The position numbers and the translations under genes are program-made. From Candidatus Hydrogenedentota bacterium (GTDB lineage: Bacteria; Hydrogenedentota; Hydrogenedentia; Hydrogenedentales; JAEUWI01), in assembly GCA_019637335.1 (NCBI GenBank), contig JAHBVV010000019.1, positions 391 through 64,390 of the forward strand: a stretch of DNA of 64,000 bases, in the 5' to 3' direction. Position 1 is the stretch's first letter. Each line of letters begins with the position of its first letter. The notes beneath the pieces were generated by a model that was not told the origin of the DNA, made no database searches, and saw nothing but the letters and a program-made list of their open reading frames with translations. This document shows positions 1-64,000 of this stretch, piece by piece.

Positions 1-35
1 GCGTTTGGGCCAAGGTTGGGATCACAGTTTGCTTC

Positions 36-542
36 GTGCTTGCCATGGTGAACGTCTGTCTGCTTGTATCCATCTACAGAAATAAGCGCGAGAGCATGGT
101 TCGCCAGAATGACACCCGTGAAATACAGTGGCTGCATATCGGCGGATTACGGGTCTCCGCGGCGTTCCTGTTATGGCTGAATGCGGCCTTGATACTCGTG
201 TTTGCCGCGGCAATGGCAATCACGGTGGTTTGGTACAAGGTTTCGATGGACGGAATGCGAAAGGACTTGTTGCGCCAGGCGGCTTTCAGCGATATGGCGG
301 TTTCTCATCTCAGTCTGCGATTGGCGCAGTCGGATTACGAATCCGGCAATTTGCGCCTCTTCACCCTGGAGGACACCGCCGTCGAGGGCGAATCGGAACC
401 CGACGGGGACCGTTCCCTGAGCGTTTCCCGGCTGGTGTGGTCCGGTGATGAAGCGACCGGCGCGGCGCTTGTCCGGAGGTTTGTTGCGGACTACAATCGA
501 AAGATGCGGGAACTGGTGAGCGCGCGTGCCGCAAATGAGTAG
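36..542 (+). CDS. hypothetical protein with a hydrophobic N-terminal segment. It may be 5'-truncated by the window edge
   Basis: 168-aa ORF with moderate GC, a predicted TM helix (LLWLNAALILVFAAAMAITVVW) and no recognisable motif. Confidence 0.3.
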   Translation: MLAMVNVCLLVSIYRNKRESMVRQNDTREIQWLHIGGLRVSAAFLLWLNAALILVFAAAMAITVVWYKVSMDGMRKDLLRQAAFSDMAVSHLSLRLAQSDYESGNLRLFTLEDTAVEGESEPDGDRSLSVSRLVWSGDEATGAALVRRFVADYNRKMRELVSARAANE

Positions 543-604
543 ATCGGGAAGCGCGGGCGCGGGTATAGAGGAATGGCGGCAAGCTCAGCAGGAGGGTATA
601 TGAT

Positions 605-1012
605 ATGTCGAATCACGCAGTGACAATGGCAATCCGTTGTTGCCAATTCCTGAATACCAAATACGTGATAGTGCTATACTTCGCGTGGTATTGGACCGAA
701 CTTGATGGACGAGGCTTTCCGTTTCCATCCGTCGTGTATGGTATTGGGGTTTGCGCAGTTTATTTTGTTATCTGGCTGGAACTTAACAAATTCACCAGTC
801 GGCGCGTTGTGTTTGGGAAGGGTGTCGGCTGCAGTATGGGCGAGCTTGGCTCGGCCCTCCTGATCCTGACGCATCCGGCGTTCTATCTGGCGGAGGATCG
901 CGGCATCTGGGGAGTTCATGAGGTCTTTTTATATTTGTGGCCTGTTGGCTATCTCGTCGTCCTGGGCTTTGTCATTGGCATGATAGTGGATCGAAATGAG
1001 AAACTTACCTGA
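605..1012 (+). CDS. small multi-pass membrane protein (hypothetical)
   Basis: 135 aa with about four hydrophobic helices. A strong SD (AGGAGGG) lies 8 nt upstream of the ATG. GC is about 45-50%, well below the window average. Confidence 0.4.
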   Translation: MSNHAVTMAIRCCQFLNTKYVIVLYFAWYWTELDGRGFPFPSVVYGIGVCAVYFVIWLELNKFTSRRVVFGKGVGCSMGELGSALLILTHPAFYLAEDRGIWGVHEVFLYLWPVGYLVVLGFVIGMIVDRNEKLT

Positions 1013-1165
1013 GGGCAAGGTGGCCCGGCTTGAAGTGGTGAGGAAGCAGGGGTGTTACAGAATGGCGCGTACCCTGGTCGAAACCAGCTATCTACACGCG
1101 AGCGACGGGAAGCGCTTGGGCGATGCGCCGCACACCGGGATCTCGCTACAGGAGGGTTCTCCAAG

Positions 1166-1375
1166 ATGAAAATTGATTCTGATCGCGCCATAATCGGCGG
1201 CAGCCTGTTAGGGATCTTTGGCGGATGCCTTGGGATGCTATTGGGAGACGTGAAGTCTGGACTTCTCTATGTTGTATTGTTCTTGATTCTTTTTAACGTG
1301 ACGCAAACACGCATGGAGGTAATGGCGGCGATTAGGAACAAGGGTGAACAGCATACCGACGATGCGGATGCGTGA
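1166..1375 (+). CDS. small 2-TM membrane protein (hypothetical)
   Basis: 69 aa, MKIDSDRAIIGGSLLGIFGGCLGMLLG... AGGAGG is upstream of an internal ATG of the 1052..1375 ORF. Lies in the low-GC island. Confidence 0.35.
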   Translation: MKIDSDRAIIGGSLLGIFGGCLGMLLGDVKSGLLYVVLFLILFNVTQTRMEVMAAIRNKGEQHTDDADA

Positions 1376-1483
1376 GTGTGTTGCGCCTGCCGGAGGCTCC
1401 GGGCGGTTGCGAAGGCGTTTAAAGCCCGCGTTCGCCGGGGCGGGCGCCAGCAGAGGAGGGCTTGGGTGAGAGCAATCGAAGAT

Positions 1484-1858
1484 ATGCGCAATAGAATCAG
1501 GTTGCTACACAAGCGTGAATTGGAATTGGAAGACCGTGTAATTGGCTTTTTGAGCGTTGAATTACGCCGTTGGGCGGGTCTCCTCTATGTGGTGGCGGGG
1601 TTCTTCGTCTACCTGCTAAGCCCTCTTGCAGATCTGATCGTACAATGGATCGTATCCTTTTTGTGTCTATTCGCGTGGTTACTAGCATTTCCCTTGCTCT
1701 TACGTGTTAAAGAAAAGTGGATGGTTTTCTACAAGTGGAGATTTGCGTACTGGACACTCATCGTGGTCGCTTTTGTCTGCGCGGCTCCATACACTCTTTT
1801 CCCGTGGGTGTGGCTCTGTCTCTACCGTGCTTACGCGGCATTCCCGAGTTTGTTGTAG
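1484..1858 (+). CDS. small multi-pass membrane protein (hypothetical)
   Basis: 124 aa, MRNRIRLLHKRELELEDRV... followed by 3-4 Trp/Phe-rich TM helices. Lies in the low-GC island. Confidence 0.4.
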   Translation: MRNRIRLLHKRELELEDRVIGFLSVELRRWAGLLYVVAGFFVYLLSPLADLIVQWIVSFLCLFAWLLAFPLLLRVKEKWMVFYKWRFAYWTLIVVAFVCAAPYTLFPWVWLCLYRAYAAFPSLL

Positions 1859-2023
1859 TGTTTCCACATAGCATCCCACTTTCCTTGCCCCGCCTTCGAT
1901 TTCGCGCCGGGGAAACACTGTTCAGGACGCATTCGACGTGGCTCCATCTTTGGCAGGTGTCGTGCTTTCTTTCGGCTGGCGTTGGAACACAAACGCGAGC
2001 GCCTCGCGGAGGGACTTGATCCC

Positions 2024-3187
2024 ATGGGGATGCACAACATGAATGGGTGGAATTGGTTCACCGGCAATAAATGGAAGGCGATCATCGCCGCGGCGGCCGT
2101 GCTCTGCCTCATTGCGGTTGGACTATGGTCGGGCGGCTACGCGGTCCTTCGGTATGTGTGGTATGGCGCCGTGGACGGCCCGATCGCCGTTATTCGCCCG
2201 GATGGCTCCCCGGCGCCCGCGGAAGCGCTTGCCTGGCTGAAACCGGCGGCGGAGAACTTCTTCGCGCAGTCCGGCGATTCCCACTTGCTCGACCTGTGGA
2301 CGAAGCACGGGGCCGCGGGCGTCCTGGCCACCCTGCATGCCGGCACGCGAACGTTTGGTTCGGGTTTCCTTCGTGAGTTCACTTTGGAGAACGCCCCCGA
2401 GATATTTCCCATCCGCACCGAGCGGGGCTGCAATCTGGTCGATTGGGAAGGCAATGTCCACCTGCGGTTGGGTCCCAATGTGGACGATGCGGGGCCTGTG
2501 TCCGGGGGGTTGGTCGCCGTGCGGCGACGTACGGTGGATGATGGGTCGGGAACGGCCAAAGCCGCCTGGGCGTACCAGAATCTGGACGGGGAGACTGTTG
2601 TTCCGGGGCCGTTCGAGATTGCGTTTCCCTTTCAGGAGGGCCTCGCCGCGGTGGCGGTAACGCAGGATGACGGGACGTTGCGCTGGGGAATGATCGACAC
2701 GAGCGGCGCCTGGGCCATTGCGCCCCGTTTCTGGAGTTTGGGCGGGTTTTCGAACGGGCTGGCGCCCGCGGAGATCCGGGCGGACGACAACACGTTGGAG
2801 ACCGCTGGATTCATCGACCGTTCGGGCGCGTTTGCCGTTACGTTGGACGGCGCCCGTGGGATGCTGAGTTCACATCGGGATGGGCTCGCGCTGGTATGGT
2901 ATGGGTCGAGCCCGGGATACGCCCTTGTCGACGAAGCCGGCGCCATCGCCCTGGCGCTCGACTACGAGGACGTGGCCCCCTTTTCAGACGGTCGAGCGCC
3001 GGTGCGGGTCGGCAACGCCTACGGGTATATCGACACGGCGGGCGCGCTGGTGATTCCGGCGAAGTACGAGCGCCCGGCTTCCTTTTGCAGGGGCCTGGCG
3101 GTGGTGGTTCGTTATTCCGCCGTTCGCCATTGGGTGCTTCAAACCTACCTGACGTGGAAAGAGGCGCTTCCGGCGGGCCTGGGGTAG
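2024..3187 (+). CDS. WG (KWG-type) repeat-containing protein, N-terminally membrane anchored
   Basis: N-terminal TM (KWKAIIAAAAVLCLIAVGLW). Repeated motifs are GLAAVAVTQDDGTLRWGMIDTSGAWAIAPRF, GFIDRSGAFAVT and YGYIDTAGALVIPAKYE, typical of the WG_beta_rep family. Confidence 0.6.
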   Translation: MGMHNMNGWNWFTGNKWKAIIAAAAVLCLIAVGLWSGGYAVLRYVWYGAVDGPIAVIRPDGSPAPAEALAWLKPAAENFFAQSGDSHLLDLWTKHGAAGVLATLHAGTRTFGSGFLREFTLENAPEIFPIRTERGCNLVDWEGNVHLRLGPNVDDAGPVSGGLVAVRRRTVDDGSGTAKAAWAYQNLDGETVVPGPFEIAFPFQEGLAAVAVTQDDGTLRWGMIDTSGAWAIAPRFWSLGGFSNGLAPAEIRADDNTLETAGFIDRSGAFAVTLDGARGMLSSHRDGLALVWYGSSPGYALVDEAGAIALALDYEDVAPFSDGRAPVRVGNAYGYIDTAGALVIPAKYERPASFCRGLAVVVRYSAVRHWVLQTYLTWKEALPAGLG

Positions 3188-3254
3188 CCCTGGATTCGCG
3201 GGCCGGCCCCGGAGCGACGCAGAGGCCAATCGCGCGCGGGCGGGCGGCGGCGGT

Positions 3255-4390
3255 GTGTGGGGGGGGGGACAGCCGAGACGGCTGTGCCACGTTCCTTTCG
3301 GGGTGGCTTTTTGGGGGCGGGTACAGGCCCCTTGGGGACTGCCTCCGGCTCTTAAGTGGGCCAACGTATTGTCCAATGGCGCCAATCCAGCCAGTGGCTG
3401 TACCCGCAGAGCTTTCGGCGGGTACAGTCCCCCGCGATTTTGGGGTGGTATTGGGCGCTTTCGCGGCTTGGGTGGAATTTGTCGCGGGCTCCAGTCCCCT
3501 TGGGTCAGCGACGGGACAGCCGCGCCGGTTGTTGGTGTTGTGGGTTGGTTGGGCTGGCTTTTGGTGTTGTGCGGGCTGTTGGTGCGTGGGGTGATGGGGC
3601 GCCGCAGTCCCTGGGGTGGGCGGATTGCGTTGCAGTCCGGGGACAGCCGGGACGGCTATCCTACTTTTCGGCGGGTACAGTTTTTCACTACGCTTCGCGT
3701 CACCCATTAAGGACGAAAAAAGACGGCGGCTTCGCCGCCTGGCAGGCGGGGACGCCTGCGCTCCCAGCCTTTGCCGCTTCCTTGTTTGGGATACTGTAAT
3801 CTGGTTTGCATGGGGCAGTTGTGGTGATGCTGGGGCGCAGGTCGGATTGCGTTGCAGTCCGGGGACAGCCGGGACGGCTATCCTACTTTTCGGCGGGTAC
3901 CGCCGTTCATGACGCGTTGCGTCACCCGTTAAGTTTGAGATACTGCTCCTGACGGTTGCGCTCTTCTGGAGTCTCGCACGCTCAAGCCTTCGCGGCGGAG
4001 CCGCGGAGCTTGAACTTGGCACCCGTGGCTCCCTTTGGGGGCGACGGGACAGCCGCGCCGGTTTTCGGTGTTGTGGGTTGGTTGGGCTCGCTTCTGGTGT
4101 TGTGCGGGCTGTTGGTGTGTGGGGTGGTGTGGCGCCGCAGTCCCTGGGGTGGGCGGATTGCGTTGCAGTCCGGGGACAGCCGGGACGGCTATCCTACTTT
4201 TCGGCGGGTACAGTCGTTCATGACGCGTTGGGTCACCGGTTAGGTTTGAGAAACTGCTCCTGACTGTTGGCGCTCTTCTGGAGTCTCGCACGCTCAAGCC
4301 TTCGCGGCGGAGCCGCGGAGCTTGAACGTCGGAGATCCGCCGCAGGAGGATGGCACCCATGGCTCCCTTGAAATTTCAGAGCAGTCCCCT
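3255..4390. repeat. complex GT-rich modular interspersed repeat block. Includes an internal ~310-bp tandem duplication and three copies of the unit ...GCGTTGCAGTCCGGGGACAGCCGGGACGGCTATCCTACTTTTCGGCGGGTACAG...
   Basis: Sub-units are shared verbatim or nearly so with 6690-7215, 8480-9020 and, in reverse orientation, 55270-55700. Contains the hairpins CCGGGGACAGCCGGGACGGCT and TGACGCGTTGCGTCA. The ORFs here encode low-complexity G/W/V/R peptides and are judged non-coding. Confidence 0.8.
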
Positions 4391-4394
4391 TGGG

Positions 4395-6492
4395 TCAGCG
4401 GTGTGCGATGAGGGTCCAGGCGAATCTTGAGGCGAGGAACATTTCGCAGGCGAGGGTCCAGGGGAGGGCGAGGGGGTTGATGCGGGGCCAGCGTCCGGCG
4501 CGGATGCGGTCGAGGGCGTTTTGGCGGAGGGCGTTGAACTGGCGTCGCCGGGCGACGTAGCGGATGGCGATTTCCTCGTAGCCGGCGATGAGTTTGGTGG
4601 TGACGAAGCGCTCGGCGTCGATGAGGGTGTTCTGGCCGGGGACGTTGACTTCGATGGCGCGGACGTAGGCCTCGACTTCGGCGGCTTTTTGCGCGAGTTT
4701 GCGGCGTGCGGAGGCGCTGAGGTGGCTGCCGGTTTCGCTGAGCTGGCGCAGGCGCGTGGCGGCGGTGTTCAACATTTCGCGCAGCTCGCTTTCGGCGTCG
4801 GCGTAGCGGCCTTCGAGGCGGAAGCCGGCGACCCGCCGCTGTGCGGCGATCCATCGTTCGCGGAGGTCGGCGAGGGTGGCCCATCGGGGGTCGCGGGGCT
4901 TGCGGGTGAGCATCCAGATTTCCTGGAACTCGATGAAGAGCTGGAAGTAGACGCGGAAGCTTTCTCGCGCGTCGAGGAGGCGTCTGCGCAGGTAGGCGAG
5001 GCGGCTTTCGCTGGGGTAGGTGGGCCGGCGGCCGCGGCGCTCTTTGAGGCGGTAGATGCCGGTCGCCATGGGGTGTTGTCCGGTGAGGGCGCCGTGGCGG
5101 TACCAGATGGAGAAGCCGAGGATGGTCCAGTACTGGCGCGCTTCGGCGCGGAGCAGGGCGGCGATGATGTTCTGGGTGCTGTAGAGGGCGTTCATGGCCT
5201 CGTCGTAGGCGGCGCGCCAGCCGCCGCTTCCGAGGCGGGGGTGGCGGAAGGTTTCGTGGAGCCCGTCGTAGTTGTTGTAGTCCGCGTCGATGGGGACGCC
5301 GTCCTGGATCATCCGCCAGTGGTCGCGCGAACCCGGCAGCGGGGTGAGCATGAAGAGGGAGGCGACATCGACCTGGACCTCGTTGCGCAGAAAGGCGATG
5401 TTCTCGCGGACGGATTCCCGGGAGTCGTGGGGGAGGCCGATGATGTAGCCCACATGGACGAGGATGCCGTGTTCGTGCCAGGCGTCGACCATGGCGCGAT
5501 ACTGGTCGGCGTGGTTCTGTCGCTTGCCGACGGCCTTGAGGTTTTCGGGGTTGACGCTTTCCATGCCGATGAAGGCGAGGTAGCATCCGGCGCGGGCGGC
5601 TTTTTCGACGAAGCCGGGGATGCGGTGGGCCTGGGTGTCGGTCTGCATCATGAATCGAACGGCGATGCCGCGCGCGCGCAGGGCGATGAGGCCATCGAAG
5701 ATCGCGCTCCAGGCGGGATTGCGGGAGAAGTTGTCGTCGGTGAAGAAGTAGGAACGGATGCCGCGGGCGTAGTTGTCCTCGACCGCCTCGAGCACGCGTT
5801 CGGCGGGGCGGTAGCGCATCTTGCGGCCCTGGACGTTGATGATGGTGCAGAAGGAGCAGTTGAAGGGGCAGCCGCGGCTGGTGTCGATGGTGGCCATGCG
5901 GCGGGCGAGGTAGCGGCGCTGTAGCCGTTCGCTGGCGCGGGGCACGGGGGCCTGGGCCAGGTCGGGGAACTCGGTGATGTTGTAGATGGGCTGGAGGGCC
6001 TGGCGGAGCGCGTCGCCGAGGAGCCGGGCCATGACGCCGGGGGCCTCCACCTCGCCGCGGACGAGGGTGACCCCGGCGTCGAGCAGGCGCTGGAGATCGT
6101 GGGAGGGCTGGTCGAAGAGCGCGAGCATGCCGCTGACGTGGAAGCCGCCGATCATGACCTGGACGCCGGCGGCGCGGAGATCGAGGGCGAGGTCGGTAGC
6201 GCGCATGAACTGGTTGCTTTGCACACCGGCGAATCCGACGACCACGGTGGTGTCCGGGCGGCGGTTCCAGCGGGCGATGCGGCGGACGGGGATGCGCTCG
6301 AGGGTGTCGTCGAAGACGGAGACGGATACGCGGACGTCCGGGCCCAGTTCGCCCGATTCGCCGGTGTGTTCGGCGAGGCGCTGGAGGCAGCAGAGGGTGT
6401 TGGAGGGGAGGACGCCGCGGAGATAGCGGACGACGTAGCCGTCGTCGTCGTAGCGCGATGGCCGGATGAATACGGCATGCAGGTGCTTCATG
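4395..6492 (-). CDS. B12-binding domain-containing radical SAM protein (class B rSAM with a long C-terminal helical extension)
   Basis: The N-terminal B12-binding region starts at MKHLHAVFIRPSRYDDDGY. The CxxxCxxC motif (CPFNCSFC) is present, followed by the radical SAM core (GMESVNPENL...) and a C-terminal DUF4070-like region. The start is set at the internal ATG (6492), because the upstream extension lies in repeat DNA. Confidence 0.8.
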
Positions 6493-6689
6493 GGTTTAAC
6501 CCGCCCTTTCGTGAAAAAACAGCAGTTCACGAAGCGCGAGCCCGGCCCACAGGCGCACGATTCTCTTGTGGCTTCCTTCCGTGCATGCGGAGGGAATGCT
6601 TTATTGTGGCACAAATCGGGAGGAAAGGGGTAGCGGGGAATTGGGGGTGTGGGGCGAGCCGCTCGGGTGGGGTGGCGCTGGTGGTGGAC

Positions 6690-7215
6690 GGTTGGTGTTG
6701 CTCCAGGCACACGAAGGCGCTGGGGCGCCATCGCGTGGCACGGGGAGTGACCTTTCGGCGGGTACAGTCCCTTTGGGGACTGCCTCTGGCTGACAAGTGA
6801 GCCTACAAAATGTCCAATGGCGCCGATCCAGCCGGTGGCTGTACCCGCAGAGCTTTCGGCGGGTACAGTCCCCCGCGATTTGGGGGTGGTTTTGGGCGCT
6901 TTCGGGGCGTGGGTGGATTTTGTCGCGGGCTCCAGTCCCCTTGGGGCGACGGGACAGCCGCGCCGGTTGTTGGTGTTGTGGGTTGGTTGGGCTGGCTTTG
7001 GGTTTTGTGCGGGCTGTTGGTATGTGGGGTGTTGGGGCGCCGCAGTCCCTGGGGTGGTTCGGATTGCGTTGCAATCCGGGGACAGCCGGGACGGCTATCC
7101 TGCCTTTCGGCGGGTACAGGCCCCCGCGATTTGGGGGTGGTTTTGGGCGCTTTCGCGGCTTGGGTGGTTTTTGTCGCGGGCTCCAGTCCCCCTGGGGGCG
7201 ACGGGACAGCTATTA
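6690..7215. repeat. GT-rich modular interspersed repeat block (same family as 3255-4390)
   Basis: Shares the units GGCGGGTACAGTCCCCCGCGATTTGGGGGTGGT...TTGTCGCGGGCTCCAGTCCCCTTGGGG and GCGACGGGACAGCCGCGCCGGTTGTTGGTGTTGTGGGTTGGTTGGGCTGG... with the other loci. Confidence 0.8.
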
Positions 7216-7266
7216 TGCAGGGATTAATGGGATATGTTCAGGTGGGCCAGCCCGGAGGGAATTCTA

Positions 7267-8474
7267 TGCGGCGTTACGTGGGAATCTGGATGACGGGTGC
7301 GGTGGCCGCGGTCGCCCTGGGCGGATGCGAGGAGATTCCGTGTCCGGAGGCTATTCCAGGGCGTGTGGAGTCGGAAATCACCGCGACCTTTGACGCGCGG
7401 GCGTGGGACATCTGCGCGGCTTCGGGCGGCGGCTTTGTGGTGGCGGGGTACGCCTCCGGACAGCCATTCTCTCCGGTAGCTTCCGCAACGTATGAGAGAA
7501 GTCTCGATTCCTTTGTCGTTATGCTGGACGCATCCGGGAATATCGAGTGGTCCAGGACCTTTGGCGGCGATGGGGCCGACGAGGTGCGAAATATTGAGCC
7601 GGCGGGGGATGGGGGGTATATTGTCGCCGGAAACAAGGGGGCCTCGCCCCTCGATCCGGTCTTCTTTTACGATCCGGCAAGCGTCTTCGCGGCCAGGCTG
7701 GACTCCCAGGGGAGCGTGCTGTGGACCGTGGAACCCGAGACCGATCGCTTCACGGCGGCGTATGGGCTTTGCGTAAATGCCGACGGGAGCTTCGTCGTGG
7801 CGGGGGACACACGAGACGCTGAATACGGGGCGTCCGACGCCTTTTTGATCAAATTCGACCCCAATGGGGCGGAGCTCTGGCGCCGGCGCTATGGCAGTGG
7901 CCGGGATGTGGGCGCCCAAGACGTCATCACAACGAGTGACGGCGGATATGCGTTTACGGGGTACGTACAGGATCAGATTGTAGCCAGGCTTGATGCCGGC
8001 GGCGAAGTACAGTGGGAGTTCTTTCTGGACGAGGTCGCCATTCTTAAGGAATTGGCGTTCAGAACGAAGAAAATCATTGAGACGTCCGACGGTGGGTTCG
8101 CCGTCGTCGGAAGCACCTTTGGCGAACTGCTTGTGCTTAAGCTGGATGGCGGCGGCAACTACTTGTGGCAGGCCCGCGTGTCCGATGTGGGCGAGGCGGA
8201 AGGGCATGCTATTCTGGAGACTGCCGAAGGGGACCTGGTGGCGGCGGGCGTGAGCTACGCGCGCAATTCGTTTGGAAGACGTGTCTGTTCGCATTTGCTT
8301 CTCGTTCGATTGGGGAGCGAAGGGGACATACGCTGGAGCGGTCAGGTGGGCAGCAAGGAAACGATATTTCCGTGCGCCATGGTCGTGGATGGCGATAGCC
8401 TCAAGCTGGCGGGCTCTATTCGGGAGGACTTCGTGCATTCGATCTATCTGGTGACCACGGATGCGGGAGGATGA
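7267..8474 (+). CDS. beta-propeller repeat lipoprotein (delta-60/SBBP-like repeats)
   Basis: Signal peptide plus lipobox (AVALGGCEE). About six repeats of the type DGGYIVAG / DGSFVVAGDT / DGGYAFTGY / DGGFAVVGSTF / EGDLVAAGVSY. Confidence 0.5.
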
Positions 8475-8479
8475 GGGCG

Positions 8480-9020
8480 GTGATGGGTCTCGGCGGGTAC
8501 AGTCCCCCGCGATTTGGGGGTGGTGTTGGGCGCTTTCGCGGCTGGGGTGGTTATTGTCGCGGGCTCCAGTCCCCTTGGGGACTGCCTCTGGCTGGTACGT
8601 GGGCCAACGTATTGTCCAATGGCGCCAATCCAGCCGGTGGCTGTACCCGCAGAGCCTTTCGGCGGGTACAGTCCCCCGCGAGTTGGGGGTGGTGTTGGGC
8701 GCTTTCGCGGCGTTGGTGGTTTTTGTCGCGGGCTCCAGTCCCCTTGGGGGGCGACGGGACAGCCGCGCCGGTTGTTGGTGTTGTGGGTTGGTTGGGCTGG
8801 CTTTGGGTGTTGTGCGGGCTGTTGGTGCGTGGGGTGTTGGGGCGCCGCAGTCCCTGGGGGTGGCGACGGGACAGCCGCGCCGGTTGTTGGTGTTGTGGGT
8901 TGGTTGGGCTGGCTTTGGGTGTTGTGCGGGCTGTTGGGCCGTGGGGTGGTGGGGCGCCGCAGTCCCTGGGGGGCGGCTTGGGTGGTTTTTGTCGCGGGCT
9001 CCAGTCGCCTTGGGGGGGCT
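8480..9020. repeat. GT-rich modular interspersed repeat block (same family). Contains two tandem copies of the ~105-bp GCGACGGGACAGCCGCGCCGGTTGTTGG... unit
   Basis: Direct sequence identity with the 3255-4390 and 6690-7215 blocks. Confidence 0.8.
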
Positions 9021-9023
9021 GCC

Positions 9024-9977
9024 TCAGTCGATGTCTTCCATGGCGACTTGCTGGTTGTAGAAGGCGACGATGCCTTTTTCGCGGAGGGGGTTGCCTTCCT
9101 GCATGTAGGCGAGGGAGGTTTTGGGGTGGCGGTTGAGGTTGCCGGCGATCATGTAGGGCATTTCGTAGCCCCACTTGAGCTCGGCTTTCAACGATTCGAA
9201 GTATTTTTCGATGAGGGCGAGGACGGGGCGCACGTCGTATTTGGGGTTTTTGAGAAAACCGAGGAGGAGTTCGGTGGTGCAGTTGCCGGCGGCGCGGCCC
9301 ATGCCGTAGATGCTGCCGTCGAGCATGTTGATGCCCTTGCGGATGCCCTCGATGGTGTTGGCGAAGGCGAGTTGCTGGTTGTTGTGGCAGTGGATGCCGA
9401 CGGTTTTGCCGTTGAGGCCGTCGAGGTATTTGTCGGCGAGGTAGTGGATCTGTTCGGAGAAGAAATAGCCGAAGCTGTCGACGAGGTAGACGGCTTCGAA
9501 GGAGGTTTTTGCGAGTTCGGCGAGGGCTTCGTCGAGGTCTGGCTCGATGACGGTGGAGGCGGCCATGATGTTCACGCAGACTTCGTAGCCGAGATCCTGG
9601 ATGTGGCGTCCCAGGTGGATGGCCTTGTCCACTTCCTTGGCGTAGGTGGCGACGCGGAACATGGAGATTATGGATTCGTCTTTGGGGAGGAAGGCGTCGT
9701 AGTCGGTGCGTCCGACGTCGACCATGACGGAGATCTTGGTGTCGCATTCGAAGGCGACGTCGCGGAGGTCCTCTTCGTCGCAGAAACGCCAGGGGCCGTG
9801 GTTTTTCGGGTCGAACTGTTTCTTGTCGGCGCGGTAGCCGAGCTCCACGTAGTCCACGCCGGCGTCGACGAGGCCCTGGAAGACGTCCTTCACCATGGGC
9901 TTGTCGAATTCCCAGTTGTTCATGAGTCCGCCGTCGCGGATGGTGCAGTCGAGAACTTTAATTTCGGGGCGGTACAT
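9024..9977 (-). CDS. DRE-TIM metallolyase / pyruvate carboxyltransferase (HMGL-like) family protein
   Basis: The N-terminal VLDCTIRDGG motif plus a TIM-barrel aldolase-like pattern (VDYVELGY..., GIHCHNN) match the HMG-CoA lyase-like family. Confidence 0.7.
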   Translation of the reverse strand: MYRPEIKVLDCTIRDGGLMNNWEFDKPMVKDVFQGLVDAGVDYVELGYRADKKQFDPKNHGPWRFCDEEDLRDVAFECDTKISVMVDVGRTDYDAFLPKDESIISMFRVATYAKEVDKAIHLGRHIQDLGYEVCVNIMAASTVIEPDLDEALAELAKTSFEAVYLVDSFGYFFSEQIHYLADKYLDGLNGKTVGIHCHNNQQLAFANTIEGIRKGINMLDGSIYGMGRAAGNCTTELLLGFLKNPKYDVRPVLALIEKYFESLKAELKWGYEMPYMIAGNLNRHPKTSLAYMQEGNPLREKGIVAFYNQQVAMEDID

Positions 9978-10147
9978 GCGTGGGGCTCCGTGGATTGCGT
10001 GGTTGGAATAGCGCGTATCCTACAATTTCACTGTGTGCGGGTGCAAGGTTGGCGCGGGCGTTCGGGTGGTTTGCGGGTTGCGAGGGGGCTGCGCTATGAT
10101 GCCGGGAGGAGGCGGAACGCCGATGGACGCAACAGGCCCGGGCCGTT

Positions 10148-11425
10148 ATGGAAACTGAGTCGCAGAGCGATTTTCCGTGGCTGGAGGATGCGACGCACGA
10201 GGAGATGGCGCGGGCGGTGGAGGCGATGTACCGCGTGCACAAGCTGATTCGGGCGATCACGGATCTGGACGCGCTGCTGGAGTACATCAGCCAGGAGAGC
10301 CAGCGGGTGGCGGGGGCGGAGGCCTCGTCCATCATCCTGTATGACCCGGATATGGGGGATCTGTATTTCCACACGGCGCTGGGCGACTATTCCAGCAGCG
10401 AGACGCTGAAACGGGACATCCGGCTCAAATTGGGGGAGGGCATTGCGGGGGTGGCCGCGGCGGAGCGCCGATCGGTTGTTGCGGACAACGCGCAGCAGGA
10501 TGATCGTTTCTTCCGGAACGCGGACCAGGCGACGAATTTTACGACGCGGAATGTGCTGGCCGTGCCCATGGTGGATCACGAGGAGCTGATCGGGGTGCTC
10601 GAGGTGATTAACAAGGTCGGCGACGGCGGGTTCACACTGCTGGATGTGCGGGTGATGGAAATGTTCTCGACCCTCGCGGCGACGTCGATATCCAATGCGC
10701 GCCTGGTGAAGGACAAGATCTCGACCGAACGGTTGGCGGCGATCGGGCAGGCGGTCACGGGGCTCTCGCACTACACGAAGAATATTGTGAGCGGGATGAG
10801 CAGCAGCGCCGAGCTCATTGAGGCCGGTCTTCGCCAGGGCAATCTGGAGTTGCTTGCCAAGACATGGCCTGTGTTCCGGCGCAGCACGCAGCGCATCAGC
10901 CACTGCGTCCAGGACATGCTGAGCTTTTCCAAGCCGCGCACGCCCTGCCGCGAGCCGTTTTCGTTGCGGCAATTGATCGACGAGGCGTATGAATCCTACG
11001 CGGAGCTTTTCAGCAAGCGTGGCGTCGAAGTGACGATCACGTGCGCCAATGTGCAGGATACGGTTTTTGCGGAGCCGGCTTCCCTGTACCGGAGCCTGTT
11101 GAATCTTCTGGCCAACGCGGCGGACGCGGCGCCGGACACGGGGGGGCGCATCGAGGTTCGCGCGACGGGGCTCCCATCGGGCATACTGGAGATTGTGGTG
11201 GAAGACAACGGGCCGGGAGTCCCCGAGGCGCTTGAAGAGCGGATATTCGACCCGTTCTTCAGCACGAAGGGGGCGAAGGGCACCGGGCTGGGCCTGGCGA
11301 TCACGCGCAAGGTGGTGGAGGAGCACGGCGGCCAATTGCAGCTTAGGAAGAGTTCGCTTGGCGGCGCGGCGTTTCATATCACGTTGCCCGCCGGCGCGCC
11401 GGAAAGGACATTGCTGTCACCATGA
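10148..11425 (+). CDS. GAF domain-containing sensor histidine kinase (cytoplasmic)
   Basis: GAF region (LGEGIAGVAAAERRSVVADNAQQDDRF). H-box (LSHYTKN). HATPase_c (LLNLLANAADA... VEDNGPGVP... GTGLGLAITRKVVEEHGG). No TM segments. Confidence 0.8.
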   Translation: METESQSDFPWLEDATHEEMARAVEAMYRVHKLIRAITDLDALLEYISQESQRVAGAEASSIILYDPDMGDLYFHTALGDYSSSETLKRDIRLKLGEGIAGVAAAERRSVVADNAQQDDRFFRNADQATNFTTRNVLAVPMVDHEELIGVLEVINKVGDGGFTLLDVRVMEMFSTLAATSISNARLVKDKISTERLAAIGQAVTGLSHYTKNIVSGMSSSAELIEAGLRQGNLELLAKTWPVFRRSTQRISHCVQDMLSFSKPRTPCREPFSLRQLIDEAYESYAELFSKRGVEVTITCANVQDTVFAEPASLYRSLLNLLANAADAAPDTGGRIEVRATGLPSGILEIVVEDNGPGVPEALEERIFDPFFSTKGAKGTGLGLAITRKVVEEHGGQLQLRKSSLGGAAFHITLPAGAPERTLLSP

Positions 11426-11709
11426 CTGCCACGAATCGAATGGACTCCGTAGGCTGGGTGTTTTTCTGGGTTGTGCTTGCGCTCTACACGCCGCTTTGCA
11501 TCTATCTGGTGCTTGCCATAACCGTCGAGTCGCTGGGGATGGCGGCGCGCGCGGGGACGGGCGTGTGCCTCGCGTTTTTCGCGGCGGCGTTTACATCGTG
11601 GCTTGCGAATAGTATCCTTTCCTACCGGGCGCAACGGTTGGACGCGCGGGAGGCGGCGGCGCGGGCGGCGGCGGGCAAGAAGAAGCGCAGCCGGGCATCC
11701 GAGAAGTAG
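11422..11709 (+). CDS. small membrane protein (hypothetical). Start overlaps the stop of the kinase
   Basis: 95 aa with two TM helices and a basic tail. ATGA overlap with the upstream kinase. Confidence 0.4.
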   Translation: MTATNRMDSVGWVFFWVVLALYTPLCIYLVLAITVESLGMAARAGTGVCLAFFAAAFTSWLANSILSYRAQRLDAREAAARAAAGKKKRSRASEK

Positions 11710-11720
11710 CCGGAGGTAAT

Positions 11721-12158
11721 ATGGCCGATATTTGGGACATCGCGCGGTACGTCGAGGCGAATCCGGACGATCACGAGCAGCGCTGGCGCCTGGCGAAGAA
11801 GCTGTATACCGCCTGGGAGTACCGGCTTGCGCTGGAGCACCTCCAGATCCTCAAGAACGAGGGGCCGCGCCGGATCAATATCCTGCGCTACCTCGGGGCC
11901 ACGTATTACCGGCTTGGCCGCTACGAGGAGGCGATCCGGGAACTGGAGGGGGCCATCGACCTCTGGCCCGACGAAATCGGGCTGTACGAGCAACTCGCGC
12001 GCGTCCTGGAAATTGCGGGGGACAACCGGCGCGCATCGGCCCTGTGGAAAAAGGCGCTGGAGCTGGATCCGCACCATCCGATGGCGGCGCATGCTGCGGC
12101 GCGCCTGATGGACGGCGGGCCGGAATCCGCCAAAAAAAAAACCAACAATCAGGCCTGA
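11721..12158 (+). CDS. tetratricopeptide repeat protein
   Basis: TPR-like helical repeats (LGATYYRLGRYEEAIRELEGAIDLWPDEIGLYEQLARVLEIAGD...). Confidence 0.6.
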   Translation: MADIWDIARYVEANPDDHEQRWRLAKKLYTAWEYRLALEHLQILKNEGPRRINILRYLGATYYRLGRYEEAIRELEGAIDLWPDEIGLYEQLARVLEIAGDNRRASALWKKALELDPHHPMAAHAAARLMDGGPESAKKKTNNQA

Positions 12159-12352
12159 TTTCCGATGCGGAGGACTTGCGCATCGGGGACAGCGACAGCG
12201 GCATTGACGTAAGCGAAGCGTTGCATTGCCCCCGGTGTGGCGCGCAGTGCGATGGCGCGGCGGAAACCTGCTGGCAGTGCGGGGCGGCCCTTCGTTCGGG
12301 GCGGCCTCGGGGGCGATTGACGCCGCGCCTCCTGCATCGTGATTCGCCCCCC

Positions 12353-13243
12353 ATGGACGCCCGGCGGCTTGAGCTCCGTCTGCTGGGAGCGGCCCTCGGG
12401 GGATTGCTGGTCGCGCTGGCGCTGAGCGGCATGGCGATCGTGCAGGCGTGGCGGCACGGGGATATGCCGGTGACGTCGGTGGCGGAGGCGCTGGCTTACC
12501 ACATCGCGGGCGCGCGCATTCTTACCGGCGCGCTGATGACGCTTGCCGCACCCCTCTTATTCCACCTGACGGCCCATGTGCTCCGCCTGCAATTCGCCCG
12601 CCCGACCCATTTTTTGACCCTGGCGGGCGTCGCCGGGGGCGCGCTGGCGTATTCGCTCAGTTTTCTGCCCCGGCCCGGCCTGTATCTCGCTGTTCTGATT
12701 CCACCGTTCGCGGTGTTTGCGCTGGCGCTGCTGGTGCTCCGCCTGCCCGCCGGCCGCAGCATCGCGCTCAGCCTGTCCCATGGCGTATTGAGTTTCGCGG
12801 CGGCCGCGGTTGCGATCTGGGGCCTCGAGTCGTTTGCGGTCGGGACCGTATTGAATCCGGTTTCCGAGGCCCGCGCCGTGTACCGGCTGGCCGGCCGGGA
12901 GCCGCAGCGGACGATTGAGATACATCCCCGGCGGACCGGCAGCGGGTACCCCGCGTTGATGTGGCACGAGAGCGGTTCCGTGTGGGTGAACCGGCGCGCC
13001 GCCCTCAGCGCGCTGCGGGTCGAGATGCCCGACGAAACCACCTCCTGGAGTATGCGCCTTGAGCCGCGCGACGGTGGCGGGCCGGTCGTGGCGTTGCGCG
13101 GTACGGGCAACCCGGCGCAGTCCCCCGTTTTTTTGCCCGTGCCCGGCACGGCCTATGTGATCAGGTTGGATCCGGCGCCGTTGCCCGACCACCCCCTGCG
13201 CATCATCACGCCGATTCCGGTGTCCGCGTTACCGGCCCGGTAG
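12353..13243 (+). CDS. polytopic membrane protein (hypothetical). May extend upstream to include a zinc-ribbon (CPRCG...CWQCG) if a non-ATG start is used
   Basis: The frame stays open from 12158. 12170-12300 encodes HCPRCGAQCDGAAETCWQCG. From the ATG at 12353 there are about six TM helices, followed by a soluble C-terminal domain. Confidence 0.45.
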   Translation: MDARRLELRLLGAALGGLLVALALSGMAIVQAWRHGDMPVTSVAEALAYHIAGARILTGALMTLAAPLLFHLTAHVLRLQFARPTHFLTLAGVAGGALAYSLSFLPRPGLYLAVLIPPFAVFALALLVLRLPAGRSIALSLSHGVLSFAAAAVAIWGLESFAVGTVLNPVSEARAVYRLAGREPQRTIEIHPRRTGSGYPALMWHESGSVWVNRRAALSALRVEMPDETTSWSMRLEPRDGGGPVVALRGTGNPAQSPVFLPVPGTAYVIRLDPAPLPDHPLRIITPIPVSALPAR

Positions 13244-14968
13244 GGCGGAATCGGGGGCGGAGATCGGCGCGCCGAAGTCTTGAAAGCATGCCTCTGCCTC
13301 GTGGCGCACGCCGCGGTTGAAGGGCCATCGCTGGAGTGCCTGGCCGTAGTGGCGGCATGCTCCGCCGCCATCGCCGAGGGCGGCTTTCGCTTGGGCCGAG
13401 AGGAGGTGGATACGCCCGGTGTCGAGGCCGGCTCGCGCGCGCGTGAAGGCGCGATCCGCGCCCGCGTAATAGCCCTGTTCGAGCGCCCAGATACCCCGCG
13501 ATTCGAAGGCTTCCGGCGGGGCGCCCCAGGCCGCGGTGGCGCGTGCGTAGGCATCGCCCGCGGGGAGGCCCGCCACGTGCCGGTCCTCCGCGCGGCAGAG
13601 CAGGTAGCTGGGGTAGAGGGCGAGTACGATATAAGCGAGCGAACCCGCGATGGCCAGCGAAACTGTGAGCGATTGCCGCGCAAAGCCGGGCAGGCGCGCC
13701 CGCCGGGAACGTGGCCCGCGCAGATTGCAGCCGAGAAACAACAACCCCGCCAGGGCGTGGGGCGGGCTGTACCAGAGGGGATGGAGGAAGGACATGGCCG
13801 CCAGGGCCGCGAGGCAGGCCAGCGCGCCGGTGGCGCGCGCGCGGAAGCGCATCGCCAGCCACACGGCGAACACGAGCCCGAGAATTCCGGTTTCGCAGCC
13901 TACCTCCAGGAGATCGAGGTGTGCGTGGTAGGTCACGCGCTCGGCGCTTTTTCCTAGGGCCGGTGTCGCGCGGGCCCCGAGCGGTTCGGGTATGTGCCGC
14001 GCGTACTGTCCCAGCCCGACGCCGGTGAAGGGGTGGGCGGCGGCCAGGTCAAGGCTTGCGCGGACGATCCAGGCGCGCGTGTTGCCGCCGTCGTCTCCGG
14101 GGCCGCCGGTGTTGGCGAGCCGCGTTGCCAGCGCGCTCAGTCCGGCGGCGTGGAGTAGTATGGCCAGCGCCACGGCGATTGCCGCCCAGGCGGCCGCGCG
14201 CCGCCACGCGATCATGTTTCGGGCGATCAATACGATGCCGCCCGCGGCGACACCCACCCACGCGGCGCGCGTTTCCGCGAGGAGGATGGCGGATAGAAGG
14301 AGGACCGCCCCGGCGCCGCGGGCCAGGCGGTGGAGCGGGCGCGCGGGGGCGCGGAGGCTCGCGAGCGCAACGAGGCCGCAGGCGAGATAGGCGCCGAGCA
14401 GGCCCTGATTGCCGAAAACGGAGTACATGGGCTGATCGTAGTGGGCGTAGGGCGGGAACCAGCGGTTGAGGGCGCCGGCGCGCTGGAGCAGCGCCAGGGC
14501 GGCGCAGAGGAGGCACGCCGCGGCGATGGCGGCGAGGAGCCCCTGCTCGCCCCGGGGATTGCGGAAGAGTGGCCAGGCCAGAGAGGCGAAGAGCAGGAGG
14601 GCGGTGAGGCGCAGGGCTTCGAGGCCGGCGAACAGGGGAAAAGATCCGGCGGCGAGGGTGGCGATCATGGCCGCGGCAAGCCCCGTCCAGGCGGGGGCCC
14701 AGGCGGCGAAGCCCCGGCCCGAGCGCGCGGCGGACCCGGCGGTGCAGAGCGCCAGGACGCCAGCCCAGAGTACAAGTTGTTTGGCGTCCAGGAACGAGAT
14801 GAGGGACATGGACCAGGCCACCGCGGTTCCGATGAGGGTCACGTAGACGAGGCTGCGTTGTCCAACGTCGCGGACGCCGGGCCGTGAAGCTACGAACCGA
14901 TCGCAGACGGGAATGGCCGCGTTCCGGCTTAAGGGATTGATGTATTTGACGATAGATTGATCGTGCAT
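13229..14968 (-). CDS. O-antigen ligase (Wzy_C) family protein with C-terminal TPR-like domain
   Basis: About ten TM helices. A periplasmic loop has the pattern characteristic of O-antigen ligase/polymerase family proteins (...THAHLDLLEVGCETGILG...). C-terminal TPR-like region. Confidence 0.65.
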   Translation of the reverse strand: MHDQSIVKYINPLSRNAAIPVCDRFVASRPGVRDVGQRSLVYVTLIGTAVAWSMSLISFLDAKQLVLWAGVLALCTAGSAARSGRGFAAWAPAWTGLAAAMIATLAAGSFPLFAGLEALRLTALLLFASLAWPLFRNPRGEQGLLAAIAAACLLCAALALLQRAGALNRWFPPYAHYDQPMYSVFGNQGLLGAYLACGLVALASLRAPARPLHRLARGAGAVLLLSAILLAETRAAWVGVAAGGIVLIARNMIAWRRAAAWAAIAVALAILLHAAGLSALATRLANTGGPGDDGGNTRAWIVRASLDLAAAHPFTGVGLGQYARHIPEPLGARATPALGKSAERVTYHAHLDLLEVGCETGILGLVFAVWLAMRFRARATGALACLAALAAMSFLHPLWYSPPHALAGLLFLGCNLRGPRSRRARLPGFARQSLTVSLAIAGSLAYIVLALYPSYLLCRAEDRHVAGLPAGDAYARATAAWGAPPEAFESRGIWALEQGYYAGADRAFTRARAGLDTGRIHLLSAQAKAALGDGGGACRHYGQALQRWPFNRGVRHEAEACFQDFGAPISAPDSALPGR

Positions 14969-15102
14969 TTGGCGGTGTTGCGCTCGTATCCCGGCGCCGG
15001 AGTCACTTCTGGACGAGCCGCCAGTGTAGCATGGCGGCTGGCTTGCTTCTTCGTTTGATCGTTAACGGGCGGCGGCCCCGGATTTGCGGCGCCCGCATCG
15101 CT

Positions 15103-15131
15103 CGAAATTGCGGCCTGCCGGACCGCGTGTT
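15103..15131 (+). promoter_or_regulatory. putative sigma70 promoter (TTGCGG-17-TAGAAT with extended-10 TG) upstream of the large TPR gene
   Basis: TTGCGG at 15103-15108, then a 17-nt spacer, then TGtTAGAAT at 15123-15131. Confidence 0.4.
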
Positions 15132-15237
15132 AGAATGCAGTTGTTGTCTCTGCGGCACAGCAAACATTTCGGGGATTGTTGGTAAGCGCCCGGCGCGCGG
15201 TGGTTTAGCGCGGGCTGGCCTGGATGGCGTGGCCGGA

Positions 15238-18200
15238 ATGGCCGGGCCAACGGCAGAATACCCTTCGGACAGCTTAATGAACGAACCAACCGATCAGAAC
15301 CCGTCTCCGCTCGATCCGGAATTGCTGCGGGAGTTGGAAGCCGCCGAGGCGGGAAGCGGCTCGTCGCTATTGGACGATGCGCCGCTGCTACCGGCTTACC
15401 ACGTCGATGATGATACGCCCCTGGCTCCGGTTGACCCGGATTTCGGGGTCCTTCCAGCCGGTTCCCAGGGTTCAGCGCCATCGGATTTTCTCGGTGGCGA
15501 CGATCAGGCGGAAGAGCCGGCCGGGGCGTCGAGTTCCGACGAGGGGATGATGGACGCAGGGGGCGTCGCTGCTCCAATGCCGACCGAAGTCCTGGATCGC
15601 TTGCTGGCGCCCGATCAAGAGGGCGGGGCATTGGAGGCGGAGCGTGCCGGCCTCGATACGCCCCCCGCCGGGCGTGCGCCCGCGGATCCGGAGGCCGGTA
15701 GGCTGGCGGACATGGATGCGGATGCGGAGCGCGCCCCGTCCGCGTCGTCTCCGCCGGCGCCCGCGGATGCCGCCGCGCCGCCGGTTGCGCCCGCACTTGA
15801 AACCGAAGCGCTTTCCCCGGCGAGGGAAGCCGGGGCCGGCGAGGATACGCTATCTCAAGAAGAACTCGAATCGCTGCTGGCCGCCGCCACGGGTAAGGGC
15901 GCGCTGCCCGAAAGCGCCGGGGCGCCGCCGGAATCCGTATCGGCCTTGGACCTCGAACAATTGCTCGACAGCGCGGTGTCCAGTCTGGCGCCGGGCGCGG
16001 GCGACGCCGGGCCGGAGGCGGAGCCCGAGGACGATCTGGACAGCTATCTGGATTCGGTGTTGCCGGCGGACAGCGCCGCCTCGACCGGGGCCGAGGACAT
16101 TCTCGATCAGTCCAGCATCGACTCATTGCTGTCGGCTTCCGGCGGGGATGAATCCCTTGCGCCGGAGGGGGTAGACGGCCCGATGGGCGGCCCGTTTGGC
16201 GGCGAGGCCGGCGAGAGCGCGCTGGAGGCGTCCGGGTTTGACGCGGATGCTGGATTGCCGGGGGATGCGTCCCCGCCGGACGTTGCGGACGATCTCGGTG
16301 CGGGGGTCGAAATATCTCAGGACATGATCGACGCGCTGATCGCAAGCGCGCAGGCCGAAGCGCCAGTGGAAGGGGGGAGCGGATCCGAGAGCGCCATCGG
16401 CTCCGAGAATCTTGCCGCGGCCGCGACGGCGTCTAGCCCGGACGCGGATCTGCTGTCGCCCAGCGATCTGGACCGGCTGATTGAAGAGTCCCGGCGCCCG
16501 GACTGGAAGCGGCCGGCTTCCGAGGGCGCGGCGCCGGAGATGCCCGCGCCGGAGGCTTCCGCTGGCGCTGTTCCGCCGGAAACGGTTCTGGACGGCGCGG
16601 CCGTTGCGGCCCGCACGCGGCGCTTCCGGAAGCCCGGCGTGATTATTCCGTTTGTCCGGCGTCACCCGTTGCGCCTGGCGGCCAGCCTGCTCGCGGGCCT
16701 CATCGCGGCGGCGGGGACGGGCGCGTTTCTCTGGTCCCACCGCGAGTTTGTGCCGCGCGGTCCGGGCCCGTCGGCCATTCAAGCGCTGGAAGTGGTCATC
16801 GAGCGCGCGCGGGAAGAGATGGCGCGGGGTGATTTCGCGGCCGCGATCGAGGAGCTTGAGGGGCCGCTGTCGCGGGCGCTTCCCAGCGCGCTGCGCGCGG
16901 ACGGGCAGTACCTGCTGCTCGAAGCGCGATACCGCGGCTTTCGCGGCGCGTATGGCACGCCGCCGTTCGACACCATGGTCGCCCAGATCGAGGCGGTGGT
17001 CGAGCAACTTCCCAACCATGCGCGCGCGCCCGAGGCCCTGGCCTGGGAGGCCCGCCTGTACACGCCCGAGCTGCCGTACAAGGCCCTCGACATCTACCGG
17101 CGGATTATTCAGGAATACAGCACGGGTCCGGGGATGGACGGCATCCTGCGCGACGCCGCACGGCTGGCGCTGGAGAACAATCAGACGCTCGACGCGGCGA
17201 TATTCGCGCGGGATCTGCTGCGGCGCTTTCCCGGGTCGCCCCACGCGGGGGACGCGATGCTGACCATTGCCGACACGAATGTTCGTGCGGGCAACATGGC
17301 GGACGCGCGGGCGACCTATGTGCGCATGGCGGAGTCGGAACCGAACTCTCGGCTGGGGGCCCAGGCGTATCTCCGCCTGGCGCGGCTCGCGTTCGAAGCG
17401 GGGCAATACGGCCAGGCGATCTTGCACCTGACGCGGCGCCTGGAGACGACGACGACGACCGAGGGCAACGACGAGGTGTACCTCCTGCTGGCGCAGGCCT
17501 ACCGGGCGTCGGGCCAGTTGAATGAGGCCCGCGATACGCTGGCGGACTTGCTGAACCTCTTTGAGCCGGGCCCGGTCACGCCGCGCGCGTACGTGGAGTA
17601 CACGCAGGTTCTCGAGGCGCTTGGAGATCGGGAGCGCGCCCTGCGCACGGCGCGCCGCGCGGCGCTGGAGTACCCGAATGCTCCGGAGGTGCTGCGCAAC
17701 CAGGGCGAGTTCGAGGGGCTGACGGGCAACGCGCTGCCAGCCGCAATTGCGTTTGTTGCGGCGGATCGGGCGGGGGCCGGCGACCCGAACCTGCTGCTTG
17801 CGGCGGCCCGCTACTACCGCACGGCCAATATGCCCCGCGAGGCGGCGGCGGCCTACGGCCGCCTGAAGACGTACTACGGCGGATCGCCGGCTTCCATTCA
17901 GGGCGGGATCGAAGCGGCCGAGTTGCGTTACGCCGAGGGGGCGGTGGAAGGGGCCATCGCGGACTTGAAATCGCTGCAGGCGGCGACCCGCGGCACCGAA
18001 CACCACCTGCCGGCGGTGCAGTCGCTGCTGGGGATTTACCAGGAGCTCGGGCTTTCGGATCATATAACCGCGCTTGCGGGCGAGGTCGCGCAATTGTCGG
18101 AGGAACCCGAGGTGGTCGCGCGGGCCGCGCTGGATCTCATGAGGGCGGGCGAACTGGAGCGCGCGCAGGCCGCGATTTCGCGGATCGACCTGGCCCGCCT

Positions 18201-18759
18201 CAAGGAGCGAACCGCCTTTGACCTGCTCATGCGCGAGGGCGAGGCCCTGCTTGCGGTCGCCCCGCAACGCGGGCTCGAAAAGATGGAAGCCGCCTTCTTC
18301 AATTACCCCGCCGCCCGGACGCGCGAGGCCGACCAGAAACTGCTCGACACCTACCTGCGGACGGGCCGGGCGGCAGCCGCGCGGCGCATGGTGATGGATC
18401 TGAAGGCCGGGGTCGAACAGCGCCCCGCCGATGCGCCGTATCTCATCGACGCCGCGATTGCGTGGGGGGACTATCTGTACGACCGGGAAGACTACCGGAC
18501 CGCGGTGTTCGCGTATGCCCTGGCGGAGGAAGCGGGTGTTGATCGCGGCGAGCGGGTCTCGGGCATGCGGTCCACGCCGGAATGGGCGCGCTACCAGCGG
18601 GCCAATGCGCTGCTTCGCCTGGCCGATTACGCCGGTTGCCTGCCCCTGTACGAGGCGATTGCGGCGTCCGATTCGCCCTGGGCCGGTGAGGCGGCGGTCA
18701 AGGCGACCGCGGCGCGCCTCGAACAGCGCCAGCGGGGCGTCTCCGTGGCGGCGGGCTAG
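15238..18759 (+). CDS. large TPR repeat protein with ~450-aa acidic low-complexity N-terminal region and a single TM segment (FimV/HubP-like architecture)
   Basis: The N-terminal part is D/E/A/P-rich and disordered. A TM helix (LRLAASLLAGLIAAAGTGAFLW) follows, then about 700 aa of TPR-like repeats. Alternative start at 15277. Confidence 0.6.
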   Translation: MAGPTAEYPSDSLMNEPTDQNPSPLDPELLRELEAAEAGSGSSLLDDAPLLPAYHVDDDTPLAPVDPDFGVLPAGSQGSAPSDFLGGDDQAEEPAGASSSDEGMMDAGGVAAPMPTEVLDRLLAPDQEGGALEAERAGLDTPPAGRAPADPEAGRLADMDADAERAPSASSPPAPADAAAPPVAPALETEALSPAREAGAGEDTLSQEELESLLAAATGKGALPESAGAPPESVSALDLEQLLDSAVSSLAPGAGDAGPEAEPEDDLDSYLDSVLPADSAASTGAEDILDQSSIDSLLSASGGDESLAPEGVDGPMGGPFGGEAGESALEASGFDADAGLPGDASPPDVADDLGAGVEISQDMIDALIASAQAEAPVEGGSGSESAIGSENLAAAATASSPDADLLSPSDLDRLIEESRRPDWKRPASEGAAPEMPAPEASAGAVPPETVLDGAAVAARTRRFRKPGVIIPFVRRHPLRLAASLLAGLIAAAGTGAFLWSHREFVPRGPGPSAIQALEVVIERAREEMARGDFAAAIEELEGPLSRALPSALRADGQYLLLEARYRGFRGAYGTPPFDTMVAQIEAVVEQLPNHARAPEALAWEARLYTPELPYKALDIYRRIIQEYSTGPGMDGILRDAARLALENNQTLDAAIFARDLLRRFPGSPHAGDAMLTIADTNVRAGNMADARATYVRMAESEPNSRLGAQAYLRLARLAFEAGQYGQAILHLTRRLETTTTTEGNDEVYLLLAQAYRASGQLNEARDTLADLLNLFEPGPVTPRAYVEYTQVLEALGDRERALRTARRAALEYPNAPEVLRNQGEFEGLTGNALPAAIAFVAADRAGAGDPNLLLAAARYYRTANMPREAAAAYGRLKTYYGGSPASIQGGIEAAELRYAEGAVEGAIADLKSLQAATRGTEHHLPAVQSLLGIYQELGLSDHITALAGEVAQLSEEPEVVARAALDLMRAGELERAQAAISRIDLARLKERTAFDLLMREGEALLAVAPQRGLEKMEAAFFNYPAARTREADQKLLDTYLRTGRAAAARRMVMDLKAGVEQRPADAPYLIDAAIAWGDYLYDREDYRTAVFAYALAEEAGVDRGERVSGMRSTPEWARYQRANALLRLADYAGCLPLYEAIAASDSPWAGEAAVKATAARLEQRQRGVSVAAG

Positions 18760-18764
18760 ACGCC

Positions 18765-19205
18765 GTGCCCACGTTTTCGCTGCACCACCGCGTGACCGAT
18801 TTTCTCGGGCGCCAGATCGCGTGGAGCGAGGGGGTGCTGGCGGAACTGGACGCGTTTTGCCATGCCGGCGACGCGGCGGATGTGGAGGCCCACCTGGCCC
18901 AGCAGGAGGTCCGCGCCCGCGAGTCAAACGAACTCGCCCGCGAATACGCCGGACTCGCCAGCGAGTGGGCGCGGGGCGCGGACGTTCCACCCGGCGCGCG
19001 CGAGGAGATCGCGCGGCTTTCGAGCGTCTCCGAGGAACTTCTGGGGCGGGTTCAGGCGGGGTATGCGCGGGCTGAAACCGTGGTGGCGGCGCTGCGCGAC
19101 AGAAATCGTGAGGCGCAGGCCGACTTGCGGCGGGGCCGCCGCTCTGTCACTATTTACACACCGCCTAACCTGGAGCCGCCGGGCTTTCTGGACACCGACG
19201 CCTGA
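18765..19205 (+). CDS. hypothetical helical protein
   Basis: 146 aa and helical. It is co-directional and tightly spaced between the TPR gene and the PAS kinase. No firm family assignment. Confidence 0.35.
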   Translation: MPTFSLHHRVTDFLGRQIAWSEGVLAELDAFCHAGDAADVEAHLAQQEVRARESNELAREYAGLASEWARGADVPPGAREEIARLSSVSEELLGRVQAGYARAETVVAALRDRNREAQADLRRGRRSVTIYTPPNLEPPGFLDTDA

Positions 19206-19249
19206 ATGCGTGGCTTGGCGTATGGACGCGACAACGACAAGAGCACCCG

Positions 19250-20398
19250 ATGAAACCTCCACAAACCGACGTAGAGGCGCTTGCGCAGGCGCTGGACCTC
19301 TTCACGCGAACGACAGCCAGCATGGAAGAGGCCTACCGCCACTTGCAGCAGCGCGTCACCAATCTCGACCAGGAACTCGCCACCAAGAACCTCCAGCTGG
19401 CCCTGACCACCGATTATCTGTCAAATCTGCTGGAGAGTATCACCGATGGGGTGATTGCGGTGGACATGGCGGAGCACATCACCCGGTACAACCGGGCGGC
19501 CCGGGTTGTACTCGGTTTTGAGGCGGATGAGGTGGTCGGTCGCCCGTTTCGGGAGGTTTTCGGGCGTTCGTTTCACGCGCCCAGCATGCCGGGCGCGATG
19601 GAGCTCATTTCCCGAAGTGGGAGGCGGGTTCCCGTGAGTGAGAAGGATTCCGTTATAGCGGATCGGGACGGACACCGGCTGGGGTATGTGAAGACCTTCC
19701 AGGATTTGAGCGAATTGAGCGCGCTCCGGGAGCAGGTGCGTCAGATTGATCGGCTTGCGGCGATCGGCGAGATGGCGGCGACGGTGGCGCACGAGATCCG
19801 AAACCCTCTCGGCGGAATTCGCGGTTTTGCATCGTTTTTGGCGCAGGATACACCGGAGGACGATCCCCGACATCGATTGGTCCAGAAAATCCTCGCGGGC
19901 GTCGGCAGCCTGGAGAAAGTGGTCAGCGGACTGCTGGAATACACGCGTCCCGTGGAGTTGAAGCTCGCCCCGGCGTCCTGCGCGGCGATCGCCCACGCGG
20001 CGATGCGCTATATGGAATACGATCCGGCGCGAATCACGATCTTCACTGAAGTCGATCCGGACTTGCGGGTGCTGGCGGACGCGGACCGGATCCGCCAGGT
20101 TTTGATGAACATTCTGCTGAACGCGGTGCAGAGCATTGAGGGGCGGGGCGAGATCCGGATCAGCGCGGACGCGGACGAGACGGCGGTGTACCTTTCGGTA
20201 CAGGACAATGGATGCGGCATGGACGAGGCGGCGCTCCAGCAGGTATTTTCGCCGTTTTTCACGACGAAGGAGAAGGGGACGGGCCTGGGGATGGCGGTGT
20301 CGCAGAAGATCGTGGACGGGCATGGCGGGGCCATCACGGCGGACAGCGCGCCGGGAACGGGAACCCGGATCGTGATCCAGCTGCCCCGCGCGGAGTAA
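19250..20398 (+). CDS. PAS domain sensor histidine kinase (soluble; NtrB/FleS-like)
   Basis: PAS (LLESITDGVIAVDMAEHITRYNRAARVVLGFEADEVVGRPF). H-box (ATVAHEIRNPLGGIRGF). HATPase_c (DNGCGMDEAALQQVFSPFFTTKEKGTGLGMAVSQKIVDGHGG). Confidence 0.85.
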   Translation: MKPPQTDVEALAQALDLFTRTTASMEEAYRHLQQRVTNLDQELATKNLQLALTTDYLSNLLESITDGVIAVDMAEHITRYNRAARVVLGFEADEVVGRPFREVFGRSFHAPSMPGAMELISRSGRRVPVSEKDSVIADRDGHRLGYVKTFQDLSELSALREQVRQIDRLAAIGEMAATVAHEIRNPLGGIRGFASFLAQDTPEDDPRHRLVQKILAGVGSLEKVVSGLLEYTRPVELKLAPASCAAIAHAAMRYMEYDPARITIFTEVDPDLRVLADADRIRQVLMNILLNAVQSIEGRGEIRISADADETAVYLSVQDNGCGMDEAALQQVFSPFFTTKEKGTGLGMAVSQKIVDGHGGAITADSAPGTGTRIVIQLPRAE

Positions 20399-20407
20399 GA
20401 TCGCCGG

Positions 20408-21805
20408 ATGGACACTCCCAAGGCGAAATACCGGTTGCTGGTGATTGACGACGAGTCGTTGATGCGTGAATACGTCGAAGAGGCCCTGGTTCGGGCGGGC
20501 TACACCGTCGACACGGCCTCGAATGGCGCGGACGGCGTGGCGCTGTTTGACGCGCACCAGCACGACGTGGTGGTGACGGATTTGAAGATGACCCCGATGG
20601 ACGGGCTTCAGGTGCTTCAGGCGATCGAGGAGCGTAAGACGCAGTCGCGGGTTATCGTGATGACGGCGTACGGCACGATCGAAACCGCCATCAGCGCGCT
20701 CAAGGGCGGGGCGGCGGATTACATTCTGAAACCGTTCACGCCCGACGTGCTCGAAGTGGCGGTAAGCCGGGCGCTGGAGCACCAGCGGCTGGCGCGAGAG
20801 AACCAGTACCTCCGGGAGGAGCTGAACGTTCGGTACCATGCGGCGGCGATGGTGGGGAACAGCCAGGGCATGCGCCGGGTGCATGACGAAATCGGCAAAG
20901 TCGCCAACAGCCGCGCAACCATCCTGATTCGCGGCGCGAGCGGCACGGGCAAGGAGCTTGTCGCCCGAGCGATCCACCACGGGGGCGGGCGCGCGGAGAA
21001 GCCTTTTGTGAAGGTGAACTGTGCGGCGCTGTCGGCGGGGATCCTGGAAAGCGAGCTTTTCGGTCACGAGAAGGGCGCGTTTACCGGGGCGCACGACCGG
21101 AAGATCGGGCGTTTTGAACTGGCGGATGGCGGGACGCTGCTGCTCGACGAGGTGAGCGAGATCAACGTGGAGTTGCAGGCGAAATTGTTGCGCGCGCTGC
21201 AGGAGCGGGAAATCGAGCGCGTGGGCGGCACGCGGACGATCCCGGTGGACACCCGCATCGTCGCGACGTCCAACCGCGATCTGGAGGCGGCGGTGCGCGA
21301 GGGGAAGTTCCGGGAGGACCTGTTTTTCCGGCTCAATGTGATCACGATTGAATTGCCGCCGTTGCGGGAGCGCCGGGAGGACGTCCCGCGCCTGGCCGAG
21401 CATTTTCTGCAGGTTTTCAACCGGGAGAACGGGCGCCGGATCCAGGGCTTTACAGAGGCGGCGCGCGACGCGCTGCTGGCGTATGCGTGGCCGGGGAATG
21501 TGCGTGAATTGCAGAACGCGATTGAGCGGGCGGTGGTGCTGGCGCGGGGGGAGTGGCTCACGCCGGACGATTTTCAGTTTAATACGGCGGGGCTGCTGGC
21601 CGGGGGGCGGGAGAATGGCGGCGGGTTGGCTCCGGGGACGACGGTGGCGGAGATGGAGCGCGCCTTGATCTTCAAGACGCTGGAGCATTGCGATCAGAAC
21701 CGGACGCGCGCGTCGGAATTGTTGGGGATCAGCGTCCGGACGTTGCGGAACAAGCTGAAGGAGTATCAGGACGCCGGGATTGAACCGCGAATGGACGCGA
21801 ATTGA
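20408..21805 (+). CDS. sigma-54-dependent Fis-family response regulator (NtrC/FleR-like)
   Basis: REC domain (LLVIDDE...VVTDLKMTPMDG). AAA+ sigma54-interaction domain (GASGTGKELVARAIH, ESELFGHEKGAFTGA, GAFTGA motif). C-terminal Fis HTH (NRTRASELLGISVRTLRNKLKEY). Confidence 0.9.
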   Translation: MDTPKAKYRLLVIDDESLMREYVEEALVRAGYTVDTASNGADGVALFDAHQHDVVVTDLKMTPMDGLQVLQAIEERKTQSRVIVMTAYGTIETAISALKGGAADYILKPFTPDVLEVAVSRALEHQRLARENQYLREELNVRYHAAAMVGNSQGMRRVHDEIGKVANSRATILIRGASGTGKELVARAIHHGGGRAEKPFVKVNCAALSAGILESELFGHEKGAFTGAHDRKIGRFELADGGTLLLDEVSEINVELQAKLLRALQEREIERVGGTRTIPVDTRIVATSNRDLEAAVREGKFREDLFFRLNVITIELPPLRERREDVPRLAEHFLQVFNRENGRRIQGFTEAARDALLAYAWPGNVRELQNAIERAVVLARGEWLTPDDFQFNTAGLLAGGRENGGGLAPGTTVAEMERALIFKTLEHCDQNRTRASELLGISVRTLRNKLKEYQDAGIEPRMDAN

Positions 21806-21823
21806 CGCGAATGAGGATCTGAA

Positions 21824-22260
21824 TTGGGGGTTGGTGTTGTGAGGTTGGGTGCGGTCGTTGCCGTGGGCAGGAATGCTCGCGATCCTGGGGGGCGATCGCG
21901 TAGCGCGGGTGTCGGTGGGGTTGGGGTGGCTTGGGTTGGGGGTGATCGCTCGTTCAGGGTGGTGGGGCTGGATGTGGGGTGGTTGTTGCTCCGGGCACAC
22001 GAACGCGCCTGGGGCGCGATCGCGTGGCACGGGTGTCGGTGGGGTTTGGGTGGATTGGGAAGGGTTGGGGAGCGTGTGGAATCCGGGGGTTGTGTTGGGT
22101 CAGGCAGGGATGCCTAACCTCCTGTTGCGTCGCTGGTGTGTGGTGGGGTTGGGTGGATTGGGAAGGGTTGGGGAGCGTGTGGAATCCGGGGGTTGTGTTG
22201 GGTCAGGCAGGGATGCCTGACCTCCTGTTGCGCCGCTGGTGTGGTGTAGGGTTGGTTGTT
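21824..22260. repeat. GT-rich repeat block. Includes a perfect ~105-bp tandem duplication (22044-22148 / 22149-22253) with the hairpin GTCAGGCAGGGATGCCTGAC
   Basis: The two 105-bp units differ at about three positions. The upstream part (GGTTGTTGCTCCGGGCACACGAACGCGCCTGGGGCGCGATCGCGTGGCACGGG) matches 6695-6750. Confidence 0.8.
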
Positions 22261-22261
22261 T

Positions 22262-22300
22262 GCTTTTTGGCCGATATTTTGATATATTTAGAAATATGGA
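22262..22300 (+). promoter_or_regulatory. AT-rich putative ars promoter/ArsR operator with inverted repeat ATATTT-N13-AAATAT
   Basis: TTGGCCGATATTTTGATATATTTAGAAATATGG lies immediately upstream of and overlaps the arsR start. It is the only AT-rich stretch in its GC-rich surroundings. Confidence 0.4.
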
Positions 22301-22661
22301 AACTATGGATGCGATAGGCGCGCTGCAGAGTCTGGCGCAGGAGACGCGGCTGGCGGTGTTTCGGCTGCTGGTGCGGGCGGGTCACGGCGGTATGACGGCG
22401 GGCGACATTGCGGGCGCGCTGGATGTTCCGGGGCCGACGCTTTCGTTTCATCTGAAGCACCTTTGTCATGCGGGGCTGATTACGTGTCGCCGGGACGGGC
22501 GGTCGCTGTGGTATCGCGTGGAGTTCGAGCAGGTGCGTCTGTTGCTGGCGTATCTGATGGAAGATTGTTGCCAGGGGAATCCGGCGGTATGCGGCGATGG
22601 CGCGCTGTTGTGCGGGATTTCGCCGGGAAACGATGGAGACGAACATGGCGGATGCTGCTGA
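22296..22661 (+). CDS. arsR: ArsR/SmtB family metalloregulatory transcriptional repressor
   Basis: Winged HTH (LAQETRLAVFRLL...GGMTAGDIAGALDVPGPTLSFHLKHLCHAGLI). C-terminal Cys-rich tail. Sits upstream of arsC and arsM. Confidence 0.75.
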   Translation: METMDAIGALQSLAQETRLAVFRLLVRAGHGGMTAGDIAGALDVPGPTLSFHLKHLCHAGLITCRRDGRSLWYRVEFEQVRLLLAYLMEDCCQGNPAVCGDGALLCGISPGNDGDEHGGCC

Positions 22662-23091
22662 AAAACTGAAGGTGCTGTTTCTCTGCACGGGGAATTCGTG
22701 CCGCAGCCAGATGGCGGAGGGTTGGGCGCGGGCGCTGAAGGGCAACGAAATCGAGGCGTATTCCGCGGGCATTGAGACGCACGGGCTGAATCCGAATGCG
22801 GTGCGGGTGATGGCGGAGGCGGGGGTGGACATTTCGGGTCACCAGAGCCAGCACCTGGACGAATTGAAGCATGTTTCGTTCGATTATGTGGTGACGGTTT
22901 GCGGCCACGCGCACGAGACGTGTCCGGTGTTTCCGGCGGGCGCGCGGGTGGTGCATGCCGGGTTTGACGATCCGCCGAAGCTGGCGAAGGACGCGAAGAC
23001 GGAAGCGGAACTGCTTGCGCCGTACCGGCGTGTGCGGGATGAAATCAAGGCGTACGTAGCGGGCCTGCCCCAGGCTTTTGAGGAGATCTGA
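22633..23091 (+). CDS. arsC: arsenate reductase, LMW-PTP (thioredoxin-coupled) family
   Basis: CTGNSCRSQMAEG P-loop, a DP motif and conserved Cys residues. Overlaps the arsR 3' end (operon). Confidence 0.85.
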   Translation: METNMADAAEKLKVLFLCTGNSCRSQMAEGWARALKGNEIEAYSAGIETHGLNPNAVRVMAEAGVDISGHQSQHLDELKHVSFDYVVTVCGHAHETCPVFPAGARVVHAGFDDPPKLAKDAKTEAELLAPYRRVRDEIKAYVAGLPQAFEEI

Positions 23092-23093
23092 AC

Positions 23094-23972
23094 ATGAGTG
23101 ATGCGCAAGCGATTCGAGAGACGGTCCGCGCGGGTTATGGCGCGATTGCCGAGGGCGGCGGATCGTGCTGCGGCCCGGCGACGAACTGCTGCGGCGGCGT
23201 AACGGCGGATGCCGCGACGGAGCTGGCGGCGGCGGTGGGCTATGACCTGGAGGATTTGAGCGCGCTGCCGGAGGGCGCCAACCTGGGCCTTTCCTGCGGG
23301 AACCCGACGGCGCTGGCGGCATTGAAGGCGGGCGAGGTGGTGCTCGACCTGGGCAGCGGCGGCGGCTTTGACGTGTTTATCGCGGGCCGCAAGGTGGGGC
23401 CCGGCGGCCGGGCGATCGGCGTGGACATGACGCCGGCGATGCTGGATCGCGCGCGGAAGAACATCGCCGGCTATCGCGAGCGGACGGGCCTGGACAACGT
23501 GGAGTTCCGGCTGGGCGAAATCGAGCACCTGCCGCTTCCGGATGAATCGGTGGATGTGGTTATCTCCAATTGCGTTATTAATCTGTCGCCGGACAAGCCC
23601 CAGGTGTGGCGCGAGATCGCGCGCGTGCTCAAGCCCGGCGGGCGCGTGGCCGTGAGCGACATCGCGCTGCTGAAACCGCTGCCCGCGGAGGTGGTGGCCA
23701 TGGCCGAGGCTCTGATCGGGTGCATTGCGGGCGCGGTGACCGTGGCGGAGACGGCGCGGATGGCGGAGGCGGCTGGGCTGGAGCGCATTGCGCTGGATCC
23801 GAAGAGCGCGTATGTGGACGCGATGATGGATTCGGTGCAGGATTTCTCCTACCGCGAGATGATGGCGCACCTGCCGGAAGGCGCGAAGGCGAGCGATTTT
23901 GTGGTGAGCCTCGGTGTGAGCGCGGTGAAGCCGGGCGGCGCGGAAGCGTGCTGCGGGCCGGGTTGCTGCTGA
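23094..23972 (+). CDS. arsM: arsenite S-adenosylmethionine methyltransferase
   Basis: N-terminal Cys pairs (GGSCCGPATNCCGG). SAM-binding motif VLDLGSGGGFDV. C-terminal CCGPGCC. The overall pattern matches ArsM/AS3MT. Confidence 0.85.
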   Translation: MSDAQAIRETVRAGYGAIAEGGGSCCGPATNCCGGVTADAATELAAAVGYDLEDLSALPEGANLGLSCGNPTALAALKAGEVVLDLGSGGGFDVFIAGRKVGPGGRAIGVDMTPAMLDRARKNIAGYRERTGLDNVEFRLGEIEHLPLPDESVDVVISNCVINLSPDKPQVWREIARVLKPGGRVAVSDIALLKPLPAEVVAMAEALIGCIAGAVTVAETARMAEAAGLERIALDPKSAYVDAMMDSVQDFSYREMMAHLPEGAKASDFVVSLGVSAVKPGGAEACCGPGCC

Positions 23973-23984
23973 GCGATGGGGGGC

Positions 23985-24200
23985 CGCGGGGCCGCAACCA
24001 AAGAAATGATCACCACGAAGGGCGCGAAGACCACGAAGCGAAGGAGAGACGAAGCTTTGACCGCAGAGAACGCAGAGAGCGCATAGGGTGATTTCTTGTA
24101 CGCAGAGGGATTGGGTGGATGATCTAGAGCGCATTCTTAACCACGAATGAACACCAATGCACACGAATGCATCGGGAGCAGCCGCGGGCGGCGATAAAGA
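23985..24200 (+). repeat. ~200-bp interspersed repeat element, copy 1 (GGCCGCAACCAAAGAAATGATCACCACGAAGGGCGCGAAGACCACGAAG...CGCAGAGAACGCAGAGAGCGCATAG...CCACGAATGAACACCAATGCACACGAATGC)
   Basis: Near-identical 5' part to 24346-24560. A reverse-complement copy is at 59620-59850. Confidence 0.75.
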
Positions 24201-24345
24201 ATTGTGCCCACGGATTGCACTGATGACACGGATAGAAAATGATTTCGGTCGTTGGGGTGTGCAGGCGGCTGCGTGCTGTTTCCAAGGCAGCCTGTTTGGA
24301 TTGTTCAGCATCGGAATTGTAGCGGGGTTGATCGGTGGGCGGGCG

Positions 24346-24560
24346 GCTTCTGGCCGCAACCAAAGAAATGATCACCACGAAGGGCACGAAGACCACGAAG
24401 GAAAGAAGTTGGAGAAGGATTGATATTCACGCGAAGGCGCAAATACGCAAAGAAGCTGGTGTGGGCGTGATGCACAGTCACGGCGGGCGGGGGACTGGAT
24501 TTGGAGCCACAAAGAGCGCATAGAACACAGAGAAATTCTGTGATGGCGACTGGCCTGAGG
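24346..24560 (+). repeat. ~200-bp interspersed repeat element, copy 2
   Basis: The first ~50 nt are identical to copy 1 with one mismatch. The 3' part is diverged. Confidence 0.75.
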
Positions 24561-25001
24561 GGCATCTTCTTCCCGAAGGGCCAGCGCAGCCTGGTGTGAT
24601 CGCGAGTGGAAAGACCGAATACAGCGTCCTGGCTATCATGCCGATAAACCGTTTTTCATCAATGACTTGTGCTGTGGCGTGTTTGGAAATCCTGCTAAAA
24701 AAATTGACGGATAGTAGTACGAATGAAGAACAGGTGTTTCAGGCTCGGGATTCCGGGACTGCGGTGATGGCGTCAACGGGTCGTTCAGACACAAAGCACG
24801 CGTTGTCTCAGGCTGGAAGCCCAAGCGACGTTGGCGCATGTTGAATGATCTCGGTGTCCGTGGATCCACGGGGGCTGTCATTTCGGCGGGAAACCTGTTG
24901 TTGAGACGGATCGTGGCGGCTTACGCCGGGCCGCAGAAATTTTTTGAAAGGTAAGATCGATGGGTTGCTCCACCGTACCGGCCCCGAGCACGGGCCAGGC
25001 C

Positions 25002-26156
25002 ATGGGTATTTTTGAACGTTACCTGACCGTATGGGTGGGGCTGTGCATTGCCGGCGGGATTGTGCTGGGGAAGGTGGCGCCGGGTGTCGCCTCGACGCTT
25101 GACGGTCTGTCTATCAACGTGAATGGCGCGCCGGTCGTCTCGATTCCGATTGCGGTCTGCCTGTTTTTCATGATGTACCCGATCATGGTGAAGATTGACT
25201 TCGCCAGCGTGGTGCGGGCGGGGAAATCCGGCAAGCCCGTGCTGCTCACGTTGTTCATCAACTGGGGCATCAAGCCGTTTACGATGTACGGCATCGCCGC
25301 GCTGTTTCTCGGGGTGCTGTTTCGCGGGTTCATCGGCGAAGACGCCACGGATCTGGTGAAGATGCCGTTCGGGCTTGACCTGCCGGTCGGGGCGGAGTAC
25401 GGTTCGGGCGTGGTCGTGCTGCACGAGGGGGCGAAGATGCTACAGGTCCCGCTGTGGCGCAGCTACCTGGCGGGCTGTATTCTGCTCGGCATTGCGCCCT
25501 GCACGGCGATGGTGCTGGTTTGGGGTTTCCTCTCGCGCGGCAATGACGGGCTGACCCTGGTCATGGTGGCCATCAACTCGCTGACCATGCTGGTGCTCTA
25601 CGGCGTGCTGGGCGGTTTTCTGCTGGGCGTGGGGCGGCTTCCGGTTCCGTGGCAGGCGCTGCTGCTTTCGATTGGGGCGTATGTCGCGCTGCCGCTGGTT
25701 GCGGGGTACTTCAGCCGCCGCTGGATCATCGCGGCGAAGGGGGAGGCGTGGTTCAAGGAGAAATTCCTGCACGTGCTGACGCCGATCACCATTGTGGCGC
25801 TCCTGGTGACGCTTGTGCTGCTTTTTTCTTTCAAGGGTGAAGTGATCCTTGAAAACCCGCTGACGATCCTCTGGATTGCGATCCCGCTTTTCATCCAGAC
25901 TGTGGCCATTTTCGCGCTGGGCTATTTTCTGGCATGGACGCTTAAGCTGCGTTACGAAGACGCCGCGCCGGCCGCCATGATTGGCGCGTCGAACCACTTT
26001 GAAGTCGCGATAGCGACCGCTGTGATGCTTTTCGGGCTTTCGAGCGGGGCCGCACTGGCGACGGTGGTGGGGGTGCTTATTGAAGTGCCGTTGATGCTGA
26101 TGCTCGTACGTTTCTGTCTGCGCACGCGGGGGGCCTTCGGTCCGGGCGGAGATTGA
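25002..26156 (+). CDS. acr3: ACR3 family arsenite efflux transporter
   Basis: The N-terminus [24 protein letters not shown] is typical of ACR3. There are ten TM helices, including the conserved Cys-containing TM4 region. Confidence 0.85.
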
Positions 26157-26158
26157 GT

Positions 26159-26437
26159 TCAGCGCCCGTAGTTTCGGTTCATACGGTAGACGAAGGCGAG
26201 GACTTCGGCGACGGCCTGGTAAAGCTCTTCGGGGACGGGGCTGTTGAGATCGAGTTTGGCGAGGAGGCCGACGAGGTCGGGGTCCTGCTCGATGTGGATG
26301 CCTTCGGCGCGGGCGATTTCGAGGATGCGATCGGCGATTTTTCCCTGGCCCTTGGCGATGACGCGGGGGGCGTCGTCCTCGCCGGCGTTGTAGCGGAGGG
26401 CGACGGCTTTCGGGAGGTTTTCGCGGGGTTCCTTCAT
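26159..26437 (-). CDS. FlhB C-terminal domain-like protein (EscU/YscU/FlhB family, small stand-alone form)
   Basis: 92 aa. KAVALRYNAGEDDAPRVIAKGQGKIADRILEIARAEGIHIEQDPDLVGLLAK matches the FlhB/YscU cytoplasmic domain. Sits downstream of the fliK-like gene. Confidence 0.7.
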   Translation of the reverse strand: MKEPRENLPKAVALRYNAGEDDAPRVIAKGQGKIADRILEIARAEGIHIEQDPDLVGLLAKLDLNSPVPEELYQAVAEVLAFVYRMNRNYGR

Positions 26438-27675
26438 CCTTCGAGGTCCAGTTTCTGGTAGGGCGCGAGCAGGTGTATGAGCGCCTCGATGCGGTCTCCG
26501 TCCCCGGCTTCCACGGTGACGTCCGCATCCGGGTAGCCCGCCGTGGCGAGGGCTTCCCGGAGGGCGGGCGCGGATTCCGCCAGGTGGGCGGCGACGCCGG
26601 GGTCAGCCGCGCGAATGTGACAGGCGCAATGCGTTCCGGCGGCGCGCAGGGCGACCCAGAGGGGCCCGAGGCGGGTGGTATCGAGATCCAGGATGGCCTG
26701 GGCGGGCTGCCCGCGCCGGCCCCGCCCTTGCGCTCCGCCTTCGCCGAAGAGGTGGAGGTCGGCGCGGAAGAATCCGCCGGATTCCCGCACGGGGAGCGAA
26801 AGGAACTGGTAGGGTTGATCGAGGCTGCGGAGGTTTTGCAGGTCGGCCCCGCGGGTGTGTTCGGCGAGGCGGTTTGCCGCTTCTTGAAAATTCTGTAGCT
26901 GTCCGCGTTCGGTGGCGAGGGCGCGAAACGCGGGGTCATCGAGCAGGCGCTGGGCCAGCGACGCGGCGGAATCCCGCAAGGCGGCGAGTTCCGCGCGCGC
27001 GGCGGGGCTCGCGATCGCGCGGGCGATTCGCGCGGCGGCGTGGTGTTCGGCGCGGGCCTGATCGAGCAGCGCGCGCCAGGCCGCGGGGCGATCCGAGTCG
27101 AGGCCGAGCCAGCGCGTCACCGATGCGGCGAGGTCCGGGGGGAGCACGCCTTCCGGCTGGAGGGCGGCCAACACCTGCTGGAACTGTCCCAGGGCCTGCG
27201 CGGCGCCCCGGTCCGCCAGCAGCGCGCGGACGACCGGCTCGATGGCCTGGGCTGTCGCGGGGAGCGCGGGCGGGAGCACGGCGGGAATGCGCGGCGCCAG
27301 GTCGGTTCTGCCGAGGGCCTCCAGCACGGGCTGGATGGCGCCGCTCAGGGTGGTGGCGGCGGGGGCGGCTCCTGGTGAGGTCGCGGCGGTGGCCTGTGCG
27401 CTGGTTGCGGTTGCGGTTGGCGCGGCGTGGGGCGCGACGGGGCGGATTTCGATCTGTACGCCGTTGGCGGCGGCGCGCACGGTGAGGATGACGCGCTGTC
27501 CTTCGCGCAAACCGCTATCCGGCGGGATCGGGATGGAGAGCGGGCCGGTGTGGGCGACGAGGGCGCCGTCGAGGAGCCGGATCAGGGCGCTGTGGGTCTG
27601 GCCGGTGTAGAGTGCGGCGTGGGGGGGCGCCGGGGTTACGAAAACCGGGGCCGGCAGGTGGCCGCCGGTCAGCAT
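26434..27675 (-). CDS. flagellar hook-length control protein FliK-like
   Basis: Ala/Pro-rich central region. The C-terminal Flg_hook-like segment is (LDLDTTRLGPLWVALRAAGTHCACHIRAADPGVAAHLAESAPALREALATAGY). Flagellar gene context. Confidence 0.55.
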   Translation of the reverse strand: MLTGGHLPAPVFVTPAPPHAALYTGQTHSALIRLLDGALVAHTGPLSIPIPPDSGLREGQRVILTVRAAANGVQIEIRPVAPHAAPTATATSAQATAATSPGAAPAATTLSGAIQPVLEALGRTDLAPRIPAVLPPALPATAQAIEPVVRALLADRGAAQALGQFQQVLAALQPEGVLPPDLAASVTRWLGLDSDRPAAWRALLDQARAEHHAAARIARAIASPAARAELAALRDSAASLAQRLLDDPAFRALATERGQLQNFQEAANRLAEHTRGADLQNLRSLDQPYQFLSLPVRESGGFFRADLHLFGEGGAQGRGRRGQPAQAILDLDTTRLGPLWVALRAAGTHCACHIRAADPGVAAHLAESAPALREALATAGYPDADVTVEAGDGDRIEALIHLLAPYQKLDLEG

Positions 27676-27712
27676 GGGCCGTGTCCGCCCGCGTCCGGGG
27701 GGCGCCGGGAGA

Positions 27713-28888
27713 TCATGCGCGCGGGGGCGACTGCTGCCGGGCCAGGCTGAGCATGAGCCGGACTTCGCCCTTTCCGATGCCCAGCTCGCGCGAAACTTGC
27801 GCCACGGTCATCCCGGCTTCACTGTATTCCAGGACCCGCTGTTGCAGCGGAATGCTGAGGTGATCCTGGCTTTCGGGCGGCGCGGGGTGCGTATCGCGGG
27901 ACGCGCTGTCTCCGGGCACGAAGTCGAGCGGGCGGTCGATGTCCGGGCTTGCTGGCGATTGGGCGGGCATGTTGAGGAGGGCCCGGAAGGCCTCGCGCGC
28001 GGCGTCCCCATTGCCCGGGCCGGCATCCGCGGGATCGGGTGGCGCCGGCGCGGGGGGGGCTGGGCGCGGCGGCGGTTGTTTTTCCTCGATTGCGGGTTCC
28101 GGCGGGAGGAGATCCTCGGCGATCCAGGAGGTGAAGGGGGCGCGCGTGACGCCGGTATCTCGCAAGCGTTCGGCCTCCTCGGGGGTGAGGCTTTGAGCGC
28201 GATCCCGGGCCGGGGCGGCGGCGCGGGCGGGCAGCGGATCGGGATCGCGCGGCGTCGCGGGCAGATCGCGCGGGTCCTCGCGCACCAGGGGCTCGCGCAC
28301 CAGGGCATCGCTTGTGCGCGGCAGCGCGGCGGCGGGCGTCTGGGCGGGTCGTGCGGGTTGCACAGCCGGTTCGGCGCGTGGGGGCAGGGTTGCGGCGCCG
28401 CTCAAGTTTGCGAGGGCTGGTGCGGGCTTACGCGGCGGCGCGGTTGCGGGTTCCGGGGCCTTTGCGCCGTTGGGGGCCGGGCCTGCCGGGGCGGGGGCCT
28501 GTGCGCGGGCCAGCTGGCGGTAGATTCCGTCGATCCGTGCCTGGGCCTCTTCCAGTTCCGCCGTGATGCGCTGCTGTTTTTCGTAAAGCTGCTTGTTTTT
28601 TTCCATACCCTGGTGGAGGATATGTTTGACCTGCTCCATCTTGTGTTCGAGTTCTTCGTTGAAGTCCTTCGCCAGGGATTTCTGCTGCCCGATGATGTCG
28701 CGCATGGTCTGGAAGAGAATGGTCATATCCGTGATGTCCGCACGGGCCTGCTTCAGCCGCTGGTCGGCTTTTCGCTCCGTGTGCCGGACGAGATAGGCGA
28801 AATAGGCGGCGACGGCCAGGCACGCGAGCGCCAGGGTGAAAAAGAAGACGATGAAAGCGCCCTGGTTTTGTTCGATGATTTCGTACAT
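27713..28888 (-). CDS. DUF2802-like flagellar-locus protein: N-terminal TM, coiled coil, Pro-rich linker, C-terminal HTH
   Basis: TM (FIVFFFTLALACLAVAAYFAYLV), then a coiled coil, then about 200 aa that are P/A-rich. The C-terminal segment is MTVAQVSRELGIGKGEVRLMLSLAR (HTH). Confidence 0.5.
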   Translation of the reverse strand: MYEIIEQNQGAFIVFFFTLALACLAVAAYFAYLVRHTERKADQRLKQARADITDMTILFQTMRDIIGQQKSLAKDFNEELEHKMEQVKHILHQGMEKNKQLYEKQQRITAELEEAQARIDGIYRQLARAQAPAPAGPAPNGAKAPEPATAPPRKPAPALANLSGAATLPPRAEPAVQPARPAQTPAAALPRTSDALVREPLVREDPRDLPATPRDPDPLPARAAAPARDRAQSLTPEEAERLRDTGVTRAPFTSWIAEDLLPPEPAIEEKQPPPRPAPPAPAPPDPADAGPGNGDAAREAFRALLNMPAQSPASPDIDRPLDFVPGDSASRDTHPAPPESQDHLSIPLQQRVLEYSEAGMTVAQVSRELGIGKGEVRLMLSLARQQSPPRA

Positions 28889-28946
28889 GCTCCCGCCTGT
28901 CAGCGCGGCGCCGCGCGCCGGGGCGCGGGGTTCAACCGCGCGCCTG

Positions 28947-29291
28947 TCAAATCTCTATATCGAGTGTCCGCCCTTCCGGCGCATCCGCGACGACATCTTT
29001 CTCCGCGGCGTCGTAGAAATGCCGGCTCCGTTCCTCTTCCGGGGCATCGGGCCGCCGTCCCTGGCTCCGCCGCCGCCCGGCGAAGGGGGGGCGGCGCTTT
29101 AGTTCCCGTTCGACTTCTTCGTTCTTCTGCATGGCCTGGCGCACCTGGGATTCGGCGCTGACCCGGGCTTCGGCGGCCTCGGCGGATACGCGCGCCTGGG
29201 CCGCGAGCGACGCCCGCTCGGCAATCTGCTGTATGCGCTCGGCCGCGGTTGCGCGCCCGATTTCGGTGTGCGGATCGATGGGCTGGGGCAT
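28947..29291 (-). CDS. hypothetical helical protein in the flagellar operon (an FlgM-like anti-sigma role is possible but unsupported)
   Basis: 114 aa, immediately downstream of fliA. No confident motif. Confidence 0.3.
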   Translation of the reverse strand: MPQPIDPHTEIGRATAAERIQQIAERASLAAQARVSAEAAEARVSAESQVRQAMQKNEEVERELKRRPPFAGRRRSQGRRPDAPEEERSRHFYDAAEKDVVADAPEGRTLDIEI

Positions 29292-29313
29292 GGAAACCTC
29301 CCGGGCGGTGCGG

Positions 29314-30072
29314 TCAGTCGTCTTCGTTAACCGCCTTCCGGAGCCGCTTCATGGCCGCGCTGTGGATCTGGCAGATGCGGGACTCGGAAACGTCGAGCAC
29401 CGCGCCAATCTCCTTCAGCGTAAGTTCTTCATAATAGTACAAGTTTAACACTTTTTGCTGCTGGTCGGGAAGATCGAGTATCGCGCGCACCAGCCGCTCC
29501 TTGCGCTCCTGGTGCTCGGCCGCGCTCGCGGGATGGGGCGCGGCGGGGTTCCCGATGAGTTCGAGCTTCCGCGTTTCGGCGCTGTCTTCGGACGGCAGGT
29601 AGTCGTCGAGCGAGAGAATCTGGGCGGTCTGGAGCTGGGCGACGGTGTCTTCCACTTGCTCGGCGGTGGCCCCGATTTCGCCGGCGATCGCGTCGAGGCT
29701 GGGTTCGCGGCCCTCGGCGTGGCGGAGTTTTTCGCGTGCGGCCCCGACTTTTCGGGCCATGGTGCGGAGCGAGCGCGGGGCCCAGTCCAGCGATCGGATC
29801 TGGTCGATGATGGCCCCGCGAATGCGAATGGAGGCGTAGGTCGAGAACTTGATGTCCTGCGTGTGGTCATATTTCTCGACGGCGTCCATCAGGCCCATGC
29901 ATCCCCAGCCCACGAGGTCGTCCATTTCGACGTTGCTGGGCACATGGATCGCCATGCGCCCGGCGATGAATTTGACGATCCGCATGTGGTGCAGGATCAG
30001 GGCGTCGCGGGCGGCGGAGTCGGCCGATTCCTTGAAGCGGCGCCAGAGATCTTTTTCTTCGGTATCTGTCAA
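29314..30072 (-). CDS. fliA: FliA/WhiG family RNA polymerase sigma-28 factor
   Basis: Sigma70 regions 2, 3 and 4 (HMRIVKFIAGR...; TLKEIGAVLDVSESRICQIHSAAMKRLR). Size 252 aa. Flagellar context. Confidence 0.9.
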   Translation of the reverse strand: MTDTEEKDLWRRFKESADSAARDALILHHMRIVKFIAGRMAIHVPSNVEMDDLVGWGCMGLMDAVEKYDHTQDIKFSTYASIRIRGAIIDQIRSLDWAPRSLRTMARKVGAAREKLRHAEGREPSLDAIAGEIGATAEQVEDTVAQLQTAQILSLDDYLPSEDSAETRKLELIGNPAAPHPASAAEHQERKERLVRAILDLPDQQQKVLNLYYYEELTLKEIGAVLDVSESRICQIHSAAMKRLRKAVNEDD

Positions 30073-31013
30073 CGCAGGCTCTCGATCCGCGCGCGGGTAC
30101 TGACGATTTCGGTGATGCGCAGCCCGAATTTTTCATCCACCACGACGACATCGCCCCGGGCGATGAGTTTTCCGTTCACCAGCAGGTCCACCGGCTCGTC
30201 CACGAGGTGGCCGACTTCTATGATCGAGCCGGGCCCCAGGTTGAGGATTTCGCCGATGGGCATTTCGACATGCCCCAGGCGCGCGGTGGCCACAAGTCCG
30301 ATATCGAGCACCATGTCCAGGTTGCCGTGGTAGGCGGGCTCGCTGGGGATAGTGGAATCGGTGGCGGCGGCCCCGAATCCGCTCAGGATATCGCTCATTT
30401 CCTCGGGGCTCAACTCCGCTTCCGCCGAGAATTCGCTCTCGCGCGCGGTCGGCGAAACGAGCATGTCATCCGGCACGCGATCGATCAGGGGCGCGCTGAA
30501 GAGGATGGCCCCTTCGCCCGCGATGCCCGACGGGTCGCTGAAGTGGAAGCGGGCGGCGCAGGCGCCGGTTTCCAGCAACGCGGCGAGGGCGGGCGCGCCG
30601 TCCGGGCCGCGTTCGTTTACGGCTGCGTCGTCGACGGGTTCGACGGGCGCGCCGATACGCTGGAGGAGGCTCGCGACGCCGCCGCTGAGGGCGGGGTCGG
30701 CGATTTCCTGGAGCACGGCGCGGTCCTCTTCGCTGAGAACGGATGCGCCCGTGAACTCGGTCTCCTGTATCATGGCGGCGAACTGTGCGGCGTCGTTTAC
30801 GGTGAAGAGGAGGGCGATGGCCCCGAGCTCGTTCTGGATCTGTGCCTGCATGGTGACGCCGAACTCCGTAAGCAGCGCGGCGGCGGATTCCTCCGAGAGG
30901 GGGACGGGATCGTCGATCCGGTGATCGAAGGCCGTGCTGAGCATCGCGTCAAAGACCTCGAAGGCTCCCTTGAGCAGCGCCTCACCGGCGATTCGTGCAG
31001 CGATTTCATTCAT
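30069..31013 (-). CDS. fliN: flagellar motor switch protein FliN/FliY (C-terminal SpoA domain with N-terminal extension)
   Basis: The C-terminus LDIGLVATARLGHVEMPIGEILNLGPGSIIEVGHLVDEPVDLLVNGKLIARGDVVVVDEKFGLRITEI is a canonical FliN/SpoA domain. Confidence 0.8.
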   Translation of the reverse strand: MNEIAARIAGEALLKGAFEVFDAMLSTAFDHRIDDPVPLSEESAAALLTEFGVTMQAQIQNELGAIALLFTVNDAAQFAAMIQETEFTGASVLSEEDRAVLQEIADPALSGGVASLLQRIGAPVEPVDDAAVNERGPDGAPALAALLETGACAARFHFSDPSGIAGEGAILFSAPLIDRVPDDMLVSPTARESEFSAEAELSPEEMSDILSGFGAAATDSTIPSEPAYHGNLDMVLDIGLVATARLGHVEMPIGEILNLGPGSIIEVGHLVDEPVDLLVNGKLIARGDVVVVDEKFGLRITEIVSTRARIESLR

Positions 31014-31022
31014 GCCCGTCCA

Positions 31023-32000
31023 TTACTCCTGGTAGAAGTCCAGTACCTGCAGCGCCGTCGTTTCGCGCCGCCGCCCGGGCTGCGCGAGAAACTTCGGGCG
31101 GCCCCCCAGCTCAACCACGAGCGGCCGGCGCGGCGACGTGTCGAGCTGGATAACGTCGCCCACGCTCAGGCTGGCGACGTCCTGAACGGACATGCGCGCG
31201 CGCCCGAGAATGGCCTCGACGGAAACCTTGCTTCGCAAGAGGGTGCGCAAGATGGCCTTCTGCGTGATCGCGGTCATTTCGTCGCTCTGCCGGCGCGAGT
31301 AGTGCACCTGCTGCGAGATCTGGTCGAGAATCGGGTTGAGGACTACGAGCGGAATGCAGAAGTTCATGGTGCCGACGGTTTCGCCGATGTGCACCTCATA
31401 GCCGACCAGAATCACCATTTCGCTCCCGGCGACGATCTGAACAATCAGCGGGTCGCTCTCCTGCTGAAGGACGCTCAGGCGAAACTCTATCAGCTGTTCC
31501 CACGAGCGGCGCAGGCTGTCGAGGATCATCATCACGATGCGCTGGATGATACGGTTCTCGATTTCGGTAAGCTCCCGCGGCTCGGGGAGGGTGAGGCCCT
31601 TGCCGCCGAGGACGCGGTCGACGATGGGAAAGACCATGGAGGGGCTCATTTCGATGACCGCGGTGCCCTCCAGGGGGGACATGTCGATAATCGAGAGGGC
31701 CGTGGGCCGCGCCACCGAGAGGATGAACTCGTCGTAGGTGAGCTGGTCGATGGAGGTCAGATCGACGCGCACGACGGTGCGGAGAAAGGGGGGGAAGATG
31801 ATGCTGATTTCGCGGGAAAAGGCCTCGAAAAGGCTCTGCAGGCCCTTGAGCTGTTCCTTGGAGACGCGCTCCGGGCGGCGGAAATCGTAAACACTGAGAT
31901 GAAGATCCGGTTGCGCCTCTTCCTCGGCCTCGCCGATGTCCCCCTCGGACACGGCGCCCAGGAGGAGATCGACTTCATCCTGGCTGAGAATATCGGCCAT
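31023..32000 (-). CDS. fliM: flagellar motor switch protein FliM
   Basis: The N-terminal CheY-P binding motif is MADILSQDEVDLLL. The FliM middle domain and a C-terminal SpoA-like segment are present. Confidence 0.85.
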   Translation of the reverse strand: MADILSQDEVDLLLGAVSEGDIGEAEEEAQPDLHLSVYDFRRPERVSKEQLKGLQSLFEAFSREISIIFPPFLRTVVRVDLTSIDQLTYDEFILSVARPTALSIIDMSPLEGTAVIEMSPSMVFPIVDRVLGGKGLTLPEPRELTEIENRIIQRIVMMILDSLRRSWEQLIEFRLSVLQQESDPLIVQIVAGSEMVILVGYEVHIGETVGTMNFCIPLVVLNPILDQISQQVHYSRRQSDEMTAITQKAILRTLLRSKVSVEAILGRARMSVQDVASLSVGDVIQLDTSPRRPLVVELGGRPKFLAQPGRRRETTALQVLDFYQE

Positions 32001-32049
32001 GCTAACCCTTCAATCCCGATCGCGGTTGCGCCCTGGTGGAAATTGAGGC

Positions 32050-32078
32050 GAGTATAGCACAGGGGCCGGGGTCGCGCA
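32050..32078 (-). promoter_or_regulatory. putative sigma70 promoter for the fliM operon (TTGCGC-17-TATACT on minus strand)
   Basis: The reverse complement reads CCGGTTGCGCgaccccggcccctgtgcTATACTcgcc, about 55 nt upstream of the fliM ATG. Confidence 0.35.
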
Positions 32079-32270
32079 ACCGGAACGGGGGTGATAAGAC
32101 ATTTAATTTGAGCTAGATACGCACCGGGGTGGCCTGGCCGTGGGGTTACGTCAACCCCCAGTCCCGCAGGTGCGTTGTTCCCTGTAGAATCTTTTCCCTA
32201 TCCCAAGATTCAGCGGCGGCGTGCTGGCGTCGCGGTTGCGGGCCGGGCCAGGCGGCGCCGGCTCGCGATT

Positions 32271-33113
32271 TTATTTTCGGGCGGTTGCCGCCAGGACGGT
32301 GTTGAGCAGGCGGCGCGCGCGAATGCCCCAGGCGCTGTCCTGGATTCGCAGGAGGTCCAGGCGTCCGCTCACCTTGGCTTCAAACGAGGCGAGGGTATCG
32401 GTCGAATCGATCCAGATTCGCCGGAGGTCCAAGGGGGCGTCTTCGGGGTAAACGGGGCCGTAGCGGTTGGAGCAGATCACCGAGAACCCGGCGCGAATAG
32501 CCGTTTCGCGGGAGCTGGCGTCGTAATCCAGCGCGGATCCGTAGGGATAGGCGAAGGCATCGATGGTCTCGCCGAGCACGGCTTCAAGATCGGCCTTGCA
32601 ACCGCCGATTTCGGCGGACTGGGCCCCGGGCGACAATGCGGAAAGCCGGGGGTGGGTCCGCGTATGGCCACCGATTGCGATCCCGCGCTGGCGCAGGGTC
32701 TGGATCTCTTCGGGCGAGAGAATTCGGCCGGTTTGCGAATCCAGATCGCCCGGCAGCGCGGCGCCCAGGCATCCGGACACGACGAAGATGGTCGCGGGAA
32801 AACCGTATCGCTCCAAGATGGGGAGCGCGTGGATGAAATTGTCCTGATAGCCGTCGTCGAAGGTGAGCGCGACGCCCCCGCCGCCGGTTGCGGCTTCCGC
32901 CAGGGGGATGACATTGGTGTGGCTCGCGAGCCAGGCCATCTGATCGGCGAAGGCTTCCGGGGTTACGTTCATTTCGTGGGCGCGGTACCCGATGCTGTGG
33001 TACGTGAGAATGCGTGCGGCCGCCGGGGCGCCGGGGAAAGAAGGCCCCAGGGCGGCGGCGGCGGCGCGCGCGGCGCGCTTGAGCCGGGTTTTGGCGGCTC
33101 GCGCGCTACTCAC
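32271..33113 (-). CDS. polysaccharide deacetylase (NodB/CE4 family)
   Basis: The NodB-type motifs are ILTYHSIG, TFDDGYQDN and GGHTRTHPRL. A GTG start overlaps the stop of the upstream GT2 gene (GTGAGTAG). The six-frame ORF extends further upstream, but the extension is an out-of-frame overlap with the GT2. Confidence 0.75.
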   Translation of the reverse strand: MSSARAAKTRLKRAARAAAAALGPSFPGAPAAARILTYHSIGYRAHEMNVTPEAFADQMAWLASHTNVIPLAEAATGGGGVALTFDDGYQDNFIHALPILERYGFPATIFVVSGCLGAALPGDLDSQTGRILSPEEIQTLRQRGIAIGGHTRTHPRLSALSPGAQSAEIGGCKADLEAVLGETIDAFAYPYGSALDYDASSRETAIRAGFSVICSNRYGPVYPEDAPLDLRRIWIDSTDTLASFEAKVSGRLDLLRIQDSAWGIRARRLLNTVLAATARK

Positions 33114-33954
33114 GCGGTCGCTCCCGCGCGGTGAGGAGCCCCCAGGCGTAGCCGGCCGCATAGCCGCAATAGGCGCCGAAGCGGATGAACTGAAAGCGCG
33201 CGAACGCCCACAGGAGCCGCAGGGGAAAGCGGGCGAGCCGGTAGGGAAGGGACGTGCGCGGCTGGAAGTCCCGGTCGTGGAGGGATTCATGGGTCTCCAC
33301 GACGCTGTCCGGCTGGAACTTCCAGGCGTATGCGGAGCCGTAGCCATTTCGGAAGAAGACGCGGAGCAGGCCGCGCCAGTTGGGGGGTAGGGGGTGGTGG
33401 ATGGTGGCGCCGGGCGCGAGCACCACGCGGTAGCCGGCGGCGCGGAGGCGCGCGCGGAGGTCGGGGTCGAGGCCGCGGAGGATATCTTCCCGCTCGCCGC
33501 CGACCTCGTGGAAAACCCGGCGGGGAATGGCGCAGCAGCCGTGGCAGGCGAGATCGCTGTCGGTAATCTCGCGGACGGCGGGCGTGTGGAATCGGGGAAA
33601 CTGGCGCGCCGCGCGCTTTTGGAAGGGGCTCGCGTCCGGGTGGGGCACGATGCTGGCCCCGGCGAGGCCGATCTGTTCGTCCGCATCGAGGGCCGCCACG
33701 AGGCGCGCGAAGACATCGGCGTCGGCCAGCAGGCTGTCGTCGTCCAGGATCACGAGTATGTCGCCTCGGGCCCGGGCGGCGCCCTGGTTGATCGCGCGGC
33801 CCTGGGGGGCGACGCCCGTGATCAGGAGGGTTTCATGGCTGGTGAAGGTCTGGCGCCGGATGCTTTCGAGGAGTCTGGGAACCGCGCCGTTGCGATGGCC
33901 GTCCAGCGAGGGGATGACGATGGAAATGCGGGGGGTGTCGGCGGGCGCGTTCAT
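33106..33954 (-). CDS. glycosyltransferase family 2
   Basis: ISIVIPSLD..., the DDD region (ILVILDDDSLL) and a GT-A fold pattern. Confidence 0.8.
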   Translation of the reverse strand: MNAPADTPRISIVIPSLDGHRNGAVPRLLESIRRQTFTSHETLLITGVAPQGRAINQGAARARGDILVILDDDSLLADADVFARLVAALDADEQIGLAGASIVPHPDASPFQKRAARQFPRFHTPAVREITDSDLACHGCCAIPRRVFHEVGGEREDILRGLDPDLRARLRAAGYRVVLAPGATIHHPLPPNWRGLLRVFFRNGYGSAYAWKFQPDSVVETHESLHDRDFQPRTSLPYRLARFPLRLLWAFARFQFIRFGAYCGYAAGYAWGLLTARERPRE

Positions 33955-34081
33955 GGGCGGGAGTATACGTCACGGGCCGGAACCGAGAAAAGGGGAGCGA
34001 GGTCCGAAGCCAGGCTGTGCTGCACCGCTCGCCAATGCCGCGGCATTGTACCCACGAATTGTTTCATGTACATTAGCCGAC

Positions 34082-34201
34082 TCAGGCAGCGGGCAACACC
34101 CGGAGCAGGCCCATGAACCAACCCAATCCCAAGGTGGACGATTACCTCGCCAACGGCTGCGGGCGCTGTCCCCTTGGCGGGACGCCCGATGCGCTGGCAG
34201 A
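34082..34201 (+). pseudogene. truncated duplicate of the 5' end of the YdeI/DUF1801 gene found at 36808
   Basis: Encodes MNQPNPKVDDYLANGCGRCPLGGTPDALAENKKRMGSLR*. Nucleotide-level identity with 36808-36880, and the upstream 34040-34080 also matches 36525-36560. Confidence 0.6.
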
Positions 34202-34228
34202 AAACAAGAAACGAATGGGGTCCTTGCG

Positions 34229-34996
34229 ATGACACGACACACCGAAGAGTTTGATGAATTGGTGGTCGTACATCAGGACCCGCAATCCCGCCGCTGGTTC
34301 CCGGTTGGCCGGTTGTCGTTTGATGGCGAACTGTATCATTTTCAGTACACTCGGGGAGCCGTCGAAGCCCACGCAGCAGGCGCATTTCTTCCATTCGGCG
34401 TGATGAAAGACCTGGAGGCTGACTACCGCTCGCGCAAGCTTTTTCCACTCTTCCAGAACCGCGTCATGCCCCGGTCGCGCCCGGAATACGCCGATTACAC
34501 GCGCTGGCTGCTTGGCGCACCCGGTGAACTGACGCCCCTGGAGGAGCTGGGCCGCTCCGGGGCGGCGCGCGCGACGGACAACATCCAGTTGTACCCGGTG
34601 CCGAGGCCGGTGGACGGTTACTACCGCATGTCATTCTTCGCGCATGGGGTTCGGCACTTGCCGCAAGCGGCGCAGGCCGTTATCGGCGAACAGGCGGCGG
34701 GTACGCGGCTGTTCCTGATGCGGGACATCCAGAACGCCCGGGATCCCGACGGCCTGGCGTTGCGTACGGAAAGCCCCATTGCCCTGGTTGGCTACTGCCC
34801 GCGCTTTCTCTGCACGGATTTCATGAAGATCGTGCGCGAAGACCAGGAAGCCATCGTCGTACTCGCGCAGGTTAACTCGGATGCGCCGCTGCAGTTCCGA
34901 TTTCGTTGCGAATTATCGGCGCATTGGCCTGAAGGGTTCCGCCCGTTTGACACGGAGGCTTTCCAGATGGTGACTGCGGCGGTGGCAGCCACGTAG
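34229..34996 (+). CDS. hypothetical protein with HipA N-terminal-like region (no kinase domain)
   Basis: LVVVHQDPQSRRWFPVGRLSFDGELYHFQYTRGAV and LFPLFQNRVMP resemble HipA_N motifs (GxL...F.Y...W; LPxFxNLLPEG). Only 255 aa. Confidence 0.35.
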   Translation: MTRHTEEFDELVVVHQDPQSRRWFPVGRLSFDGELYHFQYTRGAVEAHAAGAFLPFGVMKDLEADYRSRKLFPLFQNRVMPRSRPEYADYTRWLLGAPGELTPLEELGRSGAARATDNIQLYPVPRPVDGYYRMSFFAHGVRHLPQAAQAVIGEQAAGTRLFLMRDIQNARDPDGLALRTESPIALVGYCPRFLCTDFMKIVREDQEAIVVLAQVNSDAPLQFRFRCELSAHWPEGFRPFDTEAFQMVTAAVAAT

Positions 34997-35107
34997 ACAG
35001 ATTGCGTTATCGCGCTATACGTGCGTTGGCATTTGTTCGTGGTCGTTGGCGGATTTGCGGCGCGAGAGCCAGCGGACTATCATGTCACCCATCAGGAGGG
35101 CAGGGTC

Positions 35108-36442
35108 ATGTGGATCTGGATATTCGGCACGCTGGCCGTGGCTGCGGCGCTCATCGCCATTGTCGGCTACTTCCTTTTCATGCGCTTCCGCGCGCCGGGC
35201 GGAAGGACTGGCCGCATCGAGGGCGTTCTTCTCATCGACGGCAAGCCTGCGCCGCCAGGAACCCCGGTGGCCTGCTCGCTCTCCCGCGAATGCAGTAGCT
35301 CCCCGCGCTGGCTCTCGTTCATCACGGGCGTACCACGCGAGGATGTCGGTCAAAGTTTCATCATGTGGTCCGAATACACCATGACCGAAGACGAAGGAAA
35401 GTTCGCCTTTGAACGCATCCCGGAAGGCAAGGCCAATCTCGGGCGCGCCCACGGCGGATTGTTACGAAAATCCTGGCTCTTCGGTCTGGTGAATATTTCG
35501 CTCGAATCCAAAATTGAGGCGGATCAAGAGCGAACCGTGAGCGTCCGGGCCAATGAAACAACGTATGTCACGCTCGGTGTCGCCGCCACGATTCTCCGCG
35601 GCCGATTCGTAGACCCCCGTGACACCGGCCGGACTTTCAATAGCGTGAATTCCCATTGCGCATTCTTATCGAGCAAGGCCGAACTCCCGGAGATTCCCGA
35701 CGATGTCCCGCCCGAGGAGCGTGACGCCTGGTGGAAAGAGTTTCAGGCCTCCGAAGAGGGATTGCGGTGGCTTGAGCGCCTGCAGCGCATGTACCACATC
35801 GCCGTGGATGAACAGGGACATTTCAGCGCATCCAATGTTCAGCCTGGGCGTTACAAGTTGTGCGCGCAATTGGATCACGCGCCCGGCGGCGGGACCGCGC
35901 GACCCTTCGGGGAGTATGAGGGGATTGTTGAGGTGCCATCATCCGACAATGGCGACGCACCGGTCGAGTTGGACCTGGGCGATCTGCCACTATTGTTGCA
36001 CTTCCCCCTGAAGCCCGGCGAACCCTTGCCGGCCATCCCGGTGCGCAACCACAAAGGCGACCCGCTGGAAATCCCATCCGGCAAGGACGGTTACCTGCTC
36101 CTCTGCCTCTGGTGGCCTCACGACGATATACACGGCGTCGTTCCCAAGATATTGAAGGCCTTGGAGAAAAGTCGGGCCCGCCGCAACAACATACCCGAAG
36201 TGTTCGTCATCACGATGGACGGTCAATGGGCGCCGGCGCACCACCAATTGCGCGGCAAAAAACCAGATTGGCCTCTGAAGTTCGTCTCCGAGGAAGACTC
36301 GCTCCGGCTTGCGACGACTTTCGGTGTTCGTTCTTCGGCCTTCTTCCTGTTCTCTCCAGAAGGAACCCTCATCGAGGGAGAGATTGCGCCAGAGGGACTG
36401 AAGTCCAGCCTGCGCCGAGCCCAATATGCTCGGGCAATGTAG
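35108..36442 (+). CDS. membrane-anchored hypothetical protein with possible thioredoxin-fold C-terminal region lacking CxxC
   Basis: N-terminal TM (MWIWIFGTLAVAAALIAIVGYFLFM). C-terminal YLLLCLWWPHDD...PEVFVITMDG resembles a TlpA/redoxin fold but has no catalytic Cys pair. Confidence 0.4.
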   Translation: MWIWIFGTLAVAAALIAIVGYFLFMRFRAPGGRTGRIEGVLLIDGKPAPPGTPVACSLSRECSSSPRWLSFITGVPREDVGQSFIMWSEYTMTEDEGKFAFERIPEGKANLGRAHGGLLRKSWLFGLVNISLESKIEADQERTVSVRANETTYVTLGVAATILRGRFVDPRDTGRTFNSVNSHCAFLSSKAELPEIPDDVPPEERDAWWKEFQASEEGLRWLERLQRMYHIAVDEQGHFSASNVQPGRYKLCAQLDHAPGGGTARPFGEYEGIVEVPSSDNGDAPVELDLGDLPLLLHFPLKPGEPLPAIPVRNHKGDPLEIPSGKDGYLLLCLWWPHDDIHGVVPKILKALEKSRARRNNIPEVFVITMDGQWAPAHHQLRGKKPDWPLKFVSEEDSLRLATTFGVRSSAFFLFSPEGTLIEGEIAPEGLKSSLRRAQYARAM

Positions 36443-36807
36443 TCACCAGTCGCGATTCGAGCAAACCGACAGTCCCACCCGCCTCTCAATAGCTTCTCGG
36501 CAATGAGGCAGCATTGTGCGTCTTGAAGATTTCATGTACATTAGACAACTCAGGCAGCGAGCAATGAATTCGGAGCAGCCGCTCATGACGCGTTTCGTCA
36601 CCCATTAAGGATGAATGCCGCTTCTGACTGTTGGCGATCAACGGAAGTCCCGTACCCTCAAGTCGTGACCGCTTTTGGCGGGGGTTCGAGAAAGAAAACG
36701 CAGAGATACGGATTGACGCCTCCCGTCACCCACAAGCTGATGGCCGCTTGAGGCGGCCCGCTTGAGGGTGGCACCCGTCGCTTCTTTTTAAATTTCGGAG
36801 CAGGCCC

Positions 36808-37458
36808 ATGAACCAACCCAATCCCAAGGTGGACGACTACCTCGACAACGGCTGCGGGCGCTGTCCCCTCGGCGGCACGCCCCAGTGCAAAGTCCACCAA
36901 TGGACCGACGAACTGGTCCGCCTGCGCGCCATTCTGCTCGAATGCGGCCTGGCCGAGGAGCGCAAGTGGGGCGCCCCCTGCTACACCTGGGAAAACAACA
37001 ACGTCGCCATGCTCGGCGCGCTCAAGGAGTCCTGCACGCTGGGCTTCTTCAAGGGCTCCCTCCTGGACGACCCCGCCGGAATCCTTGAAAAACCCGGCGA
37101 GAACTCCCGCGCCATGCGCGTCATACGCTTCCGCGACGTCCGTGAAATTGAGGCGAGGAAATCGGCCCTGAAACGCGTCATCGGCGCGGCGATTGAGGCC
37201 GAGAAGGCCGGGCTCAAGGTGGATCTGGAAAAGGACGGCGCGCTCCCGATACCCGAAGAGCTCCAGGAACAATTCGACCAGGACCCCGCCTTCAAGGCCG
37301 CCTTCGACGCGCTCACGCCCGGCCGCCAGCGCGGCTACCTCCTCCATTTCGTCGCGCCAAAACAATCCAAAACCCGCGCCTCGCGAATCGAGAAGTGCAT
37401 GCCCCAGATCTTCGAGGGCATCGGCCTGCACGACCACTACAAGCAGCGCGCGCGGTAG
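36808..37458 (+). CDS. YdeI/OmpD-associated family protein (DUF1801)
   Basis: The N-terminal signature is MNQPNPKVDDYLDNGCGRCPLGGTPQCKVHQW. Confidence 0.65.
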   Translation: MNQPNPKVDDYLDNGCGRCPLGGTPQCKVHQWTDELVRLRAILLECGLAEERKWGAPCYTWENNNVAMLGALKESCTLGFFKGSLLDDPAGILEKPGENSRAMRVIRFRDVREIEARKSALKRVIGAAIEAEKAGLKVDLEKDGALPIPEELQEQFDQDPAFKAAFDALTPGRQRGYLLHFVAPKQSKTRASRIEKCMPQIFEGIGLHDHYKQRAR

Positions 37459-37537
37459 CCCAATCCGCCCAGGCGGGCGACAGCGGCCGAGTTATCATCA
37501 TATTGAACCTCGCGCCTAACGCGTCACACACTCCCCC

Positions 37538-38575
37538 TCACTCCAGCGGCGCATCCGCGTTCCAAATCGGCGTGTCCCATCCCGCGATGTCCGCCGGCCG
37601 GACGCCCCGCCGGAAGCTGGTGAAGCTGAACTTCGTCGGGTTGTACGGCCCCACGAACCCGATTTCGCCGTCGGGCGTGATCGCGTCTTCCAGGCCCGCG
37701 GCCCAGAGCTGCGCGTTGACGAGCATCCGCCGGAACCCGTCGCTCACGATGTCCTGCGAGGCGCCCTGGGTGGTGGTGAAGACGCGTGCGGACTTGCCGG
37801 ACTTGCTTTCGTAGTCGCGGGTCCACGCCACCGGCATGAGCGTCTTCGTGCTGTCGACCGGCGCGTCCTTTTCCATGCCGTTGAGTATGATGCCGCGCGC
37901 GATGATGGTGGCGGGGGCAAGAGGGTTGGCGGTGTAGCCGCCGGCCTGGGTGTGCATGTCGGTGACGCCGCGCAGGATGGGGTGCTCGCTGTTGTCGGGC
38001 TGGATGCCGATGATGGAGCTCTGCTCGTGGTTCTTGCCGTAGTGCGTGACCCACGTCTCGCCCAGCACCTGCCGTCCGAAGCCCATGTGGAACTCCTCGC
38101 CCGGGTAGCGGTAGTCGTAGGGGTAAAACTTTCGGTCCGGCTCGATCTTGAACGCGTGCGTCGACGTCCGCAGCGCGACGATGGGGCCGCCGCGATCGAC
38201 GTAATCGGCGAAATGCTGCATCTCCTCGTCCGGCATACTGATGAAGCGCATGAAGATGACCATCAGGTCCGCCTCCTTCAGGATCTCCAGCCCTTCCAGG
38301 TGGCTGCTCCCCGGCAGGATGGTCCCATCCTCCGGGTTCGTCCCGAAGATCACCGTGCACCGGAAGCCGTAGTGCCGGGCCATGATCCGCGCCAGCGCGG
38401 GAAGCGCCTCCTCGCTTCGGTATTCGTGGTCCGAGGCGATATAGACAATGTGCTTCCCCTCGCCGACGCCGCCTGAACCTTCGTAAGTCACATGGGATGG
38501 GTATTCGGCGCGGGCCGTGAGGGCGAGCAGCACTGGTAGGGCGAGGGAGAGGAGAATGCGTTGGACGATGGGCAT
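37538..38575 (-). CDS. ThuA domain-containing protein (secreted)
   Basis: Signal peptide (MPIVQRILLSLALPVLLALTARA). ThuA-like core (KHIVYIASDHEYRSEEALPALARIM...ADLMVIFMRF...GGPIVALRTSTHAF). The start is chosen at the signal-peptide Met, not at the longer 434-aa ORF. Confidence 0.6.
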   Translation of the reverse strand: MPIVQRILLSLALPVLLALTARAEYPSHVTYEGSGGVGEGKHIVYIASDHEYRSEEALPALARIMARHYGFRCTVIFGTNPEDGTILPGSSHLEGLEILKEADLMVIFMRFISMPDEEMQHFADYVDRGGPIVALRTSTHAFKIEPDRKFYPYDYRYPGEEFHMGFGRQVLGETWVTHYGKNHEQSSIIGIQPDNSEHPILRGVTDMHTQAGGYTANPLAPATIIARGIILNGMEKDAPVDSTKTLMPVAWTRDYESKSGKSARVFTTTQGASQDIVSDGFRRMLVNAQLWAAGLEDAITPDGEIGFVGPYNPTKFSFTSFRRGVRPADIAGWDTPIWNADAPLE

Positions 38576-38683
38576 GGCGTTGGCTCCGGTTGCGGTTGCG
38601 ATGACTATAATGGGGATGGCGGGCGGAAGCAAAAAATGGAGCACCGGGACTTGTGCTAAAATGGAGGGGGTTAAAATGAGGAC

Positions 38684-38989
38684 TTGCGAATGGTAGCGAA
38701 TTTGCAGATCGATGAGGCATCCATAGCCGAATTCTGCCAGCGGCATCACCTCCGGCGTCTGGCTTTTTTCGGATCTGTCCTTCGAGACGATTTCACGGAG
38801 AACAGTGATGTGGATGTGCTGGTGGAATACGCTCCAGAGCACGTACCCGGGTTCATCGCCCTTGCGGGGATGGAGGAGGAATTGTCTGCGATTCTGGGGC
38901 GCAAGGCGGATATACGCTCAGCGGCTGACCTGAGCCATTACTTCCGCGACGAAGTGCTTCGCGAAGCACAGGTACAATATGTCGCGTAG
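38684..38989 (+). CDS. nucleotidyltransferase (MNT/MntA-like antitoxin of type VII HepT/MNT pair)
   Basis: The motifs are RLAFFGSVLRDDFTENSDVDVLVEY (GSx10DxD). Confidence 0.65.
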   Translation: MRMVANLQIDEASIAEFCQRHHLRRLAFFGSVLRDDFTENSDVDVLVEYAPEHVPGFIALAGMEEELSAILGRKADIRSAADLSHYFRDEVLREAQVQYVA

Positions 38990-39330
38990 CTCCACGCAAT
39001 TGCTATTGGGGCACATGCTGGATGCGGCTCGCGAGGCGCACGGCTATGTTGAGACGCTCGAACGGCCCGCATTGGACAATAACCGCCTGCTCCAGCACGG
39101 GCTGGTTCGTTGTATTGAAGTAATCGGGGGAGGCGGCGGCCCGAATGGATGTCGGCTTCAGGGAGACGCATCCCCAGTTGCCTTGGCGCAAGATCATTGC
39201 GATGCGCAATCGGATCGTCCATGCCTATTTTGACATTGACCTGGATGTGGTCTGGTCGACGGCTAAGATTGAACTCCCGAAGTTGATTGAAATACTGGAG
39301 GCGCTTATCGCCGAGTTTCAGGCCGAATAG
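38979..39330 (+). pseudogene. HepT/DUF86 toxin gene, frameshifted
   Basis: The N-terminal half (LLLGHMLDAAREAHGYVE...RCIEVIGG) lies in one frame and the C-terminal half (ETHPQLPWRKIIAMRNRIVHAYFDIDLDVVW, an RX4HXY-type motif) in another. The frames switch near the G-run at 39120-39140. Confidence 0.55.
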
Positions 39331-39766
39331 CAATTCCTGGAAAATGAGTAATACTTTAGCCGTATGAAGTAAGGCGTTCGCTGATACGAGATGCCTTACT
39401 TGCACTGGATGTATTCGTCATTCCCGCGAAGGCGGGAATCCAGAGGGTTTGCGAGGTTAACGTTGCATGATCTCTGGATCCCCACTTTCGTGGGGATGAC
39501 GGTTTTCGATCACCGAAAGCCGCCACCGTTGGGTGCGACGAGGGTGACTACTTCAGACGACTAAAGAATTTCGAAAATGAGACGTATCGATCGTATCGGA
39601 CCAATCGGCCCTATGTTCGAAACCAGCAACGCGTGCACGTCTCCAATCGACCAATTGGCCCCATTCTCCCCTCGCCATTGCCGCCCGCTATGCGGTATCC
39701 TGTTTCCGTGCTCGCGCACCGGCGAGTCCCGAGAGCAATATCCACGAACAGTGAAGCGGCAGCGCC

Positions 39767-41683
39767 ATGTCCAATCTCCACCAGCACCTCCAGCAACATT
39801 TCGGCTTCGAGGCCTTCCTCGACGGCCAGGAACCGGCCATCGCACGCCTGCTCGACGGTAAGTCCGTCCTCGCCATCTTCCCCACCGGCGGCGGCAAGAG
39901 CATGTGCTATCAGCTCCCCGCGCTCCTGCTCGACGGCCTCACGCTCGTCATCTCGCCCCTCATCGCCCTCATGAAGGACCAGCTCGACTTTCTCAACCGC
40001 CACGGCGTGCCCGCCGCGCGCCTGGATTCCACCCTGACCCGCGAGGAAAACCTCAAGCTCTTCGACGATCTGAATTCCGGCGCGCTGAAGCTCCTGTACA
40101 TCGCCCCCGAGCGCCTCGGCAACGAGCGCTTCCTCAAATCCATCGCCCGCCGCAATATCGCGCTCCTCGCCATCGACGAGGCCCACTGCATTTCGGAATG
40201 GGGCCACAATTTCCGCCCGGACTACCTCAAGATTGCGCGCCTCGCAAAGGAGTTGCGGGTCGAGCGTGTCCTGGCGCTCACCGCCACCGCCACACCCGCC
40301 GTCGCGGACGACGTGCGGGCCGCTTTCGATATCGCGAAGGAGGACGAAGTACACACCGGCTTCTACCGGCCCAACCTGAAGCTCAGCGTGGTCCCGTGCA
40401 CCGCCCGCGAGCGGGACGCGTCCCTGCTGGAGCGGATTCAGCGGCGTCCCCCCGGCCCCGCCATCGTCTACGTCACGCTCCAGAAGACCGCCGAGGCCGT
40501 CGCGGAATTCCTCGCGCGCCACGGGCTCGACGCGACCGCCTACCACGCCGGCCTGAAGCCCGAGGACCGCACGGCTATCCAGGACCGCTTCATGGCCTCG
40601 GAGAACAGCATTATCGTGGCCACCATCGCCTTCGGCATGGGCGTGGACAAGTCCAATATCCGCTACGTGTACCACTACAACCTCCCCAAGAGCCTCGAAA
40701 GTTACAGCCAGGAGATCGGCCGCGCCGGGCGCGACGGGCGCACGTCGGTCTGCGAAATGCTGGCCTGCCCCGCCGACGCCACCGTGCTGGACAACTTCTC
40801 CTACGGCGACACCCCGGAGCCCGACGCCGTGGCGGGTCTCGCGCGGCATTTGTGCGGCGCGGGCGAATCCTTCGACATCTCCGAGTACGACCTGTCCCAC
40901 GAGTTCGACGCGCGCCCGCTCGTCGTGCGCACCCTCATCACCTACCTTGAGCTCGATGGCCTCATCGCGTCCACGGGTCCCTTCTACACGGAGTACAAGT
41001 TCCAGCCGCAGCGCCCATCCGCGGAGATCTTCGCGCAGGTCAGCGGCGAACGCTCGGAATTCCTCAAAAAGATCTTCCGCTTCGCGAAGAAGGGCCCGAA
41101 ATGGTTCACGCTCGACATCGCCCGCGTCGCCGAGACCATTGGCGAGCCGCGCGACCGTATCGTTGCCGCGCTCACCTTCCTGGAAGAGCGGGGCGACCTC
41201 ATCGTGCAGGTGGCGGGACTGCGCCAGGGCTACCGCAGGTTACGCGAGCCCGACGATCTGGAGGCACTCATCGAATCCCTCAACCAGCGCTTCCAGCAGC
41301 GCGAGGGGAACGATATCGCGCGGACGCGCCAGGTGCTCGACTACGCGGCAGGCGCCGGTTGTCTCACGCGCCGCCTGCTCGCCCACTTCGGCGAGGAGCG
41401 CGGCGACTGCGGCCACTGCGACCGGTGCAAAGGCGTCCCCCGCGATCCCCTGCCCGATCTGCCCGCCGCGCAATTCAATGGGGAGGACGAGGCCCGTGTG
41501 CGCGCGCTCCTGGCGCAGCGGCGCGATGCCCTGGCCAGCCCGAGGCAGGTCGCCCGCTTCCTCTGCGGCATCAGCTCCCCCCGGGCCACCCGCGCGAAGC
41601 TGCACAAGGACACCCTCTTCGGCGTCTACGAGCACGCGCCGTTTCGGGACGTGCTCGATTTCGTGGAGGGGCTCGGGGGCTGA
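39767..41683 (+). CDS. recQ: ATP-dependent DNA helicase RecQ
   Basis: Motifs are GQEPAIARLL, PTGGGKSMCYQLPAL, DEAHCISEWGHNFRPDY, ALTATAT and FGMGVDKSNIRYVYHYNLPKSLESYSQEIGRAGRDG. A C-terminal RQC-like region with a Cys cluster (CGHCDRC) is also present. Confidence 0.9.
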   Translation: MSNLHQHLQQHFGFEAFLDGQEPAIARLLDGKSVLAIFPTGGGKSMCYQLPALLLDGLTLVISPLIALMKDQLDFLNRHGVPAARLDSTLTREENLKLFDDLNSGALKLLYIAPERLGNERFLKSIARRNIALLAIDEAHCISEWGHNFRPDYLKIARLAKELRVERVLALTATATPAVADDVRAAFDIAKEDEVHTGFYRPNLKLSVVPCTARERDASLLERIQRRPPGPAIVYVTLQKTAEAVAEFLARHGLDATAYHAGLKPEDRTAIQDRFMASENSIIVATIAFGMGVDKSNIRYVYHYNLPKSLESYSQEIGRAGRDGRTSVCEMLACPADATVLDNFSYGDTPEPDAVAGLARHLCGAGESFDISEYDLSHEFDARPLVVRTLITYLELDGLIASTGPFYTEYKFQPQRPSAEIFAQVSGERSEFLKKIFRFAKKGPKWFTLDIARVAETIGEPRDRIVAALTFLEERGDLIVQVAGLRQGYRRLREPDDLEALIESLNQRFQQREGNDIARTRQVLDYAAGAGCLTRRLLAHFGEERGDCGHCDRCKGVPRDPLPDLPAAQFNGEDEARVRALLAQRRDALASPRQVARFLCGISSPRATRAKLHKDTLFGVYEHAPFRDVLDFVEGLGG

Positions 41684-41705
41684 TGCTGGGGCGCGCTGGG
41701 GACAG

Positions 41706-41948
41706 CGTGGACGGAGTGGACGGAGTGGACGGCGTGGACGGCGTGGACGGAGTGGACGGAGTGGACGGAGTGGACGAGGTGGACGGACTGGACGGAGTGG
41801 ACGGAGTGGACGGAGTGGACGGAGTGGACGGAGTGGACGAGGTGGACGAGGTGGACGAGGTGGACGAGGTGGACGAGGTGGACGAGGTGGACGAGGTGGA
41901 CGAGGTGGACGAGGTGGACGAGGTGGACGGAATGGATCGAGCCATTAT
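41706..41948 (+). repeat. perfect tandem array of ~27 copies of the 9-bp unit GTGGACGRR. In the frame overlapping the recQ stop it is translatable as (VDG)n(VDE)n
   Basis: Direct reading: GTGGACGGA x7, GTGGACGAG, ..., GTGGACGAG x10. It is followed by reverse-complement half-units (CCGTCCAC). Confidence 0.9.
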
Positions 41949-42060
41949 GGCGCGCGTCCACCCGGTCCATGCTGTCCACCCCCGTCCACAGGGCTTGCAA
42001 AAGAAGCGGCCCCGCATAGCGGAGCCGCAAAACCAACTGAGATAGCGCCAGCTCCCGCCC

Positions 42061-43305
42061 CTATGGCGCGGTATACTCGCTCACATCCAGCACATACACC
42101 TGCCGCGTATCCCCCTCGTGCATGGAGTCGATCGCGATCGTGCGCCCGTCGCGGCTCCACGCGGGGTGAAGGTCGCAGCGCCACTCGTTTTCGCTCGGCT
42201 TCGGTCGGTAGAACTGGCCCAGGTCCACCCGCTTCCCGTCGCTCACGCGATAAAGATACAAGTGCTGCATCTTGTTCTTGTCCGGGTAGGTGTCGGAAAG
42301 AATCCATTTCCGGTCCGGCGAGTACGTGCAGTGCCCGTCGCGCGCCAGCACCCCATCGCCGATCACCGTCATCGCGTCGGACTGATCCCGGTACAGGATG
42401 AAGCGGTCGCCAATGTCCGGCTCGCGCGACCACGCCAGAATATGCTCCGGATCCCGCCAGATGAAGTGGCTCACCATCCCGTGGTCGGCCACCACGTGGA
42501 GGTTTCCGCCATTCGCGTCCGCCGTAAACATCCGCGTCGTGCGCGCTGTCGATCCCGGCTCGTTGTGCACGCGATGCAGAAACGTATACCGGCTTCCGTC
42601 CATGTTGTAAAGCAGGTGGTTAAACCAGTGCTTGCCCGCCGGCTTCGCCTCCTGTGGGATCGCCGCCGCCTGCGCGTAGGAAAAAAGCAACTCGGATTCG
42701 CCCGTCTCCAGGTTCATGCGCCAGATGCCGTCGCCCTCCGGCGCAAACTGCTCTGCAAGCGGGTCCACTCCGCCGTGGTAGCCGTAGCCCGGGCGCGTGT
42801 CCTGTATCCGCGCGAAGTTCACGCTCAGGCCCCACTTCCCGTCCGGGCTCACGCAATAGATCGCCCGCGGAAGTTTTCGGCGCTCGCCGCTGAACACATC
42901 CTGGATATACGAGACGAATGCCTCGCCGTCGCGGTCGTTGTAGATCACCTCCGAGTCGCTGCCCGGCAGCCATTGAAGCATGCAGCCCTGCTGCCAGCTC
43001 CAGGCACGGCTTTCGCCCAGGGGGATCCAGTGATCGCCGTCCTCCAGGTCCACCATACCCAGTTGGATGGCGTCGTCGGGGTTGGGCGTGCGGTCTTCGA
43101 AGCCCACCTGCATGGCCAACAGATAGCGGCCCGACGGATCGAACTGCTCCTTGTCGTAATAGCCGAACCAGTGGGCTTTGCCGGAGGTGACGGCGCGGAT
43201 GGGCACAATACATTCCGACCGTGCGCCCGTCTCCGGGATTTGCGTCCCGGCGCGAAGCGGAAAAGCGAACCCCGCCAGCAATACGATAATACAAGCCGTC
43301 CTCAT
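42061..43305 (-). CDS. secreted beta-propeller protein, oligogalacturonide-lyase-like/TolB-like (paralog 1)
   Basis: Signal peptide, then WFGYYDKEQFDPSGRYLL... and a C-terminal CDLHPAWSRDGRTIAIDS. 60-65% identical to the adjacent paralog. Confidence 0.45.
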   Translation of the reverse strand: MRTACIIVLLAGFAFPLRAGTQIPETGARSECIVPIRAVTSGKAHWFGYYDKEQFDPSGRYLLAMQVGFEDRTPNPDDAIQLGMVDLEDGDHWIPLGESRAWSWQQGCMLQWLPGSDSEVIYNDRDGEAFVSYIQDVFSGERRKLPRAIYCVSPDGKWGLSVNFARIQDTRPGYGYHGGVDPLAEQFAPEGDGIWRMNLETGESELLFSYAQAAAIPQEAKPAGKHWFNHLLYNMDGSRYTFLHRVHNEPGSTARTTRMFTADANGGNLHVVADHGMVSHFIWRDPEHILAWSREPDIGDRFILYRDQSDAMTVIGDGVLARDGHCTYSPDRKWILSDTYPDKNKMQHLYLYRVSDGKRVDLGQFYRPKPSENEWRCDLHPAWSRDGRTIAIDSMHEGDTRQVYVLDVSEYTAP

Positions 43306-44576
43306 CGCGAGCCCTCCGGATCCGTATATTCACTCACATCGAGCAAGTGCACCTGCCGCTTGCCGTCCAGGTACATCGCGTCAATGGCGACCGTCCTTCC
43401 GTCGCGGCTCCAGCCAGGGTGAAGATCGCAACGCCATTCGTTGTCGCTCGGCTTGGGCCGGTAGATCTGCGCCAACTCGATGAAGCGCTTGTCCTCCAGG
43501 TTGTACAGGTACAGGTGGTGCAGGTTGTTCTTGTCCGGATACGTGTCCGTAAGCATCCACTTGCGGTCCGGCGAATACGTGCAGTGCCCGTCGCGCGTGA
43601 AAACCTCCGCCCCGACGATCTCCTTCTCCTCGCTCTGGTCCCGGTACAGATAGTACGCGTCGCCCGTGTCCGGCTCCCGGCTCCACGCCAGAATATGCGC
43701 CGGGTCGCGCCAGATGAAATGGCTCACCATCCCGTGATCCGCCACAATGTGCAGGCCGCCACCGCCCGAGTCCGCCGTAAACATCCGCGTGGTCCAGCGG
43801 TTTTTCACGTCCAGCTCGTTGTGCGCGCGGTGGAGAAAAATGAAGCGGCTCCCGTCCGTGTTGTAGAGCAGGTGGTTGAACCAGTGCTTTCCGGACGGCG
43901 CCTTCTCCTGCGGGATCGCGGCAATATCGGCATACGAAAATAGCAGCGTCGATTCGCCGCTCGCCAGATCGACCGACCAGATCCCGTCCCCTTCCGGCGC
44001 GAGCTGATCCGCAACCGGATCCACCCCGCCCGCGTAGCCGTAGCCCGGGCGCGTATCCTGGATCCGCGTAAAATTGACGCTCAGCGCGCGCTTGCCATCC
44101 GGGCTCAGCGTATAGATCGGGCGGGGCAACACCCGCTTCTCCCGCGTAAACACATCCAGGATCACCGCCACATGCCGATCGCCCTCGATCGTGTTGTAGA
44201 TGATCTCCGAGTCCGACCCCGGTATCCACTGAAGCATGCACCCCTGCTGCCATCCCCACGCAGTGCTTTCCCCGAGCGGGATCCACGTATCCCCCTCCGC
44301 CGTGTCCACCATGCCGATGACGATCGCGTCGTCCACCGTCGGCGACCGGTCCTCAAAGCCCACCTCCATCGCAAGCACATAGCGGTCCGACGGATCGAAC
44401 TGTTCCTTGTCGTAATAGCCGAACCAGTGCGCCTTCCCGCTCGTGATGGCGCGAATGGGAACAATACACTGTATCTTCTCGCCGGTCTCCGGGATCTGGG
44501 CGCCCGAAGGCAGCATCCCCGCAAGCAGTACGCCCAGCACGGCGCCCATTCGGTTTACACGCGCGATATGTTTCAT
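43302..44576 (-). CDS. secreted beta-propeller protein, oligogalacturonide-lyase-like/TolB-like (paralog 2)
   Basis: SD GGAGAG lies 6 nt upstream of ATG (MKHIARVNRMGAVLGVLLAGMLPSGA). Its stop overlaps the start of paralog 1 (ATGA). Confidence 0.45.
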   Translation of the reverse strand: MKHIARVNRMGAVLGVLLAGMLPSGAQIPETGEKIQCIVPIRAITSGKAHWFGYYDKEQFDPSDRYVLAMEVGFEDRSPTVDDAIVIGMVDTAEGDTWIPLGESTAWGWQQGCMLQWIPGSDSEIIYNTIEGDRHVAVILDVFTREKRVLPRPIYTLSPDGKRALSVNFTRIQDTRPGYGYAGGVDPVADQLAPEGDGIWSVDLASGESTLLFSYADIAAIPQEKAPSGKHWFNHLLYNTDGSRFIFLHRAHNELDVKNRWTTRMFTADSGGGGLHIVADHGMVSHFIWRDPAHILAWSREPDTGDAYYLYRDQSEEKEIVGAEVFTRDGHCTYSPDRKWMLTDTYPDKNNLHHLYLYNLEDKRFIELAQIYRPKPSDNEWRCDLHPGWSRDGRTVAIDAMYLDGKRQVHLLDVSEYTDPEGSR

Positions 44577-44795
44577 CACTATTCTCTCCATCTTGGAACC
44601 AAACGATAATCGGGCAACCATACCACGCCATTCCCCTCCCGGCCAAGCCCTTGCGAATCCCGGATCGCCGCGCTACAATGCCCGGATTGGCGGCCGGCGG
44701 CAGTCCGGCCCAAACCCGGCGCCGGAAGTCCGCCCCGGTCTCGAATCCATACCTGCCTTGTAGCAATCTAGTGTTCTCTCACGAAAGGAATTCGC

Positions 44796-46595
44796 ATGCA
44801 CCGCCTTTCCCTCCTGCTCGGCCTCCTGCTCATAACCGGCCTGGCGAACGCCCACGTCGGCAACCACCCGTCCATACACGACGCCGTCGCCGGAATTATC
44901 GAGCGCTTCCAGCAAACGATGGACCCCGAAGCCCTGAAGTCCATCACTGTCGACCAGGTCCATGAGGCGCTCACGCCCGATGAGCGCGAAACCCTGGGCG
45001 CCCACCACATCACCTTTCGCGTGAATGTCCCCGTTACCGTCTACCTCTGCCGCGAGGCCTCGCAGGAGGAGGTCGTCTTCTGGCTGGGGGAGCGCGGTTT
45101 TGAGAAAACCGCCGACACCGTCAAGACCAGCGGCGGCCCCTTCGAAGTCTGGCGTAAGGACTTCCCCGCGGGCGAAGTCGGGCTCGGCGTAAATTCGCTC
45201 AGCGGCGACGGAAACCACTACTTCGCCGCCATCGTGCCGAAAAACGCGGGCGACAAGGTGGAACTGAGCGACATCTACCCCGGCCAGCACACGGCCGGCG
45301 TCTTCGAGCCCGGCGCGCGGACCTACATCAGCTGGAACAACAACGCCATCACCGAGGTTCCCCGGGCCCTCAAGGGACAGGTCCTCCTGCGCGGCAACGA
45401 AAACGCCCGCCGCTCCGCACGCCTCACCAGCGTGTACAACACGACCATGTACCCGGCCACGGCGACGCCGGACCAGATCACCCTTACCTGGGCAAGCGAT
45501 CCCCGCACCACGCAGGCCATCCAGTGGCGCACGAGCACCGAAGTGAGCCAGGGCGTCGTCCGCTACCGCGTGAAGAAGACCCCCGGCGCGGAAGTCGCCG
45601 ATCCGTGGATTACCGTGGCCGCGCAGATGTCGGTCCTCGAAAACCACAACACCCTCAATGACCCCGTCTGCCACCGTTTCTCCGTGAACCTGGTCGGCCT
45701 CGAAGCTTCCACCACCTACGAGTACGTCGTCGGCGACGGCACGCCCGCCGGCTGGGTCCTTCCCAGCGAGTTCACAACGGCCCCCGACAAGACCACGCCC
45801 TTCAAGTTCATCTACATGGGCGACGCCCAGAACGGCCTCGACACCTGGGGCAAGGTCGTTCGCGGCGCGCACGCCGCCGAGCCCGACGCCGCCTTCTACG
45901 TCATGGCGGGCGACCTGGTCAACCGCGGCAACCAGCGCGACGACTGGGATCACTTCTTCTTCAACGCCGATGGCGTGTACAACAATAAGCAGCTCGTGCC
46001 CGCCATCGGCAACCACGAAGACCAGGGCGACATGGGCCCGTGGATGTATCTTTCGCTGTTCGACCTGCCAAAGAACGGGCCGGAGGGCGTGACGCCCGAG
46101 CGGGTCTACAGCTTCACGTACAGCAACGCCCTCTTCCTCGTGCTGGACTCGAATGTCGCGCCGGCCGACCAGGTGGAGTGGATCGAAGAGCAACTCAAAA
46201 ACTCCGACGCCACCTGGAAATTCGCCATCTACCACCACCCCGCCTACTCTTCCGGCCCCCGGCGGGACAACCTCGAAGTGCGCGAGTTGTGGGGCGCCCT
46301 CTTCGACAAGTACCATGTCGATCTCGCGCTGCAAGGCCATGACCACGCCTACCTGCGCACCTGGCCGATGCGCGGCGGCAAGAAAGTGGACTCCCCCGCC
46401 GAAGGCACCATCTACATCGTCTCCAATTCCGGCGCGAAGTTCTACGACCAGGGCGAATTCGACTACACCGAGGTGGGCCTGACGAACCTCTCCATGTACC
46501 AGGTGCTCGACCTCCGCATCGACGGCAACAAGCTCAGCTACAAGGCCTACGACATCGAAGGCAACCTCCGCGACGAGTTCGTCATTGAGAAGTAA
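44796..46595 (+). CDS. purple acid phosphatase family metallophosphoesterase (secreted)
   Basis: Signal peptide and PAP N-terminal Fn3-like domain. Metallophosphatase motifs are GDAQNG, GDLVNRG, GNHED and GHDHAY. Confidence 0.8.
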   Translation: MHRLSLLLGLLLITGLANAHVGNHPSIHDAVAGIIERFQQTMDPEALKSITVDQVHEALTPDERETLGAHHITFRVNVPVTVYLCREASQEEVVFWLGERGFEKTADTVKTSGGPFEVWRKDFPAGEVGLGVNSLSGDGNHYFAAIVPKNAGDKVELSDIYPGQHTAGVFEPGARTYISWNNNAITEVPRALKGQVLLRGNENARRSARLTSVYNTTMYPATATPDQITLTWASDPRTTQAIQWRTSTEVSQGVVRYRVKKTPGAEVADPWITVAAQMSVLENHNTLNDPVCHRFSVNLVGLEASTTYEYVVGDGTPAGWVLPSEFTTAPDKTTPFKFIYMGDAQNGLDTWGKVVRGAHAAEPDAAFYVMAGDLVNRGNQRDDWDHFFFNADGVYNNKQLVPAIGNHEDQGDMGPWMYLSLFDLPKNGPEGVTPERVYSFTYSNALFLVLDSNVAPADQVEWIEEQLKNSDATWKFAIYHHPAYSSGPRRDNLEVRELWGALFDKYHVDLALQGHDHAYLRTWPMRGGKKVDSPAEGTIYIVSNSGAKFYDQGEFDYTEVGLTNLSMYQVLDLRIDGNKLSYKAYDIEGNLRDEFVIEK

Positions 46596-46599
46596 TTCC

Positions 46600-46635
46600 A
46601 GAATATCCAATCTTGTCATTTCAAGGGCGCAACTC
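46600..46635 (+). terminator. rho-independent terminator after the phosphatase gene
   Basis: GGGCGCAAC-TCGGTT-GTTGCGCC hairpin followed by TTTGTTG. Confidence 0.6.
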
Positions 46636-46927
46636 GGTTGTTGCGCCTTTGTTGTGTCTGATCTTACGCTGGCGCCGCCTCCAGAGATACGACCCAGTCG
46701 CGAACTTGCCTACCGCCGATAAGCTATCGCTTCTGGCATGGTGTTCCTGCGTTTGGATTTTCCCTTCCAGTCTTAACGCCTTACGTTAACCCAGCAATAC
46801 TAAACCTCAATTGAAGTACTCGACCGCTCCCGTAAATCTGGCCCGTCTCAGTTTCGGCCGGGACATTTTCTTGCGTTGACGTACACCTCGCTGTGTTACA
46901 CTGGCAATTGCCAAGGAGACCGACGCC

Positions 46928-47581
46928 ATGAACTTTCGAAGCACCGCCCCAGCGTCCATTTTATTCCTCTTCGCCCCGGTCGCGATTATGGCGCTGTTCG
47001 CCATCATGCTCTTCCTTTCCCAACTTGCCCATGCGGCGGCGAAGCGTGAGGAGGCCAAGCCCGGAGACTTCGAACTGAAGCTCTCCGCGGACAAGGCCGA
47101 ATACCGGGTGGGGGAGCCCCCCCGTCTGTCCGCGATAGTGACCAACAAATCCGGCAAAGAGGTCCTGCTAGTGCCCGCCCTGGACGGCTCCGATATGGGA
47201 CGGTACCCGGCCGTTCGATTTACGGTAACGCGTCCGCAAGACGCGCCGCCCCCCGAGATGCTCGGGAGGTGCGGCAACACCAATAATATCCAGCCGGGCG
47301 ATTTTGTAAGGGTGGAAAAGGGCGGAAGTCTCGACGTCGCGGCCGCGTGGGTGGCCCCCCGCGAGCGCCTGTTCAATGCGCCCGGAACCTACACCATTGC
47401 GGTGACCTATGATACCAGTGCAGGGAATAAGAGCTGGTACGGGTTCATGGGGGTATTGAAGGGGAAGAGGGAAATTGACCGGCTGCTGGCCCAGGTCCCC
47501 AAACTGAGTTTGAAGAGCAACGAAATAACGATTACCTACAGCGCCAAGCCGCCCGCGCGAGTGCTATCCGCGCCCGAATAG
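46928..47581 (+). CDS. hypothetical secreted/membrane-anchored protein
   Basis: N-terminal hydrophobic segment and a predicted beta-rich region. Preceded by a low-GC leader with TTGACG...TGtTACACT promoter-like elements at 46868-46895. Confidence 0.4.
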   Translation: MNFRSTAPASILFLFAPVAIMALFAIMLFLSQLAHAAAKREEAKPGDFELKLSADKAEYRVGEPPRLSAIVTNKSGKEVLLVPALDGSDMGRYPAVRFTVTRPQDAPPPEMLGRCGNTNNIQPGDFVRVEKGGSLDVAAAWVAPRERLFNAPGTYTIAVTYDTSAGNKSWYGFMGVLKGKREIDRLLAQVPKLSLKSNEITITYSAKPPARVLSAPE

Positions 47582-48616
47582 GAACGCATGCGCCCCGCGC
47601 GCTACCGCCTCGCGGCCGGTCGGCGAAGTGCGAGCCGCGGGTCATCTCGCGGTCGCATCTGATCGCGGTCTCCGGATTCGACCGCCACCGAGAATCCGCC
47701 CCGGACCCACAGCCGGGCTATGGCCCTCGGATTTTCAGCTTGTTTGTTTCCCGCAGTTCATGCTAGACTCCACGAGTTAGTTCACTGGTTCTGTTCCGGC
47801 CCCAAAGCCGGCGACAGATGAAATGGGAACCCGCGCACACGGCGTCTGCTGATCGTGCGGCCTCAACACCGGAGCCTCTCCGGCGTTGACTGGCGTGAGA
47901 ATCCGGGACTGCCCCGCAGCGGTATTCAGGAACGACCGCCGTCCGATGAGCGCATCGCTCAGGGAAAGCACTGGCCCGACAGGGCCGGGAAGCGACGGCC
48001 AGTAGAGATCCACGAAACACATCGTGGCCCGCCTGAGAGTCCGAAGACCTGCCCGTGGATGGAGGTGCCGATTATAGGTGCCGGCTGCGATAAGGCCTTC
48101 GCGGGAAAGGCTGTTGTGGCGTTGCGGATCCGTGCCCCGGGCGCATCACGACTTCGTGCCGTGACTCCGAGGCAAAGGGTAATCTTGCAGCTCACTTCGC
48201 CCTCCCCGATCAATTCCCTGTCGCCGCGGCTCCATCCGGCCCCCCCGAACAATTGGTTTCCGCAGCCCCCCCACACGGGGTGTCTGCGGGGTTCTTCATC
48301 GCCAGGTCGATGCGGAACCGGATCCTCGCGGGTAGGGCCCGACCGGAGTATAGCGAACTGTTCCGTCACGTCATCGGCCGTGGCGGTGCGGCGCGCCGTA
48401 CCCCCATCGCCAGACCCGCCATCCGGTCACCCCGCATCGCCGGGCCCGCAGCGCCGGCCTCCATCCCGCTGGCGCGGAAAGGAGTGATCGGTTCGTCGGC
48501 GCCTTGAACGGGCACAATTGCGGCGCATTTTGCGGGCCGCGCCGCCGCGACAAGCGCCCGTTTAACCTTTTTCCACTCGCGTACTATCGGTCGTGAGTAT
48601 TGGAGCATTGCAGCTA

Positions 48617-49606
48617 ATGATAAAAAAAAGTACTTTTCTGACGGCCTCCCTGACCCTTCTGGCCCTTCTGGGAACCGCGTTCCCTGCGGGGGCGACCTCG
48701 ATAGGCCCGTATTCGGGCGGCGTGGGAAACCCCAACGACCCCAATCCGTTCGACGAACCGATCCCCGGCTTTGTCGGCCCCGACGGCGACGGGCGGGTAA
48801 CCAACAACAACTACGTGAATCCGGCTTTTGTGGCGTGGGCCACGGGCTACCTCGACTATCTGCCCGCGCCGGGCGTATCGGCCGGCTTTCAGACGCCGGA
48901 GCGGTTCCTCGGACCGGTAACAGGCGATAACTTCGATATCGTGTCCCTGGGCGATCTGAACCAGTCGCAGATCGACGCGTGGCTCGCCGATCCGGAGAAC
49001 AATCCCGGTCCGGGGCAGATCACGCTGACGTTCGAATCGGGCATCGGCAACGGGGCCGGGGCCGATTTCGCCATCTTCGAAAACGGTTTCTTTTCCAACT
49101 TCACCATACCGGAAACCGGTTCGGTCGAGGGCATGCTCTTCGGGGAGTTGGCCTATGTCGAAGTATCGTCCAACGGCGTCGACTTCGCGCGATTCGATTC
49201 CCACGCCCTCCAGGATTCGCCCGTCGGCGCCTACGGCAGCTTCGACCCCACGGGCTACTACAACCTGGCGGGGAAGCACGCCAATGCCTACGGCCAGAGC
49301 TGGGGCACGCCCTTCGACCTGGCGACGCTGAGCTCCCACAGCCTCGTGCTCGACGGTCGCGTCGATCTGAACAATATCGGCTATGTGCGCCTGATCGACA
49401 TTCCAGGCAGCGGGAATTTCCTGGACGCCTACGGCAATGCGATTTACGACGCCTGGGTTACCTGGGGCAGCGGCGGGGCCGATCTCGAAGCTATCGGCGT
49501 GCTGAACGCGGCCCGGTCGTCGGCGCCAGTTCCCGAGCCCGCAACCCTCACGCTGCTCGCTATGGGCGCGGCTTTCCTGGCGCGGCGGGCCCGCTCGGGG
49601 AATTAG
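48617..49606 (+). CDS. PEP-CTERM sorting domain-containing protein
   Basis: Signal peptide (MIKKSTFLTASLTLLALLGTAFPAGA). C-terminal VPEPATLTLLAMGAAFLARRARSGN (PEP motif, then a TM helix, then a basic tail). Confidence 0.8.
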   Translation: MIKKSTFLTASLTLLALLGTAFPAGATSIGPYSGGVGNPNDPNPFDEPIPGFVGPDGDGRVTNNNYVNPAFVAWATGYLDYLPAPGVSAGFQTPERFLGPVTGDNFDIVSLGDLNQSQIDAWLADPENNPGPGQITLTFESGIGNGAGADFAIFENGFFSNFTIPETGSVEGMLFGELAYVEVSSNGVDFARFDSHALQDSPVGAYGSFDPTGYYNLAGKHANAYGQSWGTPFDLATLSSHSLVLDGRVDLNNIGYVRLIDIPGSGNFLDAYGNAIYDAWVTWGSGGADLEAIGVLNAARSSAPVPEPATLTLLAMGAAFLARRARSGN

Positions 49607-49681
49607 GGGACATCCTGCAATCGGCCGCCCGCGGCGACTTTTCGTCGCGGCGGGCGGCCCTGGCACTGGAGAAAGTGAGCC

Positions 49682-50575
49682 ATGTCCGTGCGAATTTCCA
49701 ACCATACTTCCCGCCGGCGCGCCGGTTTCACCTTGGTCGAGCTGCTCGTGTCGATCGGGATCATTGCCATTCTGGCCACCTTACTCTTGCCCGCACTATC
49801 GAAGGCGAGAGGCGGCGCGCGCTCGATCCGGTGTGTAAGCAACCTGCGCCAGTTGTACCTGGCGAACACCATGTATGCGCAGGAGCACCACGGCCGCTAT
49901 GTCGCGGCCGCGCCGGACATGTTGCCCGGCGGCGAGAACGTCACGCGCTGGCACGGCGTGCGCGAGAAACTGGGGCCTTTCGGCCCCTACTCGGACTACG
50001 ATCCGCAGCGGGGGGCGCTGGCGGAGTATCTTCTGGACGGGCGCGTGAAGGAATGTCCGGAGTTCTACGAGTACCGGCGCAACGGCGAGGCCCCCAATGC
50101 TTTTGACTCCGGGGCCGGCGGCTACGGTTACAACATCGCCTATGTCGGCGGCAGCTTCCACCGCTACGACTACACGGACATTCGGGCCTATACCGAGGGG
50201 GCCATGGCGTCGCGCATCGCCGAGCCGGGCCGCACCATTATGTTTGCCGACGCCGCCATCGCGCAGGTGGGCTATATCATCGAGTATGGGGAGCTGTGGC
50301 CGCCCTATTTCGCGTCCCCCGAAAACCCGACGGGCGACCCGTCGCTGGCGCTCCACCCCAACAGGGCCGACCCCGGCATGCACTTCAGGCACAATTTCCG
50401 GGTCAACGTGCTCTGGTGTGACGGGCACATCTCCAGCGAGCGCTGGGGTTGGGCCCACAGTGTGGGAGATATTGGCTATCCGGATGCGAACAACTACCGC
50501 CACGGCCTCGGATGGTTCGGGCCGAGGGATAACCAACTTTTCTTCACGGGATATCGTTCCGGCTCTTTCCGTTGA
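49682..50575 (+). CDS. DUF1559 / H-X9-DG domain protein with prepilin-type N-terminal cleavage/methylation domain
   Basis: The N-terminal motif is [25 protein letters not shown]. The C-terminus is [13 protein letters not shown] (H-X9-DG). Confidence 0.85.
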
Positions 50576-50683
50576 CAGAAGGTGCGGGGCGGCTCTACTT
50601 CACGGGCCAGGTTAACTGCGGCAGCTCCGGCATGCTATGCTGCGCCCACGACCCAACTGGTTCTGTACGAAGGAGACCACCCG

Positions 50684-52696
50684 ATGTTTCGTATCGCCTG
50701 TCTACTCATTCTTGCCCCCGCCGTTTCCGGCCTGGCTACCGCCGCCCCCCTCGTATTCCACGTGCATCCCGAGGGGGCGGACGGCGCCCTCACCACCCTG
50801 GCCCAGGCGCGGGACGCCATCCGCGCGTCGCGAGATGCCGGCGTCCTCCCCGACGGCGCCGAAGTGCGTGTCCACGGCGGAGACTACCTCCTCAGCGAAC
50901 CGCTGACGCTGGGCGGCGAGGATTCCGGCACGGCCGACGCCCCGATCCGGTATATCGCGGATCCCGCCACCCCCGCGCGCCTGTTGGGCGGACGACTCGT
51001 ATCCGGCTTTGCGCCGGTGGCCGATCCCGCCGTGCTCGCTCGCATCGACGACGCGGCGCGCGATCACGTGCTCCAGCTCGACCTGAAGGCCCTGGGCATA
51101 ACGGACTACGGCTCCCCGAAGGGTGGCGGCCTCGAACTCTTCTTCAACGGCAAACGCATGACCCTCTCCCGCTGGCCCAACGAGGGCTTCGTGAATATCG
51201 CGGACATCGTTGTGGATGATGGCCACAAGATCCACGGCATCCCGGGCAGCCTCGTGGGGAGATTCACCTACGAAGACGAACGCCCTGCCCGCTGGCTCGA
51301 TGAGCCCGACCCCTGGCTCCACGGCTACTGGTTCTGGGACTGGTCCGACGAGCGCCAGCCTATCGCGGCCATCGACACCGAGAACAAGACCATCACCGTT
51401 CAAGAGCCCTACCACAACTACGGCTACCGCAAGGGCCAGTGGTACTACGCCTACAACCTTCTCGCCGAGTTGGACCGGCCCGGCGAGTGGTTCCTCGACC
51501 GCGAAGCCGGCCTGCTCTACTTCTGGCCGCCTTCGGACCCCACCGGCGCCGAAATCATGCTCACGCTACTCCCCAATCTCATCGTCCTCGAAGGCGCGTC
51601 CCACGTGACTTTCCAGGGCTTCACCCTCGAAGGCATGCGCAATACCGCCGCCATCGTGCGGGAGGGCGAAGGCGTGCGCCTGAACGCCCTGACGATCCGC
51701 AACGGCGGCGGCAGTGCGATCTCCGTCAGCGGCGGACGCGATCACGGCGTGCAGGCCTGCAACATCCACGGCATGGGCGCCGCCGGAATCAGCATCAGCG
51801 GGGGCGACCGTAATACGCTCGAACCCGCGGGGCATTTCGCCATCAACAACCACATCCACCACTTCGCCGAGGTCTACCGCGTCTACAACGCGGGCATACA
51901 CGTGCAGGGCGTCGGCAACCGTGTCGCGCACAACTACATCCACGACGCGCCCCACATGGCCATCGGCTTCGGCGGAAACGACCACCTCATCGAATACAAC
52001 GAAATCCACGACGTCTGCCTGGAGTCCAACGACGCCGGCGCCCTCTACACCGGCCGCAACTGGACCATGCGCGGCCATGTCATCCGCTACAACCACCTCT
52101 ACAACATCAACGGCTTCCGGGACCACGGCTCCGTCGGCGTTTACCTCGACGACATGTTCTCGTCCGCCGAAATCTATGGCAACCTCTTCCGCAATGTCTA
52201 CCGCGCGGCCTTTATCGGCGGCGGGCGCGACTGCACCGTCGAAAACAACATCTTCATCAACTGTACGAAGGCATTGCACATTGATGCGCGGGCCTTGGGC
52301 TGGGCGCACCAGCACGCGGACGACTGGATCGCGGAGGCCGCCGAAAAAGGGACCATCTCCGGAATCGCGTACAAAAAGCCGCCCTACTCCGAGCGCTACC
52401 CGAAGCTCGTCAACATCCTCGAAAACGAGCCCAAGGCCCCCGTCGGGAATCTTGTGGCGCGTAATATTTTCGTCGGCGAAGGCTGGAAGGATGTCGAGGA
52501 CAAGGCCGACCCCTACATCGAATACAAGGACAACCTGGCCGACGCCGATCCCATGTTTGTCGACCCGGAGAACGGCGATTACCGCCTCAAACCCGAGTCT
52601 CCCGCACGGGGCCTCGGCTTTGAGGAGATCCCTTTCGAGAAGATCGGCCTCTACAAGGACGATCTGCGGACTACCCTCCCAGACCGAGAAAACTAA
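50684..52696 (+). CDS. right-handed parallel beta-helix repeat protein (pectate-lyase-fold; putative polysaccharide lyase/hydrolase)
   Basis: Signal peptide (MFRIACLLILAPAVSGLATA). Multiple PbH1-like repeats (NTAAIVREGEGVRLNALTIRNGGGSAISVSGG..., NRVAHNYIHDAPHMAIGFGGNDHLIEYNEIH). Confidence 0.65.
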   Translation: MFRIACLLILAPAVSGLATAAPLVFHVHPEGADGALTTLAQARDAIRASRDAGVLPDGAEVRVHGGDYLLSEPLTLGGEDSGTADAPIRYIADPATPARLLGGRLVSGFAPVADPAVLARIDDAARDHVLQLDLKALGITDYGSPKGGGLELFFNGKRMTLSRWPNEGFVNIADIVVDDGHKIHGIPGSLVGRFTYEDERPARWLDEPDPWLHGYWFWDWSDERQPIAAIDTENKTITVQEPYHNYGYRKGQWYYAYNLLAELDRPGEWFLDREAGLLYFWPPSDPTGAEIMLTLLPNLIVLEGASHVTFQGFTLEGMRNTAAIVREGEGVRLNALTIRNGGGSAISVSGGRDHGVQACNIHGMGAAGISISGGDRNTLEPAGHFAINNHIHHFAEVYRVYNAGIHVQGVGNRVAHNYIHDAPHMAIGFGGNDHLIEYNEIHDVCLESNDAGALYTGRNWTMRGHVIRYNHLYNINGFRDHGSVGVYLDDMFSSAEIYGNLFRNVYRAAFIGGGRDCTVENNIFINCTKALHIDARALGWAHQHADDWIAEAAEKGTISGIAYKKPPYSERYPKLVNILENEPKAPVGNLVARNIFVGEGWKDVEDKADPYIEYKDNLADADPMFVDPENGDYRLKPESPARGLGFEEIPFEKIGLYKDDLRTTLPDREN

Positions 52697-52720
52697 ACCC
52701 GGATCGAAAGGGCGCATGGC

Positions 52721-52969
52721 TTGGATTATCGTCTGACACGCCACGCAGCGGATATGCTGGAGAAGCGCGAAATCGCGGTCGCGTGGGTGGAGCGGGTCCT
52801 GCGTGAGCCCGAGAGGACAGAAACGGATTCCGCCGATCCCACTCTGGAGCACCACCTCGGCCGCATCGCCGATTTTGATAACCGTGTACTTCGTGTTATT
52901 GTTAGGCCAAGTGGTGGATACCTGCTCGTTGTGACCGCATACTTTGATCGAAGGAGCACCCGGTCGTGA
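52721..52969 (+). CDS. DUF4258 domain protein (putative toxin component)
   Basis: (L)DYRLTRHAADMLEKREIAVAWVERVL matches the DUF4258 N-terminal motif. TTG start. Overlaps the downstream gene by 4 nt. Confidence 0.55.
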   Translation: MDYRLTRHAADMLEKREIAVAWVERVLREPERTETDSADPTLEHHLGRIADFDNRVLRVIVRPSGGYLLVVTAYFDRRSTRS

Positions 52970-53178
52970 AGCTTACGATTGACCACGAGGCAGATGCGTT
53001 GTATCTGAGCCTCAGCGAGGCCGCGGCGGCGACCTCCCAAGAGGTCGCGCCCGGCATTGTTGTGGATTTCGATGCGGCGGGCCATGCCGTGGGCATTGAG
53101 ATGCTGCATCTGTCGCGGTGCGCGCCCGACGCGGATATTCAGCGGCTGCTTTTCGAGCGCATCCCGCTGGCGGGTTAG
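52966..53178 (+). CDS. DUF2283 domain protein (putative antitoxin partner)
   Basis: MKLTIDHEADALYLSLSE...GIVVDFDAAGHAVGIEMLHLS matches the DUF2283 consensus. Confidence 0.6.
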   Translation: MKLTIDHEADALYLSLSEAAAATSQEVAPGIVVDFDAAGHAVGIEMLHLSRCAPDADIQRLLFERIPLAG

Positions 53179-53239
53179 GTCCGCCACCTTCTGGTTCCTA
53201 TCCCGCTAATAGTTTCTACAATACTCCCGCAGCATACCC

Positions 53240-53719
53240 ATGTTCGATTCCCCCCACATCTACATCGACGCCGACGGCTGCCCCGTCAAGGACGAAACCT
53301 ACCGGGTCGCGCGCCGCTACGGCCTCGGCGTGACCCTCGTCGCCAACAAGTGGATGCACACCCCGGACGACCCCGCCATCCACCTCGAAATCGTGGGCCA
53401 GGGATTCGACGAGGCGGACGACTGGATTGCCGATCGCTGTGCCCCGGATGATATTGTTATCGCTATCGACATCCCTCTGGCCGACCGCTGCCTGAAAAAG
53501 GGCGCGCGGGTGCTCGGCCACAAGGGGAAGCCGTTCAGCGTTGAATCCATCGGCGAGGTCATGGCCAACCGCGAAATCGCCTCGGGCCTGCGCGAGTATG
53601 GCGTCATGACCGGCGGCCCGGCGCCCTTTGGCCCGCAGGACCGCTCCCGCTTCCTGCAGGCCCTCGACCGTGAAGTAAACGCCGCGCTGCGAAGCGCCAA
53701 GGAGAGAAAAAGCCCATGA
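53240..53719 (+). CDS. YaiI/YqgE family protein (UPF0178/DUF188)
   Basis: HIYIDADGCPVKDETYRVARRYGLGVTLVAN. Confidence 0.7.
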   Translation: MFDSPHIYIDADGCPVKDETYRVARRYGLGVTLVANKWMHTPDDPAIHLEIVGQGFDEADDWIADRCAPDDIVIAIDIPLADRCLKKGARVLGHKGKPFSVESIGEVMANREIASGLREYGVMTGGPAPFGPQDRSRFLQALDREVNAALRSAKERKSP

Positions 53720-55266
53720 AGTTTGCCGTATCCATCGCCCTGGCCCTGTTCCTATCGCTTCCCGCCACCGCACAGACCGTCTACGACGTCGTCGTCTACG
53801 GCGGAACCTCCGGTGGCGTCGCCGCCGCCGTCCAGACCGCGCGCATGGGCAAGACCGCCATCCTCATTGAGCCCAGCCCCCACCTCGGCGGCCTGAGCAG
53901 CGGCGGTCTGGGCGCCACGGACATCGGCAACAAGGCGGCCATCGGCGGAATCTCGCGCGAGTTCTACAAGCGCCTCGGCAAGCACTACGGGAACGAGGAA
54001 AACTGGACCTTCGAGCCGCACGTCGCCGAGAAAACATTCAACGAAATGATCGCCGAAGCCGGCGTGCCCGTGGTCCACGGCGAGCGCCTCGATCTGGAGA
54101 AGGGCGTCGAAAAGAAAAACGGCGCCATCGTTTCGATACGGATGGAAAGCGGCAAACAATACCACGGTAAAACCTTCATCGACGCCACCTACGAAGGCGA
54201 CCTCATGGCCCTGGCCGGCGTCCCCTACCACGTCGGCCGCGAATCAAACGCCACCTACGGCGAAACCCTCAACGGCGTGCAGACCAAACACGCGATCTAC
54301 CACCAGTTCGAGGTCCCCATCGATCCCTACGTCGTCCCCGGCGACCCGTCCAGCGGCCTGCTGCCCTACGTGCAGGCGGAAGTCCCACCGGCGGACGGGA
54401 CCGGCGACCACCGCGTCCAGGCCTACTGCTTCCGCATGTGCCTCACCAACGACCCCGACAACCGCATGCCCTTCCCCAAGCCGGTCAACTACGACCCGCT
54501 GAACTACGAACTGCTCCTCCGCTACCTCCACGCCGGCCATTGGACCGTCATGAACCTCTCCAAGGACATGCCGAACATGAAGACCGACACCAACAACAAG
54601 GGCGCCTTCGCGACGGACTTCATCGGCGGGAATTACGACTACCCCAACGGCGACTACGCCACGCGCGAACGCATCATCCAGGAGCACAAGGACTACCAGC
54701 AGGGACTCATGTGGTTCCTCGTGAACGACCCGCGCGTCCCCGAACACGTCCGCAAGGAAATGTCCCAGTGGGGCCTCCCGAAGGACGAATTCCAGGACTA
54801 CGGCGGCTGGCCCCACCAGCTCTACATCCGCGAGGCCCGGCGCATGATCTCCGACTACGTCATGACCGATCACAATTGCTTCGGCGATCGGACCGTCGAA
54901 GATTCCATAAGCCTGGCGGCCTATACCATGGACTCCCACCACGTGCAGCGCTATGTCAAGGACGGACGCGTCCTTAACGAAGGGGACGTGGAAGTCGGCG
55001 GCTTCCCGCCCTACCCCATCGCCTACCGCTCCATCCGCCCGATGAAGCAGGACTGCACCAACCTCCTCGTGCCCGTGGCCCTGTCCGCTTCCCACATGGC
55101 CTACGGCTCCATCCGCATGGAACCCGTCTTCATGATCCTCGGCCAATCCGCCGCCACCGCCGCTGTTCACGCCATCGAGGCCGGCGTCGCCGTGCAGGAC
55201 ATCGACGTGAAGAATCTACAGGAGCGCCTGCTGGCGGACGGACAAGTTCTCGCCTGGAACCCGTGA
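53716..55266 (+). CDS. FAD-dependent oxidoreductase (FAD_oxidored family, secreted)
   Basis: Signal peptide. Rossmann GxGxxG motif (YDVVVYGGTSGGVAAAV). Family pattern GGLSSGGLGATDIG. Confidence 0.7.
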   Translation: MKFAVSIALALFLSLPATAQTVYDVVVYGGTSGGVAAAVQTARMGKTAILIEPSPHLGGLSSGGLGATDIGNKAAIGGISREFYKRLGKHYGNEENWTFEPHVAEKTFNEMIAEAGVPVVHGERLDLEKGVEKKNGAIVSIRMESGKQYHGKTFIDATYEGDLMALAGVPYHVGRESNATYGETLNGVQTKHAIYHQFEVPIDPYVVPGDPSSGLLPYVQAEVPPADGTGDHRVQAYCFRMCLTNDPDNRMPFPKPVNYDPLNYELLLRYLHAGHWTVMNLSKDMPNMKTDTNNKGAFATDFIGGNYDYPNGDYATRERIIQEHKDYQQGLMWFLVNDPRVPEHVRKEMSQWGLPKDEFQDYGGWPHQLYIREARRMISDYVMTDHNCFGDRTVEDSISLAAYTMDSHHVQRYVKDGRVLNEGDVEVGGFPPYPIAYRSIRPMKQDCTNLLVPVALSASHMAYGSIRMEPVFMILGQSAATAAVHAIEAGVAVQDIDVKNLQERLLADGQVLAWNP

Positions 55267-55269
55267 GGG

Positions 55270-55700
55270 GACTGCCAAGGGGTCTGCCTCCCGCGACAAG
55301 TTACACCCCAGCCGCGAAAGCGTCCAAGCCTACCCCCAGCTCGCGGGTGGCTGCTCCGAAAAAACACAGGCGGGACGCCTGTGCCACATTCCCTCAAAGG
55401 TACTCTTGAGAACCAAGGTGAAGCGCGCAAAGAACGTGGCACAGCCGTCCCGGCTGTGTACCGGTTGCAACGCAACCGGCTTTTATCCTTAACGAGTGAC
55501 GCAACGCGTCATGATAGGCCGTAGCAGCCAATCCCGAGGGCATTGCCTCCCGCAAAAAGATCCACCCCAGCCGCGAAAGCGCCCAAGCCTACCTCCAGCT
55601 CGCGGGTGGCTGCACCCGTGAGGCACAATGTTATAAAGGGCGCGTTTTGGATCGTTGGCATTTCGCCTACGGCGAATCCCGGACCGTGCCGGCACAGATG
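55270..55700 (-). repeat. reverse-orientation copies of the GT-rich modular repeat family (two sub-copies at 55270-55355 and 55540-55625, plus the TGACGCGTTGCGTCA hairpin unit at 55490-55512)
   Basis: The reverse complement is GCCACCCGCGAGCTGG(G/A)GGTAGGCTTGG(A/G)CGCTTTCGCGGCTGGGGTG...TTGTCGCGGGAGGCAGACCCCTTGGCAGTCCCC, which parallels the plus-strand units at 3420-3500 and elsewhere. Confidence 0.7.
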
Positions 55701-55877
55701 CCGGCGCTCCAAAACGCTCACTATCGTTGATTCAAGGTTCCAAATCGACTCAAGTTTACGCCCATATACCGAGATCGAGTTTAAATGCGATTGCCCTGGC
55801 CAGCCAGCCAGTTGACAGCCACGCCGCGTTCGCGTATGCTGGCGGCGGTCAATCAAGCTATCATGGGAGAGCATACT

Positions 55878-57197
55878 ATGCGCAGTTTTCGCCGATTGGC
55901 GTCCCTCGCCACCCTCATCACCGTCTTCGCCGCGCCCGGCGCCCTCGCCGACAGCCCCTACACCGACGGCGTCGCACGCAGCGGACTCAACCACACGGAC
56001 CCGCGCTACCAGCGCGCCATGATCACGCCGACACTAGTCCATCTCGACCCGGGTGAACAGCAGAAATTCGTCGCGGTGATGTTGGCGACCCGGCTCATGG
56101 CCGCCGAGGTGCCGGAAAAAGTGATCTGGTCGGTGAACGACATCCCCGGCGGCAATGAGATCATCGGGACCATCGACGAGAAGGGCGTCTACACCGCGCC
56201 GGCCGCCATGCCCTCCCCCCGCGAGATCCACATCGTCGCCGAAGTGCCCCAGGCGGCCAACCGCTTCCTCTTCGCCACGGTCATCATCGGCGACGCGCCG
56301 ATCCAATACAAATCCGTGCACGTCTGGTCCGAGAAGCGCAGCGGCGAAGGCGCGCACCTCGCCACGCCCCACGGCATCGGCCTGGACAAAGAAGAAAACA
56401 TACTCATCGCGGACACGGGGAATTCCTCGGTTCACCGCTTTTCACAGACCGGCGAGTACCTGGGCGGCATCGGTCTCGGCCGCGGACGGGACGACGGCTA
56501 CCTTACAGAGCCCCGGGAAGTAATCAGCGATGTCGAGGGCCGCATCATCGTCACGGACAGCAAGGGCGATCGCCCGCGCGTCCAGGTCTTCTCCAACGAC
56601 GGCGAGTTTCTCCAGATATTCGGCGAGAAAGGGAAGCTTCCGGGCATGCTGCTGCGCGCGCACGGCATGGGCTTTGATCCCGCCCGCAACCTCTACATCG
56701 TCGATGTCGACAACATGCGCGTGAGCGTGTACGACCAATTCGGAAAGTCCATTCGCGACTGGGGCACGGAAGGCCTCCTGCCGGGCGAGTTTAACGCGCC
56801 CCACGGCCTCTTCGTCGATCGCAGCGGCGACGTCTTCGTCACCGGCTACTACGGCCCGACCCAGAAGTTCAACGGGCACGGCGAATTCGTGACCGTCTTT
56901 GCGCACGGAACCCCGCCCGACGGCCCGAGCTACTTCCACAGCGTCGCCGGCGATCGGTGGGGCAACGCCTACGTCTCCGTACGCAACAAGGGCGGGTATG
57001 ACGGCGCCATCCAGCGCGGCGACGAAGGCTACTACAGCATCATGAAATACAACAACAATGGGGATTTCATCTGCGGCTGGTCCTACACCGCCAAGGAACA
57101 CTCGGAATCCGCCGTGGCCATCGCCAAAGACGGCCGGGTCTTCTGCCTCTTCAACGGCCCCGACATCTCCGGCGTGGAAACCTTCGCCCAGGAGTAG
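55878..57197 (+). CDS. NHL repeat-containing protein (secreted 6-bladed beta-propeller)
   Basis: Signal peptide (MRSFRRLASLATLITVFAAPGALA). NHL repeats (ENILIADTGNSSVHRF, GRIIVTDSKGDRPRVQVF, NLYIVDVDNMRVSVY, GDVFVTGYY). Confidence 0.7.
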   Translation: MRSFRRLASLATLITVFAAPGALADSPYTDGVARSGLNHTDPRYQRAMITPTLVHLDPGEQQKFVAVMLATRLMAAEVPEKVIWSVNDIPGGNEIIGTIDEKGVYTAPAAMPSPREIHIVAEVPQAANRFLFATVIIGDAPIQYKSVHVWSEKRSGEGAHLATPHGIGLDKEENILIADTGNSSVHRFSQTGEYLGGIGLGRGRDDGYLTEPREVISDVEGRIIVTDSKGDRPRVQVFSNDGEFLQIFGEKGKLPGMLLRAHGMGFDPARNLYIVDVDNMRVSVYDQFGKSIRDWGTEGLLPGEFNAPHGLFVDRSGDVFVTGYYGPTQKFNGHGEFVTVFAHGTPPDGPSYFHSVAGDRWGNAYVSVRNKGGYDGAIQRGDEGYYSIMKYNNNGDFICGWSYTAKEHSESAVAIAKDGRVFCLFNGPDISGVETFAQE

Positions 57198-57204
57198 GAG
57201 CGAG

Positions 57205-57226
57205 GGCCGCCCGCGCGGCCGGCGAG
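57205..57226. terminator. putative bidirectional terminator hairpin between convergent NHL and gpsA genes
   Basis: GGGCCGCCCGCGCGGCCGGC (GGCCGC/GCGGCC stem). Confidence 0.4.
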
Positions 57227-57258
57227 ACGCCTTTCCCATTCCGTTTGGTTCGCGCAGC

Positions 57259-58230
57259 CTATTCGGGTTTGGCGTCCCGCGCCATGAGGGCCTCTATCGC
57301 GTCTCCGGGAGAAAGCCCCTCGAAAAGCACCTGGCCGACGGCCTCGGCGAGCGGCATGTCCACGTTCATCCGGGCCGCCAGGGCGCGGGCGGATCGCGCG
57401 GTGCGAACGCCCTCCGCGACCATCGGGCTGCTGGCCAGAATTTCTTCCAGGGAGCGCCCTTGCGCGATGGCTTCCCCGACGCCGCGGTTGCGCGAGTGGC
57501 GGCTCGTGCACGTCGTGATGAGGTCGCCCATGCCGCTGAGCCCGGCGAAGGTGAGCGGGTCCGCGCCGCATGCGACCCCCAGCCGCGCCATTTCCGCAAG
57601 CCCCCGGGTGATCAGCGCGGATTTGGCGTTGTCGCCGAGGCCAAGCCCGTCGCATACGCCCGCCGCGATCGCAACCACGTTCTTGAGCGATCCCCCGAGC
57701 TCGACTCCAACGATATCCGGGCTGGTGTAAACCCGGAACGCGCGGCTGAAGAACGCCGCCTGGACCGCGTTGCGCGCGGGCTCGTCCGAAGAGGCGGCGA
57801 CGACGGATGCGGGCAGGCCGCGGCCGACCTCTTCGGCGTGGCTGGGTCCCGAAAGCGCGACGATGGGGCCTCCTGGGACAACGGCGCCGAGCACTTCGCT
57901 CATGCGCAACAGGGAGTCGTTCTCGATGCCCTTGGCCACACTGACGCGAATCGGATTGCCCTGAAAACGAAATTGGGGCGCCACGGCGCGCATGGCGTGG
58001 GAAGGGACGGCGTAGACCACCATCTCCGCCCCGGCATCGACATCCGGGGAAACCACGACGTTGTCCGGCAGGAGCACGCCCGGGAGATAGCGCTTGCTTT
58101 CGCGCGTCTCCCGAAGGGTATCGGGATCGTCATCCGGGCGGCACCAGAGGGTCACCGCCTGGCCGTTCAGCGCCAGCAGGCGGGTCAGGGCAAGCCCCCA
58201 GCTTCCACCGCCAATCACTTGTATCTGCAT
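57259..58230 (-). CDS. gpsA: NAD(P)H-dependent glycerol-3-phosphate dehydrogenase
   Basis: MQIQVIGGGSWGLALTRLLA (the GxGxxG motif), the GSLKNVVAIAAG motif and full-length similarity. Confidence 0.9.
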   Translation of the reverse strand: MQIQVIGGGSWGLALTRLLALNGQAVTLWCRPDDDPDTLRETRESKRYLPGVLLPDNVVVSPDVDAGAEMVVYAVPSHAMRAVAPQFRFQGNPIRVSVAKGIENDSLLRMSEVLGAVVPGGPIVALSGPSHAEEVGRGLPASVVAASSDEPARNAVQAAFFSRAFRVYTSPDIVGVELGGSLKNVVAIAAGVCDGLGLGDNAKSALITRGLAEMARLGVACGADPLTFAGLSGMGDLITTCTSRHSRNRGVGEAIAQGRSLEEILASSPMVAEGVRTARSARALAARMNVDMPLAEAVGQVLFEGLSPGDAIEALMARDAKPE

Positions 58231-58324
58231 CCGTAAAGGGTATCCCGGTAGGTTGTGGTCGCGCCGCGCCGCGCCGCGCGTAACGTAGCAGAGGGGCGCG
58301 CCATGCCGCAAGGCGCCCCGCGGT

Positions 58325-58700
58325 GAATAAAAACGCCCGCCGAGGGGGGCACCTCGACGGGCTGCGGCAGGTAGGCTCTATTTGTTTGGCAGGGGGCTTG
58401 CCAAATGAGGGAGCTGAGACTCCGAAGAGTCATTCAACTGAGCGAGCCTACGCCCGTAGTATGCACCAATTGGGGGGGGGATGTAAAGAAAAAAATTCGC
58501 CCGCCCTGGAATTTTCCGGATGCAAACGCCGGACCATCGTGATATACTGCTCGACCGCGTTTCGGGGACAAAAAAGGAAGCGCCCGCCGAGGGGGGCACC
58601 TCGGCGGGCTGCGGCAGGTAGGCTCTTTTGTTTGGCAGGGGGCTTGCCAAAGTGAGGGAGCTGTGACTCCGAGGAGTCATTCAACTGATCGAGCCTACAA
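58325..58700 (+). repeat. two direct copies (58325-58450 and 58575-58700) of a ~125-nt element carrying two strong hairpins (GCCCGCCGAGGGGGGCACCTCGGCGGGC and TTGGCAGGGGGCTTGCCAA). This is a candidate small-RNA or REP-like element
   Basis: The copies are about 90% identical and separated by ~125 nt. They sit in the 670-nt gpsA / response-regulator divergent intergenic region. Confidence 0.6.
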
Positions 58701-58898
58701 TCAATACAGTAGCAAAAAATTATGAAGAAAGTATAACAAAAAGTGCTCGATTATATGAAGAATTCCAACTTTGATACAGTTTTTGGTGTATTTCCGACGG
58801 AAGCTGCGTCATAATTGTCGAAAAACGGGATGCAATGGCATCCCGGAGCCCCAACCACGATTGCCCTGTGACCCGCGCACAGGCAGGGAGAGCCGGGG

Positions 58899-59351
58899 AT
58901 GGCAAGAATCCTGGTAATTGATGATCACTATGCGATGCGCCAGACGATTCGGGAGATTCTGGAAGTCGAAGGGCACGAGGTGATCGAGGCGCCCGAAGGG
59001 GATTCGGGCATTCAGATGCAGCAGCGCACGCCGGCTGATCTGGTGATCACGGACATCTTCATGCCGCACAAAGAAGGCATGACGACCATCCGGGAGCTGC
59101 GCGCGGCGAATCCCGCGCTTCCTATCATCGCCATGTCGGGCGGAACGCGGGATCTGCATGCGCCCGAGGGATTCATCGATCTTGCGCGCCGCTTCGGGGC
59201 GACCGGCACGCTGACCAAACCGTTTCAGATTGCGGAGTTGCTGCTGGCGGTGGGCCAGGCGCTGGGAGCCGAACAAAAATTCCCGGCCTTGGAAGCCGAA
59301 GAATCACGCCCCGCGCTGACTACGGAAAAAGAAAGCCCGGCGCCATCATAA
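58899..59351 (+). CDS. single-domain response regulator (CheY-like receiver)
   Basis: ILVIDDHYAMRQ...DLVITDIFMPHKEGMTT...IIAMSGG...LTKPF. No output domain. Confidence 0.8.
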   Translation: MARILVIDDHYAMRQTIREILEVEGHEVIEAPEGDSGIQMQQRTPADLVITDIFMPHKEGMTTIRELRAANPALPIIAMSGGTRDLHAPEGFIDLARRFGATGTLTKPFQIAELLLAVGQALGAEQKFPALEAEESRPALTTEKESPAPS

Positions 59352-59362
59352 CGGCGCCGGGA
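59333..59362. terminator. bidirectional rho-independent terminator between the response regulator and the convergent micro-ORF
   Basis: CCCGGCGCC-ATCATAA-CGGCGCCGGG perfect 9-bp stem. Confidence 0.55.
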
Positions 59363-59388
59363 AATATTCCGGTAACTGAACGGGTGAT

Positions 59389-59502
59389 TAGAATCCGTCG
59401 AAGAACCCAGTCGCGATTCCAAAGATGAAGAAGAGCGCGGCGCCCAGGGTGAAGAGGAAGCCCTGCGCGATGGTGTCAAAAATCTGCGTGAAAATCGTCA
59501 TG
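59389..59502 (-). CDS. 37-aa hydrophobic micro-protein (MTIFTQIFDTIAQGFLFTLGAALFFIFGIATGFFDGF)
   Basis: Not in the ORF track because it is under 60 aa. It has an excellent SD (AGGAGA) 6 nt upstream of the ATG, ends at the terminator hairpin, and contains a single TM helix. Confidence 0.5.
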
Positions 59503-59619
59503 TAAGGTCTCCTGTCGAGGACAAGCCAGCGTTGGGTGTTACGATTGGATGCCACAAACTAGCACGCGCGGCCAGCGGAAAACAACCTGCACTGTCTTCG
59601 TATGCCCCAAACGTTGGCC

Positions 59620-59850
59620 GGGCGCCGGATTCGCCCCCACGGGCGCCGTGAGCGGGGGCAGATCGCGGCGCGCGGCATGTGTGTGCATTGGTATTCATTC
59701 GTGGTTTCAAAAACGCCCCCGTTCAACCGCCCCAATCCATCCACACACAAGAATCACCCAGTGCGCTCTCCGCGTTCTCCGCGTTAGGAGCCTCTTCTCC
59801 GTTTCACTTCGCGCCCTTCGTGGCGATCGCTCTTCACGCTTTGGTTGCGG
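59620..59850 (-). repeat. reverse-orientation copy 3 of the ~200-bp repeat element seen at 23985 and 24346
   Basis: CGCCCTTCGTGGCGATCGCTCTTCACGCTTTGGTTGCGGCC is the reverse complement of GGCCGCAACCAAAG...CCACGAAGGGCG. GCGCTCTCCGCGTTCTCCGCG is the reverse complement of CGCAGAGAACGCAGAGAGCGC. CATTCGTGG...CATTGG matches CCACGAATGAACACCAATG. Confidence 0.7.
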
Positions 59851-59906
59851 CCAGCGGCGGCCCCGCAGCTTCTTCGGTGGGGCCGCCCAAGGGTTTTCCC
59901 CGTCCT

Positions 59907-61649
59907 CTACCGAATCCGGTAGGTGATGATGCCGCCATCCGAATGGCGCAGTATCACGCGTTTGCGCCGCGGGTCGTAATCCCAGCGTTCGCGCGGCACG
60001 GGCGCGCCGTTCTGTTCAATTCGGCCGGGGGCTTCGTCCAGTCGCACGTAGAGGCGCGTGGGGCTGCGGTGGCCAGCAACGGTAATCCCGATACCGTCAT
60101 CGGCAACGGTGACGGTTGCGTTGGCGGGGTGCGCGTCTTCGGTGTCGTACCACGTGAATTGTCCGGACGCGCCGGGATAGATGTTCAGCGTGAGATCGCC
60201 CGCCCAGGAGCGATCGCCGATGCCGGTGTAGTGCCGCTCGACGCGCATCGGGAGAATGGCGCCTTCGCGGACATAGACCGGGTATTCATCGAGCGGAAAA
60301 TCGCGCGTGATGGTCGTGGGGCCTTCGATTAGCGCGGCGTCGTCAAACCAGTAGCGCCAGCGGCCTTCGGGCACGTGCACGGTATGCTGGTTTCCGGGCT
60401 GGTGGATCGGCGCAATCAATAGATCATCGCCGAAGCGATAGTGGTAGGGGCCGGTTTCCAGCGGCTGCATCAGCCGGGCGCCGCCCTCGTGCGCGGTGAC
60501 GGCGTAGCGGTACATGTAGGGAACGAGTTCGTCGTGCAGCCAGGCGAACTTCCGAACGATCTCCAATTCCGCCGGCGACCGCATCCACATGCGCCGTTCC
60601 CCGTGGCCGCCGTTTAGGAAGAGGCCGCAGAACGTGGAAAACTGGGCCCATCGGATGTAGAGCTCCGCATCGATGGGTTCGTCGCCGTGGTAACCGGCAA
60701 CGTCGGATCCGATGATGTTGTAGCCCATTTCCGCGCTCTTGAGCGCCAGGCGGATGGCGCGTTCGAGCCCCCGCGTTTCCTCGTCCCAGGTGTGCAGGTT
60801 GTCGCCGAGCCAGTTCACGGGGGAGGCGTCAATGGGCGCGAACCCCTCCGGATGGATCCACGGCATCACCGAATCCAGGGAACGCGACAGCGTGATGAAC
60901 TCGAGGTTGTGCGCGAGTCCCCCGGCGTACTCATCGCGGTAGTAGTGATCCATGTAGGTGCGCGTGCTGATTGTCCCGGCGTGGGCCCGATGGTAGGGCC
61001 AGGGGAGGATGCCTTTCATGTCGAGCGCCAGGGTGGCGGCGCCGTCGAGCTTCCACCCGTCAACGCCCCAATCGAGGAGCGTCTTCTGCATGCCGCGCCA
61101 CCAGGCGAGCGCGGCGGGATTGGTGTAGTCGATAAAGCCGCCCTCGCCCTTCCACCATCGCCGCTGGAAGTCGCCGCCCAGCAGATACCCGTTGTCGGCG
61201 GCCTCCTGATGCCAGCCGGAGGCGTCTTCAATCGCGGTGTCCTTGTTGCGGCTGTTGACCATGCACGTCATCCAGAGCACGGCGCGAATCCCGCGCTCCT
61301 CGAGGCCCCGGAAAAAGGCTTCCGGATCCGGGAAGCGGTCTTCGTCGACCTGAAAATCGTTGTAGCGCGTGGACCAGGGGCTGTCGATTAGCACGGTGCG
61401 CACGGGGAAATCATGGCGTAAGTGGCCGTTTACGAGTTCGAGGGTGGATTCGGCGGTGTTGGTGTCATCCTCCCAGACCCACAGCCCAAGGGCCCAGGCC
61501 GGCGTGAGCGGCGGGGCCCCGTGGCGATCTGAGTTCAGCGGAAAACCCCAGAACGGGTAGAGGAAGAGGGACCAGGCCAGCACCAGGAGGAGGAGCGCGG
61601 CGGCGGCCGAAATCCGAAGCAGGAGCCCCCAGTAGTTTCGTTTTTTCAT
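59907..61649 (-). CDS. glycoside hydrolase family 31 protein (alpha-glucosidase/alpha-xylosidase-like), N-terminal signal/TM
   Basis: The GH31 catalytic region is WGVDGWKLDGA ... IGSDVAGY. The N-terminal hydrophobic segment is LLLRISAAAALLLLVLAW. Confidence 0.65.
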   Translation of the reverse strand: MKKRNYWGLLLRISAAAALLLLVLAWSLFLYPFWGFPLNSDRHGAPPLTPAWALGLWVWEDDTNTAESTLELVNGHLRHDFPVRTVLIDSPWSTRYNDFQVDEDRFPDPEAFFRGLEERGIRAVLWMTCMVNSRNKDTAIEDASGWHQEAADNGYLLGGDFQRRWWKGEGGFIDYTNPAALAWWRGMQKTLLDWGVDGWKLDGAATLALDMKGILPWPYHRAHAGTISTRTYMDHYYRDEYAGGLAHNLEFITLSRSLDSVMPWIHPEGFAPIDASPVNWLGDNLHTWDEETRGLERAIRLALKSAEMGYNIIGSDVAGYHGDEPIDAELYIRWAQFSTFCGLFLNGGHGERRMWMRSPAELEIVRKFAWLHDELVPYMYRYAVTAHEGGARLMQPLETGPYHYRFGDDLLIAPIHQPGNQHTVHVPEGRWRYWFDDAALIEGPTTITRDFPLDEYPVYVREGAILPMRVERHYTGIGDRSWAGDLTLNIYPGASGQFTWYDTEDAHPANATVTVADDGIGITVAGHRSPTRLYVRLDEAPGRIEQNGAPVPRERWDYDPRRKRVILRHSDGGIITYRIR

Positions 61650-61801
61650 CGTGATTGCGACTTTCGCGCGCCGGTTGCGTTTGGCGGCATCCCGCTCGAC
61701 AGGTTATTGGCGCTGTGACGAATTATGGGCGCTCACGGGCCGATTTGCAATGGGGCATACTATGCCTGGGGAGCCGGTTCCGCCTTGCCAGGGCGCCGTG
61801 T

Positions 61802-64000
61802 TCAAGCGACGCTTCGCGCGGCGATCGATTGCTCGATCATCTGGAACAGGTGCGCGACCTCGAATGGTTTGCGAAGAATCTGGCGGGGGCCGGCGCCGGC
61901 GGCGAGATCGGGCGGCGAGGCGGCGCCGAGCAACAAGACCGCGGGCAGGGTGGGTTTGCGCCGCTGGATTTCGTCCACGAGCGCTTGCGGCGCGTTTACG
62001 CCGGGGACACCGCCATCGAGGATGACGAGGTCCACGCGGTTGGCGATAACCTCCGCAAGCGCCTCCAGGCCGTCGGCGGCGGTCGTCACCTGGTAGCCGC
62101 GTCCCCGGAGCGCCTCGGCGAGCACGTCGCGAAGTTCGGTATCCTGATCGACCAGCAGCAGGCTGCCCCGCGATTCGGCGGCGAATCGTGACGGCGGCTG
62201 AGAGGCCTCATTTCGCGCGCGGATGGCGGCTTCGACTTCCGGCGCCATGGGCGCCATGGGCGCCGTCGCGGCGGGGCGCTCCGGAGCGGTTTCGGGGGCC
62301 GCCGGCGCGGTGGGCCGGGGCGCGGCGTACCTGTCCGGACGGGGTTGCTCCGCCCGATCGGCATGGCCGCCGGCGGCTTCCGAGGGGGCAGTGGCCCGAT
62401 CCGCCGACACAGGGAGCGTCAGGGTGCAGGTCGTCCCGGAGCCTTCCTGGCTGTGCAGGGTGATGGTGCCCCGATGCGCCTCGACAATGCCATGGCAGAC
62501 CGCGAGGCCCATTCCGGTTCCTTCATTGCCCGGGCGCGTGGTGAAAAACGGCTCGAAGACCTTGTCCATGACGTCCGCTGCGATGCCCTGGCCGGTATCG
62601 ATGATCTGGATGATGATCGCGGTGCGATCCTGGTTGGGCCGGACGCGGAGCGTGAGTTTGTCGCCCTGCTTGGTCATGGACTGCTCGGCGTTCTCCAGGA
62701 TATTGCGGAAGACCTGGTCCATTTGCACGCGGTCCACGTGGACCAGGGGCAAATCGGGCGCGTAGTCCTCGATGAGCTGGATGCCTTCGTCCTCGAGGCG
62801 CTGGCGCACGCGGTCGGCGGCGCCGCGCAAAACGGCGTTGATCCGGCTCGGCATCAATTGCGGGGGATTGGGCCGGGCGAACTGGAGCAGATCGCGTAGG
62901 ATGCCACTTGCGCGCTGGCTGTGCTCGACGATGAGTTCGAGCGCCCTGCGGTCTTCCGCGCGCTCGGCATTCGCCAGCAGCAATTGCGCCTTTCCGGAGA
63001 TTACGGCGAGGGGATTGTTGATTTCGTGGGCCGCGCCGGCCGCGATCTTGCCGACGCTGACCAACCGTTCGGTCCGGCGATCGTTGCGGTGGCTCAGCTC
63101 CTGCTTCCAAACCGCCGCCGCGAGCGACTCGGCCTCCTCGCTCGCGCCGCGAACGGCGCTGCAGCGGGCGAGGGCCAGGCCCGCGGATCGCATGAAGCGC
63201 ATGAGCGAGTTCAGGAAATTCTCCGAAAGCGCCGGAGCGCCCTGGCCCGCCTGAAAGATCAACTGGCCGACGCTGCGGTGGTTGTCGAGAATGGGCAGGG
63301 CCATGAAACCATGCCGGTGGACCGCGGCGCCCGGCGCGCCCGATCCGGGTGCGTCTTTCAGGGCCGCGATGAGCTCGTCCAGGGAGGCGGACGCGCCGCC
63401 GCCCTTAAGCGGTACGGCTTCGGGTTCGCTGTCCAACTGGAACCAGCGGAGCACCTCGGCGACTTCGCCGCCGGGTCCGGTGAGGTAGCACAGGCCGCTC
63501 GCGATACCGAACGCGGTCCGGAGGCCGTTAATAAGGACCGCAAGCTGCGCGCTGGAGGAGAGGCCGGGCTGCATGCCTTCGTGCACGGCGCAGAGGGCCG
63601 CGTAATAGTCGCGGTCCTGGCGTGTGCGGGAGAGATCATCCGAGGCGCCCGCGGGCGCCAGTTCGGGCGCGGGCGCGGGGGCGACCGGTGAATCCTCGCC
63701 CCGGGTTCCGCCGCTCCGCTCGCGCAGCATCTCGATGACGTCGATCCGGTTCAGGCCCAGGCGCAGCCAGCGCTGTTCATCCATCGCGGCGACCCGTTCC
63801 TGCGGGGCGGTTTCGAGTTCGTCGCCGTGAGCCAGGAAATTCGCGAGAGAAACAATCTCGATCAGTTCCACAGGGTATGGCGTGTTGTCGAGCGTGCCCG
63901 GCGGATGGTGGTGAAGCCAGATCGCCGAGACCAGCGGCGCGGGCAGGCCCCAGCTTTCGGCAAGCCACTTGCCGGCTACCGTGTGGTCCGCGCCCAGCTC
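61802..64000 (-). CDS. hybrid sensor histidine kinase/response regulator with N-terminal HDOD and GAF-like domains. 5' end beyond window
   Basis: C-terminal REC (LLLVDQDTELRD...DLVILDGGVPGVN...LRKPF). HisKA (AAGAAHEINNPLAVISG). HATPase_c (DTGQGIAADVMDKVFEPFFTTR...GTGMGLAVCHGIVEAHRG). The frame stays open upstream to the window edge and encodes HTVAGKWLAESWGLPAPLVSAIWLHHHP, which is HDOD-like. Confidence 0.8.
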   Translation of the reverse strand, partial: ELGADHTVAGKWLAESWGLPAPLVSAIWLHHHPPGTLDNTPYPVELIEIVSLANFLAHGDELETAPQERVAAMDEQRWLRLGLNRIDVIEMLRERSGGTRGEDSPVAPAPAPELAPAGASDDLSRTRQDRDYYAALCAVHEGMQPGLSSSAQLAVLINGLRTAFGIASGLCYLTGPGGEVAEVLRWFQLDSEPEAVPLKGGGASASLDELIAALKDAPGSGAPGAAVHRHGFMALPILDNHRSVGQLIFQAGQGAPALSENFLNSLMRFMRSAGLALARCSAVRGASEEAESLAAAVWKQELSHRNDRRTERLVSVGKIAAGAAHEINNPLAVISGKAQLLLANAERAEDRRALELIVEHSQRASGILRDLLQFARPNPPQLMPSRINAVLRGAADRVRQRLEDEGIQLIEDYAPDLPLVHVDRVQMDQVFRNILENAEQSMTKQGDKLTLRVRPNQDRTAIIIQIIDTGQGIAADVMDKVFEPFFTTRPGNEGTGMGLAVCHGIVEAHRGTITLHSQEGSGTTCTLTLPVSADRATAPSEAAGGHADRAEQPRPDRYAAPRPTAPAAPETAPERPAATAPMAPMAPEVEAAIRARNEASQPPSRFAAESRGSLLLVDQDTELRDVLAEALRGRGYQVTTAADGLEALAEVIANRVDLVILDGGVPGVNAPQALVDEIQRRKPTLPAVLLLGAASPPDLAAGAGPRQILRKPFEVAHLFQMIEQSIAARSVA

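What the first reader, a model, noticed from the sequence alone, without database searches (positions are those of the whole stretch)
41683..42045. Perfect 9-bp tandem repeat (GTGGACGRR)x27 translationally coupled to the recQ stop codon
The recQ TGA overlaps an ATG (TGATG). The resulting frame reads MLGRAGDS(VDG)7VDE VDG LDG (VDG)5 (VDE)10 VDG MDRAIMARVHPVHAVHPRPQG...* (121 aa). The array has essentially no synonymous variation, which indicates recent slippage expansion, so this is a VNTR. It is followed by reverse-complement half-units (CCGTCCAC), so the region can form a long imperfect hairpin. It is either a hypervariable acidic peptide or tail extension coupled to recQ, or a structured non-coding element and replication-slippage hotspot.
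Basis: seen in the sequence. Interest (0 to 1): 0.55.

Follow-up and report, generated by a model that had tools for sequence, protein, structure and literature searches.

The report
Expanded arm of a hexamer-lattice palindrome
The 9-bp repeat after recQ is not a gene: it is one overgrown arm of a small palindromic DNA element (GTGGAC every 9 bases, facing GTCCAC copies) that recurs in many bacterial phyla and that I could not find described anywhere.

Summary
The repeat is real, with corrections. There are 25 clean 9-bp units at 41707-41931, not 27, plus one degenerate unit at each end. The array is not perfect: TRF gives 94% matches. It lies in the 377-bp gap between convergent recQ and a 414-aa gene in a Candidatus Hydrogenedentes MAG.

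The 120-aa VDG/VDE frame is almost certainly not a gene. In the closest relative the tail is read in a different frame, and the frame has no homologues.

The four inverted GTCCAC copies downstream turned out to be the key. (RTGGAC-N3)n, a short spacer, then (GTCCAY-N3)m is a recurring architecture:
- 10 loci in GTDB genomes, mostly Hydrogenedentota;

The modal form is 4+4 units. Hexamer positions 2-6 are at least 99% invariant, the N3 positions are free, and the arms almost always converge. The element usually lies about 25 nt after a stop codon.

It is also embedded, with constraint visible at synonymous sites, in four-helix-bundle-suffix genes (TIGR04258) inside type I R-M operons.

The window's copy has a canonical 4-unit right arm and a left arm expanded to about 26 units, probably by slippage. 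Its function is unknown. The best guess is a REP-like interspersed palindrome recognised by a sequence-specific protein.

The parts
39767..41683 (+). recQ-family helicase gene (638 aa). This is context only. Its stop codon TGA (41681-41683) lies 24 nt upstream of the first clean repeat unit.
   Evidence: ORF list. Pfam DEAD, Helicase_C and RecQ_Zn_bind. Homologues of 635-661 aa.
41683..42045 (+). 120-codon ORF that overlaps the recQ stop (TGATG) and reads (VDG/VDE)n. Judged a by-product of the repeat, not a gene.
   Evidence: The tail is in a different frame in the relative. The only family hit is collagen-like and below cut-off.
41698..41706 (.). Degenerate outer unit GGGGACAGC. In the relative L001 a clean GTGGACGGA unit occupies this position.
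41707..41931 (.). Left arm of 25 head-to-tail units GTGGAC-N3. Units 1-14 are mostly GGA, with 2 GGC, 1 GAG and 1 CTGGACGGA. Units 15-24 (41833-41922) are ten identical GTGGACGAG. Unit 25 is GGA. This is an expanded version of the canonical 4-unit arm.
   Evidence: TRF, pattern scan, unit table, family comparison.
41932..41940 (.). Degenerate innermost unit ATGGATCGA (5 of 6 hexamer positions match).
41941..41955 (.). Central spacer gccattatggcgcgc. It is 18 nt from the end of ATGGAT to the first GTCCAC, which falls in the family's 18-20 nt spacer mode.
   Evidence: Spacer distribution.
41956..41989 (.). Right arm of four inverted units: GTCCAC ccg GTCCAT gct GTCCAC cccc GTCCAC. The steps are 9, 9 and 10 bp and the N3 differ between units. 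Four is the modal arm size of the family.
41999..42028 (-). Intrinsic terminator of the convergent 414-aa gene: GCGGCTCCGCTATGCGGGGCCGC followed by TTCTTTT. It is separate from the repeat element and is conserved in the relative L129.
42061..43305 (-). Convergent 414-aa gene of unknown function, with a weak PD40 beta-propeller hit. It identifies the source as a Candidatus Hydrogenedentes MAG: 100% identity to KF886_18180.

Best explanation
The repeat is non-coding. It is one arm of a small palindromic intergenic element built on a 9-bp lattice. Several copies of the hexamer RTGGAC, each followed by three free bases, face several copies of GTCCAY across a short spacer.

The canonical element has about 4+4 units and typically sits about 25 nt after a stop codon. 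In this Hydrogenedentes genome the right arm is canonical, with 4 units of differing N3. The left arm has grown to about 26 units by replication slippage: two runs of identical units, GGA-type and ten GAG, record recent bursts. That makes the locus a hypervariable minisatellite.

Shown:
- the architecture;
- its recurrence across phyla;
- the invariance of the hexamer against the free N3;
- the convergent orientation;
- the position after stop codons;
- nucleotide-level constraint at synonymous sites where the element lies inside a gene;
- rapid restructuring between close relatives.

Inferred: the hexamers are recognition sites for a sequence-specific protein that binds in register along each arm, and the element behaves like a REP/BIME-type interspersed palindrome. 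That would mean it is copy-propagated within genomes, transcribed as a 3' hairpin, and tolerated only downstream of genes. The only candidate partner seen is the four-helix-bundle-suffix protein (TIGR04258). This is weak.
For: Array statistics.

Relatives:
- The closest relative (RecQ 91% identical) carries the same array at the same place, and its contig ends in it.
- The relative's contig from the other side also ends in the array. There the junction has one inverted unit and a 3-nt spacer, against 4 units and a longer spacer here. The GTGGAC-agc-RTGGAC units appear in opposite orientation.
- Relatives at 79% RecQ identity lack the array.

Family:
- A genome-contig scan for four direct units found 10 loci with a convergent inverted arm and none with a simple divergent one. 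Only two alternating arrays in a Sumerlaeia MAG mix both orientations. Six of the 10 are from two Hydrogenedentota MAGs.
The modal arms are 4 and 4. Spacer modes are near 1, 10-11, 18-20 and 28 nt.
- Hexamer positions 2-6 are at least 99% invariant, while N3 carries 0.04-0.15 bits. Adjacent N3 are identical in only 48 of 401 cases, so canonical arms are not recent slippage copies. N3 match between mirrored arm positions only 41% of the time.

Position: in 31 of 38 co-directional contexts the element is nearer the upstream stop codon.

Inside four-helix-bundle-suffix genes the linker uses Gly GGA 69% of the time against 12% in the domains. For Ser TCC the figures are 63% against 10%.

The Ga0233425 copies share a spacer and outer inverted flanks, which points to copy-propagation within a genome.

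No Rfam family matches.
Against: - No binding protein, transcript or mobility has been observed. Function is inferred from sequence statistics alone.
- Both collection scans were seeded with this hexamer, so I cannot say how special GTGGAC is compared with other 6-mers. The divergent-orientation control could only be run on viral contigs (0 against 0) and on the sequence already fetched, where the counts are 10:0 and 4:1. At least one divergent pair exists upstream of a four-helix-bundle gene (L131).
- Arms were delimited by at least 5 of 6 matches, which inflates hexamer invariance somewhat.
- Gene calls behind the position statistic are crude: longest ORF plus GC3.
- 12 of 62 callable contexts are divergent, which does not suit a 3'-end role.
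- The window holds only one element in 64 kb and no four-helix-bundle-suffix gene.
- The relative's right arm has a single unit, so the 4-unit arm here could be a recent local inversion rather than an inherited canonical arm.
- The array length comes from a MAG assembly and could be mis-estimated.
Confidence: 0.7

Rival explanations
1. An ordinary, isolated VNTR. A 9-mer expanded by slippage in a neutral intergenic gap. The inverted copies arose by a local template-switch inversion, and the resemblance to elements elsewhere comes from having searched with this motif.
For: - Blocks of identical units.
- The relative has only one inverted unit, and its units read in the opposite orientation, consistent with a small inversion.
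- Both collection scans were motif-seeded.
- Many GTGGACG arrays in Actinomycetota and other phyla have no inverted partner and lie in long ORFs.
Against: - The right arm has the family's modal 4 units, with differing N3 and a typical spacer.
- The host phylum is where the genome hits concentrate, with 4 to 5 contigs in a single MAG.
- Canonical arms elsewhere keep the hexamer while N3 are randomised, which neutral decay of a slippage array cannot produce.
- Orientation is 10:0 convergent in a sample ascertained on one arm only.
Confidence: 0.13
2. A transcript-level element. The two arms form a long interrupted hairpin (6-bp helices separated by 3x3 loops) at the 3' end of recQ mRNA. It would act as a terminator, a 3'-exonuclease block or an RNase III site. 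Sequence-specific protein binding to DNA would not be involved.
For: - The predicted MFE structure pairs the last left-arm units with the four inverted units.
- Elements lie just after stop codons.
- In free-standing elements the sense strand shows G.U rather than A.C at the variable hexamer position, 16:4.
- recQ has no other obvious terminator.
Against: - The folding z-score is only -2.1 against shuffles.
- No U-tract follows the arms.
- A purely structural stem should show compensatory changes. Instead the hexamer sequence is fixed across phyla and across GC contents from 28% to 72%.
- N3 are barely complementary, at 41%.
- The G.U bias is reversed inside four-helix-bundle genes, 3:22.
- 12 divergent-promoter contexts.
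Confidence: 0.12
3. A real small protein. An acidic (VDG/VDE)n peptide translationally coupled to recQ through TGATG, with length variation acting as phase or antigenic variation.
For: - The TGATG overlap and the open frame are conserved in the relative's first 44 nt.
- Units of 9 bp always preserve the frame.
- The same lattice is translated in frame inside four-helix-bundle-suffix genes.
Against: - The tail after the repeat is in a different frame and has a different length in the relative.
- No homologues or domains.
- The frame runs through the convergent gene's terminator.
- The nearest GGAGG ends 13 nt before the ATG.
- The family's elements show no consistent frame or coding context outside the four-helix-bundle gene.
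Confidence: 0.04

Closest known systems
REP / BIME / REPIN interspersed palindromes of proteobacteria
   Same: - Short extragenic imperfect palindromes.
- Many copies per genome.
- Located just downstream of genes or between convergent genes.
- Fixed relative orientation of the two halves.
- Within-genome subfamilies with shared flanks, as in the Ga0233425 copies.
   Different: - The arms here are lattices of a 6-bp word with free 3-bp fillers, not a continuous stem.
- The same hexamer is kept across phyla, whereas REP sequences are species-specific.
- No RAYT (Y1 transposase) gene was seen nearby.
- Arms can expand to 25 units.
Bacterial VNTR / minisatellite loci (used for MLVA typing)
   Same: Head-to-tail short units, blocks of identical variants, rapid change between close relatives, and assembly breaks at the locus.
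   Different: A VNTR is defined only by slippage. Here the unit contains a conserved word, and the array is paired with an inverted arm in a recurring architecture.
Iteron-type centromere/operator arrays bound by ribbon-helix-helix proteins (omega heptads of pSM19035, ParG tetramer boxes, ParR/parC, MetJ metboxes). From my own knowledge, not tested here.
   Same: Contiguous 7-10 bp units, each with a short recognition word, in direct and inverted orientation, bound in register by an oligomerising protein.
   Different: Those arrays lie in promoter regions next to the gene for their binding protein, on plasmids. These elements are chromosomal, dispersed, mostly 3' of unrelated genes, and have no adjacent RHH gene.
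Four-helix-bundle suffix domain proteins (TIGR04258 / TIGR02436, Pfam 23S_rRNA_IVP; Avd-like fold)
   Same: The only recurrent neighbour. 24 of 131 element loci carry this gene, with the element in its inter-helix linker or within about 100 nt of it. Extra arrays sit at the gene's 5' flank and C-terminal tail.
   Different: The window has no such gene. A 45%-identical Prevotella homologue has no array. Whether the protein binds the lattice or merely hosts it is unknown.
High-GC DnaA box TTGTCCACA and matS (GTGAC-N3-GTCAC). Recalled from memory, used as leads only.
   Same: GTCCAC equals the 6-bp core of the high-GC DnaA box. The inner junction GTGGAC-N-GTCCAC resembles the 13-bp matS palindrome. 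The element also lies near a GC-skew sign change.
   Different: - Box positions 1, 2 and 9 carry almost no information.
- G at box position 3 is kept even in contigs of 28-32% GC.
- A 9-bp head-to-tail phasing is not how DnaA boxes are arranged.
- Elements are dispersed, about one per several hundred kb on long contigs, not confined to the terminus.
- The half-site length differs from matS.

Membership tests
Slippage-generated VNTR | Head-to-tail units of high identity, with runs of identical variants. | tested here: met
   25.6 copies, 94% matches, no indels. Ten identical GTGGACGAG and runs of GTGGACGGA.
Slippage-generated VNTR | Copy number differs between strains or reads. | tested here: inconclusive
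   The relatives' contigs stop 3-4 units into the array from both sides. Boundaries and the inner junction differ, but copy number cannot be read.
Convergent hexamer-lattice element (defined here) | RTGGAC hexamers on a 9-bp lattice with free N3. | tested here: met
   Family profile.
Convergent hexamer-lattice element (defined here) | A facing arm of about 3-5 GTCCAY units with differing N3, in convergent orientation. | tested here: met
   Four units at 41956-41989 with N3 of ccg, gct and cccc. The modal arm is 4 units.
Convergent hexamer-lattice element (defined here) | Spacer in the preferred series (about 1, 10, 19 or 28 nt). | tested here: met
   18 nt from the degenerate ATGGAT unit, or 27 nt from the last perfect hexamer. 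Modes.
Convergent hexamer-lattice element (defined here) | Lies within a few tens of nt downstream of a stop codon. | tested here: met
   24 nt after the recQ TGA. Family bias of 31 in 38.
Convergent hexamer-lattice element (defined here) | Multiple copies in the same genome. | not testable with these tools
   Only 64 kb of this genome is available and it holds one copy. Other Hydrogenedentota MAGs have hits on 2-5 contigs.
REP/REPIN | Associated RAYT (Y1/HUH) transposase and a conserved 5' GTAG-type guide next to a continuous stem. | not tested
   No recurrent transposase appeared among flanking ORF clusters, but whole genomes were not searched. The arms are interrupted lattices, not continuous stems.
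Translationally coupled small protein | Reading frame and sequence conserved in relatives, with detectable homologues. | tested here: not met
   The tail frame differs in L129. Only sub-threshold collagen-like hits.
Intrinsic terminator | GC-rich hairpin immediately followed by a U-tract. | tested here: not met
   The scan finds only the separate terminator at 42028-42006 for the minus-strand gene. No T-run follows the arms in the family.
RHH-bound iteron centromere/operator | The array lies next to the operon that encodes its binding protein, in a promoter region. | tested here: not met
   The neighbours are recQ and a beta-propeller-like gene, and the array lies 3' of both.
DnaA-box cluster | 9-mers matching TT(A/G)TCCACA, including positions 1, 2 and 9. 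| tested here: not met
   Only the 6-bp core matches. The three remaining positions carry 0.04-0.15 bits.
Known RNA family (Rfam 15) | Covariance-model match at gathering score. | tested here: not met
   Only sub-threshold miRNA-hairpin matches in the window. Nothing at the elements in 15 other loci.

The most novel reading that the evidence does not exclude
The array is an expanded copy of a previously undescribed, cross-phylum class of interspersed element: two convergent 9-bp lattices of the word RTGGAC, canonically 4+4. The word is held by selection at the nucleotide level even inside coding sequence. The element would be the binding or processing site of a dedicated trans-acting factor. 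The candidate is the highly conserved four-helix-bundle-suffix (Avd-like) protein that type I restriction-modification operons carry between hsdS and hsdR, and whose own gene is studded with the same lattices.
Probability: 0.35. Interest if true: 0.8.

Novelty: new variant of a known kind. Interest (0 to 1): 0.6.

Why it matters
As an isolated VNTR this would only be a typing marker. The wider pattern matters more.
- A 6-bp word is kept invariant on a 9-bp lattice, in a fixed convergent 4+4 arrangement, from contigs of 28% GC to contigs of 72% GC and in several phyla.
- That implies a conserved recognition system that nobody seems to have named.
- The link to the abundant but functionally blank four-helix-bundle-suffix proteins in type I R-M operons (at least 8000 close homologues) gives a directly testable lead for what those proteins do.
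- It also offers a new example of nucleotide-level constraint at synonymous sites inside a protein linker.
- For genome annotation, it explains a class of spurious low-complexity ORFs and of assembly breaks in Hydrogenedentota and PVC-group MAGs.

Tried and rejected
- **Exact-protein look-ups.** Look-ups of RecQ and of the 414-aa neighbour found nothing. The source was identified only through homologue search.
- **Longest-ORF-over-array test.** It was uninformative on the 120 genome loci because high-GC DNA is open in many frames. I replaced it with GC3-guided calls.
- **Viral contigs.** Zero hits for both the convergent and the divergent pattern. There is no phage link, and no orientation control from that source.
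- **Rfam.** Nothing relevant. The Acido-Lenti-1 hits in L156 lie elsewhere on that contig.
- **Literature.** Searches for the hexamer, Hydrogenedentes repeats, TIGR02436/TIGR04258 and four-helix-bundle plus type I restriction found nothing relevant.
- **PADLOC.** The scan of the four-helix-bundle protein failed on a coordinate error and I did not repeat it.
- **DnaA-box cluster.** Rejected, because the flanking box positions are uninformative.
- **matS/MatP-like and terminus role.** Considered because of the GC-skew flip near 36-40 kb. The elements are dispersed, so I did not pursue it.
- **CsrA-sponge idea (GGA motifs) and two-tetrad G-quadruplex next to recQ.** No test was available, and the palindromic partner and the coding-region copies do not fit.
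- **Chi-like site.** The hexamer is not enriched outside the element: 39 observed against 31 expected.
- **Classic MITE.** Spacers and flanks are not conserved between copies in the Hydrogenedentota MAGs, although one metagenome lineage does have a conserved ~140-bp unit. No target-site duplication was evident.
- **Plasmid collection.** Only one distant four-helix-bundle-suffix homologue (Prevotella), with no array.
Full report
**1. What is in the window**

Reading 41400-42500 and running TRF confirm a 9-bp head-to-tail array at 41707-41936. It has 25.6 copies, 94% matches, no indels and consensus GTGGACGGA. A two-unit pattern matches 24 times against 0.04 expected from shuffles. No other such array or lattice pair exists in the 64 kb.

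The unit table gives 25 clean units: 11 GTGGACGGA, 11 GTGGACGAG, 2 GTGGACGGC and 1 CTGGACGGA. Ten of the GAG units are consecutive (41833-41922). One degenerate unit flanks each side: GGGGACAGC at 41698-41706 and ATGGATCGA at 41932-41940.

The array lies in the 377-bp gap between two convergent genes. One is a RecQ-family helicase (39767-41683, plus strand; Pfam DEAD, Helicase_C, RecQ_Zn_bind). The other is a 414-aa gene (42061-43305, minus strand), which has its own intrinsic terminator at 42028-42006 followed by TTCTTTT.

After a 15-nt spacer the array is followed by four reverse-complement hexamers on nearly the same lattice: GTCCAC ccg GTCCAT gct GTCCAC cccc GTCCAC, at 41956-41989.

The 414-aa protein is 100% identical to KF886_18180 of a Candidatus Hydrogenedentes MAG.

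**2. Is the VDG/VDE frame a gene?**

The TGATG overlap and the 120-codon frame exist. Three results argue against a protein.
- Family searches give only collagen-like low-complexity hits below cut-off.
- RecQ homologues at 91% and 79% identity are 638-643 aa and end at the same place, so there is no read-through form.
- The closest relative's contig from the other side reads ...GTGGAC agc GTGGAC agc GTGGAC ccc GTCCAC agggcttgcaaaagtagcggccccgcatag (L129; neighbour gene 95% identical). In the repeat's frame this gives ...VDPVHRACKSSGPA*. The window, which has cccc and extra units, gives ...VHPRPQGLQKKRPRIAEPQNQLR*.

The DNA of that tail is almost identical in the two genomes because it is the convergent gene's terminator, yet the 'protein' is in a different frame. 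I conclude that the ORF is a by-product of a 9-bp repeat in high-GC DNA.

**3. Behaviour between relatives**

The contig carrying the 91%-identical recQ ends 44 nt after the stop, inside the same repeat: TGATGCTGGGGCGCGCT GTGGACGGA GTGGACGGA GTGGACGGA GTG (L001). A clean unit sits where the window has GGGGACAGC.

The contig from the other side also ends inside the array. The array is therefore present at this locus in a second lineage, and it is long enough to break k-mer assemblies there. Its copy number cannot be read.

The inner junction differs sharply. The relative has one inverted unit and a 3-nt spacer. The window has four inverted units and a longer spacer. The window's right arm contains, in inverted orientation, the GTGGAC-agc-RTGGAC units that end the relative's direct array. 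A small inversion or template switch would explain this; that is an inference.

Relatives with 79% RecQ identity have no repeat and a different convergent gene 10 nt away. This supports a fast-evolving, slippage-prone locus. It does not yet demonstrate length polymorphism.

**4. The inverted units are the important part**

A genome-contig scan for four direct units returned at least 120 loci across many high-GC phyla. Most look like coding low-complexity repeats with no partner.

Ten loci have the window's architecture: a direct arm, a short spacer, then an inverted arm on the same 9-bp lattice.
- L014, L026, L116 and L128: one Hydrogenedentota MAG.
- L089 and L091: another Hydrogenedentota MAG.
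- L065: Lentisphaerae.
- L071: an Acidobacteriota MAG.
- L048 and L094: see section 5.

This sample was ascertained on one arm only. All ten are convergent (>>>><<<<) and none is a simple divergent pair. Only two alternating arrays in a Sumerlaeia MAG (L011, L111) mix both orientations.

The same pattern and its divergent counterpart gave 0 hits in viral contigs.

In the 120 metagenome elements the modal arms are 4 units on each side (61 and 56 of 120). Spacer modes lie near 1, 10-11, 18-20 and 28 nt. GC content of the carrying contigs ranges from 28% to 72%.

Across 1180 units:
- hexamer positions 2-6 are at least 99% invariant;
- position 1 is G in 88% and A in 12%;
- the three filler positions carry only 0.04-0.15 bits;
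- the lattice unit just outside an arm is at background;
- adjacent fillers are identical in only 48 of 401 cases;
- fillers match between mirrored arm positions only 41% of the time.

Canonical arms are therefore not fresh slippage products and not simply stems. A 6-bp word and its phase are what is conserved. Arms were delimited at 5 or more of 6 matches, and the scans were seeded with this word. The contrast is so large (10 minority bases in positions 2-6 against 580 in N3) that ascertainment cannot be the whole story. A shuffled-hexamer control is still needed.

Expanded arms like the window's also occur elsewhere: 19+3, 6+19, 9+17 and 13+9 units.

**5. Where the elements sit**

With crude gene calls, 38 callable contexts are co-directional, 12 convergent and 12 divergent. 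In 31 of the 38 co-directional cases the element is closer to the upstream gene's stop codon, typically 5-50 nt away. The window fits: 24 nt after the recQ stop.

One metagenome (Ga0233425) has many copies that share a spacer (atcgccccatcgttcactct) and outer inverted flanks (CCAGGCATGAAGCTCCG...). This is a ~140-bp unit that has evidently been copied around a genome. Copies within the Hydrogenedentota MAGs share only the lattice.

The only recurrent neighbour is a four-helix-bundle-suffix protein (TIGR04258 plus TIGR02436; Pfam 23S_rRNA_IVP).
- 24 of 131 element loci carry it.
- The gene lies between the hsdS and hsdR genes of type I restriction-modification operons.
- The element lies in frame in the loop between the N-terminal helices and the suffix helix. 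In 16 of 18 cases both parts are in the same frame.
- Further arrays sit at the gene's 5' flank and C-terminal tail.

A homologue search with the N-terminal domain alone is unbiased for the linker. It shows the same GxSGxS...STxSTx linker and STxSTx tail in nearly all sampled top hits, from a family of at least 8000 close homologues that are 83-89% identical across PVC, Syntrophobacteraceae and Brocadiaceae.

Codon usage shows that the constraint is on nucleotides. Gly is GGA in 12% of domain codons but 69% of linker codons. Ser is TCC in 10% against 63%, and AGC in 49% against 0%.

A 45%-identical Prevotella homologue has no array. The window contains no such gene.

**6. How it most likely works**

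Shown:
- the window's repeat is non-coding;
- it is one arm of a convergent hexamer-lattice element;
- its partner arm is canonical (4 units, differing fillers);
- the left arm is expanded in two bursts of identical units;
- the locus restructures quickly between relatives.

Inferred:
- Expansion is by replication slippage, the standard mechanism for blocks of identical short units.
- The conserved word on a fixed phase, with free fillers and a fixed relative orientation, is the signature of a protein that reads each hexamer and binds in register.
- The position after stop codons and the within-genome families resemble REP/BIME-type interspersed palindromes.

A purely RNA-structural role is less likely, for these reasons:
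- The word does not covary.
- The fillers barely pair.
- The fold is only 2.1 SD better than shuffles.
- No U-tract follows the arms.

A sense-strand excess of G.U over A.C (16:4) in free-standing copies hints at some transcript-level selection. It is reversed (3:22) inside the four-helix-bundle genes.

The four-helix-bundle-suffix protein is the only candidate partner. It could equally be just a tolerant host of an inserted element.

**7. Comparison with known things**

The element works most like REP/BIME elements and, in arm architecture, like iteron arrays bound by ribbon-helix-helix proteins. It fails the membership features I could test for an intrinsic terminator, an RHH centromere/operator, a DnaA-box cluster, any Rfam family and a coupled small protein.

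Five literature searches found no description. The searchable library is limited to open-access papers and bioRxiv preprints.

**8. Verdict**

The peptide reading is rejected. The VNTR and structured-element reading is supported and extended.

I rate the locus itself as modestly interesting. The family it belongs to is interesting enough to follow up, pending the motif-shuffle control and a whole-genome census.

Noticed in passing
L131, L133, L161, L238, L249 and about 20 other loci (for example L131:4930-5700): Four-helix-bundle-suffix genes (TIGR04258) sit between hsdS and hsdR of type I R-M operons. They carry RTGGAC/GTCCAY lattices in their inter-helix linker, 5' flank and C-terminal tail. 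Synonymous sites are held (GGA and TCC codons) against the genes' own codon usage.
   Followed up: partly
window 1-64000; sign change near 34000-40000: GC skew is strongly positive (0.07-0.28) up to about 34 kb and mostly negative from about 36 kb to 58 kb, so cumulative skew peaks a few kb upstream of the repeat. This could be a replication terminus or just a change in gene orientation.
   Followed up: no
window 8736-8973 and 22032-22255: Two G/T-rich tandem duplications with periods of 112 and 103 bp, about 2.1 copies and 92-94% identity. They contain GTTGG/GGTTGGG-type words and lie in regions of extreme positive GC skew. Their nature is unknown.
   Followed up: no
window 38684-39330: An MNT-type nucleotidyltransferase antitoxin (38684-38989) is followed by a HepT-like toxin that appears split over two frames (38979-39233 and 39145-39330). 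The relative L001 has an intact 116-aa HepT gene. This is a possible pseudogene or assembly frameshift.
   Followed up: no
window 42061-44621: Two tandem paralogues (414 and 439 aa, about 70% identical) of an uncharacterised family that is very abundant in Hydrogenedentes. Only a weak PD40 beta-propeller hit was found.
   Followed up: no
L156:4851-5516: Seven tandem copies of the Rfam Acido-Lenti-1 RNA motif lie on an AT-rich contig (32% GC) that also carries a 10+9 hexamer-lattice element about 4 kb away.
   Followed up: no
L142, L152, L159, L176, L182, L191, L202, L203, L241 (metagenome Ga0233425): In one metagenome the 4+4 lattice is the core of a ~140-bp repeat family. Copies share a conserved spacer and outer inverted flanks (CCAGGCATGAAGCTCCG), in either orientation. 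This suggests MITE- or REPIN-like copying.
   Followed up: partly
L011:4864-5433 and L111:4495-4816 (Sumerlaeia MAG): Long regions alternate 3-4 GTGGAC units with 4-7 GTCCAC units many times over, inside very long ORFs. This is a different, possibly coding, arrangement of the same word.
   Followed up: no
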